From NCBI GenBank assembly GCA_010093705.1, contig MU006092.1, positions 192,623 through 256,622 of the forward strand: a DNA stretch of 64,000 bases, in the 5' to 3' direction. Shown piece after piece: positions 1-64,000 of this stretch (position 1 is its first letter; the number at the start of each line of letters is the position of its first letter). This DNA comes from Patellaria atrata CBS 101060 (taxonomy: Eukaryota). A program made the translations under genes and the position numbers. A model generated the notes under the pieces. The model did no database searches. It worked only from the letters and a program-made list of their open reading frames with translations, and had not been told where the DNA came from.

Positions 1-228
1 CGGGGAGCCGCGGCGGCGGGGACGGATTTGGTCGCGGCGAGCTGATGGGAGGAGGTAGCAGAGGCGTAGGTCGATGAGGTTGACGAGAAAGAGTGCGAGG
101 AGGAAAAGGAAGACAAAGACCTTATAGCGATCAGGCGCGGATATTAGGCCATTTTGGTTTGTGAGAAGAACAGTTAGGCCGCAGAAGTAAATGGGGAGGG
201 AAAGGATGATGAACCTGCGGGATTGCAT
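1..228 (-). CDS. Possible 5' part of a small membrane protein, truncated by the window edge
   Basis: ATG at 228 in a CTCAAAATG context. The frame is open to base 1 (MQSRRFIILSLPIYFCGLTVLLTNQNGLISAPDRYKVFVFLFLLALFLVNLIDLRLCYLL...) with two hydrophobic stretches. No recognised homology. Confidence 0.35.
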   Translation of the reverse strand, partial: MQSRRFIILSLPIYFCGLTVLLTNQNGLISAPDRYKVFVFLFLLALFLVNLIDLRLCYLLPSARRDQIRPRRRGSP

Positions 229-602
229 TTTGAGGTGGGGTTGAGGTGAGGTAGAGAGTTAGAGAGTCAAGGCATGATGGAAACCTTATAGATTTTTAGG
301 CGGACCTTAATTGGCGTGAGGTGCGTTTGTCGTTCCATCTATTACGCGATCCATGCTTGTATTGAGATGGAAATTTGTGGACAGGTAGAAAGTTGTTCAG
401 GGTGAGCAAGCCTACAACCGCACACGTGGGGCAACAAGCACAAGTTACTGTAAGATAGCACATCAAGCAGAAATGGATCGCTCCATTCTTGCTTTCCAAT
501 TATTTGATCTGTGGTACAGTACAACAAAACTAGAATCGTTTTACACGAAGACGCTGAAACTTCAAAAAGGCGTTCCTCGTTCTTCGTACTATTCTCCACA
601 GT

Positions 603-2092
603 CTATACAGCCTGAGGTTGTCCAAGCCGTAATGCTAACAGAGCACGCACATCCGTCAGATACTGTAGGCCTTCAAACAGCGGTATAAGGTTCAATAGAT
701 CATTATCCGTGGGATCACTTATCCAACCTTCAATGGGTATTGCATTGTCTGAGCAATGTTAGACGTCACTCAGAAGAAAAATACGCCACAATGCTCACCT
801 TCATGAAAAATATAGCTCATCGGACTGTTATCAAGAATCATAACCTTACTAAGGTCTGGTTCAACTTGACTCAAGTCCTTAATGTACGCGCCGTTCCGAA
901 ACGTACAGTGCTGCCTATAGTACCGCCCTGCAAAATACTTCCTCTCAAGCTCCAGCCAGTCAATGACTGGATCTGCGTACTCTTGTACAGATGCTGTGAA
1001 GATAATTAGGTTGTACCATCGGGACACTTTCCGTAGAAATTCATCACAATGCGGCCGTTTGTGGACATAGTACAGAATTGGAACCTGAGGTCCAATCACC
1101 TGCCCACCTGCACCCACAGCTTGGTTAAGCTTGACTTCCACCATATGCCCGGTGGTATAACGGCCACCCTTTGCCATACTATGTATCAGAGTCTCATCAA
1201 GGTCAATGATTAGGGTCTTCTGATGAGGTAGTCCCGCCCCTTGGGGGTTGGTAGGGTTGCTATATGAAGGCTGCCGTCTTGGTATCAAAGGTCTTGGTGG
1301 AGCAGGCGCACGGGGATACTTCGTCGCTTTCGCAGCAACGGGATTTATTGGCGATTTGAGAGCAGCTGCTGCCTCTTCGGATACTTGCTCAGACGAAGTC
1401 GGGTTAGACGTCTTCCCCGAGGCCGACTTCCTTTGCTTCCGTTTCAATACCTCGTCATTATGTAACTTGATACGTATGGATCGCTTAGCAGGGGTAATCT
1501 CGTCAGAAGTGGAGGAGGCTCCAGTTTTCGACCTTGTGTTTCGCGAGGGGGTATCTTGTTCCTTGCTATCACCAGTGGATGGACGTTCGCTGTCGTGCTC
1601 GGAATCAGACGTCACAGCTGTGGATGTGGATGCTACAGATGGAGATCTTCTCGACTGTCTTTTCATCCGACTTTTGCTCTCGTGAGACTTCTGCGATCGC
1701 TGGCGTCCCATAGCCTTTCCGTCTTCAATCACATTTTTCGTCTTCCGCCTCTTCTTGAAAAGCTTCTTATTTAGATTATAGATTGGCATTAAAGTAGAGA
1801 AATGTCCTTCTTCGTCGTAGAAGCATGCTATGACATATCTGCCTGGTGTAACAACCATGGATAACACCATCCGTACAACACCAATGAAGCTACTTGCGAT
1901 TCGTTTTGGTATAAGCCATCGACTGGACTGCTGAGGGGCATTGAACGGCTCTGGCTCACGTTGATCTAGGAGCGGTATCTTCTCATCGTTGTATTGCGCC
2001 ACGTCGTTGTTGTCCTCCTCCATCGCATCCTTTTCCTCCTTGATACCCATGGATTTGGCGTCCTCTTTGAAACCAGCTATCCAAGTCCGCAT
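603..2092 (-). CDS. NEM1: Nem1/CTDNEP1 (Dullard)-type HAD phosphatase of the FCP/SCP family, catalytic subunit of the Nem1-Spo7 complex. Exons 2092-799 and 748-603.
   Basis: KTLIIDLDETLIHS (DxDxT motif), YYVHKRPHCDEFL, FTASVQEYADPVIDWLE and YIKDLS..ILDNSP. A GTGAGC...CTAAC...CAG intron (798-749) joins to DNAIPIEGWISDPTDNDLLNLIPLFEGLQYLTDVRALLALRLG. The start codon is uncertain and upstream exons are possible. Confidence 0.9.
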
Positions 2093-2886
2093 GTTATTCT
2101 TGCATGAGGATATTTATAACCTAGGTAGCGACCTCAATGCTCCAGGAATAAGGTAAGATGAATGCGCCAGTCGACGAAGCTCACAACCAGGAAGAACAGA
2201 CAGACTTTAAAGCTGTACTAGCATTTATCATAGTCCATAACCAGTTATGATTACTTAACAGGTCTTCTGATCCAATATCTATCCAGATGAGGCTCAGCGC
2301 AAAGCGGGTATTAAGGCGCACCGGCGCTCCGGCTATGTTATGGGTAAACACGAAGGATTAGTGAGGGATGATGGTGTACTCCTAGACGGGTAACAGTTGC
2401 TTGACTGAACAATACCGTACTGCAAGAACGTCGCAAAAGGGCAATCAGACTGTACAGAGAACAGACGATGATGTGAAGTTGTTGAGAGAGGTTGGTGAGC
2501 ACGGGATGTTTGTTCGAGGAGCTTGGACCAAGAACTTCACCAGGATGACGATGCTTACCTTAAGCACTAACTCAAGGCGTTCGCGGCCCGAAATGTTGCC
2601 GTGGGACCTCCGACTCATAGAACTAGTTTTACTTTGAATTGAAGCTTTTTGAAAGAATATCAATAACGAAAATGCCAATGAAAGAAACTCACGACGCCCT
2701 AACTAGATAAAGTCCTCTAGATATCAAGGAGATTCTCAACTACAGTGTCCTCATACTCTCTCGTCCCAACTTCAGTCAATCTGGAACTCCCTCCACTGCG
2801 GGGCAGGAATATTTCGATATTTAGGGTTGCGCATTATAAGAAGACAACCAGGACGAAACACAAATACAGATACTGGTCGTAACGCC

Positions 2887-4383
2887 ATGCCTTCCCAGGC
2901 TGGTGTAATCACACCTGGTCTTCCTTCATTTCTGAGGTCCTTGAAAGCGAATCCTGTAGAGACCTCCATAGAGAATCTGATATCGTGAGTCCTCTGCATG
3001 CAGCTTCATTTTCTTTCCAGCATACTAATACCGGATAGACTATTGAAACGAAGACAAATACAAAACTCACGATCATGTGCTATTGCGACTACACAACTAT
3101 TCCTCCGCGTGGTAGGCGAGTTCCGTGGAAGGGATGTTGAGAAACTGCTCCAGCGCGTAAAGGATGTGGGACGACGATTGACCGCAGCGCAGCCTCGAGA
3201 GATGGCCGTTGGTAATATCGTGCGTCGAGTATTGGACCTTGTGAGAGAGGTATCAGAGGGAGGTAGCGAAGGGGAGACGAACATGAGTGAATCCGACACA
3301 AACGCTGCGAATAACGGACCAAAAGATACAACACATCGACCTCCGCTCGCATCAAGTATCTCCACCTTTAGTCCATTGAAACATGGCGCTGTCCAACCAT
3401 TGGATCATAATCTAACGTTCGACGGGACCGGAGACTCGCCAGACCAAACTCAAAGACCACCTCTCCTTACATCTCATACGTCGTATGCAGCTTCAGCTGC
3501 AGCTCCTCTAGTCACATCACTATTTGGTCTCTTCCAAAATCCCGACACCCCATCACCAAGCTCGACTCCTGTCGGATATTCCTCACCTAACTCGAAACCT
3601 ACACTCACAGCTCAAAGTCTTGCCGGGCTCGGAGACGCAGTCAGCGAAAAACTTGACATCAAAGCCGAAGTTCTCGAGGGGATTCGGGACCTGCTAGAAG
3701 AGTTAGATCAGGTAGATGAACGAATCGCCGCTTACGCCCTAGAGCACATCCATACCAACGAAATTATTCTAACACATACTGCCTCTACCACCGTCCACCG
3801 CTTTCTACTAGCTGCTGCTAAAAAGCGAAAATTCACCGTCATCCATACGGAATCTTATCCAAATGATCACAAAGCAACCCACGCAACGATTCTAGATGGC
3901 AAGAAGAATGGTGATGACCCTGATCCTGACGAGGTCTTCAAGCCCCTAACCACTGCTGGAATAACCGTCATTTTGATTCCCGATTCCGCAGTCTTTGCCA
4001 TAATGTCTAGGGTTAATAAGGTCATTTTAGCAACACATACCGTCCTCGCAAACGGAGGTCTAGTCGCGGCTAGCGGTGCAAAGACGATCGCAAAGGCAGC
4101 CAAGGTGCATCAGACGCCCGTCATCGTGGTTAGCGGTGTTTACAAGCTCAGCCCGGTGTATCCCTTCGACATCGATGAGCTGATAGAGTACGGTGATCCC
4201 GGAAACGTGGTGCCATATGAGGAGGGCGAGTTCGTTGAGAAGGTTGAAGTCGTTAATCCTCTATATGACTATGTACCTCCAGACTTGGTGGATCTATATA
4301 TTACAGATACGGGTGGTCATGCACCATCATATCTATACAGAATCGTGGCGGATCATTATAGGATGGAGGATGTTAATCTATAG
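2887..4383 (+). CDS. GCD7: Translation initiation factor eIF2B beta subunit. Exons 2887-2984 and 3039-4383.
   Basis: MPSQAGVITPGLPSFLRSLK exon, then a GTGAGT...ACTAAT...TAG intron, then LLKRRQI...AQPREMAVGNIVRRVL. The IF-2B domain shows EHIHTNEIILT, IPDSAVFAIMSRVNKVIL, GVYKLSP and NPLYDYVPPDLVDLYIT. Confidence 0.95.
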
Positions 4384-6650
4384 TGGTTGACTAATTTGAG
4401 AGATTAAAATAGCCTTTGAAATATTATACCAAACAAATGAAACATATCGAGAACTTGCATATTCCGTGGATCCACCTTAGTCATACAATACCGTGCATAA
4501 CCTGGAGTAGGACGGCTGCGTAAGATCCTCTGGACCTAAGGACATGGATATATTATTCGCCAAATTCTATAATGAACGGCAGAATACGCTCCGAGCAAAG
4601 CTTCCCCCCTGGCAAACAGTACTCCACTGCAGGACGGTATTACTAGAGTGAAATCGTGAGCACACTTACTTGTGGCGTTGATGGTGAGATTCGAGCTGAA
4701 TAGATCTGTTGTCATATTGATTGGTATACTGGAATAGTGCAATATGTCTTGAGCCAAGAGTCAACCAGGTATACCTGTATCATACGGCGGTCAAGATAGG
4801 AGAGACGTAAGTCTATGAAATCAACCGTGGTAGAGTACGACTAGCAGGCATTCTCTGCGAGAATCTCTAACCGGGATGGTCCGGATCGTAGGACTGCGCC
4901 GTGCTGTATGAACAAAGTCGCAGCCGAGCCGATCTGTACTGTATCATTGCGTTATATATTCTGAGCAGGCTCTTGGTCCAATCGAGTAGTAGAATACGAC
5001 CGCGTCTTACTGTCAGAGCGAAACCTCGACTGAGCTAATGTGTACGGTATTACCAAGCGAAACTACTTAGAGAGATCCGCAAATGGACTTGTCTGTACAA
5101 GATAACTGTAGAGTACATTCAAGACGAAGGCCTGAGTGGGAGTTTCTGTATGATATGATAGTGAGTATGAAAGACACGCTCTTGAATGCAAGGTAAACGC
5201 CTTGCAGTACGCCTATGCAGTTGACTCCGTACGAAGACGCGTGTAGACATATCTGTGCCATATGAAAACGCAGTACGCCTTGTAGGAAATCTCAGTAAAC
5301 ATATCTACACAACTATGAGTCTTAGAATGGAAGAGAGTACTACACAGCTTGACTACGAATATGTAGGATACCAAAGAGAGACAACATGGTCTATATCATA
5401 TGACCACACATGACAGAAAAGGGGAATGTAGGCCATGCGAGAAGACGGAGAGTAGTGGAATTCAAAGAATACTGTTATATTGAGAGCAGTATGTTCTAGA
5501 CGATATATTCACGTAGCCTATGCTGCGAGATAGATAACATCAAAGGAAACGCGTACAGACGGAATCTCATTCTCAAACCGGATTCCTCTATACGGTGTAG
5601 ACAGTTAACCATATTTCTGCTTACTGGTACTCACACGTCAAAGAAAGTCCTGTTTCCTAGACTGTGCAAGAACGATAAACAAGCATCAAGGTCAATACCT
5701 CTACTTCGTAGTTTATAAAGCTCTATGACGGCGTAACATCTGCAAGATGTGCCCTTTGTCGGCAAGGAGACGTTTCATGATCGCTTACGCAGGTGCCTCT
5801 GATTGGAGATTCGGGCATCCGAAGTTTCAATGTCGTGTTTTGTTAGATGGTGGAGCTGTTGGAGTATTGGTCCTACTGGCGACCGGGGCTGATGTTGAAG
5901 TATGAGTCTTTGGTGGATCTATCAGCTGTCAGTTGTCAGCCACGGAGTAGTATGGAGCACGAAAAAGCCTATCTTCAACAATTATCAGTTTCGTCTTCAA
6001 CTGACTCTACTATCTCAACAGATATCTCAACGACTATTAGATATATTGAGATCTGGATACGTGTTCTCTGTAGCTCTTCAGTATATATAGAAATTCCTTC
6101 AGTAGATAGTTAGAAAATCAAGCGATATATTCAGTGCACCTGCAGATCCAGTTTATCTAACATGTTCTGACTATTAAACTGTTTGATGTTTGGTGTTGGT
6201 GGCCCGTTTGTTTGTAGAACTAGAAGACCGCACCACCAACCATAAACTCTTAGAAACTTTTCCCGCACTCCCACAGTGCACGTCCAGTCATATCACCAAT
6301 TCTATCATTTTACTTGGGATATGAAACTTATTTATTTGCTTGTTTGAACTTTCCCTTCTTATCATAGTACATCAATACCGGCTTATCGCCGCGTCATCCC
6401 TCAGCTGTGTCCCACCTTTGAAGGTAACATCCATTCGATATCCACCGTCACGCAAAATACCTACAACATACTTGGCCTCAGGGCCTTCTCATTCATTCCT
6501 AACTAGCATATATTTGCAAGGTAGGTCCTTAAACACCTCAACGATCAATTAGGGCTCCGACAAGAGTCCACCTCTCCCGACCCTCTGCTTCTCAACCCCT
6601 CAATTGCTATCCATATCCATATCTAGAATTTATTACTAAGAAGCTCAGCT

Positions 6651-9189
6651 ATGAGGTCCCATATTGCATCTAGGTTGCGAAGCTCCTCACTCAGCGCGGT
6701 TCCGCCCCCACAATCATCCTCCGATTACTCTATCTCCCTTGCTACTGCGGCTGCTAGTATCTTATACCGCTCTCCTATTCCCTCGGACAGTGGACATCCT
6801 ATTTATATTCTCAATGCTGCCGCGTTCCCTGATGTTGCAGAGGCAGACTACGATGGGCTTCTTCCGTATGTCTTAGCGAGACTCCCCGGTGAGGATGAGT
6901 TGATCAGCGGAAAGGAATATGAGGTCATTTTTTTCGCCGGAGGCGGTTATGACGGTGCGGGTACCCAAAGAAAGAATAGGCCTGGTTGGGGGTGGTTCAT
7001 ACAGGCATATCACGTTCTATCGAGAGCAATGAGAAAGCGGCTGAAGAAACTATACATTGTGCACGAGAGAAGCTGGGTTAGAATCTTAGTCGAGATGTTC
7101 TCAACCATTGTGAGCCCAAAATTCAGGAGGAAGATTGTACATGGTAGGACTTCTTTCTTTGAAATGTTAAACCCCTATTAATCGCTTTTTGTCAGTGTCT
7201 ACGCTCAGCTATTTAGCGCTACACATTCCTATCGAGAACCTCTTGATCCCCCCTTCTGCTTATCTACATGACCGACGATTATCTCCCGATATCTATGCAC
7301 CATACGCCACCGGACGTCGCGCTTATTCCGCAAAAGATCCATTTCCGAAGAGTAAGGATGGAAAGACAAGACTTCCTAGGATCTTGAGAGAAACTACTTC
7401 CTTTCTCATATTGGATGACAATGTGCAGACGGAAGGATTATTCAGAATACCGCCAAATGCTCAACTTCGTGGTATCTTGCGGGAAGCATATGATCGAGGC
7501 CAAAAATTCATTGTGTGGAAAGACAATGGCGTCGAGTTGCCCATACCTCCATATAAGGACGCGGAGGATCTCAAAACCATCATATATGAAGTTGATTCTA
7601 GAGATGCGTACAGTGTACACCTTGCTGCGAGTCTGATCAAGCATTGGTATGCTGAGCTTCGACAACCTATCTTTCCCCACTCTGTGTACCGAGATATCAA
7701 GACTTCCTTTAACGATATCCAACTGGAAATCACGTTAGACAAACTGACCGATTTGTTTTCCCCCAAATCCGAATGGTCTTGTTTGCCGGGAATTTCCCGT
7801 GAAATCCTTATACGGCATCTATTCCCGTTACTAGCATATGTTACAAAATATTCGGATCAGAATCAAATGAGTCCTGAGAACCTTGCTGTCTGTTTTGCGC
7901 CTGCTATGCTCTGTGGTCCAGATCAACTAGAAGACGCTAAGGTTTCCTCAATTATTCGACGCATTCTAACTGCGGCGATCGAGCAATGGCCTTTGGGACT
8001 TCGATCTGCTTGCGGAAAGGAGGATTCAGACTTTCAAAATGAATTGCACCTCCCAGAAGACCCAAAAGAATGGGAAGATCCTCTAGTTGGTACTGGTTAC
8101 TCAGATGCTACAGCTGCAGGTACTGTAGTTCCAGTTGAATCTGAGTCTCAATTTACAGGTATCATTATGGAGGATAACGACGCCAGAGAGGAGGGTTTAC
8201 CGCCTCCTTTACCTCCAAGACCTAGGGCAGCATCTCCAGCACGCTCTTCAGGGACGGCATCGCAAGACTCATTGAAACGGAAACCTGCTCCCGAGGTGAC
8301 TGTTCCACCGCGTTACTCAACTATCATATATGACAACCCACCAGATATGGCAGAATCTCCCGTAAGCTACGGGGCAGTTGCAGATGGTTTTGGTCCTCGT
8401 CGCTCTTCAGGCTTTAGTTTCTCCGAGGATAAAAAGTCCGGTACGCATGGTTCTAGCGAGTCTTCTTCTATTTATATCCCGAAGCGCGGGTCCCTGACTA
8501 CAGAGCAGAAACCTAAAGCTGATAATGTCGGCGCTGCACTGCAAAGCAGCACATCCGAATCTCACACCCAGATTCCACTACATGGCCTCATGGCCCAAAT
8601 GATGAATGCAAATAATGTCAAAAGGAAGCCATTGAGCTCGACTGCTTCTCCAATCTTACCCTCCGGCGAGTGGGGCCCACCAGAAAATGCTGAAAGCACT
8701 GTGCCGTTTGAGGATCTCAGGAACTCTGAAAGCACTAAATCGCCTGAGGACTTCAAGAAACCTTCATGGCCTGCTTCAGCACGAAAACCTTCGAATCCCA
8801 TTCCCGGCGCCGCGCCTCCATCCCTTTCCGCACCAGATCGTCCTCGAGCACCTACTATCAATTCCCTAGCGCGGCCTGTATATCCCGCAAATACCCCAGC
8901 ACCCCAGCTGCAACCGTCACAAAAGTCTTCAACAATTCCCCTACCTTCTGTTCCTCGGAGAGTCATATCACCCGGCCTCCTCAACCGCATGCCCTCCTTC
9001 GAACCCAAAGGGGGAAAAACTACACCTCCGCAGACATTAGTACCTCGAAAACTCAACCTCAAGAAGCAAAGTGTAGATGATCTTCGTAGACTGTATGAGG
9101 AAAGAGCGGGGACTGCGAGGACGTTGGTGGAGTTGGAAATTGAAAGGAGGGGTAGTGTGAAGGGGAGGGAGGGATCAGTGGTTGAATGA
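6651..9189 (+). CDS. Rho GTPase-activating protein with an N-terminal CRAL-TRIO/BCH domain (Ecm25/p50RhoGAP-like) and a proline-rich tail. Exons 6651-7143 and 7196-9189.
   Basis: BCH-like segment WFIQAYHVLSRAMRKRLKKLYIVHERSWVRIL..SPKFRRKIVH is joined in frame across intron 7144-7195. The RhoGAP arginine finger TEGLFRIPP and NQMSPENLAVCFAPAML are present. Confidence 0.9.
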
Positions 9190-10462
9190 AGCATTGAAAT
9201 TCCATTAATATCATAGGCAGCTGCTCTTCTTCTTCTTTGGTTACTGGCATTGCATGTTGTATTGGAGTATTGGGACACATATACCAAAGTTGGATTGCGT
9301 GATTGTTATTAGTTCTCTTAGATACTTGCGTAGGAGCAGAGTAGTGGATTTGATACCCGATTGAATATGTGGAACAATTCATTCTTTTACTCAGTTCTAT
9401 ATGTGTTCCTTGCTACATATCAGTGAAATCGTGAATACGATGTCTGGTCAAGGTCAACCTGATCGCTCTCGATCTAGATATGCCCCCATTTCAATCCCTA
9501 CACTCCTATTATAACCTGAACCCCCTTCTACCTACTTCCCTCCTTTCTGTCTAGATCACACTCTCAGCCCATCGATGTCAAGAAACTATACTCTGTTGTG
9601 TTGGTAACCATTATACGCTTTCGCTATCTACTCCACTCTCCTCCTCGTCACTTATCTCATCACTCTCTGTCTCTATAATGTCGCTGCCTTGTATGCTCTA
9701 CTCGTCCTCTATTTAGTAATGGAGTAAACTTTGTGATCTGATAAGGGAATGGATCATATAAGTATGTGACGGATGGTTTATATAATTATAGAAAGAGTAC
9801 AAAATACCGTACCGGGGGGGTCGATAATTCGGTAAATTCACAGATTACACTATGCGTAAAGAACGAGTAGCACGGCATAAAAGGAGCAAGCACTAACTGA
9901 ACGAGTGATGGGTACATATCAATCGGCGCTTTGCGGAACTCATATGCATATAACACTGGCCTACGTAGACAGTAGAAATATATCGGATGTCTCTACATTA
10001 AGCAACTATTCAGTCAATATGGAAATCTCAACAGCGACAGACCAAGGAGATACATCTGTCACGTCACATTAGAACGAATAAGTCCTCCTTCCAATTATCG
10101 TGAGGACCTCTAACTTATTCTAGCCCTCCTATCCTACTTGAAACACAAACGTGTCCCCGGTAAGTAAATCCCACAAGCCACCATAACCGTATATGAAGAG
10201 CAAGGTAAACATGATAATAACTCCGTACATTAGGGTCAGACCGCCTGCAATGGGTGTGACGAGTTCAGGCATGGTGGGTGGAAGTTGGAGAATTACAGGA
10301 TTCCGGGATGAACGGAGAGTGGTTGATCTTTAAAGAGAAGGGGGGGAGGTTTGGGGTTGTGAGGGTACAAAAGAAATATGATCGGATTGAACAAGTTGTA
10401 ATTGAACAATACTTCGCAAGTGGACGATGTGCTTGGAGTGTGGATATTGTTGAAGATGTGTG

Positions 10463-10765
10463 GTATACTTGAACTGTACAGTATGCTTGAACTGTACAGT
10501 ATGCTTGAACTGTACAGTATGCTTGAACTGTACAGTATGCTTGAACTGTACAGTATGCTTGAACTGTACANNNNNNNNNNNNNNNNNNNNNNNNNNNNNN
10601 NNNNNNNNNNNNNNNNNNNNNNNNNNNNNNNNNNNNNNNNNNNNNNNNNNNNNNNNNNNNNNNNNNNNNNGTACAGTATGCTTGAACTGTACAGTATGCT
10701 TGAACTGTACAGTATGCTTGAACTGTACAGTATGCTTGAACTGTACAGTATGCTTGAACTGTACA
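10463..10765. repeat. 18-bp tandem repeat (GTATGCTTGAACTGTACA)n interrupted by a 100-N assembly gap
   Basis: Six units lie before the gap (the first is a GTATAC variant) and five full units plus a partial one lie after it. The true copy number is unknown. Confidence 0.98.
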
Positions 10766-13639
10766 CCACACCTGAATCATACATCACGGCCAAATACGAG
10801 TAGACACTAGAGAAACGAGCCGACTGTCCAACGAAAATATGTACAGTATAGGTTACCCGACACACCTATAACTCTTCGCAGTTCCCCGAGAACGACCATT
10901 CTATGTGAACAACGAAGTATCCAGGTGTGGAAGCATGATGGGTCGGTTGCGATATCGTTCGTACGGAGCAGAGCGTGAGACGGGGGAGTGTATGATTATC
11001 TGAATCTGCAATTGAAGGAAGGGGGGGGGGGGGGGGATACGTGAGGTTAGGAAAGGAGGGATCCGCAATTGGGACGAAGATATTGGGTGAAGGAGTGAGA
11101 TATAGTAAGGAGCCCACGGAGTAGAAATTGACAAGGATTGGATAGCCGTATGGTGAAGATATTCCTTATTTCGAAACTTGAAGAGACTTTCCTGCGTATG
11201 ATGAGACTTCAATTGCGGTGATATGCTACTGTAACCGCTTTTAGACTCTAGATAAGAGAGGAAAGTAGAGAGAATAAGGGGAAAACTATCACAATGAGTC
11301 GTTAGAATATGACCTAGACCTCTAACTCTCGCCTCGAACTGAAAACCTCGCCTTGGATATTATCGAAATAAACCAGAACATGCTCGTAAGTCATATGCTG
11401 CTATCATCTAATGCTAGATATCCCATACACAAAAACTGATAACTGTACAACGAAGCCCAAAGTCCATAAGAAGCACCATAACTCATCAGAGCGATACAAA
11501 ATCAAAGACCCCGTCTGACGCTCCAGACTTGCAACCAAGACCAAAACCCAACCACTAATTCCTCAACGTACAGAGAGACAATGTTGCCCCGAAAAGGAAT
11601 CCCTACCGCAAGCTCAGGAGACATATCCTACCTACATAGTGTCAAAACAGCAAGCGTTCCGAGTCGAATATACACGATATCGTGTGTAAGTCACACCACC
11701 TACCCCACGTCTCAGTCGCCGTCGCACAGCCCACCGCTCTTCTTGTACCACGGTGACACGGCGCGCGTTCGGACGTTGGAGAGGAGACGGTACACTGCAG
11801 ATGCTCGCTCTGAGACGGCTTAGACTTTGGACTCGGGCTGATTGTTTGTATCGTCTCTTTGACCTTTTCGGAATAATGGAGATGTGATTGCAGTGGGGAA
11901 TGCTGTGTGATAGACTAAGGTGATCGTTTGAGATGACTCATGAGTGAGTGGGATGGGGGCATGAAAACTCGATGGAAGAGCCGCATGGAAGAAACCTTTT
12001 AAGGCAAAGTAAGGGAGAGAGATCTGAGAGGTGGAGGAGCCTCCGGGACTGGGAACTATCGGATATCTACCGTTATGGGTGCGATTCTATTTTCCCATCT
12101 TGCTTGTTGAAGAATGAGGCAAAGTGATGAATTTGTTTCCCAAGATCCACCCCCACAGAAGATGCGAGCATAGGGTCATGAGAATGATCAAAGGCGTGGA
12201 CCGAAGTAAGGGGTATTTGCGTGCGGGATAACATGGAAATTTCTCTTTACCATAAGTTATTCTCGACTCAATCTATCTCATTCTCCAACTTCTTTCCCAA
12301 GGCGTCGAATGATGTCGTCAACTACTTTCAGCTCGAAAAATTCTCACACGACTCGCATATTCCCGTTCGAGCACACCGCGCGCCCCCCCTCCCCCCCCTC
12401 CTTCCCCCTTCCCCCCATCCCTAGGCTAAGAGCTTTAGCTCCGATCTCGAGCCAGAGAAAGAGGCGATGGGTCCTGCGTTAGCCATCTAGGCGAATATTG
12501 ATCGCGATGTTAGCGTCACCATCAGACATGGAATCGTCACGTCGCGATCGTAGGAATCAACCTGGTTCGCCGGGAAGTCAATTTTCCACAGATACGGCTG
12601 ATCATCTTTGCGTTATGCTGGGTCGATGAGGCGGGCTGCCGAATCTCCGGTGGTTCCTCCGGTTAGCGGTATAAGTTGGTGAAAGAAGCTGTGACGGAGG
12701 TGTTTCCGTTAGTAAAGAAGCTAAGTGGGATCATGGGGAAATTGAGATCTTTTGACCTGCTTTGTTAGTAAATCGTTCCTCGTTAGTTCATACTCTGATT
12801 GGAGATCTTGGAAGAGATTGTTATTCTTAGTGGCTGAGAGTTGCGAGATCTAGTTCTAGCAGGGTTCAAAATGTGGGACACGATCTCATCTGAACAGTTA
12901 GCTGCCGAAATCGACTGGTCCTAAGGGTCAGGTCTCGGACTCGATATTATTACCTGGTATTGATATTCGGACGGTTCATCCGATATCACGATAAAAGCCA
13001 CGGGAGAGTACGTAAGGTTCGGCTCGGTGACAGCTTCTCGGACGACTCCACTTTCCCTCTCAAAACGTACTTTTGCATCCCGCTGCCCATTTGGGACGGA
13101 ATGACAACTCAATGCCAGCAAGGAACGAGAAAGTCAAAACCCATTTTTCTCGTTTCGGACCTTGGTGCATTTCCAGAACTAACTCTTTCTTCGTCAATTG
13201 GGTGGAAAACGCTCCGACACGGCTCGCATGGTGTGTGGAATGAAAACCGGATCGAGTCTCTGGAGACCTGATTATTGCGCTTCTTTGCGCGATGATAACA
13301 CTACGTGAAGCTAGAGAAAAACATTAATAGAAATATAGCATGATACATGACGATAGAACTCTAGCTATCATGGTGTTGGAGATCGACAATCGCTCCATGA
13401 CTCTCCCGTACGTACGAGATCTGGCGCGCGAGCCGTCTGTTATCAAGTGCTGCAATAAACTTCGCATCATTCCCGTTTGCGTGCCGTTCCCGAGAACCTT
13501 CGACCTTTTCATCTTTTCAAGCCTCAAAATCAATCAAAGTTATAGCCAAGAAATCGGGGGGCCGCCCGCCCCCAGAGAGCCCTGTGCGCGAGCACATACC
13601 CTTTCGTACCTGTCGTACATCTGCTCCAAGAGGTACGCG

Positions 13640-15410
13640 ATGTGGGGTAGGAAAAAGAAAGTGATACAGACATGCACCAGATGCCATAGAGAGAGGTGAT
13701 GGGTAGGGTGGAGGGGAAGCTGAATGATGCCGATTAAGAAGATCACAGACAGCTTGCTGCACTTCTTGCAGAACTTCATGCGCGAGCCCATGCTCGGCTC
13801 CCCCAGCAGATGGACTTTACCCTGCGTCAGGCCCTTGGAGAAACTGGAGATTGTAACTTTCGAGCTTACCCTAAAGTAAGCAAGACCACCCGTGAAGGAG
13901 CGGTTAGAGGATCTTGTTAAGTCTTGAGAAGTTACTTGTAGAGGTAGTTGTAGGCGTCCAACGTGCAATGAATGTGTGACAACGATAGGATACTGTCGGA
14001 TCCTTACAGGAAATGTCCGAATCCGACTGCCCTTCATGCCTTCGAAGTGCTCGGTTAGCGATGGAGATTGGATATGATACTATTGACCACGTGGGCGCCG
14101 GAGCCCGCAAGAAATAGGAGTGCTGAGGTAGGAGGGAAGTCGGGAACACCAATATCAGAAGCGTAAATGCGAACTGATAATGGGTCTACGAGGTTGCACT
14201 TCCGTACTTACAGCCCCGCTATCGCCGAGAATCAAGGCGTAGCTGTGCCTTCACATTTACGAGCAAAACTCTTCAAATCTCACCCTTAGCGAGCTGAGAA
14301 AGGGCGCGTAAAAAGGGAGCTGGAATAAGCTGGGAGGCTGGCTTAACCGCTCACCTTCCCAAAGAGACGCTTTGCGCGGAGCGACCTGAGATGAAAACGA
14401 AAGTCAAAACAACAGAGACACCATGGCTTGCAGCATTCGAGTGGGGCCTAGATCATCGGATTTCGACCTGGGAATTGCAATGATGTCCACTCGAGCAGAA
14501 TCGTGGCGCTTTTTGCTCGACTCTTCTCCGTTCCGTGAGGTTCCTCCTCTTCTCCACGATACAATAAAGCTTGTAAAGGTAGTCCTGTTGGTCCGACACC
14601 ATAATACCGAAAATTGAGGTATCGTACATTTGGTACAGTAGTGAGTGACTATAAGCATAATTCATAGTTCCCTTCACCGATCCGCGGGATAGCGATCCAC
14701 AGCGAATCAGTAATTCTCCCAGCAAATCGAGGTAATAACTTCGTCTATCGTCTTGTTGACATGTATAAGACCACAAACCATGAGGGTGTGCTCGGGAAGA
14801 AGAGTATGGTGTACAAGTACAATCAAACGGTTTCAGGGGTTTGATTGTCAAGACGGTCTTGTATGATGGTCAAGTCAGAAGACGCTGCTACACCACCTTC
14901 GCCTGACATCCACGTCACGCCGCCGTTGATTTGCTTCCCATATTGTGCAAGGCCACGATATCTCGCGTAGATTGCAAAATTCTGCACGAGATTTTCTGTT
15001 GAAGGTCACAGATGAAGCTAGGGACGGAGAGTTTCTTTCCCTTGGGAATTCTCGCGGTTTTGCATCTACCTCCGAGTAAACCCGGTAAGTGTAGATCCGC
15101 TATCGGCATTTCGGTGTGTAACTAGCTACATCTTCCGTACATGCGCGGATATATGCGAATAATTGCAAAGTACGTGGCGAAAGCCAGTCCACCAGGACCA
15201 AATAGTAAGAAATGGAGACATGACAATGAGGTGAGACGCCGCTGCCGGCGCAAGTTTGCCAGCAGATGGTATGATACTGAGAACGAGGAGCGCCTTGATG
15301 CAGTGAAACGCTCACATGGAGTTCACGCCAATTCCGATCCCAACCATAATGACACAATTGTACAACAGAGACCAAATACCCTAATCCTTTCCAGAAGAAC
15401 AGCTACATGA
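13640..15410 (+). pseudogene. Possible degraded or multi-exon gene with Zn(II)2Cys6-like fragments
   Basis: MWGRKKKVIQTCTRCHRER at 13640 and GSCRRPTCNECVTTIGYC near 13940. A GTAAGT...TAG intron near 15085-15125 joins RRVSFPWEFSRFCIYLRVNP to LHLPYMRGYMRIIAKY.... No continuous gene model could be built. Confidence 0.2.
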
Positions 15411-15812
15411 GTGATATCCTCCATACCTAATTCGACCCGCATTCCGCAAAGATCCATCTCCTTGATACCTTCTACCCATCCATGCAATAACTTTTTGATT
15501 TGAAAATGCTTTTACAAGTAGAACACCGCCGAAGAAGATAAATGCGTGACAAAAATGGTTAATAAATACAATGTGGAAGAAGTAGTAGATCGACTCCTAT
15601 ACAAGGAGATTACTGAAGAGGATTTCGTAGATGTCGATTATGTTAGTAGCGATAAATGCCGAGACCAGTTCGATTGGTCAAACCCTCCATGTAGAAACAC
15701 CGTGGGCAGGAAATGTTGCTCCATCGAACCGTAGAGATGATCATGAAGGACGTAAGAGATGTTGCGTAAGGACGTGAGGTTGAAGTTGGATAGAAGCGTG
15801 TTCGAAATCCGT

Positions 15813-16322
15813 TTAGGGGACTGTCAAGCGGCGCTTCATGTCTCGGACTTGATCGAAAGAGCTGGCGTATCCTCGGAGCTCGTTGATCGCCTTAGCTGAT
15901 AGTCCATGGACAGTGGTGTTGCTGGACATTGATGAGAGAGAGGAGCGAGATGAGGATGGTGTAAGACCACGCTTCGACTGTTGATTCTGTGTGGTCGAAC
16001 TCGAAGCTGGTTGAGAAAAGTAAGGATTGCGTGATGAGGAGGTACTCGATGTGGGACTTGTTGGAGGAGAGTCATGCCTCGAGGGCATTTTATATGCCGC
16101 AAAATTAACGGCAGGTGGAAGGTAGAAGCCTGAATGATTGCCCGTAGACGTCCACGACGAAGGAGCAGATGTCGAGGGGAAATTGTAAGGTGAGGCTGGT
16201 TCAGATGTTCCGGCTTTCTCGAGGTCTGTCAATCGACATGCCTGAGAGCAATATGCTCCCTCAGCAATCTGCTTGTCGCAGTACAGACAGAAGTCGTGGG
16301 ACCAATCCATATCGGAAGCCAT
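15813..16322 (-). CDS. ecl1: Ecl1-family (extender of chronological lifespan) protein
   Basis: N-terminal FCLYCDKQIAEGAYCSQACRLTDLE (C-x2-C...YCS-x2-C zinc motif typical of Ecl1/2/3), a Ser-rich middle region, and C-terminal ELRGYASSFD. Confidence 0.85.
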   Translation of the reverse strand: MASDMDWSHDFCLYCDKQIAEGAYCSQACRLTDLEKAGTSEPASPYNFPSTSAPSSWTSTGNHSGFYLPPAVNFAAYKMPSRHDSPPTSPTSSTSSSRNPYFSQPASSSTTQNQQSKRGLTPSSSRSSLSSMSSNTTVHGLSAKAINELRGYASSFDQVRDMKRRLTVP

Positions 16323-19300
16323 GGTAGATAGAAGAGAAGACGATGGGGTGAGGACAAGGCAGACAGCTCGGTGAATGAGCAGATTTTCAAAGGACTGTGA
16401 GGTTCGATATAAGCATAGAGGCTCAACCTTTGGGGATGAGACAGTATAGTGGTGAGTCAGATCAGAGGGAAATGGTGTGCTGAATTAGTTATGGTGACGA
16501 AGAAGATGGAAGCTCGTGATGCTTGAGTTTAATTGCTTCATGAAGACATGTTGACGGTGTGATGGAGTGGTAAGGCCGAAAGAGGGTGGGACTACTTCTG
16601 TATTTGTATCAAGGTGGAGAAGTGAAGGCATGTTGGCGAGTTGCAGAAATTCTGACCAAGGACTCAGGCACACTGAAGGACGATGGCGAATCAGGTGGTG
16701 ACCCCAAAAGCACAGATGCAGGTCTGAACAGTTCTGGGCATCAAGGGTGCTTGTGTGGGATGTGGTGGAGACATGGAGGGAAGGGGAGTGGACTGTAAAG
16801 TTAAGCACGGTTAGCAAAATGGATGAGTTCAAGGATTCGGCAGCCTTCATGGTTCATAACCCCAAAAAGATGGTGGCGTTTTTTCCTTTCTGTCTCTGAG
16901 ACTTTTGATGCGCAAGCAAGCAGCTTCCTGCAAGCCAAAACTGGGGCTTGCTGCAGTAGTTGCTGGCGTCTTTTTCACCCCAACCTCGAAAATGTCCACC
17001 TTGACTAACCTTAAGCACTCCGCAGGACATAACCCTTGTCACCCTTTTAAAATGCCCCTAAGGACTAAGGTAACCTTCGGTACAGACTTTACTACTCTTA
17101 CCTTACAGACTAATATTTTACTCCTCTTTTTAGCAGGCACGATTATTGGCAACCTCGTCGACACAAATCTGGCAGGCGTGGCGGGTTCCCCCCAAAACAC
17201 CCCAAACGTATCAAAATAACCCGACTTACACCTGGCAGACCAACATTCTCTTCACTTTCTGATGCACTTTCAAGCATTATTCAAGGCTCAAGCCCATGGT
17301 GCGTAAGCTAGAACTAATAAATAAGCAAGTCTGGGGCACAGACAGAACATGGTAGGTCATTGCGAAGCGTGTCTTGCGAGCCGCGCCTGAGGAATCTTTT
17401 CGTCTTTGCCGCCTTAACCTGTGCGCAGTCATGCTATTCTTTGTGTTCAATCACCCGAACGATCAACAAGGGATCATCTCTACCACTCTGGCAATAATCG
17501 TCCATCAAGTCTTCCGTATACTTTTTGTTACTCAGACCCCATCAGCAGGCGACCCATCATGGGTTCACTGGTCATCATCATGGGACACTTCCAAATAACA
17601 ATCATAATACTGGTGAACTGGTGGGAGCGAATTAAGGCTCTTGTTTCGTAGCTGAATTTTCACATTCTACTCAGCTGACGATTCTCATTCGTCCATTAGC
17701 TGAAATTATGATTATCGATGATGGTTCGAGAAATAAAGACGCGATCACTTCTGCGGCGAAGTTACAAGCAGTATTCATGCCCCTTTCAGCTCGTGTACGC
17801 GTTACAAAATAGGAGAGACGGGCGACTCGCCCATACCTGAGCAAGCCTGTTCGAAATCTGATGTCTGCAGCAGGATCGGTACAGAAAGAATGCGGCGAGC
17901 TTTCTCAGACGTGCCAGGAGAAATTTTACATATCTACCTGGAAAGAGAAGATTTCTTCGTACGATGGGTTACCTCCGATTCTCTACTGATACTCTAAACT
18001 CTTTGCATTATTACTGATCAACAAACCGAGACTGCCGAAAATAAGACTTATTTTCAGGCTGAACAAGAGTACAAGACAACCGGTCTGTTTTTTTGTCATC
18101 TGGCCTTGCGCTATGATTAGTTGATGACTAGAAGGTTGCCTGAGCAGCACTATACACGAGTACAAGGCTACAAAGCAGGAACCAAACGTTCTCGCGGCTT
18201 ACCGTCAGCAAACAAGGTACAGTGAAGTCTACTTTAGCCTTACGGGTACATGGTCGTCTACCTGTTTCGTTCACTTTCTCTGCTCCAAATCTTCCTCGAT
18301 ATGCAAAATGATGATAATCATCTAGACCTCTTCATCTGAAGGGAGTCTGATGCGACAAGTCCAAGCTCAACCAAAATCGGTTGATACTGTCGCACAGCAT
18401 GATTCTGAAGGGAGAACTCAAGACATGGGCAAGATGGAGGTTTCCAAGCGATGTAAGCAGCTCTAGGGAGAAATTTGAAAATTCTCAACTTTCGCCACCT
18501 CTAATTTGCATCTGGTATGGTAAAGATCCTCGGTCCTAGCACTACTTGTACGCGTATCTAACGTTCTGATTTACTTTGTACTCCCACCGAGGTCATTCTC
18601 CTGAAGCTATAGTAAGAACATGATAGTTGTCTACTGATAACTACCTTACACCTGACCCCCTTAGTTTCGTGCTTGAGATAATCATACCAGGTTCGGTTTG
18701 AATCCACCTCCAATAACAGGAACGATAGATGGCGAAAGGGCCCTGTTTCATGCACCCGACCAATACTTGTCTCGTACCTGCTTCTGAATTTTCAGTATTG
18801 CCTTGGTTACTCCTCTCGGGCGAACTCCAAGCTAGCAGTCCACTACAACGGCGCCGGCGGTTTCCCGTGAACTAACTTGATTGATGGGAGGGTTACCCGA
18901 TTCTGGAATCTGGGCCTGTGCATAAGTCACATCTAGTTCTAACTTCTAAGGGCTGCCTAGGTACACGATCGTTTTCATCATCTCTTCAGGATGGGTTACG
19001 ATACTACGAATATCTTGTCTCACAAGACCGTTATCAGGACGTTTAGAGGTTCATCCAAGTCGCAATCAATGCCCTTTAATTTTCCGGTCTAACCGGCTTG
19101 CGATTACTCCTCATATTAATCTGTAAGCCGACTATCTATATGTCCTTCTCACCAAAGGAGGGCGCAAGTATGAAGCAATGGGCTTAGCTGCCAACCATGT
19201 CTACAAGCCGTATGGGCTATGGCGCGAACCTCTTGGTTAAAACTCTATTGCTTGACGTGCAGAAAGATTAGAGGAAGTTCATTCGCTAGCCTCGCTTCAT

Positions 19301-22300
19301 AGGACAAGGTTTAGAAGAGCAACCCCCCCCCCACACACGGACGACACTGGCCCCAACCTAAGGCTTGCGTTCCTCTAGGCACCCCAGTTCTAAGGCTCCT
19401 CGAAGAACGTAAAAGTCATCTTCAAGGCTTTTACCCTTGAGTTGGTACTTTCTGGCAGGATTTCAACCGGGTGGCGGATCCAGTACGTAGACAGCGGAAA
19501 GACTGAGACTGAATCCCATGAAGAAGTGCCCTTCTCAAGTAGTATATGGAGTATTGTACTCTCCTACTGTGTACCCTACAGTGCAGTACAGTTCCTCCAC
19601 CGGATCCTACCTTACTCCCTTGGTTCTAGTTTACCTACCTTCACCAGTCAGTGCGTTATATTAATTGTATCGTGCGCTCGCCTTTGTGCAAAAGCTTAAG
19701 TTACGCAAGCTGTCTGTTATTTCCAATTTCAGTTTGAAACAGCCAGGAGAATAACCAATTATACTATCAGTAAGACTCTTGGCATCCCCGCAAAAAAAAA
19801 AACATCTGAATTCACGCACTGTTCACACTTTGTCCAAGGGAAAGTGGCGCACGTACTACAAACTGACTACTGACTTCCACTTCGTCCTCCATCCCAGATT
19901 TCAAGCGGGAGCTACGGCAGCCTAAAAAGACAAATCTCCTTTGTTGAAAGTTAGGATGACTTCGCAAGACGAAGATATTTCAACTCGTCCGTCTTTCTTT
20001 TCCAAGCCATTTTAGAACTGGCCACAGTATCTTGTCTGACAATCTCGGACTATCCAAGACGCTTTTCATCTCTTATACTTTTCATCTCTTATACTTTTAG
20101 TAAGTGGAGTATACTATCCCAGCTAAAAGGATTGCATTTATTGAGCACAGTAGTAAGCCCATTGTACCGGTCACGCCAAGTTCTGCTTGCGGATTGAACT
20201 GATTGACCCATCTTGCATTCGAACTTACATACGGGTCCCTTGGGCGCTTGCGTCTATACGTAGCCTCGTAACATCTCGTCTACCAGCTCGGCGCCTATGA
20301 ATCTCCCGAAATTGGTGTCCGATATTAACTACTTACTGCTAATTCGGGACAACAACAGCAATCTATCTTCTTCATTAATTCAAAGTTAGGTCTTACCCTT
20401 CCCAACTGGAATCCCCTCTCAGCGCCATCTACACGCTCTGTCGTCCGGCTGCAACGTGCTGATGCGATTTAATATATATCCCACGACCCGAAACACACTT
20501 ATGGAACGGATAAATTCGAGATAAGCTCAAGTACCATCCTTTACTGCAAGTCGGAAACTTTCCGTTAGATGAACTGCATCATCGCTCTCATACTAAAGGT
20601 CTCTCTTATAACCTAGGCTCAATATTATATACGTCTGGTTCCAGGATAGTATTCTGGTCGCGTGGGGGATCCGCTGAAGGAGGAAGAGTAGGGACGAGGG
20701 ATGAGAGTGGGAGCAGGCCAGATTCTCGGTCTTCCTTTCTCTCAGTCAAGGGCTAGCGAATTCTTCATCAACTTCCCGCAATCTATGGATTTGAAAAGCA
20801 GACCAGTTTTTGACACGAGTAGGATGCATACCCGAAAGACGCCGTGACACGATAGACGCTTCTTTGAATTCTCGGGTCTCTATATCAGCTCATTGCTATT
20901 GTATCTCTACCTTGTCACGGAATCATGCCAGCCGTCGCACAGTACATGGTTATTCCGCCTTACACCCTAGGCAAAGACGTTTCGAAAACGTGTGGTTACG
21001 AGGTAGGAGATGATGTTCCTACATGATTCTCTCGAAGTATAGGCTGCAACTCCTTGATCATTCCACAGCGTCTATTCACCAGGCTGCGCCCGTGGAAGCG
21101 CAAGGCAAACGTCACCGCGATATTTGCCTCTTTCGTGGATCCCACAATCGTACCATTTCGCTGCGGCCACCCAGCCAAAATGCATTCTTCCGGCCTTGGG
21201 AAACCCATGATGAGGGAATTACATCTGCGAGCATCCTACAGTTCTCCGCAGACCATGTATGTCATTCTTTCATTCTTTTGATCTAGCAATGGGTTTGAAA
21301 CACTGTCAAGACCCACAAGAAGGTAGGAATGTTTTTGAAGCCCTTGAAGGAGCAGATATGCAAAGGTGCAGAGAAAATTTGCAGCGCTGTTTAGGACAGT
21401 AGGTAGAAGGGATGTGAATCCTCCGTGCGCGAAGCTGATCAGTGAAAATCCTCTTCGCCATCAACCTTGTCAGCAGAACGAGCCAGTGCGAACATCAAAC
21501 ATCGTCATCAAGTCAAGTCAAGTCAAGAATAGCACACGCGCTCATTTCCGTTTTGGACAAGGTCCACGGCTCGCACACAGCGGGAGCTGCGGGACAGACC
21601 TTCGCGGGCGATCCACACATCGGGATCTCTATCGGGGAGGCGGCATAGTCACCTCTGTACCTTTCTACTGGGTACCGACTAGGCCGCTTCGAACGTCGCC
21701 GTCCCCCACTTAGAAACTTATTGACCACGTCTGAAATCCTTTTAACGGACTTTTTGTTATCAGTGCACTGAATTTTCTGTTGCTTCATCTCGCTTCAGTA
21801 TTGCTTCACACTGTGATGGACCCATCATTTGGAGAAAAATTCATAGAGTGGAGAGGTTGCTGTGTTGTTTTTCGTCTATGGATTGTGAAAATTTTCTTTC
21901 GGTTCCAATCAGAGTCATGAGCAAGGTTTATTCTTCAACGAACAACTCCTTCCGCTGAAGATTTTTACCTTTATTCTTGTGTCTCCGTGTCTCTCTGAAA
22001 CATCGGGACGGCGGGAGCGTCAATGATTGGATCAGAAAAGCGAAAACATCATGAATTTATTAAAAGTTATCGAATATTGGTTTGCTGGCAGTGAATATTC
22101 CAAGTTTTCTGCCTTTTGCCCCATCATTTCAATTGTCAAAGTCATAGCCCATATGAAAGTTTCTGTACACTCATCCCAAATCCCGCACAATCTATCCACC
22201 AAGGCAACGTGTCTCGAATCAGACCTCATAATGGACTTTAATGAAAATTTCTTCATGCTGCAGTTAGGATTGTGTTCCTGAGACAGACTTTGGCCCCAAG

Positions 22301-23348
22301 TACTTACGAGTAGATCATGTTTCATACCCCAGAAAGGGGCTCAAAAACTCGTGCATCTTTTTAATCAATCAGATCTTCAACGGATATCCTACGTTCGTCA
22401 GATTCAGTGCTGAGATTCAAGCCCTTCCCGTGCAGGAGAAAAAGCTAATGGCGTGAGTTTTAGATCATCGTTACGGAAAGGCTACGGACAGAACCTTGTC
22501 AGGTCCGAATTGTCCGATCTGACGACCTCCACTTGAACAGTCAGCAACTTCACCGTAGCACAATTATTGATTGAAGAAATTTTTTCTACAGCGCATGGTA
22601 AGCACACACCTTTCGCCGAACATCTGGACCTACCTCCTGCTTTAACCATGCACCCCAAGCTGCGGTCAAACACTTCCAGTCCGACATGTGCGAATACCGC
22701 AGTGTAGGCGCGTGGATAGGTTCCCGCATCGGGAAGCTCTGGTACTGAGGTACTCGGTGCGAAATCTTCAAAAGCAATTATAAGCCCACGGGCATCGTCA
22801 ATGCGTGACGTGCATGTTCAGCTTCGGATTTGAAATGCAATGACCTGGCCAGAACGGAGTCTCCTTACGCATTCCAGTTTCTGAGCAGACGTAGCAGCTA
22901 ACCTCGCTGCTCTTGATAGGATCCAGTGTCTGCACCGACGGGAAATCCACGAGGGTACCTGCATCAAGGATTTGAATGACGCTTTAGGGGATGAGCGACT
23001 GCCACATCGAGATTGCCCACGTCCGTGTGGGAGGAATGCGGGATTGCGGCTCCAGTGCATAGAGGATTGAAGAGAAAACCTTCGCGAAAGGTCTTTGCAG
23101 TGAGACTCCGTTGGCCTAACAACGTCCTTGACCAACCTACCAAGAAGTTGTCGGGAAGGATTGCATTAGTGAGGAAAACGTACGAAGTGATACAAAATAC
23201 AGAGTTTGCTCTGTTTAAAGGATTGCGTTAGTGGAGAAGAGCAACGTAGGAATGTCGTCGTCGTCGGATTTGATCGGTGATGTCTCTATGTCATTGTGAA
23301 TGCTTCTGGAAGGAACGGCGACTCCTACGGGAATAAGTGAGTATCGAT

Positions 23349-23443
23349 GTGAGTCGAAGTGTTTAGGTGCCCTTTCTATCTAACCAGTCACTGGATATTG
23401 AGGTGAGTCGAAGTGTTCAGATACCCTTCGAGTCTAACAAGTG
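23349..23443. repeat. Imperfect tandem duplication with a 54-bp period
   Basis: GTGAGTCGAAGTGTTTAGGTGCCCTTTCTATCTAACCAGT at 23349 versus GTGAGTCGAAGTGTTCAGATACCCTTCGAGTCTAACAAGT at 23403. Confidence 0.85.
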
Positions 23444-25198
23444 AATGAACTTCACCTCTGATACTTTCTTTCATTACTCTCCCTGGAGTCATGCATATCG
23501 TAAGATCTCTTGTTAGTCAATCAAACATCAGATACCGCATGAAATATAGTTTAGAGATGCTGTCTCTTATAATATACGGTTATGCGGCGGTCCCCCTATC
23601 TAGTAAATAATTCGTCTCAGTAGTGTTCAGTTTGTCCGTCACTTTATTCTTTCAGCCAACCTTTTTATCAATAGCATCGAAGAATAGAAATGTACTATGA
23701 TATACAAGTCTCTTTTCAATCACTGTTATAACTCTATGTGATAACTCTAACATACAAGCCCATACAAAGCGCCCTAATGCCTCACCTCCCCTTTTTCATC
23801 ATATGTCCTCCGTCTACCTGCTCACCAGACCCGCGTGTCTACCACCCCTCAAATTACATACCATGAATCTACACTCCAACAAAATCCCGCCTCGCTCACC
23901 AAACCTGGAGCCACTCCAACACCCCCACCCTTAAACCTCACGCAACGCCATCCCTTGACAAAATTGATCTCACCTATTACAATCCCCCTTAGCACTCGAG
24001 ACGTCTCAACCATGTAATCCACCATCGAATACGTGTTGAAGCAAAAGAACGGATCTACCCCACGTTTGACTGCGTGCTCCACTACTCGGTATATGGCTGA
24101 TCCCATTACAGGACCGCGAGCATAGTCACCCAGCTATGCCTTTCGAAGACCGTACGAACCAGACGAAGTAGCACAGTTTGGAACTGCACCTTCATCAAGC
24201 ACGTTCCGTGCGGACCCTGAAGATATTGCAGATTTCCCCGAAAGCTGGCCTGTTGCTGTAGACTTTGAAGACCTGGGTATCGTGGAGGACTTCCAGGAAG
24301 AACGATCTCTTGGTGGGGGATCTGAAAGATGGGGGATGTTGTTGGAGATTGACGTGAAGTTGCGGATCTGGGAGATTAGTCTCCTCTTGCCGAAGGTGAC
24401 TCTCCCGTAGACCCCGAAGACGTGAGTGGTCTTCTTGTCGTACATGCTCCTCACCTGCTTCTGTGTGGGGAGATGATGCAAAGAGCTCCTTACATCGTTC
24501 AGGCAAATGTCTATCCTTCCCCAGGAACCGTAGTAATAGAACTAGAGTAACTTATCAAAGGGTTACGTACCTTGACCTTCCTGGATGTTATGATTTAAAG
24601 TTATGGAATATTGAGACTCGCTATCTGACTTTGCCTGAGGGTCTCAAGCTGGTCTGAAGTGGAAGATGAGTGAAAGAGGAGAGCATAACTTTCGGCAATT
24701 TCTCGCTTACCGCTTCTTTGATATGAATCAGATAGACTGTTTTCAACATGATTTTCTTCCGGTTATACCAAGCGGACCAAAGAAGCCATAAGAGTAGGAT
24801 GCCAAACTCACATGAAAGGGGATACCCTGACTAACGTAAGACCCAAGGAGCATGTCTACGGTGTCATATGTGTGAAAAAACCCACTTGGGTTTCTATTTT
24901 GGTAGTAATCCTAAACTACGCCCGCAGTCCAAGTCTTCGCTCAAGGCGAAAAGCTTCCCCATACACAAGTTCTCCACCAACGCCAAACAGGAAGATTCAG
25001 ACCAAGCGAATGTACAGTACCCAGGACCACCATCCAACACCGAGACAAAGGGAAGTGCAGGCGCAAGAGGACCATTCCTCTGTACGCCCGCATGAATGAA
25101 TGACTGAAGGAGAGACGGGGATGATGAGAAAAGAAAGGATAAGGAGGTGGACTGGTCCATACTCCAACCACCCCTTTTTCCATCGATAAAAGCACCTC

Positions 25199-27330
25199 TC
25201 ACACTTCCGCCGTCCGCATCTCAACAGTAGCGACCTCCGCCATTGTCTTCTCGTCACTCTTCGCACCCTCTCCCTCTGCAGCCGGTGGCGCCTCCTTAAC
25301 CTTCTTCGCCTCCATCTTCCTCTTCATCCGTTCCGCCCACTCCCTACTAGCGACCCTGCCCCTCTCCGCCGCCTCCGCCCTCGCTTTTCTTGCCGCTTCC
25401 TCCTTCTCCTTCCTCTTCCTCTCCAGGTCTTCTTTCTCGACTTTGTCACGCTTGAAGATCGCTTTTCCGGTCAAGGGTTTGCTAGCGGGAGCTGCCTTGC
25501 GCTCGCCTGCTGCTTTGTCGGCTGTCGTTGAGGCCGAAGATTCGCGAGTTAGGGAGTTGGAAGTGGTGTTGGATGCGGTGCGGGACTTAGAACTATTTGG
25601 CGCGGGCTTCGGTCTGAGAGGAGCCGCGGTGTTCGCCCCTGTTGAAATGATAGACGCACGCTTTGCCGCGGCTCCATCTGCTACACCGATAGCTGACGTC
25701 CTCTCACTGGGTAGTTCGCCTCTCATAAGGCTCTCTCTAGCCCTACTCGCTGCTGTGGTACGGACTACGGGTGCCTTTGTGGCTCGAACGAGGGGTTTCT
25801 TCATCTCTTTTACAGCGACAATGACCTCGTCCTTCTTTTCTTCGACTACATCTTTCTCCTCCTTTCCGTTCTTCTCCTCTTCCTTGGCTTTTCTGGCTTT
25901 TTCGTCACGCTTCAACCTTTCCTCTCTCTGTGCCTTCAACTTTGCAGCTACCGCCTCCCCTGGAAGCGTGAACGTCGACTTTGTTGGCGCTTTCTTCGAC
26001 TTCGGCGGCGGCGGGGGTGTAGGAAAAGATAGCGAAATGGGACGACGGCGGGAAGCGAGGTAGTCTGTTGGTTCGCCAGGAACTTTGTCCAAGTCACAGA
26101 TGTCTTTCCCTTTACCTCTGGCGGCTTCTACTTGCTCGGATGCGAGACCTGGATGCCTGGTTTTCTTTGCATCTGCCTGCGCTTTGAAAGACTTCCTCCT
26201 TTCTTCTGAGGTTATTCTTGTACTAATAGAGTGACGGACGTTACTCGCACGAGCTAGCGACGCTTTCGTAGGCCGAGGTTTAGATTCCTTGAGAGAGACC
26301 GGAGCACGGGGTACTGGTGCTTTGCGCACTGTAGAATTGGTATTTACCTGCTTCGCGGCGACAATTTTACCCGCAGTATTAGGTTTCGCAGGCATTTTTG
26401 CCTTTGCAGCTGTCTTCTTTCTCGGCTTCTTGGGAGATGTTGGCGAGTCTAGGGATGGAAGAGCCTTTCCAACTTCCTCAATAGCTTCTTCTAACGCGTC
26501 GATAGCGTCTATGGACTCTTCAAGTCGGAGAGTCGACTTGGTTGGTGAGCGGGAAGGGGAGCGGACGCTGAGTTGCTCAATAGGAGAAGTGGGCATGGGT
26601 TCCTCAGTAAGCTTCTCGGATACGAGAGTCTTGGGCTCCTCAATGGTGCGTATTGGAGTAGGCTGTACTTCTACTTCTGCGACAAGTTCGGCGTCCACTT
26701 CATCTTTGGCCGGCTCGTCTACACGGATCTCTGGAGTTGAGTCCGAAACAACAGATTCCTTCATCTGTGCGTTCGCAAGATCTTCCTCTTGTTTCGCAAG
26801 TTGGCGTCTTGTCAAGCGGACGGAGCGCGCGGGAGGGGAAACAGATCGTTCGTCTTTGATCGGGACTTGAACCATGTCTGCCAGATAACATCAGCATTAT
26901 CCTCTCTTGAACACTCAAGAACGTCGAAGATAATCAACTCACCACCGCTATCCTCCCTCATCAATTCCTCCCTCGCAGCATCGCTCGCCGGACTCCCAGC
27001 CGTGATCCTCTCATCCTCCAAAACTTCGGGTACTACCTGCTCTGTCTGCTCTTCACTCATAACGTCCTCTTCATCCTCTTCCTTTTTCGTCTTTCTACAC
27101 TTCCTCTTTGGCCTTCCTGGCGTCTTCTTCGCGCCCTTCGCGATTGGCATCTCTACTGCTTCCTGCTCGAGGGTATTTACGTCAATTTCACCTAGCGCCG
27201 CGCGTTTCTGCTGTTCAATTGGATTCTTAGTTACGAGGATGTCATCATCAACGTCTGCACTGATCTCAATGTTGTCGTTGTGGAGTCCGACGTTCTCGTT
27301 CCTCGCAGTAGCGCGCGTCTTTCGTGGCAT
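25199..27330 (-). CDS. Uncharacterised fungal protein: disordered, Lys/Pro/Glu-rich, with C-terminal coiled coils and a D-box-like motif. Exons 27330-26943 and 26877-25199.
   Basis: A GTGAGT...GCTGAT...CAG intron (26942-26878) fuses the 172-aa and 558-aa ORFs in frame. Motifs include RLEESIDAIDALEEAIEEV, FPTPPPPPKSKKAPTKSTFTLPGEAVAAKLKAQREER and ARAEAAERGRVASREWAE. Confidence 0.85.
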
Positions 27331-27439
27331 CTCGGTGGTTCCACGTAGAACTGCAGTCTGCAGGGGTTAGACAATCAGAATCCTCTCAAAAGATCCAAAA
27401 AGTGTTATGCCGTTATGAACGTTATGTTAGGATCCCAGC

Positions 27440-27547
27440 GTAAATACCTAGAATGTGGAGATTGCACAGAGTAATTATCGAGTTTATGTTTGGTTGTTTA
27501 CGAAACTCGAAGATCCATTGTGTTTGACTCGCGCAGGATGTAAACAA
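27440..27547. promoter_or_regulatory. Cluster of three forkhead-type sites (GTAAAYA) upstream of the 27330 gene
   Basis: GTAAATA at 27440-27446, TTGTTTAC at 27494-27501 and GTAAACAA at 27540-27547, all 110-220 bp upstream of the ATG. Confidence 0.55.
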
Positions 27548-28416
27548 CAGGGTCAGTGCGGAGCGCTAGGCTATATGGGGATAGACGCGACAACTTTATC
27601 TCGGGCTCAACTGCATCATCGGATGAGGGATCTGGGAAGGATTTGTAGGATACGAATAGCTTTTTAGAAGGATTATGGCTACGATTACTCACTCTTAGTA
27701 TGAGTTGAGTATAGGGTTACTGCGTTCTCTATCTATCCGAAGTAGCAATAGGTACTGAGGGAGATGTGTGACCATCACTCCGCTGAAGACCATTCGTCTG
27801 AATGTAAATTCTAGATGAGAACGTTATCATAGAGAAAAGGGATCACTACACTCTATGGATGAGCCTTCCATAGTGCAGAATCAGATAGTCATGAATCATG
27901 TCATTCGTCTGAAGTTGTATATTCTTGGACACAACAACAACTTTCGTCCGAATCACAAAATCGCACGGAGAACATATGAAATCTCCTTGATTGATACAAC
28001 TACATACTCACACCTTCCCGTCTCCATATATGACCTCACCACCAGCAGTTATGTTCACAATACCAATGCTCTATTAAAAAAAATGCAAAATGAAAACCCG
28101 TGCATTAACTAGTCGGGTACAGTAGTTCCACCCATAATGCTGGAGGGCTTTCATGGATCTCATGATGCCGTGCTTACTCAGATCCACTGAACGCCAACCT
28201 CTAGAGCACTACTCTTGGACGAGTAGGCTATGTGGTATCATGCTGCCGAGAATAACAGAAAATTTAACCAGATCTATGCGTATGCCATTCGAACACCAGA
28301 TGCACCGTCCACAACCATGCGTTGAAACAAAAGAAAGTCCATGATAGTGCCCATGAGATTAGGGTTGCCGGTATTAGTAGGAGGTAAATGCCGGCGGAAA
28401 GTGTGGTACCGGGGAG

Positions 28417-29289
28417 TCATGAGCTAACGGTCAGGGGTGATTTCATACCGACATTTGCGGACGTCGTACGAAGCGGACCATCCATTTTTTTGATAGGAGG
28501 TAAGAAGAAATTTGATCGCGCGAGCCAAGTAATAACTCGCTCATCAAATGTCTCTAGAAATCGTTCGTCCAGAGTGCGTGCCTTGGCGCCAGCATACGCG
28601 TGATATTCGGCAATAATGTTCTCCATGCTCTCACCTAGGACTTTTCGGAATGAACCAACGACGCAGCCGGTACGATGCTTCCCTTTGTTGCAGTGAATCA
28701 GGAGGGGATAATTTGAGCGGTCAAGAACAACACCAAGGGCAGCTGCCATTTGGCACGTATCGATACGAATTTCTTCCTTATTCGCACGGATGTGGACGGT
28801 GATGTGTTGGATGCCATTCTCACGCATGAATTGCACATGCTCATCAGGATATGGCTCTGGAACCACAGTCAAGACCGTCTTCAGCTTTAAGCTCTTTAAG
28901 AAGGCGTAATTCTCCGCTTGAGGAAAGCTGCTACGGTAGATTTGACGAGGGAGCACTGCGCCGAAATTTTCGGGTGGAATAAGTGACTGGAGTCTTTCTG
29001 GACATTTATGAGTATAGTCGCGCGGAGGAGTATTCGAGCGACTACGTGGGCGTGTTGAATGAACTGCATCGCACCAGTCAGACAAATTCTTTGGGAAGGT
29101 AGTAGAATCAAGGTAGTAAATACCTCTCACGGCATTCTCTTCCACTGAAGCTTGTACACTATAGCTGCCAGCATTCTCATCAGAATATGCGGCCTCGATA
29201 CTACGAGCTACTGTTTGGGCAATCTTGACAACAGGATTCGACACTTCTTCATCTTCAAACGCAACAGCACCATTCATCCTTGAATCCAT
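28417..29289 (-). CDS. SIW14: Siw14/Oca-family (plant-fungal atypical dual-specificity) phosphatase, probably an inositol pyrophosphate phosphatase
   Basis: IPPENFGAV..IYRSSFP..ENYAFLKSLKLKTVLT and the catalytic loop LLIHCNKGKHRTGCVVG. The first ATG is at 29289. A probable 5'-UTR intron spans 29564-29362 (GTATGT...CTAAC...CAG). Exact orthology within the family is not certain. Confidence 0.85.
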   Translation of the reverse strand: MDSRMNGAVAFEDEEVSNPVVKIAQTVARSIEAAYSDENAGSYSVQASVEENAVRGIYYLDSTTFPKNLSDWCDAVHSTRPRSRSNTPPRDYTHKCPERLQSLIPPENFGAVLPRQIYRSSFPQAENYAFLKSLKLKTVLTVVPEPYPDEHVQFMRENGIQHITVHIRANKEEIRIDTCQMAAALGVVLDRSNYPLLIHCNKGKHRTGCVVGSFRKVLGESMENIIAEYHAYAGAKARTLDERFLETFDERVITWLARSNFFLPPIKKMDGPLRTTSANVGMKSPLTVSS

Positions 29290-30739
29290 TGTTGAAAGCT
29301 TTGGGTTGAGGATCTCTGAAGCTTCGAGAGAAGCGTTGATTTCAAACAAGGGTTGTGTAAGCTGTTTGAAGCTTATAGTATGTAGGGGTTAGATACGGAT
29401 TATTGAGATGATAGAGAGAATACGTGTGTGGGAGAGCGAAGCTTGGGATTCTATAAGGGTAGCAATGTCTGAATGGCTTGTCAGTTAAATCGAATTTGGA
29501 TCCGCAAGCTGTTGGTTGCGCGGATCGATGAGCAGCAATGCAGCGGGGATATACACCGACATACCTTGCTTCAAAAAGAGTTATATTAACCACATCTTGT
29601 ATGATTGTAGCTGAACGGTACCGGGTGGAAGTTCAGTTCACAATGGCGAAGCTTTGGAGAGGAACAGGGAGATGTCGAGAGGGAAGGTGTGTCGTGTGCG
29701 ATCTACTTTGGACGCGTAAGGGTACCTCGCAGCAGTAGCGAGTGGTATAACCGTGGGAGATGTCAGGTACGGTTCCAAGCTCGAGTAGCTGTGTTGAGGA
29801 TGTTCAACTGTGGAACGCGGTGACCTGTCAAGCGTTTTACAGGCTCGTGTTGGGTCTCTAAGTCGCCGTGAATGCCCTATTTCTGTCTAAGATCTGCTTG
29901 GAATGGCCAGGTTGGAGGTGTCACAAGAGGTCAAGGTGTTTGAACCGTGTTGTCTGATTCACGGTGGTATGAAGGTTTCAGACATGATGGAAGAGAGGAG
30001 TGAGGCGTATTAGGAGGTCAGCATGTGGGTAGAAATCATGAGAGTGGGATAGTCAAGTTCTGGGAGAATCGCGGGTATGGAAGAGGCCGGAAGCTTTGAA
30101 GATCTAAAAGTTCTTAGTTCCACGGGAGTGCTTTAACTTTGCCTGAACTTATGACGCGGTGCCTTTGTTTTAAACGAGAAAGAAGTCGAAGGATTTGTTT
30201 GATAATCTTTCACCCTGTTTGCTTTCAACTTTTTTTCAGTCCATAAAAGAAGATTCTCATACAGTCAGTCCCTCATGATTTCATGGGGATGGGGAGGCGT
30301 GGGAGGTTGAGGCTGATGAATAAGTGGGTTGAATAAAAATGGTATGACCGTATGTGGGATTTTGTGCACAGCATAAAGGCACACCTTCCTAATAGGTGCA
30401 AACGACTCGCCACAATAAGGTAAACTTACACGTGACTCTGGGGCTTCCGGTAGAACTTTCCTTCCCCCATTTCTGCCAGTGGGCTCTGACCGCCTGAGCA
30501 ATGAACGAATCGGGCAAGGTCTCTTTCTACTCCTCTCATCTCACCTCACATCATCACATGTTCACAACTCCACCTTCAACCTCGCATCATCCTGAAAACG
30601 CTAATTTGAATTCTTCATAGCAATGAACCCTAGCTCAATTGACCTCCTTCTCCTCATCTCTTCCTAAACCCCCTCCATTAAATTCTCTTCTAAACATTCA
30701 ATTGCGTCCACCACCAACCAGAATATAAGACTCCTCAAG

Positions 30740-31945
30740 ATGGAGGTCTCCTCACCGCCTCCAGCACCGTTCAACCACACTACCCACGCTCGTCGCTCTT
30801 TTCCCAACCTCACCCACCTCTCCCTCGCACCACTCAGCTCTCGCTTCCCCATCGACGACGAGGACATCGACGTGCATAATCATCCTACACTCCACGCCCA
30901 CTTCGACTTACCGACTCCACGCACTTCATACATCCAGGGCAAATCCGCACCCACGACCCCGGGCATCTTATCTCAGAACTCCTCCAATACTCGGCTTCAC
31001 AAAACAAAGCGGAAGAGCGCATATCTACACGAGAACTACTTTCCAGCCGTTGGGCCCGGAGAGTTTGAGCTCGGTGGCGTGCCGAAAGCGAAGAGCTCGA
31101 GCGCCTTACTCCAACCCGTCTTCCAGAAAGCACATACTCGACACGTCGAACTACTCAGCGCGCAGCGGCACATCCCACGGCCCAGTATACAGCAGACCGA
31201 CGATGAATGGCTCTACCGCGCCGGCCTTGCCATAGCCTCGGAAACCCGCGAGTCAAAAGGACAGGCGTGGCTCGTAAGTCGCGACAGCTCGACCAGCCTC
31301 GTTCCCTCCGAGGAAGAAGAAACGTCAACTCGTACCTCAAGAATAACCAGTGAACAGTTTGCAGATGACGAGTATAGTCCCGTCACGCCGCGGTATTCGA
31401 GATATGGCAGCAGAGCTGGGAGCAGAGCCGGAAGTAGAGCGGCTAGTGCGAAAAATAGCCGGAGAGGGTCAAGGGTGGGGAGTAGAGTCGATGTCATGAC
31501 TGCGATTGGGAGCCGCACGTCTGGTGGTGGGGGAGACCCCGAAAGCGACTACTTCGGCCGCGATGTCAGTGTCCTCGAACCCGATTTCATCACCCCCGAC
31601 TCCGAGAATATCGACGACGAGGAGGAAATTGCGCGTCTCGCTAGGGAGGGGAGTTTTGGCCTCGGCGGTTGGGTTGACAGGCTTATTGGATGGTCACTCT
31701 TCAGTGTCGATGAAGACACCGAGGAGACGGACCACGAGAGTGAGGAAGCGGAAGGGAAAGAGATGCCTGAGGAGGAATTGGCGAAAAGGAGAATGCGGGA
31801 GGCGAGCAGGAGAAGGGAGGAGAAGGAACGGGTCACGGCTCCGCCGGCGGAACCGGTGCAAGGGGAGGGCAGAGCGCTTGATGAAGAGGGTGGATGGCAG
31901 GATGCAGCGTGGTTGTTGAGTGTTGCTTCAAAGGTATTGCTCTAA
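30740..31945 (+). CDS. DUF3984-like conserved fungal protein of unknown function
   Basis: Intronless 401-aa ORF with RRSFPNLTHLSLAPLSSRFPIDD, SYIQGKSAPTTPGIL, WLYRAGLAIASETRESKGQAWLVSRDSSTSL and terminal WQDAAWLLSVASKVLL. The family assignment is from recall. Confidence 0.85.
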   Translation: MEVSSPPPAPFNHTTHARRSFPNLTHLSLAPLSSRFPIDDEDIDVHNHPTLHAHFDLPTPRTSYIQGKSAPTTPGILSQNSSNTRLHKTKRKSAYLHENYFPAVGPGEFELGGVPKAKSSSALLQPVFQKAHTRHVELLSAQRHIPRPSIQQTDDEWLYRAGLAIASETRESKGQAWLVSRDSSTSLVPSEEEETSTRTSRITSEQFADDEYSPVTPRYSRYGSRAGSRAGSRAASAKNSRRGSRVGSRVDVMTAIGSRTSGGGGDPESDYFGRDVSVLEPDFITPDSENIDDEEEIARLAREGSFGLGGWVDRLIGWSLFSVDEDTEETDHESEEAEGKEMPEEELAKRRMREASRRREEKERVTAPPAEPVQGEGRALDEEGGWQDAAWLLSVASKVLL

Positions 31946-34899
31946 TGTTCAAATGCAAGCACTAGGTCATGATGAAACACATGTTTGAGCGTGGTAAAGG
32001 TATATAGACCGTGCGACAGGAATGCACGCTATCAGCATTACCTTCTCCGCACCAGAAATTGCGCTCCTCTACACTACTTACCGTCTGGAATTTCGCTACA
32101 TGCAGTGCTGGCTGTTACCTCACTCACAACTTTCGGAGCAAATCACCACTATATTTGTGCAGCATGAAGACTGATAGAAGGTCCCGTCATGTCGCGATAC
32201 AGTAAATATCTGTCCCTTCCCTTCCCTGGGGGTGGCCTCTCTAGCTTACCGTACACTTCAAAGGTCTCGTTAGCTACCTTACCTGTGTAGACGTCGCGTA
32301 CCACCCAACCGGGCCAAAAGAGAACGATCTTATTACATGTACGCGACCTGCATAGCAGCATCCTGATATTCACGGCAACAGATGGACTGACGAGGCATAC
32401 CGAAATACCCTTTCGAAGGGGTGACTGGTATCTCTCTCGTATTGTGGTGCATCTGGGATACTGTACCTTTACGCTTGAATGGACGTTTCGACCAGCTGTA
32501 CAAACGATCGGGAGCTCACCACGAGCTCGAAATAATATTATACAATCATCTGTACAAGAAACGTACCGTACAGTACGCCTCACCATACTGCCCGATTTGC
32601 GAGGGGGGGGTATAAGAAACCGCGAGTATGTCTTGGTCGCTCTCAGAACCAGAGGGATCTCTGTGCGGTACGGGTCAGACCGTATGGAGAACTGCAAGCT
32701 TTATGGACACCCGAATCATACATGTCTCAAATAGAGGTGCAGAATTCAATTGCGTGTGGCGCTGCTGAGTGTTAGCAAACGTACGGCTACCGGGTGTGAG
32801 AGGTAGAGGGGTAAACAAACAAAGTTGACCAGAATTGCGGTGACATGCTCTAAGAAGGAGTGCTTTCCTACGACTAGGGTGTATAGCAGACTGTATTTTC
32901 AAGCCCTAGGAGACGTAAAATCCTAAAGTTGATATCGACGACTCCACTAGAATGCGGTGAGATGGGTTGAATTGGAGTAACGTCCAGCAACGAGACTGGT
33001 TGCATCCCAAAAATCCATGACATGTCCATTTTTGAACCCTACAGAATATCAGCAAACAATAAAAAATCAATAAACTGAACAGAGGGATCCTGAAACTCTA
33101 TTCCACCATCCCTCATATAATAATTGGTCACACTGACACGTCGAATTACCTTATGGAGCGGTCTGTGCATTCGTACACCGTTTAAACCGGCGGTGAACTA
33201 CAGGAACCACAATTCTCCAACCCCAAAGTCGTACAGAAGTACGTGCTCGATAGCTGAAAATGGCGACTCTCACGTCACACAAACTGAAACTCTACGATTG
33301 TGGATAGAGAGGGTCTGTGTGATGGGTGGTCCGCATGTCCGTGCTGATTTGAGACACACCATCCGGCCCGAGCTGGAAAGCTAACGGTCCGGTAGACCGT
33401 AGTAAGCGTAGCCGAGACACGGGACGTACCGAAAGGATTTAACATCCGCCGCATTGACCAGTCGAGCCCAAACTCAAGGCCCAGCAGCCTAGAATTTGCC
33501 CCCTCATTTCTTTCGAAATAAACTTTCCCAACCCGAGATGCTTAGGGCTGAGCTATCTTCAAGGATTTCAATTAGCTTGTGATATTGCAAACGAGTCATT
33601 GAATCTGACATGAGTAAAAAAGAAGGCTCTCCATCACGGTGCCTTGAGGGGTTTCTATCTCATCTCACGAGCCGCCTCAGCCGCTCGTACTATCCCAAGC
33701 CCTAGGTAGGATTTCTATTCACCGTTGGAACCTCGGTGTCGGAAGCACTACCATTGTCATTGGCCAGTTCGCGCGGTTGATGAGATAAGCCGGCTCCTGT
33801 GGCGGATTAATTGATAACTGGGTCCTGTGGCGCTTGGTAGTGCAGAGAAAGCTGGATAGCATGCGATGTTGGACCGATATGGCGGGCTCTGATAAGGCTG
33901 AGTGTTTCTGCCCAAACCGCCGTCTCGAGATCCTGCGCGTTGTGATTGCAAGTCCGAGTGGCGTTTTGGCTTGTTGATGGGGTTTGAGCGCATGTGGGTG
34001 GGGTCGGTCTGTTTATTGGAGACGTTTTTCGAGCTGATGGTCAACGCAGCTGGTTGGTCGGACCGCTTGTGGAGCGGCGGGTTTTGTTGTGAAGATGATC
34101 TTTGGACGGTAGGGCTGGAGCTAGAGCATTTGGGCAAATGGTACCCGAATTCGGTTACTGCCGATATATATTGAAAAAGAATGATATGTGATGAAGCGGC
34201 TCGTTGCAGTTTTGCGCTGGGTATCAGCTGGGGTAGCTGTTGGTGTAACTGTTTACTAGGCGCGATGTAGCTGAATATGCTGAGGATCGGGAGCTTGGGA
34301 GAATGTAAGTTGGAGGGTCGTTCAGGCGGGTATATGCGGTGTTGCGGCGTGGTTATCTCGCAGTATCTTGCATTCATTATTCTGAACCCGCGGACAAGCA
34401 TTCCTGTCTGTTCCGAGCTCAGTATAACCAGGAGATGAGACGAGAAGATCTCAATCATGCAGCGTTCATGCGGATGAATTGTGCAGGTCCGAGATGGGCT
34501 GTTACAGTCGTATCATAAGCTAGCTGCGAGTTATGATAAGAGGTGAGGTCAGCGTTCCGCGGATTATCCCTTCTTCTAGAGAGTTGACGAGGCAACAATT
34601 CGCGATATATCTTGATAGTGACAAGATTGATATTAGCACTTCTGTCAAGGATTCCCACGGCCGAAAAGTGGATAGTGAAGGAGTGGAGACATCTTGAGTT
34701 GAAGCGGGTTTTATTGTTTCGTTCTTGCTGAACTTGCTCTTTCTCAAAGGAGAATGAATGTACGACTGCCAGAACTTATCAACGACCAGATTATCTAATG
34801 AGGAATTATTTGTCTATACTCAAAATACTTGGAATACATTACTATTTATTTAAGTATAGTGACGAAGCACGTACCTCCACTGCCTAATTATGTTCAGCG

Positions 34900-36969
34900 T
34901 CAATTACTTAAACACCATACAACAACATCTCCTTTTCTTCTCCAATCATCATGCCAATGAGTGTTGAACCCTCTCCAACATTCCACGTAACCATTATTTC
35001 CAAATGCTCCGACACCATCAAGTAATTGTTTCATCTCCTCCTCCAGCTGTGCAAAGAAGACGAGATATTCTGGCCACGCTCTCCAGTCATCCTGCCCATG
35101 ACCTTCGATAGTATCACCAGCACCCCGGATTTTATATTCGCCCTCACCGAGACATTTCGGTCCATCAGGTGCAGGATTCGAAAAGCAAGATGTTGCGCCA
35201 ATCTGCTGGGGATTTGCCATGTGATATTTTAGCCATGCAGAGGGAGAGAGATAGAACTGATCTGCTTCGTCGAGATAGAGATGTCGTTCAGAAAGAGGCA
35301 CGCTCAAAGGCGGCTCGCATGTAAGCGCCCAAGCATCGATTGAAGGATAAACAAGATGCGAGCGCCAAGGAGTACTGTGACACGGCATGAGAAAAGCGAC
35401 AGTACTTGTGCTGTTGATGCCCATGCTGCTCACGCTGCCCACTCTACCCGTCAATGCTCTCTCGTGTTGCTGTCTAAGGTATGCCAGAACGTCTAGAACA
35501 CCGCGCTGGTGATATTGGGTAGTATAGATTGCTATGATGAGGTTGGCTGCAAACAGTATTGCCAAGACGGTCCTCTTTGCTGTACTGAATGGAATTGTGA
35601 AAGCGGCAAGTGGGCCCGCTGCGAGCATATGAAGTATGGGTAGCAGGGGATAAATGAAGCGGACTTCTTTGTGAGAGATGGTACTGAGGGTCAGAATTAC
35701 AACTACAACTGTCAGAGCTATAGTGGAGAGTATGGTCTTGTTCCCTTTACGGCGATTTGCGTTTCCGCCAAGGGTGTCCCATAGTCCGAGCACTGACCAT
35801 GGTAATGCCGTCGTGAGCAATAACGGTAGTCCTTCTGTTAGATAGTAGTCCCAGCGATTCTTACCGTAGAATACTGCTACAGATTGTGCGATGTTGAAAT
35901 ACAAGAACCTCAGGGGCGGAAGCGTCCAGACTTGGTAGTAGAGCCTATCCAATAAAACGGAAGGGATAAAAACCACGACACTGAAATATGAGGTGAGCTC
36001 AACGTTTGAAAGACCAATAGAGATGAAGCATTGCAGTAACATAACTAGTGATTTGAAGGACACTTACCCACAGAACAAAACATGTCGCGCTAGAAATTTC
36101 TTCTGGTGAGTCGTGGCACCAAACAACGTCGGTAGGAAAAGGCAGATCCAGATTAGTGCGTTCGTTGGCCTAAGAATACAAGCAAATGCAGCGAGAGAAA
36201 GCGACAGAGTAAATCTATAAATCATTAGCTCTATGTATAATATGACGGTTAGTATGAATCTGACCTGATGATTTGATTACTGTTGATGTCGTGCTTCTTT
36301 ACTGTGCGTATCTTCCCGTCTGAATTGGGTATCCATTGCCATGGCCAGAACTCCAGGGCAACGAGGGTTAGTGTAGTCTCAAGGCAATTGGATAAGGTAC
36401 GGGTTGAGCAGAACCATTGCCACGGACTAACAATGGTCAATGCCAACTTCGCGTCAAGTCAGCGGATTGAGAAGAAGAAAAAGTTTTCTTATAGTGGACT
36501 ATATTGCATCTACGTACAGATAACCATGCAGATCGACTATTCTCCCCATAGATTCGCTGAGCAAGCTTCCACGTGTAAAAATCTGTACAGGCCGCGGCTA
36601 CCGCCTGCATGGTTTTTGGTCCGGCGAGGTAAAGCTCTGCTCGCCATGGTGATGAGAGCCCGAAGATGTCGGCGACTAAAGCACAAATGCAATAAACGAC
36701 GGCAAACAGGCCTGGATGGATTGACGAGCGTAACTGGTGATCCCATTCCTACCAACGCTGTGAGTTCGCAGCTGCATGAACAGCAGATATAACTCAGTAG
36801 TTCTTACCCAAGTGATCCAGGCGCCGCTGTCTCTACCAAAAGCCATCTGCCATGCTGGCTCCAGGGACTGGAAGTACTCATCTGGCTGGAAGAACGTTCT
36901 TACGGTTAAAGCGTTCACGATGCGGAAACCTATCAATGCAAAAAGCACCGTGTGTGGATGCATGGCCAT
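34900..36969 (-). CDS. GPI10: GPI mannosyltransferase III (PIG-B, GT22). Exons 36969-36808, 36748-36518, 36446-36265, 36214-36068 and 35980-34900.
   Basis: [87 protein letters not shown] and [16 protein letters not shown]. All four introns keep the frame. Confidence 0.95.
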
Positions 36970-39900
36970 GCGGGCTTCAGGTGATCCCGCTTCCCCGTGA
37001 ACGCCAGGAGAGCGAAGCTTAACCTTATAACCAGTCCGTAATCTGGAAGAGATCGATATATTCGATAGGGAGAAAGGATTAAGGAAAATCTACACCGATA
37101 TGATTCAAGATCTAAGCAACGACCAGGCAACGGGGTGTTTGTTGTTGATCGTCTCCTTTTTTGTTCCAACAAAACGCTAGTTCCAGTTCTATCACCCCCG
37201 AGGTTTTGCCTTTTCTTTAAAGCTGAACTAAGTCAAATTGGACCTCTGGTGCTCGAAAGCAGTTGAAAGTGTGCAGACAACGTCTTCTATCAATCACTCG
37301 CATGGCTGATTTCACTTACAAGGTCATGCTGCAAGTCACCGAATACAGTTTTTCGTGCATCAGGCACCATCACGGCATTGGCTCTTTCATCGCTCCCCAG
37401 ATGTTATCGTGAGATTCCATAGAACTATCCGGCTTGCGAGAGTACATCCGAGAATTTCACTGGAGCCGTCCGTCTGGATAGAATAATAATGCCACGGGGA
37501 AATTGTGATCAGTCACAAAGGCCGAAGTCCTAGGTCCCTCCATATGGTTAATAGAACTAGGGTTATCGCAACGTTCTCGATCGTCTGACCCCGCTTAAAC
37601 TCAATATCGATATCAAGTAGTGATTCTGTCTCAGGCGTGCACCCTTGCGAACTGCTACAGACTGGTCTCTTTATATCCTATAACTTTTCTTCACCTCAGC
37701 TTGTCCTCTGAGCAGGGACCTCCTCAAGAAGTTAAGAGAAAAAGAGGTTGAGAACAAACCACCACTAAGGTAAAATGAGGTCATGCAGATCATGAACAGG
37801 CTTTGAGCTGTAGCGTCGCCATACGAGACAAATGGTCAAAACATCAAAAGATACCATCTCCGGGATCCCGGCACCAACAATCTCTTCGATAAACTTCGTC
37901 TTGACTCTTAAGAGGTGGGTCTGCGGGCTGGGCAAGCGGGCATTTTCCGTTGCGGTGGTGCGACAACGGGAACGAAGAAGCAAAACAATAAGAAAATAGC
38001 AAAATCCGGGGTAAAACTGGCTGACTGGGTGTGCTGATCCTTTGGATGACTCGCACTAAAATAATACCTAATACTATCGGCTGTTTGTACCACCTCAGTA
38101 ACTTTCTTAAACTACAACAATAATACGATCCACGCCAGATTCGCCAGTCAAAGACTAGTTCTTCAACGGAAACCCTCAGGCCTTGCCTAGTTATCCGACA
38201 GGAGGAGCACAAAGCATTGGCGCGCATCGCGGCTGTCTCTAAATATCAATTTCGAATTCATTCTCATCAATTTTAGCTTGCCCGGTTACAGTACATGCGT
38301 ATTGTCGCTCGCTAAAGATTTTGCCTCTTTCGGGCTCGGGGAGGCATATCTTACGGTTTGACTCGAGAGTGGTCTTATGTGGGGACGGATATCTGAAAAA
38401 CTTTGGCAACAGCAGCACCGGTAGCAGCAATAATCAAACGGCCAGCATCCACCAGGTAATCCGAAATCGGTGAATCGATGATTGAACAGAATTTCAAAAG
38501 TTCGTTTTCTGCATGTGAGCCGTACTGTACAGTGGACAGGCCCTTGCAACAGATGTGAGACAGGAAGACGCCAGAAGAATAATGCCCTGCAAGAAATGCG
38601 AGAAATGCACGCAATACTCTGGAACTAACTGAAAGAGTAGATGAAAAAGGGGGTCTGGAAGCGGTGGTGAGAATCCACGATAGCAGATTGGTAGTGCTGG
38701 GGGAAAAGGGCGTCGCATGGCGTGAACCTCAACTGAACCTGGTGAACGATGAGGGTGGCCAAAAGGCTTGTGGTTTGTCATTTGTCGGGAACTTGAGATG
38801 CGCTCTTCGAACTGTCTTGCAGAAAGGTCAGCCACATAGTCCAAGGTCCTCTTTGACCAAGCCGGCGGGTTCCCAGCAATCCCCCAGCAAAAGTCTTAAA
38901 GTCCTAGCACTCAACGCTCGAAGAAAAGCACCTAAGGGTAGACCAGATGCAAGAGGAGTTTAGCTGTAGATGGAGATATCAAGGCCAAGTGTCCAGGAGA
39001 AAGTCCTCCGGGGTATGAAAGTGTAGTCAAACTGCTGGGAAACGCCTCTTTTTGTCAAGGATTCTGTTTTGACATGCTTACACAAAGTTTGCGCTGCCCT
39101 AGTCCCCTTGCCTGCGATGTGATGTGATTTGATTTACCACAAAGAAGAACTGGAACTACTGTAGCTTAGAAAGAAAGTGGATACACCTGGATAACGATCC
39201 TGGTTATCCGTGGTGGTCCTTGCTGAATTATCCGCTGTATAGGAGTCCAGGGTATCAGGGCAATCTCCAACGCTTCTGCGCTAATCTTGAAGTGAATCTT
39301 CCCACCTCTTTCTTGCTACGGTATTATTTGCCCGACAACCTTGACCATTTTGTTAATAGCAGCAGAAAGGATAGGTACTCACTGAGAACCAACATTTTAA
39401 ATCTCTTGTGCTTGTTCTTTCACATGTGGGGTGGTTGATGCACCGTCGTAACCATCTCTTGTCCTTTTCTGTTTGTTCCCCCTCTCGAGTCTCTTTTATT
39501 ATTAGTGCTTGCCGAACACCAATCATCATTGTCAGGAAGGGTTACTCAATGTAGCAGGGAATCCTTTCAGATCTGCTGAGGATCTTTATAACCGCGAACC
39601 TCGACACAACGCTTAAAGGTTGTCTCCCAGCCCAGTAGTAGTTGACGCCCTGTGGCGGGGAGCGGGCAACATCGTCACCGCGAACAACTTCCACTTCCCA
39701 CCATTATTCACACAAATTGCTTGATATGTTAAAGTAGCAGCCTATACGCACTTATGAACCACAAGTGCAGTCACCGAACCTTCAATTTATCAGTGGCGCT
39801 AATCAAACCGACCATAACAGTAGTCGATCTTTACGATTGTTGAATGGTACCGAATACCTCTCCCTCCAATAACACCCTCTTCCCTTCCCTTCCCATAACA

Positions 39901-40371
39901 CCCCATGGGAACGCCTCCGTATATCCACGAATTTTCTCAGATGATGAGATGAGACGACTAACTAAGCGTCATTGCAGGGAACTAGATCTATCAGAGAGAT
40001 AGTACAATCATCTTTCCATCATTACTTCCGCGAGACACCACACCATCCCAACCGAACCTGAATCAACACCTCACCTGCCACACACTCTGAACTTCTCCAG
40101 CCACGCTTCGTCCGCCTTGTCCTCTTATCGATAATCGTACCTCACGCATCAGTCGATTGTAAACATACAAAACTCGTCACCTCAAAACGCGCTTTTTGAA
40201 CGACAGGCACCGTAACAGAATGAAACGGCCGCGACAAAAGCGACCTCGTTTGTGCTGAATCTCATCTATATATCTATGAGGGACACAAGCCTGTAGTAGG
40301 AGTAGGTTTGGTGGAGAAGTTGCGATTAGGGCGATCTCGACCAGATCGTGTGCATTTCAGAAAGACTCGAG

Positions 40372-43300
40372 ATGAATGCGTTAGAAGGTGAAAATAAGAA
40401 TGAAAGGTTGGACGACGCAACTCCCAGACGGAACTCTCCGTCATCCTCAGTCTGTTATCAGCATCATGATGATACAGATATCCAATCATTACCAGATATA
40501 AGACATAATATGTCCTCGAGCGAGAGTCAAGCCGACGATGAGAGACAGGTCGGCTACTCCATCACAGATGAAGAATCAGATAACACCCCTCGATCAGAGG
40601 TACCATCAATGCCGGATTTGAAGGGTTCGTCTGCGGATATGCATAGTGCGTGGAGTGAAAGGGACTACTTTGCACTTAGGCCGAGACGTCGGTTTCGAGA
40701 TTACCCGTCATCAGCTACAACCTCAACAGAATCATCTCCAACTCAGAGCTTGAACGCATCTACAGTTTCTGTCAATACTCTCCACGACAAACAACGTTCA
40801 ATTCCATCAGCGATATCCGTGGATCGCCATGAGCGTCCGACGGTGCAGAGAGATTTATCCAACACTTCTACAACAAGCAACGCTACAGTCAGAGTCCCTT
40901 CTTACTATCTTAGATCTTCACATTTCCCTACAAACGACTCGAAAGATCTGCCTAGTTTTCCAAACCAATCACATGCTGCACTTCAGAATCAAATTCATCC
41001 AACCACGTACAACAGCCAAAGTGCAAGATCTAAAAGTTCTCACGCTTCGCACTACGGCAGCAATACAGCAAGATCCGTCGCAACTTTAAACAATCCTTAC
41101 GAGACCGCAAGACACATCATGGATACTGGATCTAGAACAGCTGGTAACTCGCCTGCAAGCAGTCCCGGTCTTTTCAGTCCGGATGCTTCCCCAACTGCTC
41201 CTACTGGGGTTGACGGACAAGATGAACACGGTTTTTATTCCAGCCCATATCTCCATTTCACTCATAGGCAGGCGCCTAAAGAAACTCATGTCGCTGACGT
41301 CGACGTCGATCCTATATCTGGAAGGAAGATCATCAATCAGTACGAAGTCATCGATGAGCTAGGTCGTGGCGTACATGGGAAAGTCAAGCTTGGTAGAAAC
41401 CTTGAAAGTGGCAGATATGTTGCGATCAAGATTGTGGACCGTTACTCCAAGCGGCGTCGCCTCGGCAAGAACAGTAGTCACGAAGATAAGATCAAGCGAG
41501 AGATAGCCATACTCAAGAAAGCCCGACATCCAAATATCGTTAGTTTGCTGGAGGTTATTGACGACCCCCAAAAGAAGAAGGTGTACATCGTACTGGAGCA
41601 TGTCGAGCTGGGTGAGGTGCGTTGGCGTACGGAAGGTACTCCAGAAATTTGTTTAGTCGAGTACCGCCGCTATCAGAGAGAATCTCGAGGCTTCGTCGAT
41701 GATGAAACAGCAATCATTGAAGATGAACGTATCATCCGCAATGCACGAAAGAGGAGACAAAGAGATGAGCATAGGCAGAGGCTAAGGCATCTTCAGATGA
41801 GGCAATCCGGTAACACTGAAGCTTGGAGCTTGGAATATGCTAGTGATCCTGATGAAGATAACGAATTCTCCGAGACCTCTTCCAGACTGTCAACAGCCAC
41901 CATCAACAGTGAAAAGCTGCGAGCAATGATTCAAAACTCTAGCCCTCAATCTCAGGACACGTCAACTGAGGATAAGAGTGCAGAAACTGAGACAGTTGAA
42001 AGTCCTACAGAAGGGTCTGCCATGGACCACCATGTGTCGCCGTCATTACCGGAAAAAGATGACCTAGTATCTTCTCCAACTGGTCTTGAAGGCACAATGT
42101 ATGGTGCATATGAGTCGGAAACACCTCGTTATAGAACTCCTAGCCTTACTAGTAGCTTTTCTTCCCTTCGCCACGGAATGCGTGATGAGAACGTGGTTCC
42201 AGAACATTTCCGACATGTACCTCTTATGACGCTTTCTGCGGCCAGAGCTGCATTCAGAGATACTGTTCTGGGTCTCGAATATCTCCATTACCAAGGCGTG
42301 GTTCATCGCGACATCAAGCCAGCAAACTTGCTCCAGACAAGGGATCATCGCATCAAAATTTCCGACTTTGGTGTATCGTACCTTGGACGGCCCGGTGGAG
42401 AGAACAATGAAGATCAGTCGGAATCAGAGGCTCCTGGGGAGGATGAAGAGGTTGAGCTAGCTAAAACAGTGGGGACACCAGCATTCTATGCCCCAGAGCT
42501 TTGTCAGATCGATCCCGATGTTGATACAGGCCGGGTTGGCAAAGAGATAGACGTCTGGGCGCTAGGTGTCACTCTCTACTGTCTAGTGTTCGGACGTGTG
42601 CCTTTCCATGACAATAATACCTTTGTACTCATGAGGATGATAGCCGAAGATGACGTTTTCATTCCACGACATCGACTCAAAGCTGTGGACGAGCACTCCA
42701 ACTCCCGCCCGAGCTCCCATGGACGAGCCTTCCAACCTATGAGTAGTAGCAAACGCTCGAAGTATGATCTGGAGTATGAGGATATCGACGAAGACCTCTA
42801 TGATCTGCTCAAGAGACTGCTAATCAAGGATCAGCGGAAGAGAATCAAACTTATCGAAGTGAAACACCACCCATGGGTTGTCAGAGACATCGCCGACACG
42901 TCTGCTTGGATAGATGAGACGGACCCGTTGGCACAAACTCAAGGAAAGAAGATCAAGATCTCCCCCGAAGAAGTTGCAAATGCTGTTGTTGGTCTCAACT
43001 TAGTTGATAGAGTTAGGTCGGGAATAAGCAAACTAAGTAGAGCCATCAGTGGGATCGGAAAAGGCAGTGGAACAAGAAAACGCGCGAAGAGCTCAGCAAC
43101 GGATAATGGTTTATCTTCCACCGCATCTTCGAGCAGTACCATCAGTCAGGATGCCCGTCGCCCAAGCAGAATTGATGAGAGTCTATTTCCCGCTGCGCTG
43201 CGAGCATCTAGAGAACCTGAGCATCCACTCTCTCAAAGCGTCACTGCTAGCCCGGAGGCAAAAGATAAACCCCAATTCTTTATTGGTCCCTCGTCCAGAC

Positions 43301-44658
43301 CTTCATCTCCCGCATTGCCAGTCGATCCACGGAAAAGAAGGTCGATTGTGAGTACTCCAATGAGGCCAATACTTCCGGAACGAGCACAGTCGACATTGTC
43401 AACAGCGGGATCAGTGAAGACCATCAGGCAAAAAGACATTAATGCTAATTTGATGGAGTCCTCGCCGGCATTTTACCAGGGATTGCCAAGCACTCCTCTT
43501 GCCGTCGATACACCTGGAGGTTCTAACTTGGGAGGAATATTCGGCGGAGCAGGTCGCAAGATCATGAACTCAGTACGGTCGCGGGAAAGGAGCGCAAGCG
43601 CCTGTAAAGATACGGCTAGAACACCTTCAATCGACCCTCAAGGAAGCTACGACGGTCATGCAGAACCAAGCATCGCTGTGAGCAATGCGCTCGCAGCGGG
43701 TCATGTTGATCCTCCCGAACTTCTGAAGCAGTCTTCGAGCAGTTCTGATATGAGTCATAAATCTTCTCACTCACCTTTCGTAGCTGCCGCTGATATGCTC
43801 CATCCCCACGATGACATTCCGGTCTCTAGACATTCTTCTCTCTCCTCATCTTCCTCTAAACCACGCCGTTCAATCCTGCAAGCTGAGCAGTACCAGTACA
43901 GTCCTGGATTTTATGGCCACATCGGTGAGTCTCAAGATTCTTTAGACGTGAGGTTCAATCGGGCGAAGGATGAACTCCTTCGTAAACGTGCCCGAGAAGA
44001 AGACCATAGTCGACCATCAACAGCAACTTCGCAACGCCCAGAGAGTGCCCCTATTCCTGCTCTTTGTCCCCCAAGCCCCGATGATGAGGTATTCCGGAGG
44101 AAACAATTGAAAGCGCACCGTCCGAAGACATCTGATACTTACCAACCTAACGAAACATTTCTGATGGAATCACCCTGGATCGATGTGAAGGGAATTGTGA
44201 CTAGCTCTTCGGAAGATCAATTCTATTCTGGAACGTCGCAATCAACGTCTAATCCCTCGATCCCATCAATTTTCTCCGCGAATTCTCCAATTAAAACTCC
44301 AGAGGAGAAAATAATGCCCAGTGACAAGGTGGTTGCCAAACACTCGTCCGATGAAACTCTTAATCCGGCCAACCATTTTCATGACGATCATGCCTATGAC
44401 GGCGATCACCCAGATGAAGATACCGATTCTGATGAGGAGGACTTCCTCATCATGGCTCGGCATAGATCTGATGTACAGGGATTATCTAGGAGCAGAAGCG
44501 TTTCGAATGCTCAAGTAGCTCGACGACGTGAAACTGTCTCTTCCATAACCAAAACTCACCGTTCCGATAGCAACGGTACTTTGAAGAAGATCCGCAGCCA
44601 TAGCGATAGTGAAGAGAAGGGATACCGTAAGTCTATCGACAGTCCGCAAGCGGAGTGA
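40372..44658 (+). CDS. SAK1: CaMKK-family Ser/Thr kinase, SNF1-activating kinase type (Sak1/Tos3, S. pombe Ssp1)
   Basis: PKETH..DPISGRKIINQYEVIDELGRGVHGKVKLG, VAIK, HRDIKPANLL, DFG, TVGTPAFYAPE and DVWALGVTLY. There is a long charged insert within the kinase domain. The first ATG is at 40372, and an upstream exon is possible (TTTCAG ending at 40360). Confidence 0.92.
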   Translation: MNALEGENKNERLDDATPRRNSPSSSVCYQHHDDTDIQSLPDIRHNMSSSESQADDERQVGYSITDEESDNTPRSEVPSMPDLKGSSADMHSAWSERDYFALRPRRRFRDYPSSATTSTESSPTQSLNASTVSVNTLHDKQRSIPSAISVDRHERPTVQRDLSNTSTTSNATVRVPSYYLRSSHFPTNDSKDLPSFPNQSHAALQNQIHPTTYNSQSARSKSSHASHYGSNTARSVATLNNPYETARHIMDTGSRTAGNSPASSPGLFSPDASPTAPTGVDGQDEHGFYSSPYLHFTHRQAPKETHVADVDVDPISGRKIINQYEVIDELGRGVHGKVKLGRNLESGRYVAIKIVDRYSKRRRLGKNSSHEDKIKREIAILKKARHPNIVSLLEVIDDPQKKKVYIVLEHVELGEVRWRTEGTPEICLVEYRRYQRESRGFVDDETAIIEDERIIRNARKRRQRDEHRQRLRHLQMRQSGNTEAWSLEYASDPDEDNEFSETSSRLSTATINSEKLRAMIQNSSPQSQDTSTEDKSAETETVESPTEGSAMDHHVSPSLPEKDDLVSSPTGLEGTMYGAYESETPRYRTPSLTSSFSSLRHGMRDENVVPEHFRHVPLMTLSAARAAFRDTVLGLEYLHYQGVVHRDIKPANLLQTRDHRIKISDFGVSYLGRPGGENNEDQSESEAPGEDEEVELAKTVGTPAFYAPELCQIDPDVDTGRVGKEIDVWALGVTLYCLVFGRVPFHDNNTFVLMRMIAEDDVFIPRHRLKAVDEHSNSRPSSHGRAFQPMSSSKRSKYDLEYEDIDEDLYDLLKRLLIKDQRKRIKLIEVKHHPWVVRDIADTSAWIDETDPLAQTQGKKIKISPEEVANAVVGLNLVDRVRSGISKLSRAISGIGKGSGTRKRAKSSATDNGLSSTASSSSTISQDARRPSRIDESLFPAALRASREPEHPLSQSVTASPEAKDKPQFFIGPSSRPSSPALPVDPRKRRSIVSTPMRPILPERAQSTLSTAGSVKTIRQKDINANLMESSPAFYQGLPSTPLAVDTPGGSNLGGIFGGAGRKIMNSVRSRERSASACKDTARTPSIDPQGSYDGHAEPSIAVSNALAAGHVDPPELLKQSSSSSDMSHKSSHSPFVAAADMLHPHDDIPVSRHSSLSSSSSKPRRSILQAEQYQYSPGFYGHIGESQDSLDVRFNRAKDELLRKRAREEDHSRPSTATSQRPESAPIPALCPPSPDDEVFRRKQLKAHRPKTSDTYQPNETFLMESPWIDVKGIVTSSSEDQFYSGTSQSTSNPSIPSIFSANSPIKTPEEKIMPSDKVVAKHSSDETLNPANHFHDDHAYDGDHPDEDTDSDEEDFLIMARHRSDVQGLSRSRSVSNAQVARRRETVSSITKTHRSDSNGTLKKIRSHSDSEEKGYRKSIDSPQAE

Positions 44659-44719
44659 AAATGCTTCCATAATGAAATTGGCAACGAAAGGTTTCTCTGC
44701 CTGTCTGGCTTCTATCTCG

Positions 44720-44970
44720 AGGCCTTAAAAAAACTTGGTGGATATGTGCTTCTCCATTCCAAGCTCCAGATTCTACTTTCACCACTCAAATCAACAAAGC
44801 CTCGATGAATATCTCTTTATTCATCTTAGCTTCTCACTTTAATTTACAGCGAAACCGTGAAAAGTCCTGATGGACATATGCTTTTTCCATCCGGTCTACT
44901 CATTTCACTTTGCCAACAAGGCCTTAAAAGTTTGGTGGACACCTCTTTCCCATCCGAGCTCCTCATTTTA
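44720..44970. repeat. Three degenerate copies of a ~50-70-bp unit in the kinase 3' flank
   Basis: AGGCCTTAAAA..TTGGTGGA...TCCAT.CC.AGCTCC at 44720 and 44919, with a partial copy AAAAGTCCTGATGGACATATGCTTTTTCCATCCG at 44860. Confidence 0.65.
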
Positions 44971-47395
44971 GGGTTTCAGCGATGGCGTTTATTGGCGTAA
45001 GAGAAAAGGGATCTGTTTTTACTCTCATGCATTGGCGGTTATCTAGGAAGGTGTATCTCCTAAAACAACTTTTCCTATGCCTTTTGGAGTATGCCGGCTA
45101 TAGAAATTTCTCCCACTCTACATGTTTCCCCTTGCTTGTCACGGTTTCCTGAACGATTGCATCATCGTCATTGGGTAGGATGTTTACGACGACTAAGTTG
45201 ATGGGTGGCTCCCTTGTATTAATGTCTGCGTGCTGCTTTTGAGTTCCTGCATCAGTCCTTTTTTCGCTTCTGAAAAATATATCATGTAAGCCATTATGGT
45301 GGCTTGATGGCATTAGGGCTCTTATACACTTGAGGTCATGGATGACATCGGTGGATTTTTTTCTACAGAAATGATGTAGTCCAATATGCGGGGATGGACG
45401 CAATGATGGCATATCTTGCGGTCAGGGTGGTTGAAGATCGGGCTTAGGCATGCAGGTTAGGTGGTTGAGAAATGTGAAAACGATGAAACGCATATGTAGG
45501 ATTATATAGCACGGAAATGCAAACAAATTTCCCAAACTGCGTGGACCTAACTTCTTGGTGACGGGAGATGTGGATAGACGCACGATAATCCCTTCTCTCC
45601 CGTTTATGGTAGTCCCGGTTTATAGAGTTCTGTATGATCACTCTGAGATTGGTTTCAATCTAATACACAGAGTGTACCATCTCAAGAGTAATTGAAAGGG
45701 GTTCGATATTATCGCATTATTATATAGAGGCAAGGTCACAGAATTTTGCACAGAGACGCAAAACTCTCAGATGAACCAACCCCCTCATGATTTTAATCCC
45801 GGCGTACCTTACGATTGCATTTTCTAAGGCCTCTGGCATTACCGTACGGGCTGATCCAAGTTGTACGAACAAGCTGTAACTGTCCCAACACCTAGACCTT
45901 ATACTCTGGCTTGCTGTACCGTCGCTCTTAGAGAGGGCCCTACCCCTGCGTAGGCAGCGGATTGCACTGTATCAATGACTTTTAGCTCTATCGATGCTTG
46001 GATGATATATTTTAAGTGGAAAATAGTGAATATACTAGGAGTTAACTCCGTCATACATTATATAGTATGTAAATAGATAGTATCTGTATAGACAGTAGGC
46101 AATATATTCCCGCCATATAGAAAAATCTGAATCTTAGCGGGGCAGTAGAACAGACCTATAATGACCTAGGAGTGCAGAATCGTGATAATGGAGGAATCGA
46201 GCGTGTTGCGAAAGATACAAAATATGTATTACGTATCGGCTGTAGGCTCTGGTCGCATCTTCGGGAGGATGTTGTAATGTACATTGGTCGTCATACATAT
46301 ATATACACAGGAATTTCGAGCGCCCCGAAGGATCATTTTAGAAATCATATATCCAGTTAACTCCATCTAACCGCTTTACACTCCGGGCTCTTCTTTCTTC
46401 GTCCTCTGTCCAAATGTATACGCAATCCCACCGGCTACCAAATTTGCCGCACATAACGCCATCGTGGCACCCCGTATGATGCCTCTGGTACCAAATTTTG
46501 TAGTAATGGGCTAATTCGGTGAGGTCAGCATATCTTCAAGCTAGCCAAATATAAACTCAACAACAACCCAGACGCTCTTCACCACACTACAGCACGGCTT
46601 CCTATGCCTCCAACATATAGAACTTTGATGAAAGTTAACTCACAAAATGCCGCCTCCTAGCAAGAACGAAGTACAACCCACTCCACGCAGCCGATATGCC
46701 AGCCGCATCGGCCTTGTAGTCGCCAAGGTTCAGGTAGCTCGAGAAAAGCAAGACGGGCGGAACTAGCATGGGTAAGGGATGGAACGGGCGCGCATGTTGT
46801 GCGGTTATGAGAGTGGCGAGGAGGGTTGGCGCAAGTGGGTTCTCTATAGAACAAAATCAGTTAACTATCATGCCCTTGAACAGATGGAAGCTTTCGCGGG
46901 GAGGAGATAGATGTAGGGGGTCGAAATGGGGTGTTGGTGAATATAAAACATACCACCCCAAGCCTTGAGTGACTTGATAGTCACACCCTTCGCCTTCTCC
47001 TCCGTCTCCTTGCTGGCCATGTTAGATGTTGTATATTCACATCGAGAAATGACGAAACTCAATCAAGCTTGGGAGTTGAAGCAAGCTCCGAACCATCCCT
47101 ACCCGCGCGCCTTGGCAGGGTTCCAAGCAACGGGAAAAGTGGCTTCTGCATTTGTTTGCCGCAGCTGTACTAGATATCGCCGACACAACTACAAACATCC
47201 CCTACAGATCTCGCGGAATCCTAAATCTACTCTTCATACCGTCCTACACGCCTCCGTACCACATAAACAGAACCTCGAGATATCGTCCACACACGACGCC
47301 TATTCCATCCGCTGGGGTCCCCCCTAACCCCTCCGCCTACCTTCCGTTCCTCCCAATCTACCAGTCTCCGCTCCCAATTGAGTAGAAAATAAAGC

Positions 47396-48683
47396 ATGTC
47401 CGCAAAAGCCAGCGGCGCCGATGCACGGCCGAACGGCGATACCAAACACCGCGCCCACCACGATGGCAGCGCGGGTAGGTCCTTCACACCGGAGCAGAAG
47501 GCGGCCGTGATACGCATCAAGCGGTGCTCGCCGACGTCATTCTACGAGATTCTAGGTTTGGAGGAAGTCAAGTTGACTTGTAGCGAGGGCGAGATCAAGA
47601 AGGCATATAGGAAACTGAGTTTGTTGACGCATCCGGATAAAAATGGGTATGAAGGCGCGGACGAGGCTTTTAAGTGTGAGTTATCCCCGGGGAAAGGCTT
47701 ATTCCTTCGATGGGATGGAGATGGGGATTTCGCAGTTCCTCTATAGAGAAATGCTGTTCTATGAGATTTATTGCTCATTTGATATTGTGATAGTGGTCTC
47801 CCGTGCCTTCCAAGTCCTCTCCGATCCCGACAAGAAAGCCAAATTCGACAAATTCGGCGGCGACCCGGACAATCGTTTCGGTGGTGGTGCATCTGCCTCA
47901 ACCTCATCACCTTTCAGCAACTTCAGATCCCCTGGCGCCGGCGCAAGAGGTCCCATGTTCGAGGAGGAACTTACGCCCGAGGAGATGTTCAGACAGTTCT
48001 TCGGTGGTGGTTTAGGCGGCGGGTTCGGCGGTCCCTTTGGTAAATCCCCCCTTTCCCAATTCATATCCCAACCGGCCCTCTCATCCCTCACCTAATTTCC
48101 ACCCAAGCCTACCATCTCCCACAAAAAGCTCACCAGGGAAGCAACAGGCTTCGACACCGGCCCCGGCTTCGTCTTCAACCTTGGCGGCGGCCCCGGCATC
48201 CGCGTCCACCAATTCGGCGGCGGTCGTCCCCGCCGACGTCCCGCCTCCACCACTCCCCAACAACCCCCATCCGCAGCCTCCACACTATCCTCTCTCCTCC
48301 CGCTACTCCTCCTCTTCCTCCTCCCCCTCCTCTCCTCCCTCTTCTCCTCCCCCGACCCCTCGACCCCAAACATCCGCTTCGACCCCGTACCCCCTTACAC
48401 CCATCCCCGCACCTTCGGCGCCCACAAACTCCCCTACTACGTCAACCCCGCCGAGACGGAGGACATGAGCCCCCGGAAGTGGAGGGAGCTGGACAAGGCG
48501 GCCGAGCGGCGGTTCGTGAGCGGGTTGAGCCAGGAGTGCGCGCGTGAGGAGCAGCAGCAGCTACGAATGATGCAGGATGCGCAGGGCTGGTTTTTCGTCG
48601 ACGAGGGCTTGATGGAGAGGGCGAGGGGCATGGAACTCAGGGGCTGTAAGCGGTTGAGGGAGTTGGGCTACGTTATGAGGTGA
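47396..48683 (+). CDS. HLJ1: ER-membrane J-domain co-chaperone (Hlj1/DNAJB12-like, DUF1977-type C-terminus). Exons 47396-47675, 47794-48039 and 48148-48683.
   Basis: [24 protein letters not shown] (HPD motif), spliced to [11 protein letters not shown]. This is followed by a G/F region [16 protein letters not shown] and [20 protein letters not shown], a hydrophobic TM segment, and a Cys-containing lumenal tail. Confidence 0.92.
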
Positions 48684-49551
48684 TATCAGTTCGGTTAATG
48701 TGGATGAGGGCTGGAGAGTCGGTTCGTGTCATAATTTCATTTTGCGGTTGAGGTGGGCTGTGTATGCTGCCTGTGTGCTTTGTCCCTGGGCGCTAGAGTG
48801 CTGCGCTGGCGTTTTGGGGGTGGCTTTGGGTGTTGAGGGTAGATAGTATGGGTAGTTTGAGAATCTTGTAATTCATCCTCTAACCCCCCTCCTATTTTTT
48901 TTTATTTTTTTTTGGAGGCGCAGAATGGTGGATTGTGCGCAGGTGATGGTTAATGTCTATCTTTCTCTCGATATACTCCCATCTCATCCCTCAAACAATC
49001 CGCACCTACCATCAGAATGTCGTACGCTCGCTGTACTCGCCAACGTACATCGCTCGCATATTCATAAGCCGCTAAATCCTCATATTTCACGGCAGCCGTA
49101 CGTACGTCTGGTTTGTAGTATAGTAGATTCCTTCCATCCACGAAGTAGCCGAAGAGGCGAAAAGTACCGTGATAGCTCTAAGTTTGAGTTTGAGACTTAG
49201 TGTTAAGGAGTCTTGAGGCACAGGTACAGTGCAGTACAATACAGCACAGTACATACAGCATAGCTCAAACCCTAGTCAGTACAGCTACGATGCACATCTA
49301 CAGTACTGAGACGCTGTAATTCACGCAAGTACCTATATATCCGATCAACCCACCATATTCGACGAACCCAACTAGGAGACCAGAAACCCCAACATCAGCC
49401 CCCGAACACGAGGGCACCCGTCTATACGCAACTTCACCCGATCCTGTCCCCGAACGCCAGAATATGCAACCCATGTACGTGGAACATAAGTCGTCCTGAT
49501 CCAAAGCTCATATAGTGATGTACGTCCAGAAAGTATTCGCCCATACTCTCG

Positions 49552-52500
49552 CTATGACGTATCCATAGGTTCGCCCTGCGCCTCCACCTGCGCAGCAGCA
49601 GCTCTCTTCATCCTCGCCCCCCTCTTTTCCGCCCTGAACTTTTCAATCCTCTCCTTCAACTCCGTCGCCGAGATGACCTGGTCAATCGTCATGGGGACCC
49701 TGTTGAACGGATCTGTCGGATCGGACAACAAATGGCTTCTGATCGTACTGCGATCCACAACCTGCTTACTCGTCGGCAAGATGACCGGATCCACCATGAA
49801 GGTCGCCATGAGGGGATCGAGAAACTCGTCAGGGGCATCCTCGACGTCTTCTTCCTCTTGGTCTTCCGCTTCTTTGGCGGCTTGGATCACGGCTGCGAGA
49901 CGTTGCCATTGGTCGATTTCTTCGGGGGACTTGAGGGCGTGCTTCTTGAGGATGCTGGTTGCTTTTTCGAAGTTGGACGCTTTGTAGGAGCGCCCGTCAC
50001 GAGCGACGGCAAGATGGAAATTTGGCTTCTCTCGTAGATTGATGTACACATCGATGATCTCCGTGAGCATCAGTTTTGGATTCCAACCGAACTCCTGCGG
50101 GTTCTCGACCTTGAGACTCGCTTGCTTGGGCCCGACAAGAGCCTCGAGGTTGTAGTCCAACATGTCTGCGAGCCGCTGGACAATCTCAGGCATGGTGAAA
50201 GAGTCCGCAAGTGCTTCAGTGAATAGCTTGAGGGTCGCCACGGTCTCATTAGTGAGTTGCATGTAACCCTTTGCTTTGCTCTTCGCCGCAGCGAGAGCTT
50301 CTTCTTTTTCTTGACGCACAGTAGTATCCATATCATTATTTTGGTTCGCGAGTTCCTTTGACAAATCGTGAATCGAGGCGAATGCAGTGAAGGACTCGTC
50401 GAGAACGAATGTGACATCGTTCAGGAGCAAATTAACGAAGCGGATGAAGAACTCTTGATTTTCTTTAGCCTCCATCGCTAGGTTCTCTCTATACACTGTG
50501 TTCGGCCAGATGCATTTGATCACTTGAAAGATCTCGTATCTAATGTTGAATTTGTCAAAGAACTGAGTATGAGTTCCGGTGTTTTCGGCTTCAATGTAGA
50601 AATTCATCAAAGCATGTAGTAAATGCTTGTTGGCAAAAGGATTACCAAACAACACATCTCCAAGAACTCCTTTGGACCTACCGTAAATCGGCCAAACTCC
50701 ATGGAAGAGAATAGTTACCAATCCGGACTTAAGGTAGGGATTCTTGATGTAGGTCGAGCTTCTCAGAAAAACGATGCAGATCATGACAAGCTCCTCACAC
50801 TGTGTTGATGTAAGAATACTCGGCATGTTTCGTGTGATGAATTTGAAGTTATCCACGATGTCCTCGAGGAAGTATTCCGGAAGGCACTTGAACACTTCCG
50901 GTTGCTCTGCCGGTAGTGGTAATTGGATCTTGGGATTCGGCCAGGTTGCGCCCCGTGAAACGAGCCGGAGTAGCCAGACTATAACATATCTCATGAACTG
51001 CATAGAGCGGGCTTGAGTAAGTTCGTCCAAGAGCACGCCCTGAATAGCTAGAACTGAGCATTGAGCTCTTTCCGCATGGTCTTTATATTTCTTCACCGCG
51101 TTCTCAAATATGGAGAGCGATCTCGGGTTATGAGCGTAATTATGCCTCTCCGTCTCCATCTTTTCAATCTGCTTCTCGAGGTTCTTGACTTCCCGTTGAA
51201 GCTGCGTAAGCCTTGTGTTGGCCGCTTCAGTACCATAGTGATGAGCAGCTACTGTAAGGAAGAAGACCTCTGAAATGAAGTTCGAGCTTCCCCCAACCTT
51301 TTGAGCATAGAACCGATCGGATGTATTCTGATCCGCGTTGATTTTGGTCTCGTCTTGAATAGTGATACGAGGGTTGCGTCTCAGGTAATCAGCGTCGATC
51401 CGATCGATTTTCGAGAAAGTAGCGTCCATGAATGGTTCGCAAAGTCGATCTAGAGCGACTGTAATATTCACCATGAAACCGTCTGTAGAGACGGCTCGTC
51501 GATCGACTTGCATGGCTCGGCGTTTGTGGTTCTCGTTCACGGCTAATGCGAACCAGTCCAAGATTTTATCCCGGCTTCCTTTTGATCTGACGAAGCTGTT
51601 TGCAATATCGAACAGCTCATCTTGGTGGGTTTGAAGCGTCATACGAAGCGCCTTCTGGGCATTCGCAATGTACGCCTTATCCCGGGTTTTGGGACTTGAG
51701 AAATAAGTCATCGCAACCTCACCTTGCATAGGCGATAATCGGAAAAATGGTCCTAGGAAAGTATCAAGCTCAACTCGATGAGCTACTACATCAGATGGAA
51801 GGAACCTGGGTGACTGCGCCAGAGCATTGACTAAGACAGGATAGCGGATAAAGTTACGTAAGGCCTTTTGAATGTTAGCAATTTAAAGGGGTTACGTTGC
51901 GGAAGTGCCTACAAGCATGTGTTCTTTGTAATCGTCATTCATAGATTTCTTCCCCAACTGTTTACTCAGATCTTCCATAGCACTGACTAGAGCGTCTTTA
52001 ATCGATTCATCCTCATCAAATCTTGATACAGCCTCTGAAAGGAAATCGTGGCAAATCCCCGAGTCACTCTCAGGATCGCAAAGAAGGTGTTTAGTCATGG
52101 GATTCTCTGCCGGAGTTTCATTACCGAACATGTCTGGCATCGTAACTGCGAAGATGCAATAGCTCATCGTCACCCTACGCACTTCTCTCAGGATGTTGTA
52201 CTTGGGATCGCTTGTGTCGCCACTCCGCAAACTCCTAAACAGCTTAGAGACACGTTTCCAACACGCTAAAAGGTAATCCAAAGTTTCAACCCCTTGTATA
52301 TTTGAGCCAACCTCGATAATGACTTGGTCTAGTATCTGAGTGCTTAGACGTATGGGCGCTTCCTCGGATTCAAGGTCCGATTTGACGCTGCTAGCAAAGT
52401 AGAGAGAGTTTCCATGAGCATCATGGTGGTATTCCGGTCTGAGGGAGACGCGAAAGATACTACTTAGGGTCTTGTCCTCCCATGCTTCTATCGTCTCCTT

Positions 52501-52886
52501 CGAGGCAGTCTTCCGGGGCCGTGGGCGTTCCTCATCGTCACTATCTCGTTTCTGCGGCACAGAAGCGAGGGGTTTGATGGTTATACGCGGTGCGGACTGA
52601 ATTTGTTGCTCCGTATGTTCGAGTGGCGACCGTGTAGTCACAGGTGAGCCTGTCGCCGATTTGGGGACGGACGAGGAGTTATCGACAGCTGGGGATGCAG
52701 GAAGTGGGGTTACGGATGGTGATGCTTGAGCTGAACTAGCTTCACTACCTGTAGGAGTAGATGAAGAACCTCCAAGTTTGGCTAAACGTTTGTTGCGAAT
52801 CTGGAGATTTATTTAGTACGAATGTAGTCGGTGTGGAGCTGATATTCCAAGCATACCTTTTCCGCATCTGAAATCGTGTCGGCCAT
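49552..52886 (-). CDS. UFD2: Ubiquitin conjugation factor E4 (U-box). Exons 52886-52857, 52800-51913 and 51864-49552.
   Basis: MADTISDAEK|IRNKRLAKLG N-terminus, Ufd2 core (LPEYFLEDIVD, YIKNPYLKSGLV, QFFDKFNIRYEI) and the U-box PDEFLDPLM..VDRSTIRSHLLSDPTDPFNR. Confidence 0.96.
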
Positions 52887-54101
52887 CTTGAAGTGGTATG
52901 AGGTACAGGATGGTAAGTAAAAGACGAGTTAGAGATTAAACCCGAATTAAAAATTAAGAAAAAGTAAGGGTGGGAGATTGTAAGGTAGAACTTGTATTGC
53001 TACCTAGGTACAAGTAGCTCGAGTTTGTGGTTGATAATGACGGTGGAGGTGGGTTCGCGGAGTCAGGCACCAGCTGGGGTGAATTTGGCGGGGCCCACCG
53101 GGGACCTGAGCGGGAAGCAAAAAGCCGATCTTGAACCGGATTGCTGGAAGTTTTTCCACTTCAAAATGTGTTGGAGTATTTACGGTAAACTCATTCAAAA
53201 CTTAAGTAATTCACACGAGATAGAGTACAGTAACATGAAGTTTCGTTGACCGGACCGATGGTAAATTATCCGTTAGCTTGCTTTCATTGTCTTGAAGTCG
53301 AACATTTAACCTGGTTCTCATTGCGCTGTGCTCCGTACTGTGTACTTGTACTGTGCTGTACTTTAACCTGGGCAACATCTATGTTGTGTCAAATAAGGCA
53401 CCGTTACGATCATTTATCTCCCACTTCTGTCTCTAATACTGTCCCGTAGTCCAAGAGCTGCTTATATCTAGAAGCTTTCGCGTCTACCCGGATTATGCTT
53501 CTCCAACTCTACTCTCTTTACTACCGTACCATCATTAGACTGAGGAAATCAGAAGGGCATAAGCACAGGATACAAGGCGATGATATTATCTAAAGATGGG
53601 TCGACGGGTTATGTTGAAAATGACCATGATGATCTCTGAATGGTCTTCTGCTAAATACTGATCAAGAGGGTATCTCCAGGACCATGGACCATAAATAAGT
53701 TGTGTCTTTTGTCGGGTAGGATAGCGATTTTGGAAATGACAGAGGTCCGACATCCCTACAGCGCCTGAGATCTTGCTCCTTACCTCTCCTCATATCGCAA
53801 AACACTTCGCTATCCCTCGCATCTTGATAGCTTCCGGTCAAGGGAATATGAATTTTTGCGGTTCCGGAAAATATATCCTTGTTGCTTTTGGGTATCTGTA
53901 TAGTAGTCGATATGGTGCGCAGTATACATAGCAATCCTCTAGAATCAGAGTTGGTTCTCATTCGATAATAATTCGCTGGAAGCTGTGTATTAACCCCAGG
54001 AGTTAACTCCCTTCGAATATCAAATCAGTAAATACCAAGACAGAACAACCCACCCATCATGTGATTATATCAAGAGAAGTGACGAAATTTAGGTTTCCCT
54101 T

Positions 54102-55314
54102 TTACTCCTTCGTGCTGCGTGTGCCAACACCGTCAGTGTGTTCACCATTACTCCGTGCCTCGGCAGCCTCCTTTTCCTTGGTAAATTGCTTATATAACTC
54201 TTGAATATCCGCTTTACCATCATTCTTCTCCGTGATGAGGTTCTTCAACCAGCGATTTTCCATTTCCAACTGACCTACTCTCGTTTCGAGGGTATGAACC
54301 TTTTCAGTCATCTCCTTCGCCGACTTTTCCAAAGCTTGCTCACGTTGCTTCTTCTTAACGCGGAAGCGTGCCGACGCCGCAGTGTTACGACGTCTCTTGT
54401 CTTCATCCGCAGCGAGCCTAGAAGCCTCCTCCATGGCCACATTTGAAGTTGGGGACAGTGCATCGAGTTTCCGCTTGTCGCCGGCGACGGAAGGCCGGGC
54501 GGAGATAGGAGAAGCGCTCACAGGGGAAGTGATGTTTTGGAACGCGTACTGGTTATGCTGACTCGATTGGAGGTTGGCACTTGTGCTATCGTGGCTAAGG
54601 TGGGGGTATGAGGAGAAATCAGGTACAGCAAAGTCGTCTGTCATGGATAACCATTAGCACATCGTTGTACGCGAGAAAATAAAAAGAGGACGCATGTGAT
54701 GGAGAAATAGTGTGGGGAGAATGAAGCTTGGGCAATCGCGACATCACGGGTAATGACGTGCTCGTGATATTCAGTCCCTCATTTGAGGGACAGCATGGGG
54801 ACACACATGCATCCAACCCCAGAACATGCAGCTCGAGATCCAACTGAGGGCGCCAACCATACGGTCGAGCTACTTCAAGCCGGTTGCCAGATCTTGCAAC
54901 TATCAAGGATGGACCAATCGCGGTAAACGCGCCCTCCTTGTTGAACCCGAACGGCTGGCCCTTGCCGTTTTGATACAAGGCCGCAATGAAAATGAGTGAA
55001 GAAGAAGGAGGTCCCGTTGGGGTAATTGAAAGGGAATTGGAAAGAAAAAACTTACTGTTTAGGACTGCGGAGTTGTGATTGCTGTGGAATGGAGCAGGTG
55101 GCAGACCATCTGGACCTTCACCACTGAATTCTCCAAGTTTGCTGAAATCCGTATCAATATTTTCAAAGTCGAAGAATTCCGTGTTGGTGAACATGGCCAG
55201 GTCGTTGTCGAGGAAATTCTGTTCCTGAGGGATCTCGTTCGTCGTTGGAATGGTGTTGAGGCCAGCTACGTATTGGGAGACGTTTGGTCCCCGACGTCCG
55301 TTGTAGACTGACAT
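54102..55314 (-). CDS. metR: bZIP sulfur-assimilation transcription activator (MetR/CYS-3/Zip1 type). Exons 55314-55056 and 54637-54102.
   Basis: N-terminal GRRGPNVSQYVAGLNTIP..DLAMFTNTEFFDF, and a bZIP EEASRLAADEDKRRRNTAASARFRVKKKQREQALE with leucine heptads. The phase-1 intron is GTAAGT...GCTAAT...CAG, 418 nt. Confidence 0.9.
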
Positions 55315-56690
55315 GGTGACGACGTTCTTGAGAATAGCAAGCTCAAGGAAGAGTTACGGTCTTTTTGAAGTTGGGGCTGCAATCCAATTAAGGATGCGAT
55401 GCGTGTTGCTGACTGCCTTAGTTTTGTCGTTTAGGTTGAGATGAGTGATAACTGCAGATTGAAGACGGCTACGACCGGAATAGAACGAAGCAGAAGATAG
55501 ATCTTCTGGCTTTGTATAGATCGTGACGACCCTTTACTGCGCCGTTGCGCCGTCAAAGAGTGGTTGTACAAAGGGGTTTTGACAGTTGAGAGGACAATGG
55601 ATGATGTGTATGAAGTTCGTTACAGTGGGGGATAGAAATGCCGTCGTGTGTGGACTGTACTGTAAAAGTACGTATTTCCCGAGGGGCCCGGCGCCAAAGA
55701 GGCTACCCCTCCGAATCAAATTCGAGATCGGTCCCTATTTAGGCGATGGTCAAAGGCGATCAAACGTCAGAAAATATTCCCCAATCTCACGCCGTCAACA
55801 ATAATGGGAACAAAGGATATGTTCAGGACGGACGGAGTAGATGAAGTCTTCAGAAAGCGCGGTGAAGTGCAAGCGGGGAAGAGAAGTTGGTGTATACTGG
55901 CTATAATGAAGTTCTGGAGGTCTGGGGCAGGCTGCAGATGTGGCTGGCCAATTTCTAATCAATCAGAGAACCTTTACGAGCCATGACCTGTCATTGACCC
56001 CAATAACTCGCGTTTCTGTTGAACTACCTTGTGCTGTACACTACATTCTCTGCGCCCTACGGTAAGAATGACATCCTGAAAACAAGTACGGTAGATACCA
56101 CCTTTGTACTGTACAGAGTAAACGCTTACTTCACGACGGCTACAGTAGTATCCGACAGCTTCGTAACTGCTTGAGACTGAGTAAATAAAAACTCATGAAA
56201 ACTCCGAAAGGTGTTCGCTCCACTCAGGCGGTCGAATCTCGGAGTAGCAAACTGTGTCTTAACTGCCCTTGTCATATGCCAAGCTTTTGGATATGGGTAT
56301 GTGCATCCAAAAAGGCATTCACCAACCTGGAGCGCGTCTCCCCTCTTTCAGAGCGGAAACTGAACTTTCACCACCTGATCCAAAAATCTCATATCGCACA
56401 TGAATCGGCGACATTTTTCGACGAGATCTCAGGTAATGAAATGAGTTCGTGATATTTATATTCTTAACCGTTTAGCAAATGACAAAAAGAATCTCGAGCT
56501 TTTGGAAAATATATTAAGGAACGTTTTCATGTGCAAGACTTCGGATTTAAGATCGGCTCTTCGATCGGATGTGCGGTCCGCAAGAGGCAAGTGTAAGCTG
56601 ATCCGTGAAGCATAGTCTGTTAGTCAGCACCGTTTGCTTTGTTTGTTTTGAAATGCAACATCACTTCACAACAACGCCGATGGGAGGGAG

Positions 56691-56721
56691 ACGCGTGCTG
56701 AATGACGCAAAAAGTCGCGTC
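56691..56721. promoter_or_regulatory. MCB-like (MBF) elements upstream of CHL4
   Basis: ACGCGT at 56691-56696 plus nearby ACGCAA and TCGCGT, 60-90 bp upstream of ATG 56782. Confidence 0.4.
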
Positions 56722-56781
56722 TAACACAGAGGAAACAAGTCCAAAACTCATGTGCAGTATAATTCGAACCATAAAAGAAGT

Positions 56782-58227
56782 ATGGCACCACGAACGCACC
56801 GTATTTCCGTGCCAACGACCGCGCATCTCCCTGATACTCACCGTCTCTCTCCGACCAGTTCAGAGGTGGTAAAAGCACTATCAAGGCTCACACGTCCCTC
56901 TCTAACCTCCATAACCCTCGAATGGCTTCAAGAAAGGAATATAGATCGGTGTAAACCATACCTTAGCTCGGATCCCGAATACAACGTGGAAGAAGAGGAT
57001 GATGCGCCGTACTCCGCAGCACAAAGCATCGAAGAGCTCAGGGAATCATGGACGGAACTAAAGACGCAAAAAGGCGGTAAGAGAGAAGTGGTTGACAGGA
57101 TACTACAAGGCGACTGGCGACGAGGTATCACACTATACCAGCTCGCAATGGTCGATTCACAGCATCTCCTCCACCACCCCAACTCGTTACGCTGGGCCGC
57201 CTTGCGCCTAGCCAAAATTACCAGCACATCCAAAGAAATCCTTCACGATACCGACTCCAACCCTCTTCCCCGCTTCAACGGGAAAGTCTTCCTCCGTAAC
57301 ATGGCCCGCGAAATCGCCCCGGTCACAAAAGCACACTTCTACATAACACGCTTGAAATCTCTCCCGCTGACGCTTCTTCGGATCCACCTGCACGACTCTC
57401 CCTACAATACTCAATCCTCGCTGCGGACCAAAACTACCCCCTCATCAAGCTCAACAGCAATCTTCATCGCCTTCCCCGACGGCTCTCCCCACGTCTACGT
57501 CTCCCTCGCGGCCTCCGCAGCCGGCGGGGATGGTCGAAGTCTGCGCAAAGTCGTCATCGAAGCGATTCCAAAGGCGCTCTCTCAGCCGCAGGCGCGGTAT
57601 ACATTATACCCGACCTCACTGAGCGCACGTTCGCTACAAGCCCTTCTCGCGCTCCGCGGGCCGGGGAGGAGCAGTGCGGCACAAGGAGGCTGGAGCATCT
57701 TTGCAGACAACAGTTTCGAGGGTGATGCGCTGGATTATCGGATACCTGCGCTGAAACCCCCACAGGAAAGTTTAACCAAAGATGTAGATCCAGAGGAGGA
57801 CAAAGAGAACACAAACTCAGCAGATCCGAAAGCGAATCAGAAGCGGGCACGTGGTCTGAACGGTAGCGAGGACCCTAGCGTTCAAAAACGGAGGAAATTG
57901 GTTGCGGCTGCGCGTTTCGGGACATCTGCACTCGCTGACGACGGTAAAGGCCTTGATCGGCTTGACGTTAGGATAGAAGATCCCTTCGATCCTGATATCG
58001 GTATTCCGCTTCCCGGAGACGTCGAAGGCGACGAGTGGAAACCCGACGTCCGTCTCTCGTTCCACGGCGCGCACGTCTTTGCTGGTATCAGGAAGCTAGT
58101 GGAGGCAGGGGTCGTGGACGGCGAAAAGATGCCCGGATGGATGACGGGCGAGGCAGGCGTGAGCGTTGGCGTTGTTAGAGACGGCCGGATCAAGGCGAGA
58201 GAGGGTAGAGAGGGTAAAGTATCTTAA
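56782..58227 (+). CDS. CHL4: Inner kinetochore protein CENP-N/Chl4/Mis15
   Basis: KREVVDRILQGDWRRGITLYQLAMVD, LSARSLQALLALRGPGRSSAAQGGWSIFA and VRLSFHGAHVFAGIRKLVEAGVVDGEKMPGWMTGE. Intronless. Confidence 0.9.
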   Translation: MAPRTHRISVPTTAHLPDTHRLSPTSSEVVKALSRLTRPSLTSITLEWLQERNIDRCKPYLSSDPEYNVEEEDDAPYSAAQSIEELRESWTELKTQKGGKREVVDRILQGDWRRGITLYQLAMVDSQHLLHHPNSLRWAALRLAKITSTSKEILHDTDSNPLPRFNGKVFLRNMAREIAPVTKAHFYITRLKSLPLTLLRIHLHDSPYNTQSSLRTKTTPSSSSTAIFIAFPDGSPHVYVSLAASAAGGDGRSLRKVVIEAIPKALSQPQARYTLYPTSLSARSLQALLALRGPGRSSAAQGGWSIFADNSFEGDALDYRIPALKPPQESLTKDVDPEEDKENTNSADPKANQKRARGLNGSEDPSVQKRRKLVAAARFGTSALADDGKGLDRLDVRIEDPFDPDIGIPLPGDVEGDEWKPDVRLSFHGAHVFAGIRKLVEAGVVDGEKMPGWMTGEAGVSVGVVRDGRIKAREGREGKVS

Positions 58228-58652
58228 AGGGTTCGGGATGTAGGGAGGGGAACTGGATAGGGTTGGTTGGCTGTGTTTGGCGTTTGGACCCGGGGAATGA
58301 TAGGGTCGGTTATACCCTAGGCCGTGGATCGGATGGAGATGTGGTCGGGTGTATCGTAACTTAGTTAAGGGTTGGAAATAGCATCTTTGTATAAAGCGAT
58401 GGATGAAACACCGCACTTACGCTCACATTGACTTTGCCCATGTGCGTGATTTCCACGATAAGACGCTCTCATTTACTTTCCCCCACGTGCTCATTTTCCA
58501 CGATAAGATACGCCAGCCTCTATTTCAGTGAGGAGTTCAGACGGTAGGTTGTAATCTCACTCACCTCTCAACAGCACACTATATTATTACGTCCCCGATC
58601 ACTGAACTCAACCTGCGCCTTATATACAATCGATACCCGACAGATTTATCAT

Positions 58653-58788
58653 TGGCAGCTTGGCTGAGTGGTGAGGTAATAGCTTGGAATCTCCTTTGTC
58701 GCTGGTCAATATCCTATGTCCTGGGTTCGAGACTCGCCCAGCGAAGCTGCCAGATGTTAATAACACTTATCAAACCACCTGTATTTTT
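58653..58788 (+). ncRNA. Putative RNA polymerase III transcript, tRNA-related but not a canonical cloverleaf (panhandle RNA, tRNA pseudogene or SINE-like head)
   Basis: TATATA at 58621, box A TGGCTGAGTGG at 58661-58671 and box B GGTTCGAGAC at 58724-58733. The terminal stem is TGGCAGCTT/AAGCTGCCA, with T5 at 58784-58788 followed by a long T-rich tract. Confidence 0.65.
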
Positions 58789-59317
58789 GCAATTTTTTTT
58801 TTATTTTTGTTTAATTTCTTGAATCTTTTTTTCGTTATTTTTTATTGTCTATACTAACTCCGCTTACACAACAAGACCTGCAGGCCCAGTGAAGAGGATA
58901 GACAGGAGTGAGAGGAGATTGGTGGTTTGAAGGGGGAGAGGTTGAAGAACGAATCTTAAGCGGGTAAAATGATAGGGATGACAAAGTCGACGGAAATCAC
59001 ATAAGGACTATTAATAATGTGATATAGAAATGGAGTAAGTCCCCTGCTTCTTGCATGTGGCTTCACAACCCAACCAAACTTGACAGTGGAAAATGTGCTC
59101 TCAAACGTGTAGACGTGAGTGCAAAGAATTTTGGGCAAACCTTACTATTCAAGACACTAGGGTTTTCAGATATATTCCCTTGAACCCGTATGTTCTATAA
59201 TGAACACAAGGATATCCAATACACCGTCGGACACATGTTAAAGGGGATCATATATGGCACATAACATCGAACCCGTATATCCTGACCTCACACCCATCCA
59301 CCTCCTCGTGACATTCT

Positions 59318-60792
59318 CTACCTCATCCCGTCACTCTCCACATCCTCAGCTTCGCTCCCCAGCTCCTTCTCCAGCAGATCCCCTTCCTCTTCATCCTCAT
59401 CATCATCCTCCTCGACATCCTCCATCTCCTCCCCGCGATCCTCATCCCCACTACTCTCGCTCGGACTCCCGCCATCACTCTCATCATCGGGTTGATAATC
59501 CTCTTCTTCCTCGTCTTCTTCATCTTGTAACATCCGTTCCGCTTTCTGCAACTCCCCTTCGCCGTCTTCATCTTCGGCCGCTTGTTCTTCTTCACCCTTG
59601 GGCGCGTTGACGTTGTATTTCTTCGCCTTCCGTGTCGCGGCCAGCGAGGCATCGTTGAGTCTGCGTTGCTTGACGTAAGAGTCGATGCCAGCGTAGTCTA
59701 TCTGGTCTATCATCGAAAACTCGATATCCTGCTCTGGCTCCTGTATGGAGATGACAAGGTTGAACGTCCGTTGCAATATGGAAGTATATGAAACTGAAGA
59801 TATTGATTCGGGAGGGAAGAACGCTAATGGCTTCTTAAATCCGAAAAGGATCCCGCTCGATAAGAAGAAAAGATATCCCTCCTTACTTCCCCTGAATGCT
59901 TTCACATGGAACGCCTTTTCTCCTTTCCTGTGGGATTGCGGGATGGCCGATGCGAAGTCGGACGCGGAGGGGAATATCACTTCCTTTCCGAAGTTGTGGA
60001 GGTGGTTGTTTAATGCTTGGCCGACTTTGGCTGGACTGGGGTCTTCACCCTCTTTCAGAGCTTTGCCGCTGGGTTCGTCGTAGGTCCAGACGATGGGTTC
60101 GGGTGCCGAGGAGTCTGCAGGGGGAGGCGTTATGCCATCGCCCCCACGGGGGATTATTACGAAGTTGTGTTGGCGTTTTGCTTTCTCGGGTACGGGAAGG
60201 CAGAAGACTTGGTCTATATAGAGCCACATCAGCATTAAGGATCCATATCACGTAGAGATAAGTTTGAGAGATAGGTGTACGCACCGATATCTTTCCAACT
60301 GACGCCGAACTCAATCTCCCCGCTACTACTTTGTGCTCTGAGACCTCCTCCTTTTCCACCTATGAGCTGGAGGTGCAGCTTCTTGCGTTGCGGCATAGAG
60401 AAACTGGCATCGGGTACTGAGTATGTTGCTGCGGCAGATTGTACTCGCCATGCTTCTGAGCTTGAACCGTTCGTTGCGGTTCCGTTGTCGAGTTTTCGCT
60501 TCTTGGAGGCGGGCGCGTCGTGCGAGGGGAGAGCGATGGAGGTGGAGGATCGTTTGATGCCGATTATATGGGTAGAGATGTCGGTGAGGAGCGGGGTAAT
60601 GGGATATTTAGCTATAAGCTATTAGTACTTCTATATACTTAGATCATGCATGGATCGCTACAAAGTGTTGTGCGTGTAAAATCTGAGTATTGTAGAGGTA
60701 TACTTGCCTATTGCGCCCTGTATCTGTTTCTGTAGATCGGGACGATCTGAGAACGCGTCCGAGATCTCCACCGGCAGTTTCAAAGACGACAT
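59318..60792 (-). CDS. RTT106: Histone chaperone Rtt106 (double PH domain, acidic tail). Exons 60792-60708, 60611-60285 and 60213-59318.
   Basis: DASFSMPQRKKLHL, DQVFCLPVPEKAKRQHNF, FHVKAFRGSKEGYLFFL..GILFGFKKPL and SYTSILQRTFNL..EFSMIDQIDYAGIDSYV, followed by a D/E-rich C-terminus. Confidence 0.93.
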
Positions 60793-61786
60793 TTTGACGT
60801 CTTTATATGTGTGTTGCTTCCTAGAGAGTGTGTTGAATATAATCAAAGTACTAATTTGGGGTAGACGCGGTTTGCTCGATCACGAAAGCGAAGCGGGACA
60901 AAGAGCTTGGTGTCGAGCTTGCTCGAACCTCCTGAGTAAACCCATACACTTCCTTTTTACACATAATACCGACAATTCGTTAAATTCTGAAAGCGAGTCC
61001 TTGCCTTTTAGAAGTATCTAAAGGCGTTGATATAATAACTCTGCAACATAGCTCAAAATCAGCTTCCAAATTGCCTTACCCCTTTTCAACCTCGCGTCTA
61101 CAGTTAACTGCGCAGTGAAGAGATATATAGCTTTTGCTACAGTGCGCCTCAACCACTATAAAGGATACCAGGCGAATCCAATCCAGAGCTATAATAGCTT
61201 ATCATAAAGCGTAACTCATAAGCTCTGATATTATGTTATTCCGAGTTGTACCAAGGGGGATCACTGTTCTTGAGACGGCAGGTACCATCTAAACCTAAAA
61301 CTAAAAGGTATAAAGGCAATGCGCCCACTATTTTGAGCTTTGGTATATGCTAAGGCTTATAACTTCTGTAGCATACCTAGTCTCTTAAGTAGAGACGCGA
61401 AGCGAGACGTGTTCTGGTATTGAGCTTGGCTTTGACCTTAACATAGCCTCCTTTCAAATGTTGTTCTTTTACCTTAATAGTACTGATCCTCACCGACCTG
61501 TATTAATGTATCTGTGCCTGCTAATCGATTGAATTCTGTAATAGGATGCTGTCCCCGTGAAAAGGGTCCTGACTTATCCACATATCCAGTTCAGAACCTC
61601 CGAATCCGCTATACAATGAATTAGATTTCAGATCGGCGGCCAACCGTAATAGAAAATTCCTGTGCCTACAGTGATAAGGGATGTCTTTAACTATTCGCAA
61701 ACGAGAGCATTCGCTGTCTTTCAAGTATGTATCAAGACCTAGTATCCATACGGACTGTGTCCATACAGTAGCTTATTAATGTATAG

Positions 61787-62459
61787 GTCACGGTACAGTT
61801 GGTGCGGAGATGACCGTTGTACTCGTAGGCGCTGGGCAAGAACCTTTCTCGGTTCACAGAAAGTTGATCTGTCACTACTGGGTATTGGGATAGGGCGCTT
61901 AACGGTCGCTTTATGGAAGCATCCAAGAACGAACAAGAAATTAGAGGCACGAGCATACTAACATTCAATAGTTTCATGGACTGGCTATACACTCAAACAG
62001 TACCCGAAAATATCTCGGTCTTTGGCACTGTATTATTACACCGTTTTGCGGACGAGCACGACATTCCTCAGCTTCGGCGCGCAACGTAGAACTGCTATAT
62101 CATCAGAGATACCTGGCCCCTTCCTCAAACATGGCCAGTATCCTTAAATGGCTCCTTCGGAGTCTCCTTTATTTAAATTACTTATGGATACATATATCGA
62201 TAACTGGGATCCTTCCAAAGATAACGCCAAGCAAATCCCTGCACGGCGTGACTTACCCCCGAGGTATACAATTAAAGCAATGGTGGCATGCGCTACTGAC
62301 AGACTTTCCAATGATGCTGTACGAAAACAACGTCTTAACCCCCTGAATGAATATATCGATGTAGAGAACAACTGGGGGAATATCTGTGAGCAGAAGAGTC
62401 GCAAGAAACGGAAGAGGCATCTGGAAGAAAGCATGTCCACAACCTCTTCTCCCACCTAG
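61787..62459 (+). pseudogene. Frameshifted BTB/POZ-domain gene
   Basis: EMTVVLVGAGQEPFSVHRKLICHY, then after a frameshift GYWDRALNGRFMEASKNE..FNSFMDWLYTQ..LHRFADEHDIPQLRR, then further shifts to APSESPLFKLLMDTY. A possible upstream exon starts at ATG 61681 with a GTATGT donor at 61725. Confidence 0.8.
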
Positions 62460-62570
62460 CTTCTATTCTGTTTATCTACTCGAGGAAGGGTCAAGGGATT
62501 GTTCGTAGCCTCACATGTAACTTGGCGGGATTACTTTCACCAGCATCTGTCAGAGCACAAATCAAAGTTT

Positions 62571-62765
62571 GGCGAGACTCCAACTCCGCGACTCCGTACA
62601 GACACAACACTGAGAGAATGATGTTCCACACATAGACCAAGCGAGTATACCATCTCTCTTGGTCCTGGTACAAGTGACAATCTGATTCTGGCACGACTCC
62701 ATGACTCCGTACAGACATAACACTAAGACAATGATGTTCCACACATAGGCCAATTGAGTACCACT
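62571..62765. repeat. Direct duplication of a ~65-75-bp segment, period 113 bp
   Basis: GACTCCGTACAGACACAACACTGAGAGAATGATGTTCCACACATAGACCAA at 62590 versus GACTCCGTACAGACATAACACTAAGACAATGATGTTCCACACATAGGCCAA at 62703. Confidence 0.9.
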
Positions 62766-63479
62766 ATTTACCGTGGTTTCCGTCTAGATAACGTTTCAGT
62801 TCCTGCACAGCGTTTGTTTCGTACAGTACATCAATCGTTTAGGCTTAGATAGTAGGCTAGGGGATGGATTACCTACTCTTATATTTTATATGATTATGCT
62901 ATATCTTTTTATTTTTACATTCGCTTTTGTACTGTAACGTTAACTGTAGTACTACTGTACTTACATGCGCCGGACCCATACCCTCACTCTTGTCGGGGCC
63001 TTTTAAGGAGTAATAAGTCCCTATTGAAAGCGTACTTACTTCTATCACATCAATTCAAGAGTATACTTGGAGATATTTAATTCGATACATAACACCACTT
63101 CAGATACTTTGACTTAATACTGCACTGAATGTTAGGAGACAGAGAGCAATTTATACCCAGCTCTATATTCATATCACTACAGACTCTTTCCATCTCTAGA
63201 ACCTTATCCATATCCAACGAAGTTACCTACATGTTGTGAACCATCCACAAAAAGGATAATTCGATTAAGTGGCCCCGAAAAGGTATCAATATACCTTCCC
63301 CTTCCTCTCACACATCGCTAACCGTCACATGGAGCATCGACATCACTATACAGAAACGTTGAAAACGTCCCGAGGCCCCTTAAAGGCCTTGGACATCCAG
63401 GTGAAGAACTACCCTTTGTATATACTGACGTCGATAGCTTAGTTATATGTATGACTATTATTTCCCAATTAAATTACCT

Positions 63480-64000
63480 AACGAGCGAATAAGCAAACGA
63501 GTGAGCGAACGAACGAGCGAATCAACCAGCGAACAAGCAAGCAGCGAGCGAACGAATAAACTAGCTAGCCAGCGAACGAACGACCGAGCGCACCGGCCGG
63601 CGAACGAGTGAATCGAACAGCGAGCGAATGACGATCAAGTAATGTACGACGAACCCACGAGCGAGTGAATAAGCCGGTCAGCGAGCGAACAAGCCAGCCA
63701 TGGAGCGAATAAACTAGCCAACCAGCGAACGAATGAACCAGCGAGCGAATATAAGAAAGACCGAGCCAATATACGAACGAACGAACAAAGATATAAACGA
63801 GCGAGAGGACATAGGAGCGAACGAGAATATAAGTAAACGAGCGAACAAGCGAATAAATATACGAATATACGAGCGAACGAATATAGAAGCGAACGTATGA
63901 ACAAATAGACGAATCAGCGAACTAGGGACCGAATTAGCTAGCGAGCGAGCGAATAATAAAACCAACGAACGAATGAACGAGCGAACTAAGGAATAAGAGA
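63480..64000. repeat. Degenerate tetranucleotide-period repeat (ACGA/GCGA/ATAA/ACAA units), continuing past the window end
   Basis: Strongly strand-biased run such as GAGCGAACGAACGAGCGAATCAACCAGCGAACAAGC over more than 500 bp. Confidence 0.92.

What the first reader, a model, noticed from the sequence alone, without database searches (positions are those of the whole stretch)
58621..58850. Pol III-type small RNA gene with a vault-RNA-like panhandle architecture between CHL4 and RTT106
Seen: TATATA ~32 bp upstream, box A (TGGCTGAGTGG), box B (GGTTCGAGAC) and an oligo-T terminator followed by many backup T runs. The 5' 19 nt (TGGCAGCTTGGCTGAGTGG) pair with the 3' end (TCGCCCAGCGAAGCTGCCA) in a perfect 9-bp helix extended by 4 more pairs plus wobbles, which sequesters box A. 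A cloverleaf fits poorly: the best T stem (CTGGG/CCCAG) has an 11-nt loop, and 3 extra nt precede the acceptor strand. The 5' part does resemble a tRNA-Ser. Knowledge: metazoan vault RNAs are ~100-nt type-2 Pol III RNAs with this layout, and as I recall their box B region reads GGTTCGAGACCCGC (here GGTTCGAGACTCGC). Vault RNAs are not known in ascomycetes. Inference: this may be an undescribed tRNA-derived structured ncRNA, probably convergent on the vault-RNA fold rather than homologous to it.
Basis: partly seen in the sequence, partly recalled or inferred. Interest (0 to 1): 0.75.

Follow-up and report, generated by a model that had tools for sequence, protein, structure and literature searches.

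The report
Worn-out serine-tRNA-like gene relic
Between two fungal genes lies a single-copy remnant of a tRNA gene that keeps its start and stop signals for RNA polymerase III but can no longer fold as a tRNA; it is an ordinary kind of relic, not a fungal vault RNA.

Summary
The unit clearly comes from a tRNA gene. It is the only box A plus box B unit in the 64-kb window.

It is not a tRNA. ARAGORN, with or without introns, and Rfam find nothing: no tRNA, Vault or Afu_ match even at E<=10 on 118 bases. About 7 extra bases separate the T arm from the acceptor strand, and the anticodon arm is gone. A tRNA-Ser(GGA) reading with a 10-nt intron appears only below threshold and only after removing 6-8 bases. 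Random middles do as well in 489 of 1000 trials.

The rod-like "panhandle" fold is the predicted minimum (-39.5 kcal/mol). With the acceptor stem kept, 255 of 1000 interior shuffles fold as well, and 156 of 1000 extend the stem as far.

The unit is single-copy in the source's DNA contigs, and I found no target-site duplication of 9 bases or more. I could obtain no expression or orthologue data.

Best reading: a tRNA-gene relic with an intact Pol III promoter, of the yeast ZOD1 type. Interest is low.

The parts
58621..58626 (+). TATATA, TATA-like element about 28-33 nt before the first base of the tRNA-like body
   Evidence: That fungal tRNA genes of the S. pombe type use such an upstream TATA is recalled, not tested.
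58653..58661 (+). 5' arm of the terminal helix; 58654-58660 is the former acceptor 5' strand
   Evidence: (I1). Pair probability about 1.0.
58661..58671 (+). Box A (TGGCTGAGTGG), former D-arm region
   Evidence: It is the only box A found upstream of a box B-like site in the window.
58663..58666 (+). GCTG, which pairs with CAGC 58739-58742 (panhandle extension)
   Evidence: probability 0.98-1.0. Not beyond chance.
58670..58675 (+). GGTGAG, which pairs with CTCGCC 58733-58738 in the predicted minimum-energy rod
58686..58699 (+). Possible remnant of an anticodon loop (GGA 58686-58688) followed by a possible 10-nt intron (58690-58699)
   Evidence: ARAGORN makes this reading only at 97% of its threshold and only after removal of 6-8 nt at 58734-58744. 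Control: 489 of 1000 shuffled middles also give a call, and 37 of 1000 are called Ser.
58699..58705 (+). TCGCTGG, the exact reverse complement of 58738-58744
   Evidence: A perfect 7-nt inverted copy of the junction zone occurs in 13 of 1000 shuffles (post hoc). It is not used in the predicted ensemble.
58721..58737 (+). T-arm remnant: CTGGG, loop TTCGAGA, CTCGC. It has 1 mismatch and 2 G.U pairs and contains box B (58724-58733).
58738..58744 (+). CCAGCGA, about 7 extra bases between the T arm and the acceptor 3' strand; these break the tRNA architecture
   Evidence: All 7 tRNA-Ser calls in the deletion scan need removal of 6-8 nt within 58734-58744.
58744..58752 (+). 3' arm of the terminal helix; 58745-58751 is the former acceptor 3' strand
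58753..58783 (+). 31-nt trailer with no T run of 4 or more and no predicted stable structure
58784..58843 (+). Oligo-T terminators: T5 58784-58788, T10 58793-58802, then T5, T7 and T6 runs
   Evidence: the repeat finder shows a 31-nt T-rich unit twice, at 74% identity (D1).

Best explanation
This is a single-copy relic of a tRNA gene, most likely a long-variable-arm (class II) tRNA-Ser gene. It lies in the 1.1-kb gap between the convergent CHL4/CENP-N-like and RTT106-like genes. The DNA signals for RNA polymerase III are intact: a TATA-like box near -30, box A, box B with tRNA-like spacing, and T5/T10 terminators. The former acceptor stem is also intact. The tRNA body is broken. About 7 extra bases sit between the T arm and the acceptor strand, the anticodon arm is no longer recognisable, and the D and T stems are weak.

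Inferred mechanism: TFIIIC still binds boxes A and B, TFIIIB sits at the TATA, and Pol III can make a primary transcript of about 135-150 nt that ends at 58788 or 58802. With the cloverleaf pairings lost, that RNA collapses in silico into a rod closed by the old acceptor stem. This is a by-product of decay, not a selected fold. Such an RNA cannot be a decoder and is probably a poor RNase P/Z substrate and unstable. Any remaining role would be at the DNA level, as a TFIIIC/Pol III-occupied site like ZOD1 or iYGR033C in yeast.

Shown here: the motifs, the failure of all tRNA and RNA-family models, single copy, and the fold statistics. Inferred: factor binding, transcription and the fate of the RNA.
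For: All motifs are at the stated coordinates, and this is the only box A plus box B unit in 64 kb.

It is not a tRNA and matches no known RNA family. ARAGORN gives 0 genes with and without the intron option. Rfam gives 0 hits at gathering score. At E<=10 it gives no tRNA, Vault or Afu_ hit on 901 or on 118 bases. No single deletion rescues it: 0 of 4740 deletion variants are called at ARAGORN's default threshold.

Traces of tRNA-Ser descent: at 97% of threshold, 13 of 4740 variants are called. Seven of these are tRNA-Ser(GGA) with a 10-nt intron at the canonical 37/38 site, and all of them remove 6-8 nt in 58734-58744. A Ser call arises in 37 of 1000 shuffled middles.

The fold is not special once the acceptor stem is allowed for. 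With the terminal stem kept, interior shuffles average -37.45 kcal/mol (sd 3.44) against -39.5 observed, and 255 of 1000 fold as well. In 156 of 1000 the stem extends by >=10 pairs.

Single copy: in both DNA runs of the source, one long contig spans the element with its flanks. The summed depth in bin 58614-58764 equals that one contig's depth at >=80% likeness. There is no second copy in the window and no flanking direct repeat of 9 nt or more.

Precedent: ZOD1 is an ancient tRNA-Ile gene weakly transcribed by Pol III, and iYGR033C derives from a tDNA-Arg (PMC5356446, passages read). Earlier unchecked notes on this genome describe several other worn tRNA-type Pol III units.
Against: The preservation is uneven. 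Box A, box B, the TATA, the terminators and all 7 (9) acceptor pairs are perfect, while the middle is unrecognisable. Uniform neutral decay would not obviously give this pattern. It could instead mean selection on transcription or on the terminal helix. I could not quantify this because no ancestor or paralogue sequence was available.

The 7 extra bases are an exact inverted copy of 58699-58705. This occurs in only 13 of 1000 shuffles (a post hoc test) and could be a real helix.

The whole-sequence fold z-score is -2.81, with 3 of 200 shuffles as good.

The tRNA-Ser assignment is weak. The native middle does worse than many random ones: 194 of 1000 shuffled middles are called at the default threshold, where the native one is not. 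The likeness of the 5' half to tRNA-Ser rests on recall, not on a tool.

No orthologue, expression or occupancy data exist.
Confidence: 0.6

Rival explanations
1. It is a lineage-specific functional Pol III ncRNA exapted from a tRNA gene. The RNA folds as a rod or an alternative two-helix form and acts through a protein partner, as the tRNA-Ala-derived 5' domain of rodent BC1 RNA does.
For: The promoter, terminators and a perfect 9-bp terminal helix are intact while the tRNA body is lost. The rod is the dominant predicted fold, with pair probabilities of about 1.0 and a whole-sequence z of -2.81. The 7-nt insert is an exact inverted copy of an inner segment, seen in 13 of 1000 shuffles. The unit is single-copy, like a gene. 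[quoted passage not shown]
Against: The interior fold and the stem extension are at chance level once the acceptor stem is kept: 255 of 1000 and 156 of 1000 shuffles match them. No RNA family matches. Nothing related was found near the RTT106 relatives: 0 of 15 metagenome loci hold the element, a tRNA or any box A plus box B unit. Those loci are only 42-59% identical in protein and also lack CHL4, so they say little.
Confidence: 0.2
2. It is an old, solitary copy of a tRNA-derived SINE-like retroposon of the AfuSINE2 type: a tRNA-like head, a short unrelated tail and an oligo-T tract.
For: The layout is a tRNA-like head with boxes A and B, a 31-nt unrelated trailer and T runs. AfuSINE2 elements of Aspergillus fumigatus are 140-493 bp, low in copy number and come from several tRNAs including tRNA-Ser (PMC5063351, abstract and passages). 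Earlier unchecked notes report low-copy SINE-like tRNA-headed repeats in this genome.
Against: No other contig of the source lies on the element at >=80% likeness. There is no second copy in the window and no look-alike in other scanned windows. No flanking direct repeat of 9 nt or more was found. The unit is at the bottom of the SINE size range and has no body beyond 31 nt.
Confidence: 0.12
3. It is a working but unusual intron-containing tRNA-Ser(GGA).
For: ARAGORN draws a tRNA-Ser(GGA) with a 10-nt intron at 37/38 at 97% of its threshold, once 6-8 nt are removed. The intron holds TCC, which is complementary to the anticodon (read from the sequence).
Against: The native sequence gets no call from ARAGORN until the threshold drops to 85%, and that call is a different, spurious type. 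Rfam's tRNA model gives nothing at E<=10. The 7 extra bases break the stacking of acceptor stem on T arm. The variable region has no hairpin. GGA is not the usual eukaryotic serine anticodon (recalled).
Confidence: 0.03
4. It is a homologue of metazoan vault RNA.
For: Only the generic type-2 promoter boxes and an end-to-end helix.
Against: Rfam's Vault model gives no match at E<=10. Vault particles are described as lost in fungi (PMC3762200, abstract and passages).
Confidence: 0.01

Closest known systems
ZOD1 and iYGR033C of Saccharomyces cerevisiae (ancient tRNA genes still bound or weakly transcribed by Pol III)
   Same: Both are single-copy loci derived from a tRNA gene. They keep the internal promoter boxes and no longer encode a usable tRNA (PMC5356446).
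   Different: The ancestors differ: tRNA-Ile and tRNA-Arg there, probably tRNA-Ser here. Occupancy and weak transcription are shown in yeast and are untested here. This unit keeps a perfect acceptor helix.
BC1 RNA 5' domain (rodents)
   Same: A tRNA-derived, Pol III-transcribed sequence that folds as an extended stem-loop instead of a cloverleaf (PMC4923876).
   Different: BC1 is expressed, conserved among rodents and has a known role. Here the rod is only a prediction and is not better than chance.
AfuSINE2 tRNA-related SINEs of Aspergillus fumigatus
   Same: A tRNA-like head with boxes A and B, a tRNA-unrelated stretch and an oligo-T tract, at low copy number (PMC5063351).
   Different: Here no second copy and no target-site duplication of 9 nt or more was found. 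The unrelated part is only 31 nt.
Vault RNA (Rfam RF00006)
   Same: Type-2 Pol III boxes, a size of about 100 nt, and 5' and 3' ends that pair.
   Different: The covariance model gives no match. Vaults are reported absent from fungi. The likeness is limited to features that any tRNA-derived unit has.

Membership tests
Canonical tRNA (Rfam RF00005 / ARAGORN cloverleaf) | Cloverleaf recognised by a tRNA detector, canonical intron allowed | tested here: not met
   ARAGORN finds 0 genes in the window with and without -i. The native element gets no call at 97-90% of threshold.
Canonical tRNA (Rfam RF00005 / ARAGORN cloverleaf) | Match to the tRNA covariance model | tested here: not met
   No RF00005 hit at E<=10 on 901 nt or on 118 nt.
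Canonical tRNA (Rfam RF00005 / ARAGORN cloverleaf) | T arm directly abuts the acceptor 3' strand (7+5 bp coaxial stack) | tested here: not met
   About 7 extra bases (58738-58744) lie between them. A tRNA-Ser call needs their removal.
Type-2 Pol III transcription unit | Box A and box B in tRNA-like spacing, followed by an oligo-T terminator | tested here: met
   Box A is at 58661, box B is at 58724 (63 nt start to start), and T5 and T10 begin at 58784 and 58793.
Type-2 Pol III transcription unit | Pol III/TFIIIC occupancy and a transcript | not testable with these tools
   No ChIP or RNA data were reachable. See Tried and rejected.
Vault RNA (RF00006) | Match to the Vault covariance model | tested here: not met
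   No hit at E<=10.
Vault RNA (RF00006) | Host encodes major vault protein | not testable with these tools
   No genome is held for this window. The literature describes vaults as lost in fungi (PMC3762200).
Vault RNA (RF00006) | Terminal panhandle as a selected structure | tested here: inconclusive
   The panhandle is predicted with probability of about 1.0. Its part beyond the old acceptor stem is at chance level. No covariation data exist.
tRNA-derived SINE | Multiple dispersed copies | tested here: not met
   One contig per run covers the element at >=80% likeness. No copy in the window. No look-alike in other scanned windows. Copies under 80% identity could not be sought.
tRNA-derived SINE | Target-site duplications | tested here: not met
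   No flanking direct repeat of 9 nt or more. Shorter ones cannot be told from chance.
tRNA-gene relic (ZOD1 type) | Sequence descent from a tRNA gene | tested here: met
   Acceptor helix, box A/D region and T arm/box B stand in tRNA order. ARAGORN gives sub-threshold tRNA-Ser readings after a 6-8-nt removal. The choice of tRNA-Ser is weakly supported.
tRNA-gene relic (ZOD1 type) | An intact tRNA gene at the orthologous site in relatives | not testable with these tools
   No related fungal genome was reachable. The 15 metagenome loci with RTT106 relatives are too distant and lack CHL4.

The most novel reading that the evidence does not exclude
The unit is a young, lineage-specific Pol III RNA gene made from an intron-bearing tRNA-Ser gene. 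A 7-base insertion, an exact inverted copy of the old anticodon-stem strand, lets the RNA choose between two folds. One is a locally formed 7+5-bp tRNA-like minihelix (58699-58744) that would form first during transcription. The other is a more stable end-to-end rod that hides box A and the T loop. The choice between the two would decide how the RNA is processed or which protein binds it.
Probability: 0.12. Interest if true: 0.5.

Novelty: new member of a known kind. Interest (0 to 1): 0.2.

Why it matters
As a relic it matters little. It adds one more example to the worn tRNA-type Pol III units that earlier notes report in this fungus. Such sites can still recruit TFIIIC and Pol III and so act as chromatin landmarks between genes. 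It would matter more if the RNA proved to be expressed and conserved, because tRNA-derived regulatory Pol III RNAs of the BC1 type are not an established class in filamentous fungi. The practical lesson concerns method. An end-to-end helix in a tRNA-derived sequence is inherited from the acceptor stem, so it should be discounted before calling a new fold.

Tried and rejected
- **Whole-genome search:** no genome is held for this window, so copy number and paralogous tRNA-Ser genes could not be examined directly.
- **Sequencing runs:** only 2 runs of one sample and one study hold the stretch, and they proved to be DNA contigs of the source. No RNA holder is listed, so nothing can be said on expression.
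- **Metagenome DNA pattern** (box A, gap of 45-70, box B plus derived 3' bases): 0 matches. The same pattern in prokaryote genome contigs: 0 matches.
- **RTT106-like protein in metagenome contigs:** 15 loci at 42-59% identity. Of the 15, 0 hold the element (only T-run matches), 0 hold a CHL4 relative, 0 hold a tRNA and 0 hold a box A plus box B unit. They are too distant to bear on conservation.
- **Earlier findings by place, sequence and relatives:** nothing for this locus.
- **tRNA-Sec-like 9/4 fold and a leader-promoter for a downstream snoRNA:** rejected on reading the sequence. No TCA anticodon loop stands behind a U. Only 31 nt lie before the first terminator, and they hold no C/D box.
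- **10-nt inverted repeat 58770-58779 / 58921-58930 (I7):** about 0.4 such repeats are expected by chance in 900 nt (my estimate), so I dropped it.
- **Paper searches:** these were for comparators, not an exhaustive search for this element.

Full report
**Setting**

The window is eukaryotic and no genome is held for it. The element lies in a 1.1-kb gap between two convergent genes. On the + strand is an ORF at 56782-58227 that matches Pfam CENP-N / "Kinetochore protein CHL4 like" (E 1.1e-120). On the - strand is an ORF at 59318-60235 that matches the Rtt106-like middle domain (E 7.4e-26).

**The observation**

- TATATA at 58621-58626
- box A at 58661-58671
- box B at 58724-58733
- T5 at 58784-58788 and T10 at 58793-58802
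- three further T runs up to 58843

The ends pair as described. There are 9 perfect pairs (58653-58661 with 58744-58752), then a G.G mismatch, then GCTG/CAGC. The repeat finder reports this as a 14-nt inverted repeat, 93% complementary. The unit is not a chance assembly. Of 8 box B-like sites on both strands of the 64-kb window, it is the only one with a box A within 110 nt upstream.

**It is not a tRNA or any curated RNA family**

- ARAGORN finds no tRNA anywhere in the window, with or without its intron option.
- Rfam 15 gives no match at gathering scores.
- With permissive filters at E<=10, Rfam gives no tRNA, tRNA-Sec, Vault, Y RNA or Afu_ match on 901 bases or on the 118 bases of the element alone. 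The three weak hits are to unrelated bacterial and Plasmodium families in the AT-rich flank.

**Where it comes from**

Read against tRNA architecture, the order of parts is that of a tRNA gene:
- acceptor 5' strand, 58654-58660
- box A / D region
- a middle of 42 nt
- a T arm with the canonical 7-nt loop (CTGGG, TTCGAGA, CTCGC; one mismatch and two G.U pairs)
- seven extra bases, CCAGCGA (58738-58744)
- acceptor 3' strand, 58745-58751

I therefore tested whether a non-canonical insert hides a real tRNA here. I made all 4740 single deletions of 1-79 nt inside 58654-58752 and ran ARAGORN with introns allowed.

At the default threshold, 0 of 4740 variants are called. At 97% of threshold, 13 of 4740 are called. 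Seven are tRNA-Ser(GGA) with a 10-nt intron (58690-58699) at the canonical 37/38 position. All seven remove 6-8 nt within 58734-58744. The other six are tRNA-Ile(AAT) (4) and tRNA-Asp(GTC) (2). The native sequence is not called until the threshold drops to 85%, and then as a different type.

The control limits this reading. I kept the acceptor, D and T parts, removed 58737-58743 and shuffled the 42-nt middle. Of 1000 shuffles, 489 get some tRNA call at 97% of threshold. At the default threshold 194 of 1000 are called, where the native middle gets none. Ser is called in 37 of 1000, and Ser or Leu in 57 of 1000.

So the scaffold is tRNA-derived, but the anticodon arm is no better than random sequence. 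The serine assignment is only mildly supported.

**The fold**

It consists of the 8-bp terminal stem, GCTG/CAGC, GGTGAG/CTCGCC and weaker inner pairs. The terminal pairs and the extension have probabilities of about 1.0. The trailer does not change this. Alternative folds are much weaker:

| Fold | Energy (kcal/mol) |
|---|---|
| Predicted rod (panhandle) | -39.5 |
| Terminal stem plus the 11-nt-loop T hairpin | -32.5 |
| Terminal stem plus the inner 7-bp helix and T arm | -28.3 |
| Cloverleaf-like fold | -18.8 |

The whole-sequence z-score is -2.81, with 3 of 200 shuffles as good. That signal comes from the acceptor stem, which any tRNA-derived sequence has. I kept the terminal stem and shuffled the interior. 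The mean was then -37.45 (sd 3.44), and 255 of 1000 shuffles fold at least as well. In 156 of 1000 the terminal stem extends by 10 or more pairs, as in the native sequence.

The vault-like panhandle beyond the old acceptor stem is therefore what chance gives. Hiding box A in a helix needs no special explanation.

**One feature that does stand out**

The seven extra bases (58738-58744) are the exact reverse complement of 58699-58705. A perfect 7-nt inverted copy of the junction zone occurs in 13 of 1000 interior shuffles. I made this test after seeing the feature, so it counts as a lead only. It may record how the insertion arose, as a templated inverted copy. It may instead be a real helix that, with the T arm, forms a 7+5-bp tRNA-like minihelix. 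The equilibrium prediction does not use it.

**Copy number and mobility**

The only two runs that hold the stretch are DNA contigs from one sample, probably the source of the window. In each run one long contig runs through the element with its flanks. At >=80% likeness, the summed depth in bin 58614-58764 equals that one contig's depth: 425.3 in X1 and 310.7 in X2. So no second contig lies on the element. Extra short contigs pile up only on the T runs and on the acidic tail of the RTT106-like gene.

No other copy exists in the window. No look-alike was found in other scanned windows. No flanking direct repeat of 9 nt or more was found. Copies below 80% identity elsewhere in the genome cannot be excluded.

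**Conservation and expression**

Neither could be obtained.
- A DNA pattern for the element finds nothing in metagenome contigs or in prokaryote genome contigs.
- Fifteen metagenome loci encode RTT106 relatives at 42-59% identity. None of the 15 has the element, a CHL4 relative, a tRNA or a box A plus box B unit in the flanks held, 91,738 bases in all. Synteny itself is not kept in these loci, so they say nothing about close relatives.

**Comparison with known things**

The nearest known kind is the tRNA-gene relic that keeps its Pol III promoter. ZOD1 is described as an ancient tRNA-Ile gene weakly transcribed by Pol III, and iYGR033C as derived from a tDNA-Arg (PMC5356446, passages in section 3).

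BC1 RNA shows that a retroposed tRNA can become a stem-loop domain of a functional Pol III RNA (PMC4923876, introduction passages and reference list). That is the model for the rival reading.

AfuSINE2 elements of Aspergillus fumigatus are low-copy tRNA-headed units of 140-493 bp with 4-14-bp duplications (PMC5063351, abstract and passages). The present unit lacks a detectable second copy and any duplication of 9 nt or more.

Vault particles are described as lost in fungi (PMC3762200, abstract and passages). The Vault model does not match.

Earlier unchecked notes on this genome list at least seven other tRNA-type Pol III-like units that are not tRNAs. This makes the present one look like part of a common background in this fungus.

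**Verdict**

| Reading | Odds |
|---|---|
| Single-copy relic of a tRNA (probably tRNA-Ser) gene with an intact Pol III promoter, terminator and acceptor helix | about 0.6 |
| Exapted functional RNA | about 0.2 |
| Lone SINE-like copy | about 0.12 |
| Odd but working tRNA | about 0.03 |
| Vault RNA homologue | about 0.01 |

Points from recall, not from any call:
- the S. pombe-type need for an upstream TATA
- the usual Pol III start some 10-12 nt before box A
- species differences in the minimal T run
- RNase P/Z recognising the acceptor/T-arm stack
- the rarity of GGA serine anticodons in eukaryotes

Noticed in passing
window 58437-58463 and 58482-58508: A 27-nt direct repeat (81% identity, 45 nt apart) about 150-200 nt upstream of the element. 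Each copy has a CAYGTG E-box-like core and TTTCCACGATAAGA, which contains a GATA-type site. These look like promoter elements, yet they lie in a gap between two gene 3' ends (D2).
   Followed up: no
window 58783-58844: The backup terminators are two copies of a 31-nt T-rich unit (74% identity) in tandem (D1).
   Followed up: no
window 10571-10670: A run of 100 N, which is an assembly gap or masked stretch.
   Followed up: no
window 59384-59432: The acidic, low-complexity C-terminal coding part of the RTT106-like gene attracts pieces of several unrelated long contigs at 80% likeness. These are probably other genes with acidic tails (tables 7 and 8).
   Followed up: no
L001-L015: In 0 of 15 metagenome contigs that encode RTT106 relatives (42-59% identity) is a CHL4/CENP-N relative found within the flanks held. 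The CHL4-RTT106 adjacency is therefore not widely kept.
   Followed up: partly
window 58770-58779 and 58921-58930: A perfect 10-nt inverted repeat joins the trailer of the element to a site beyond the T runs. By my estimate this is near chance expectation (I7).
   Followed up: no
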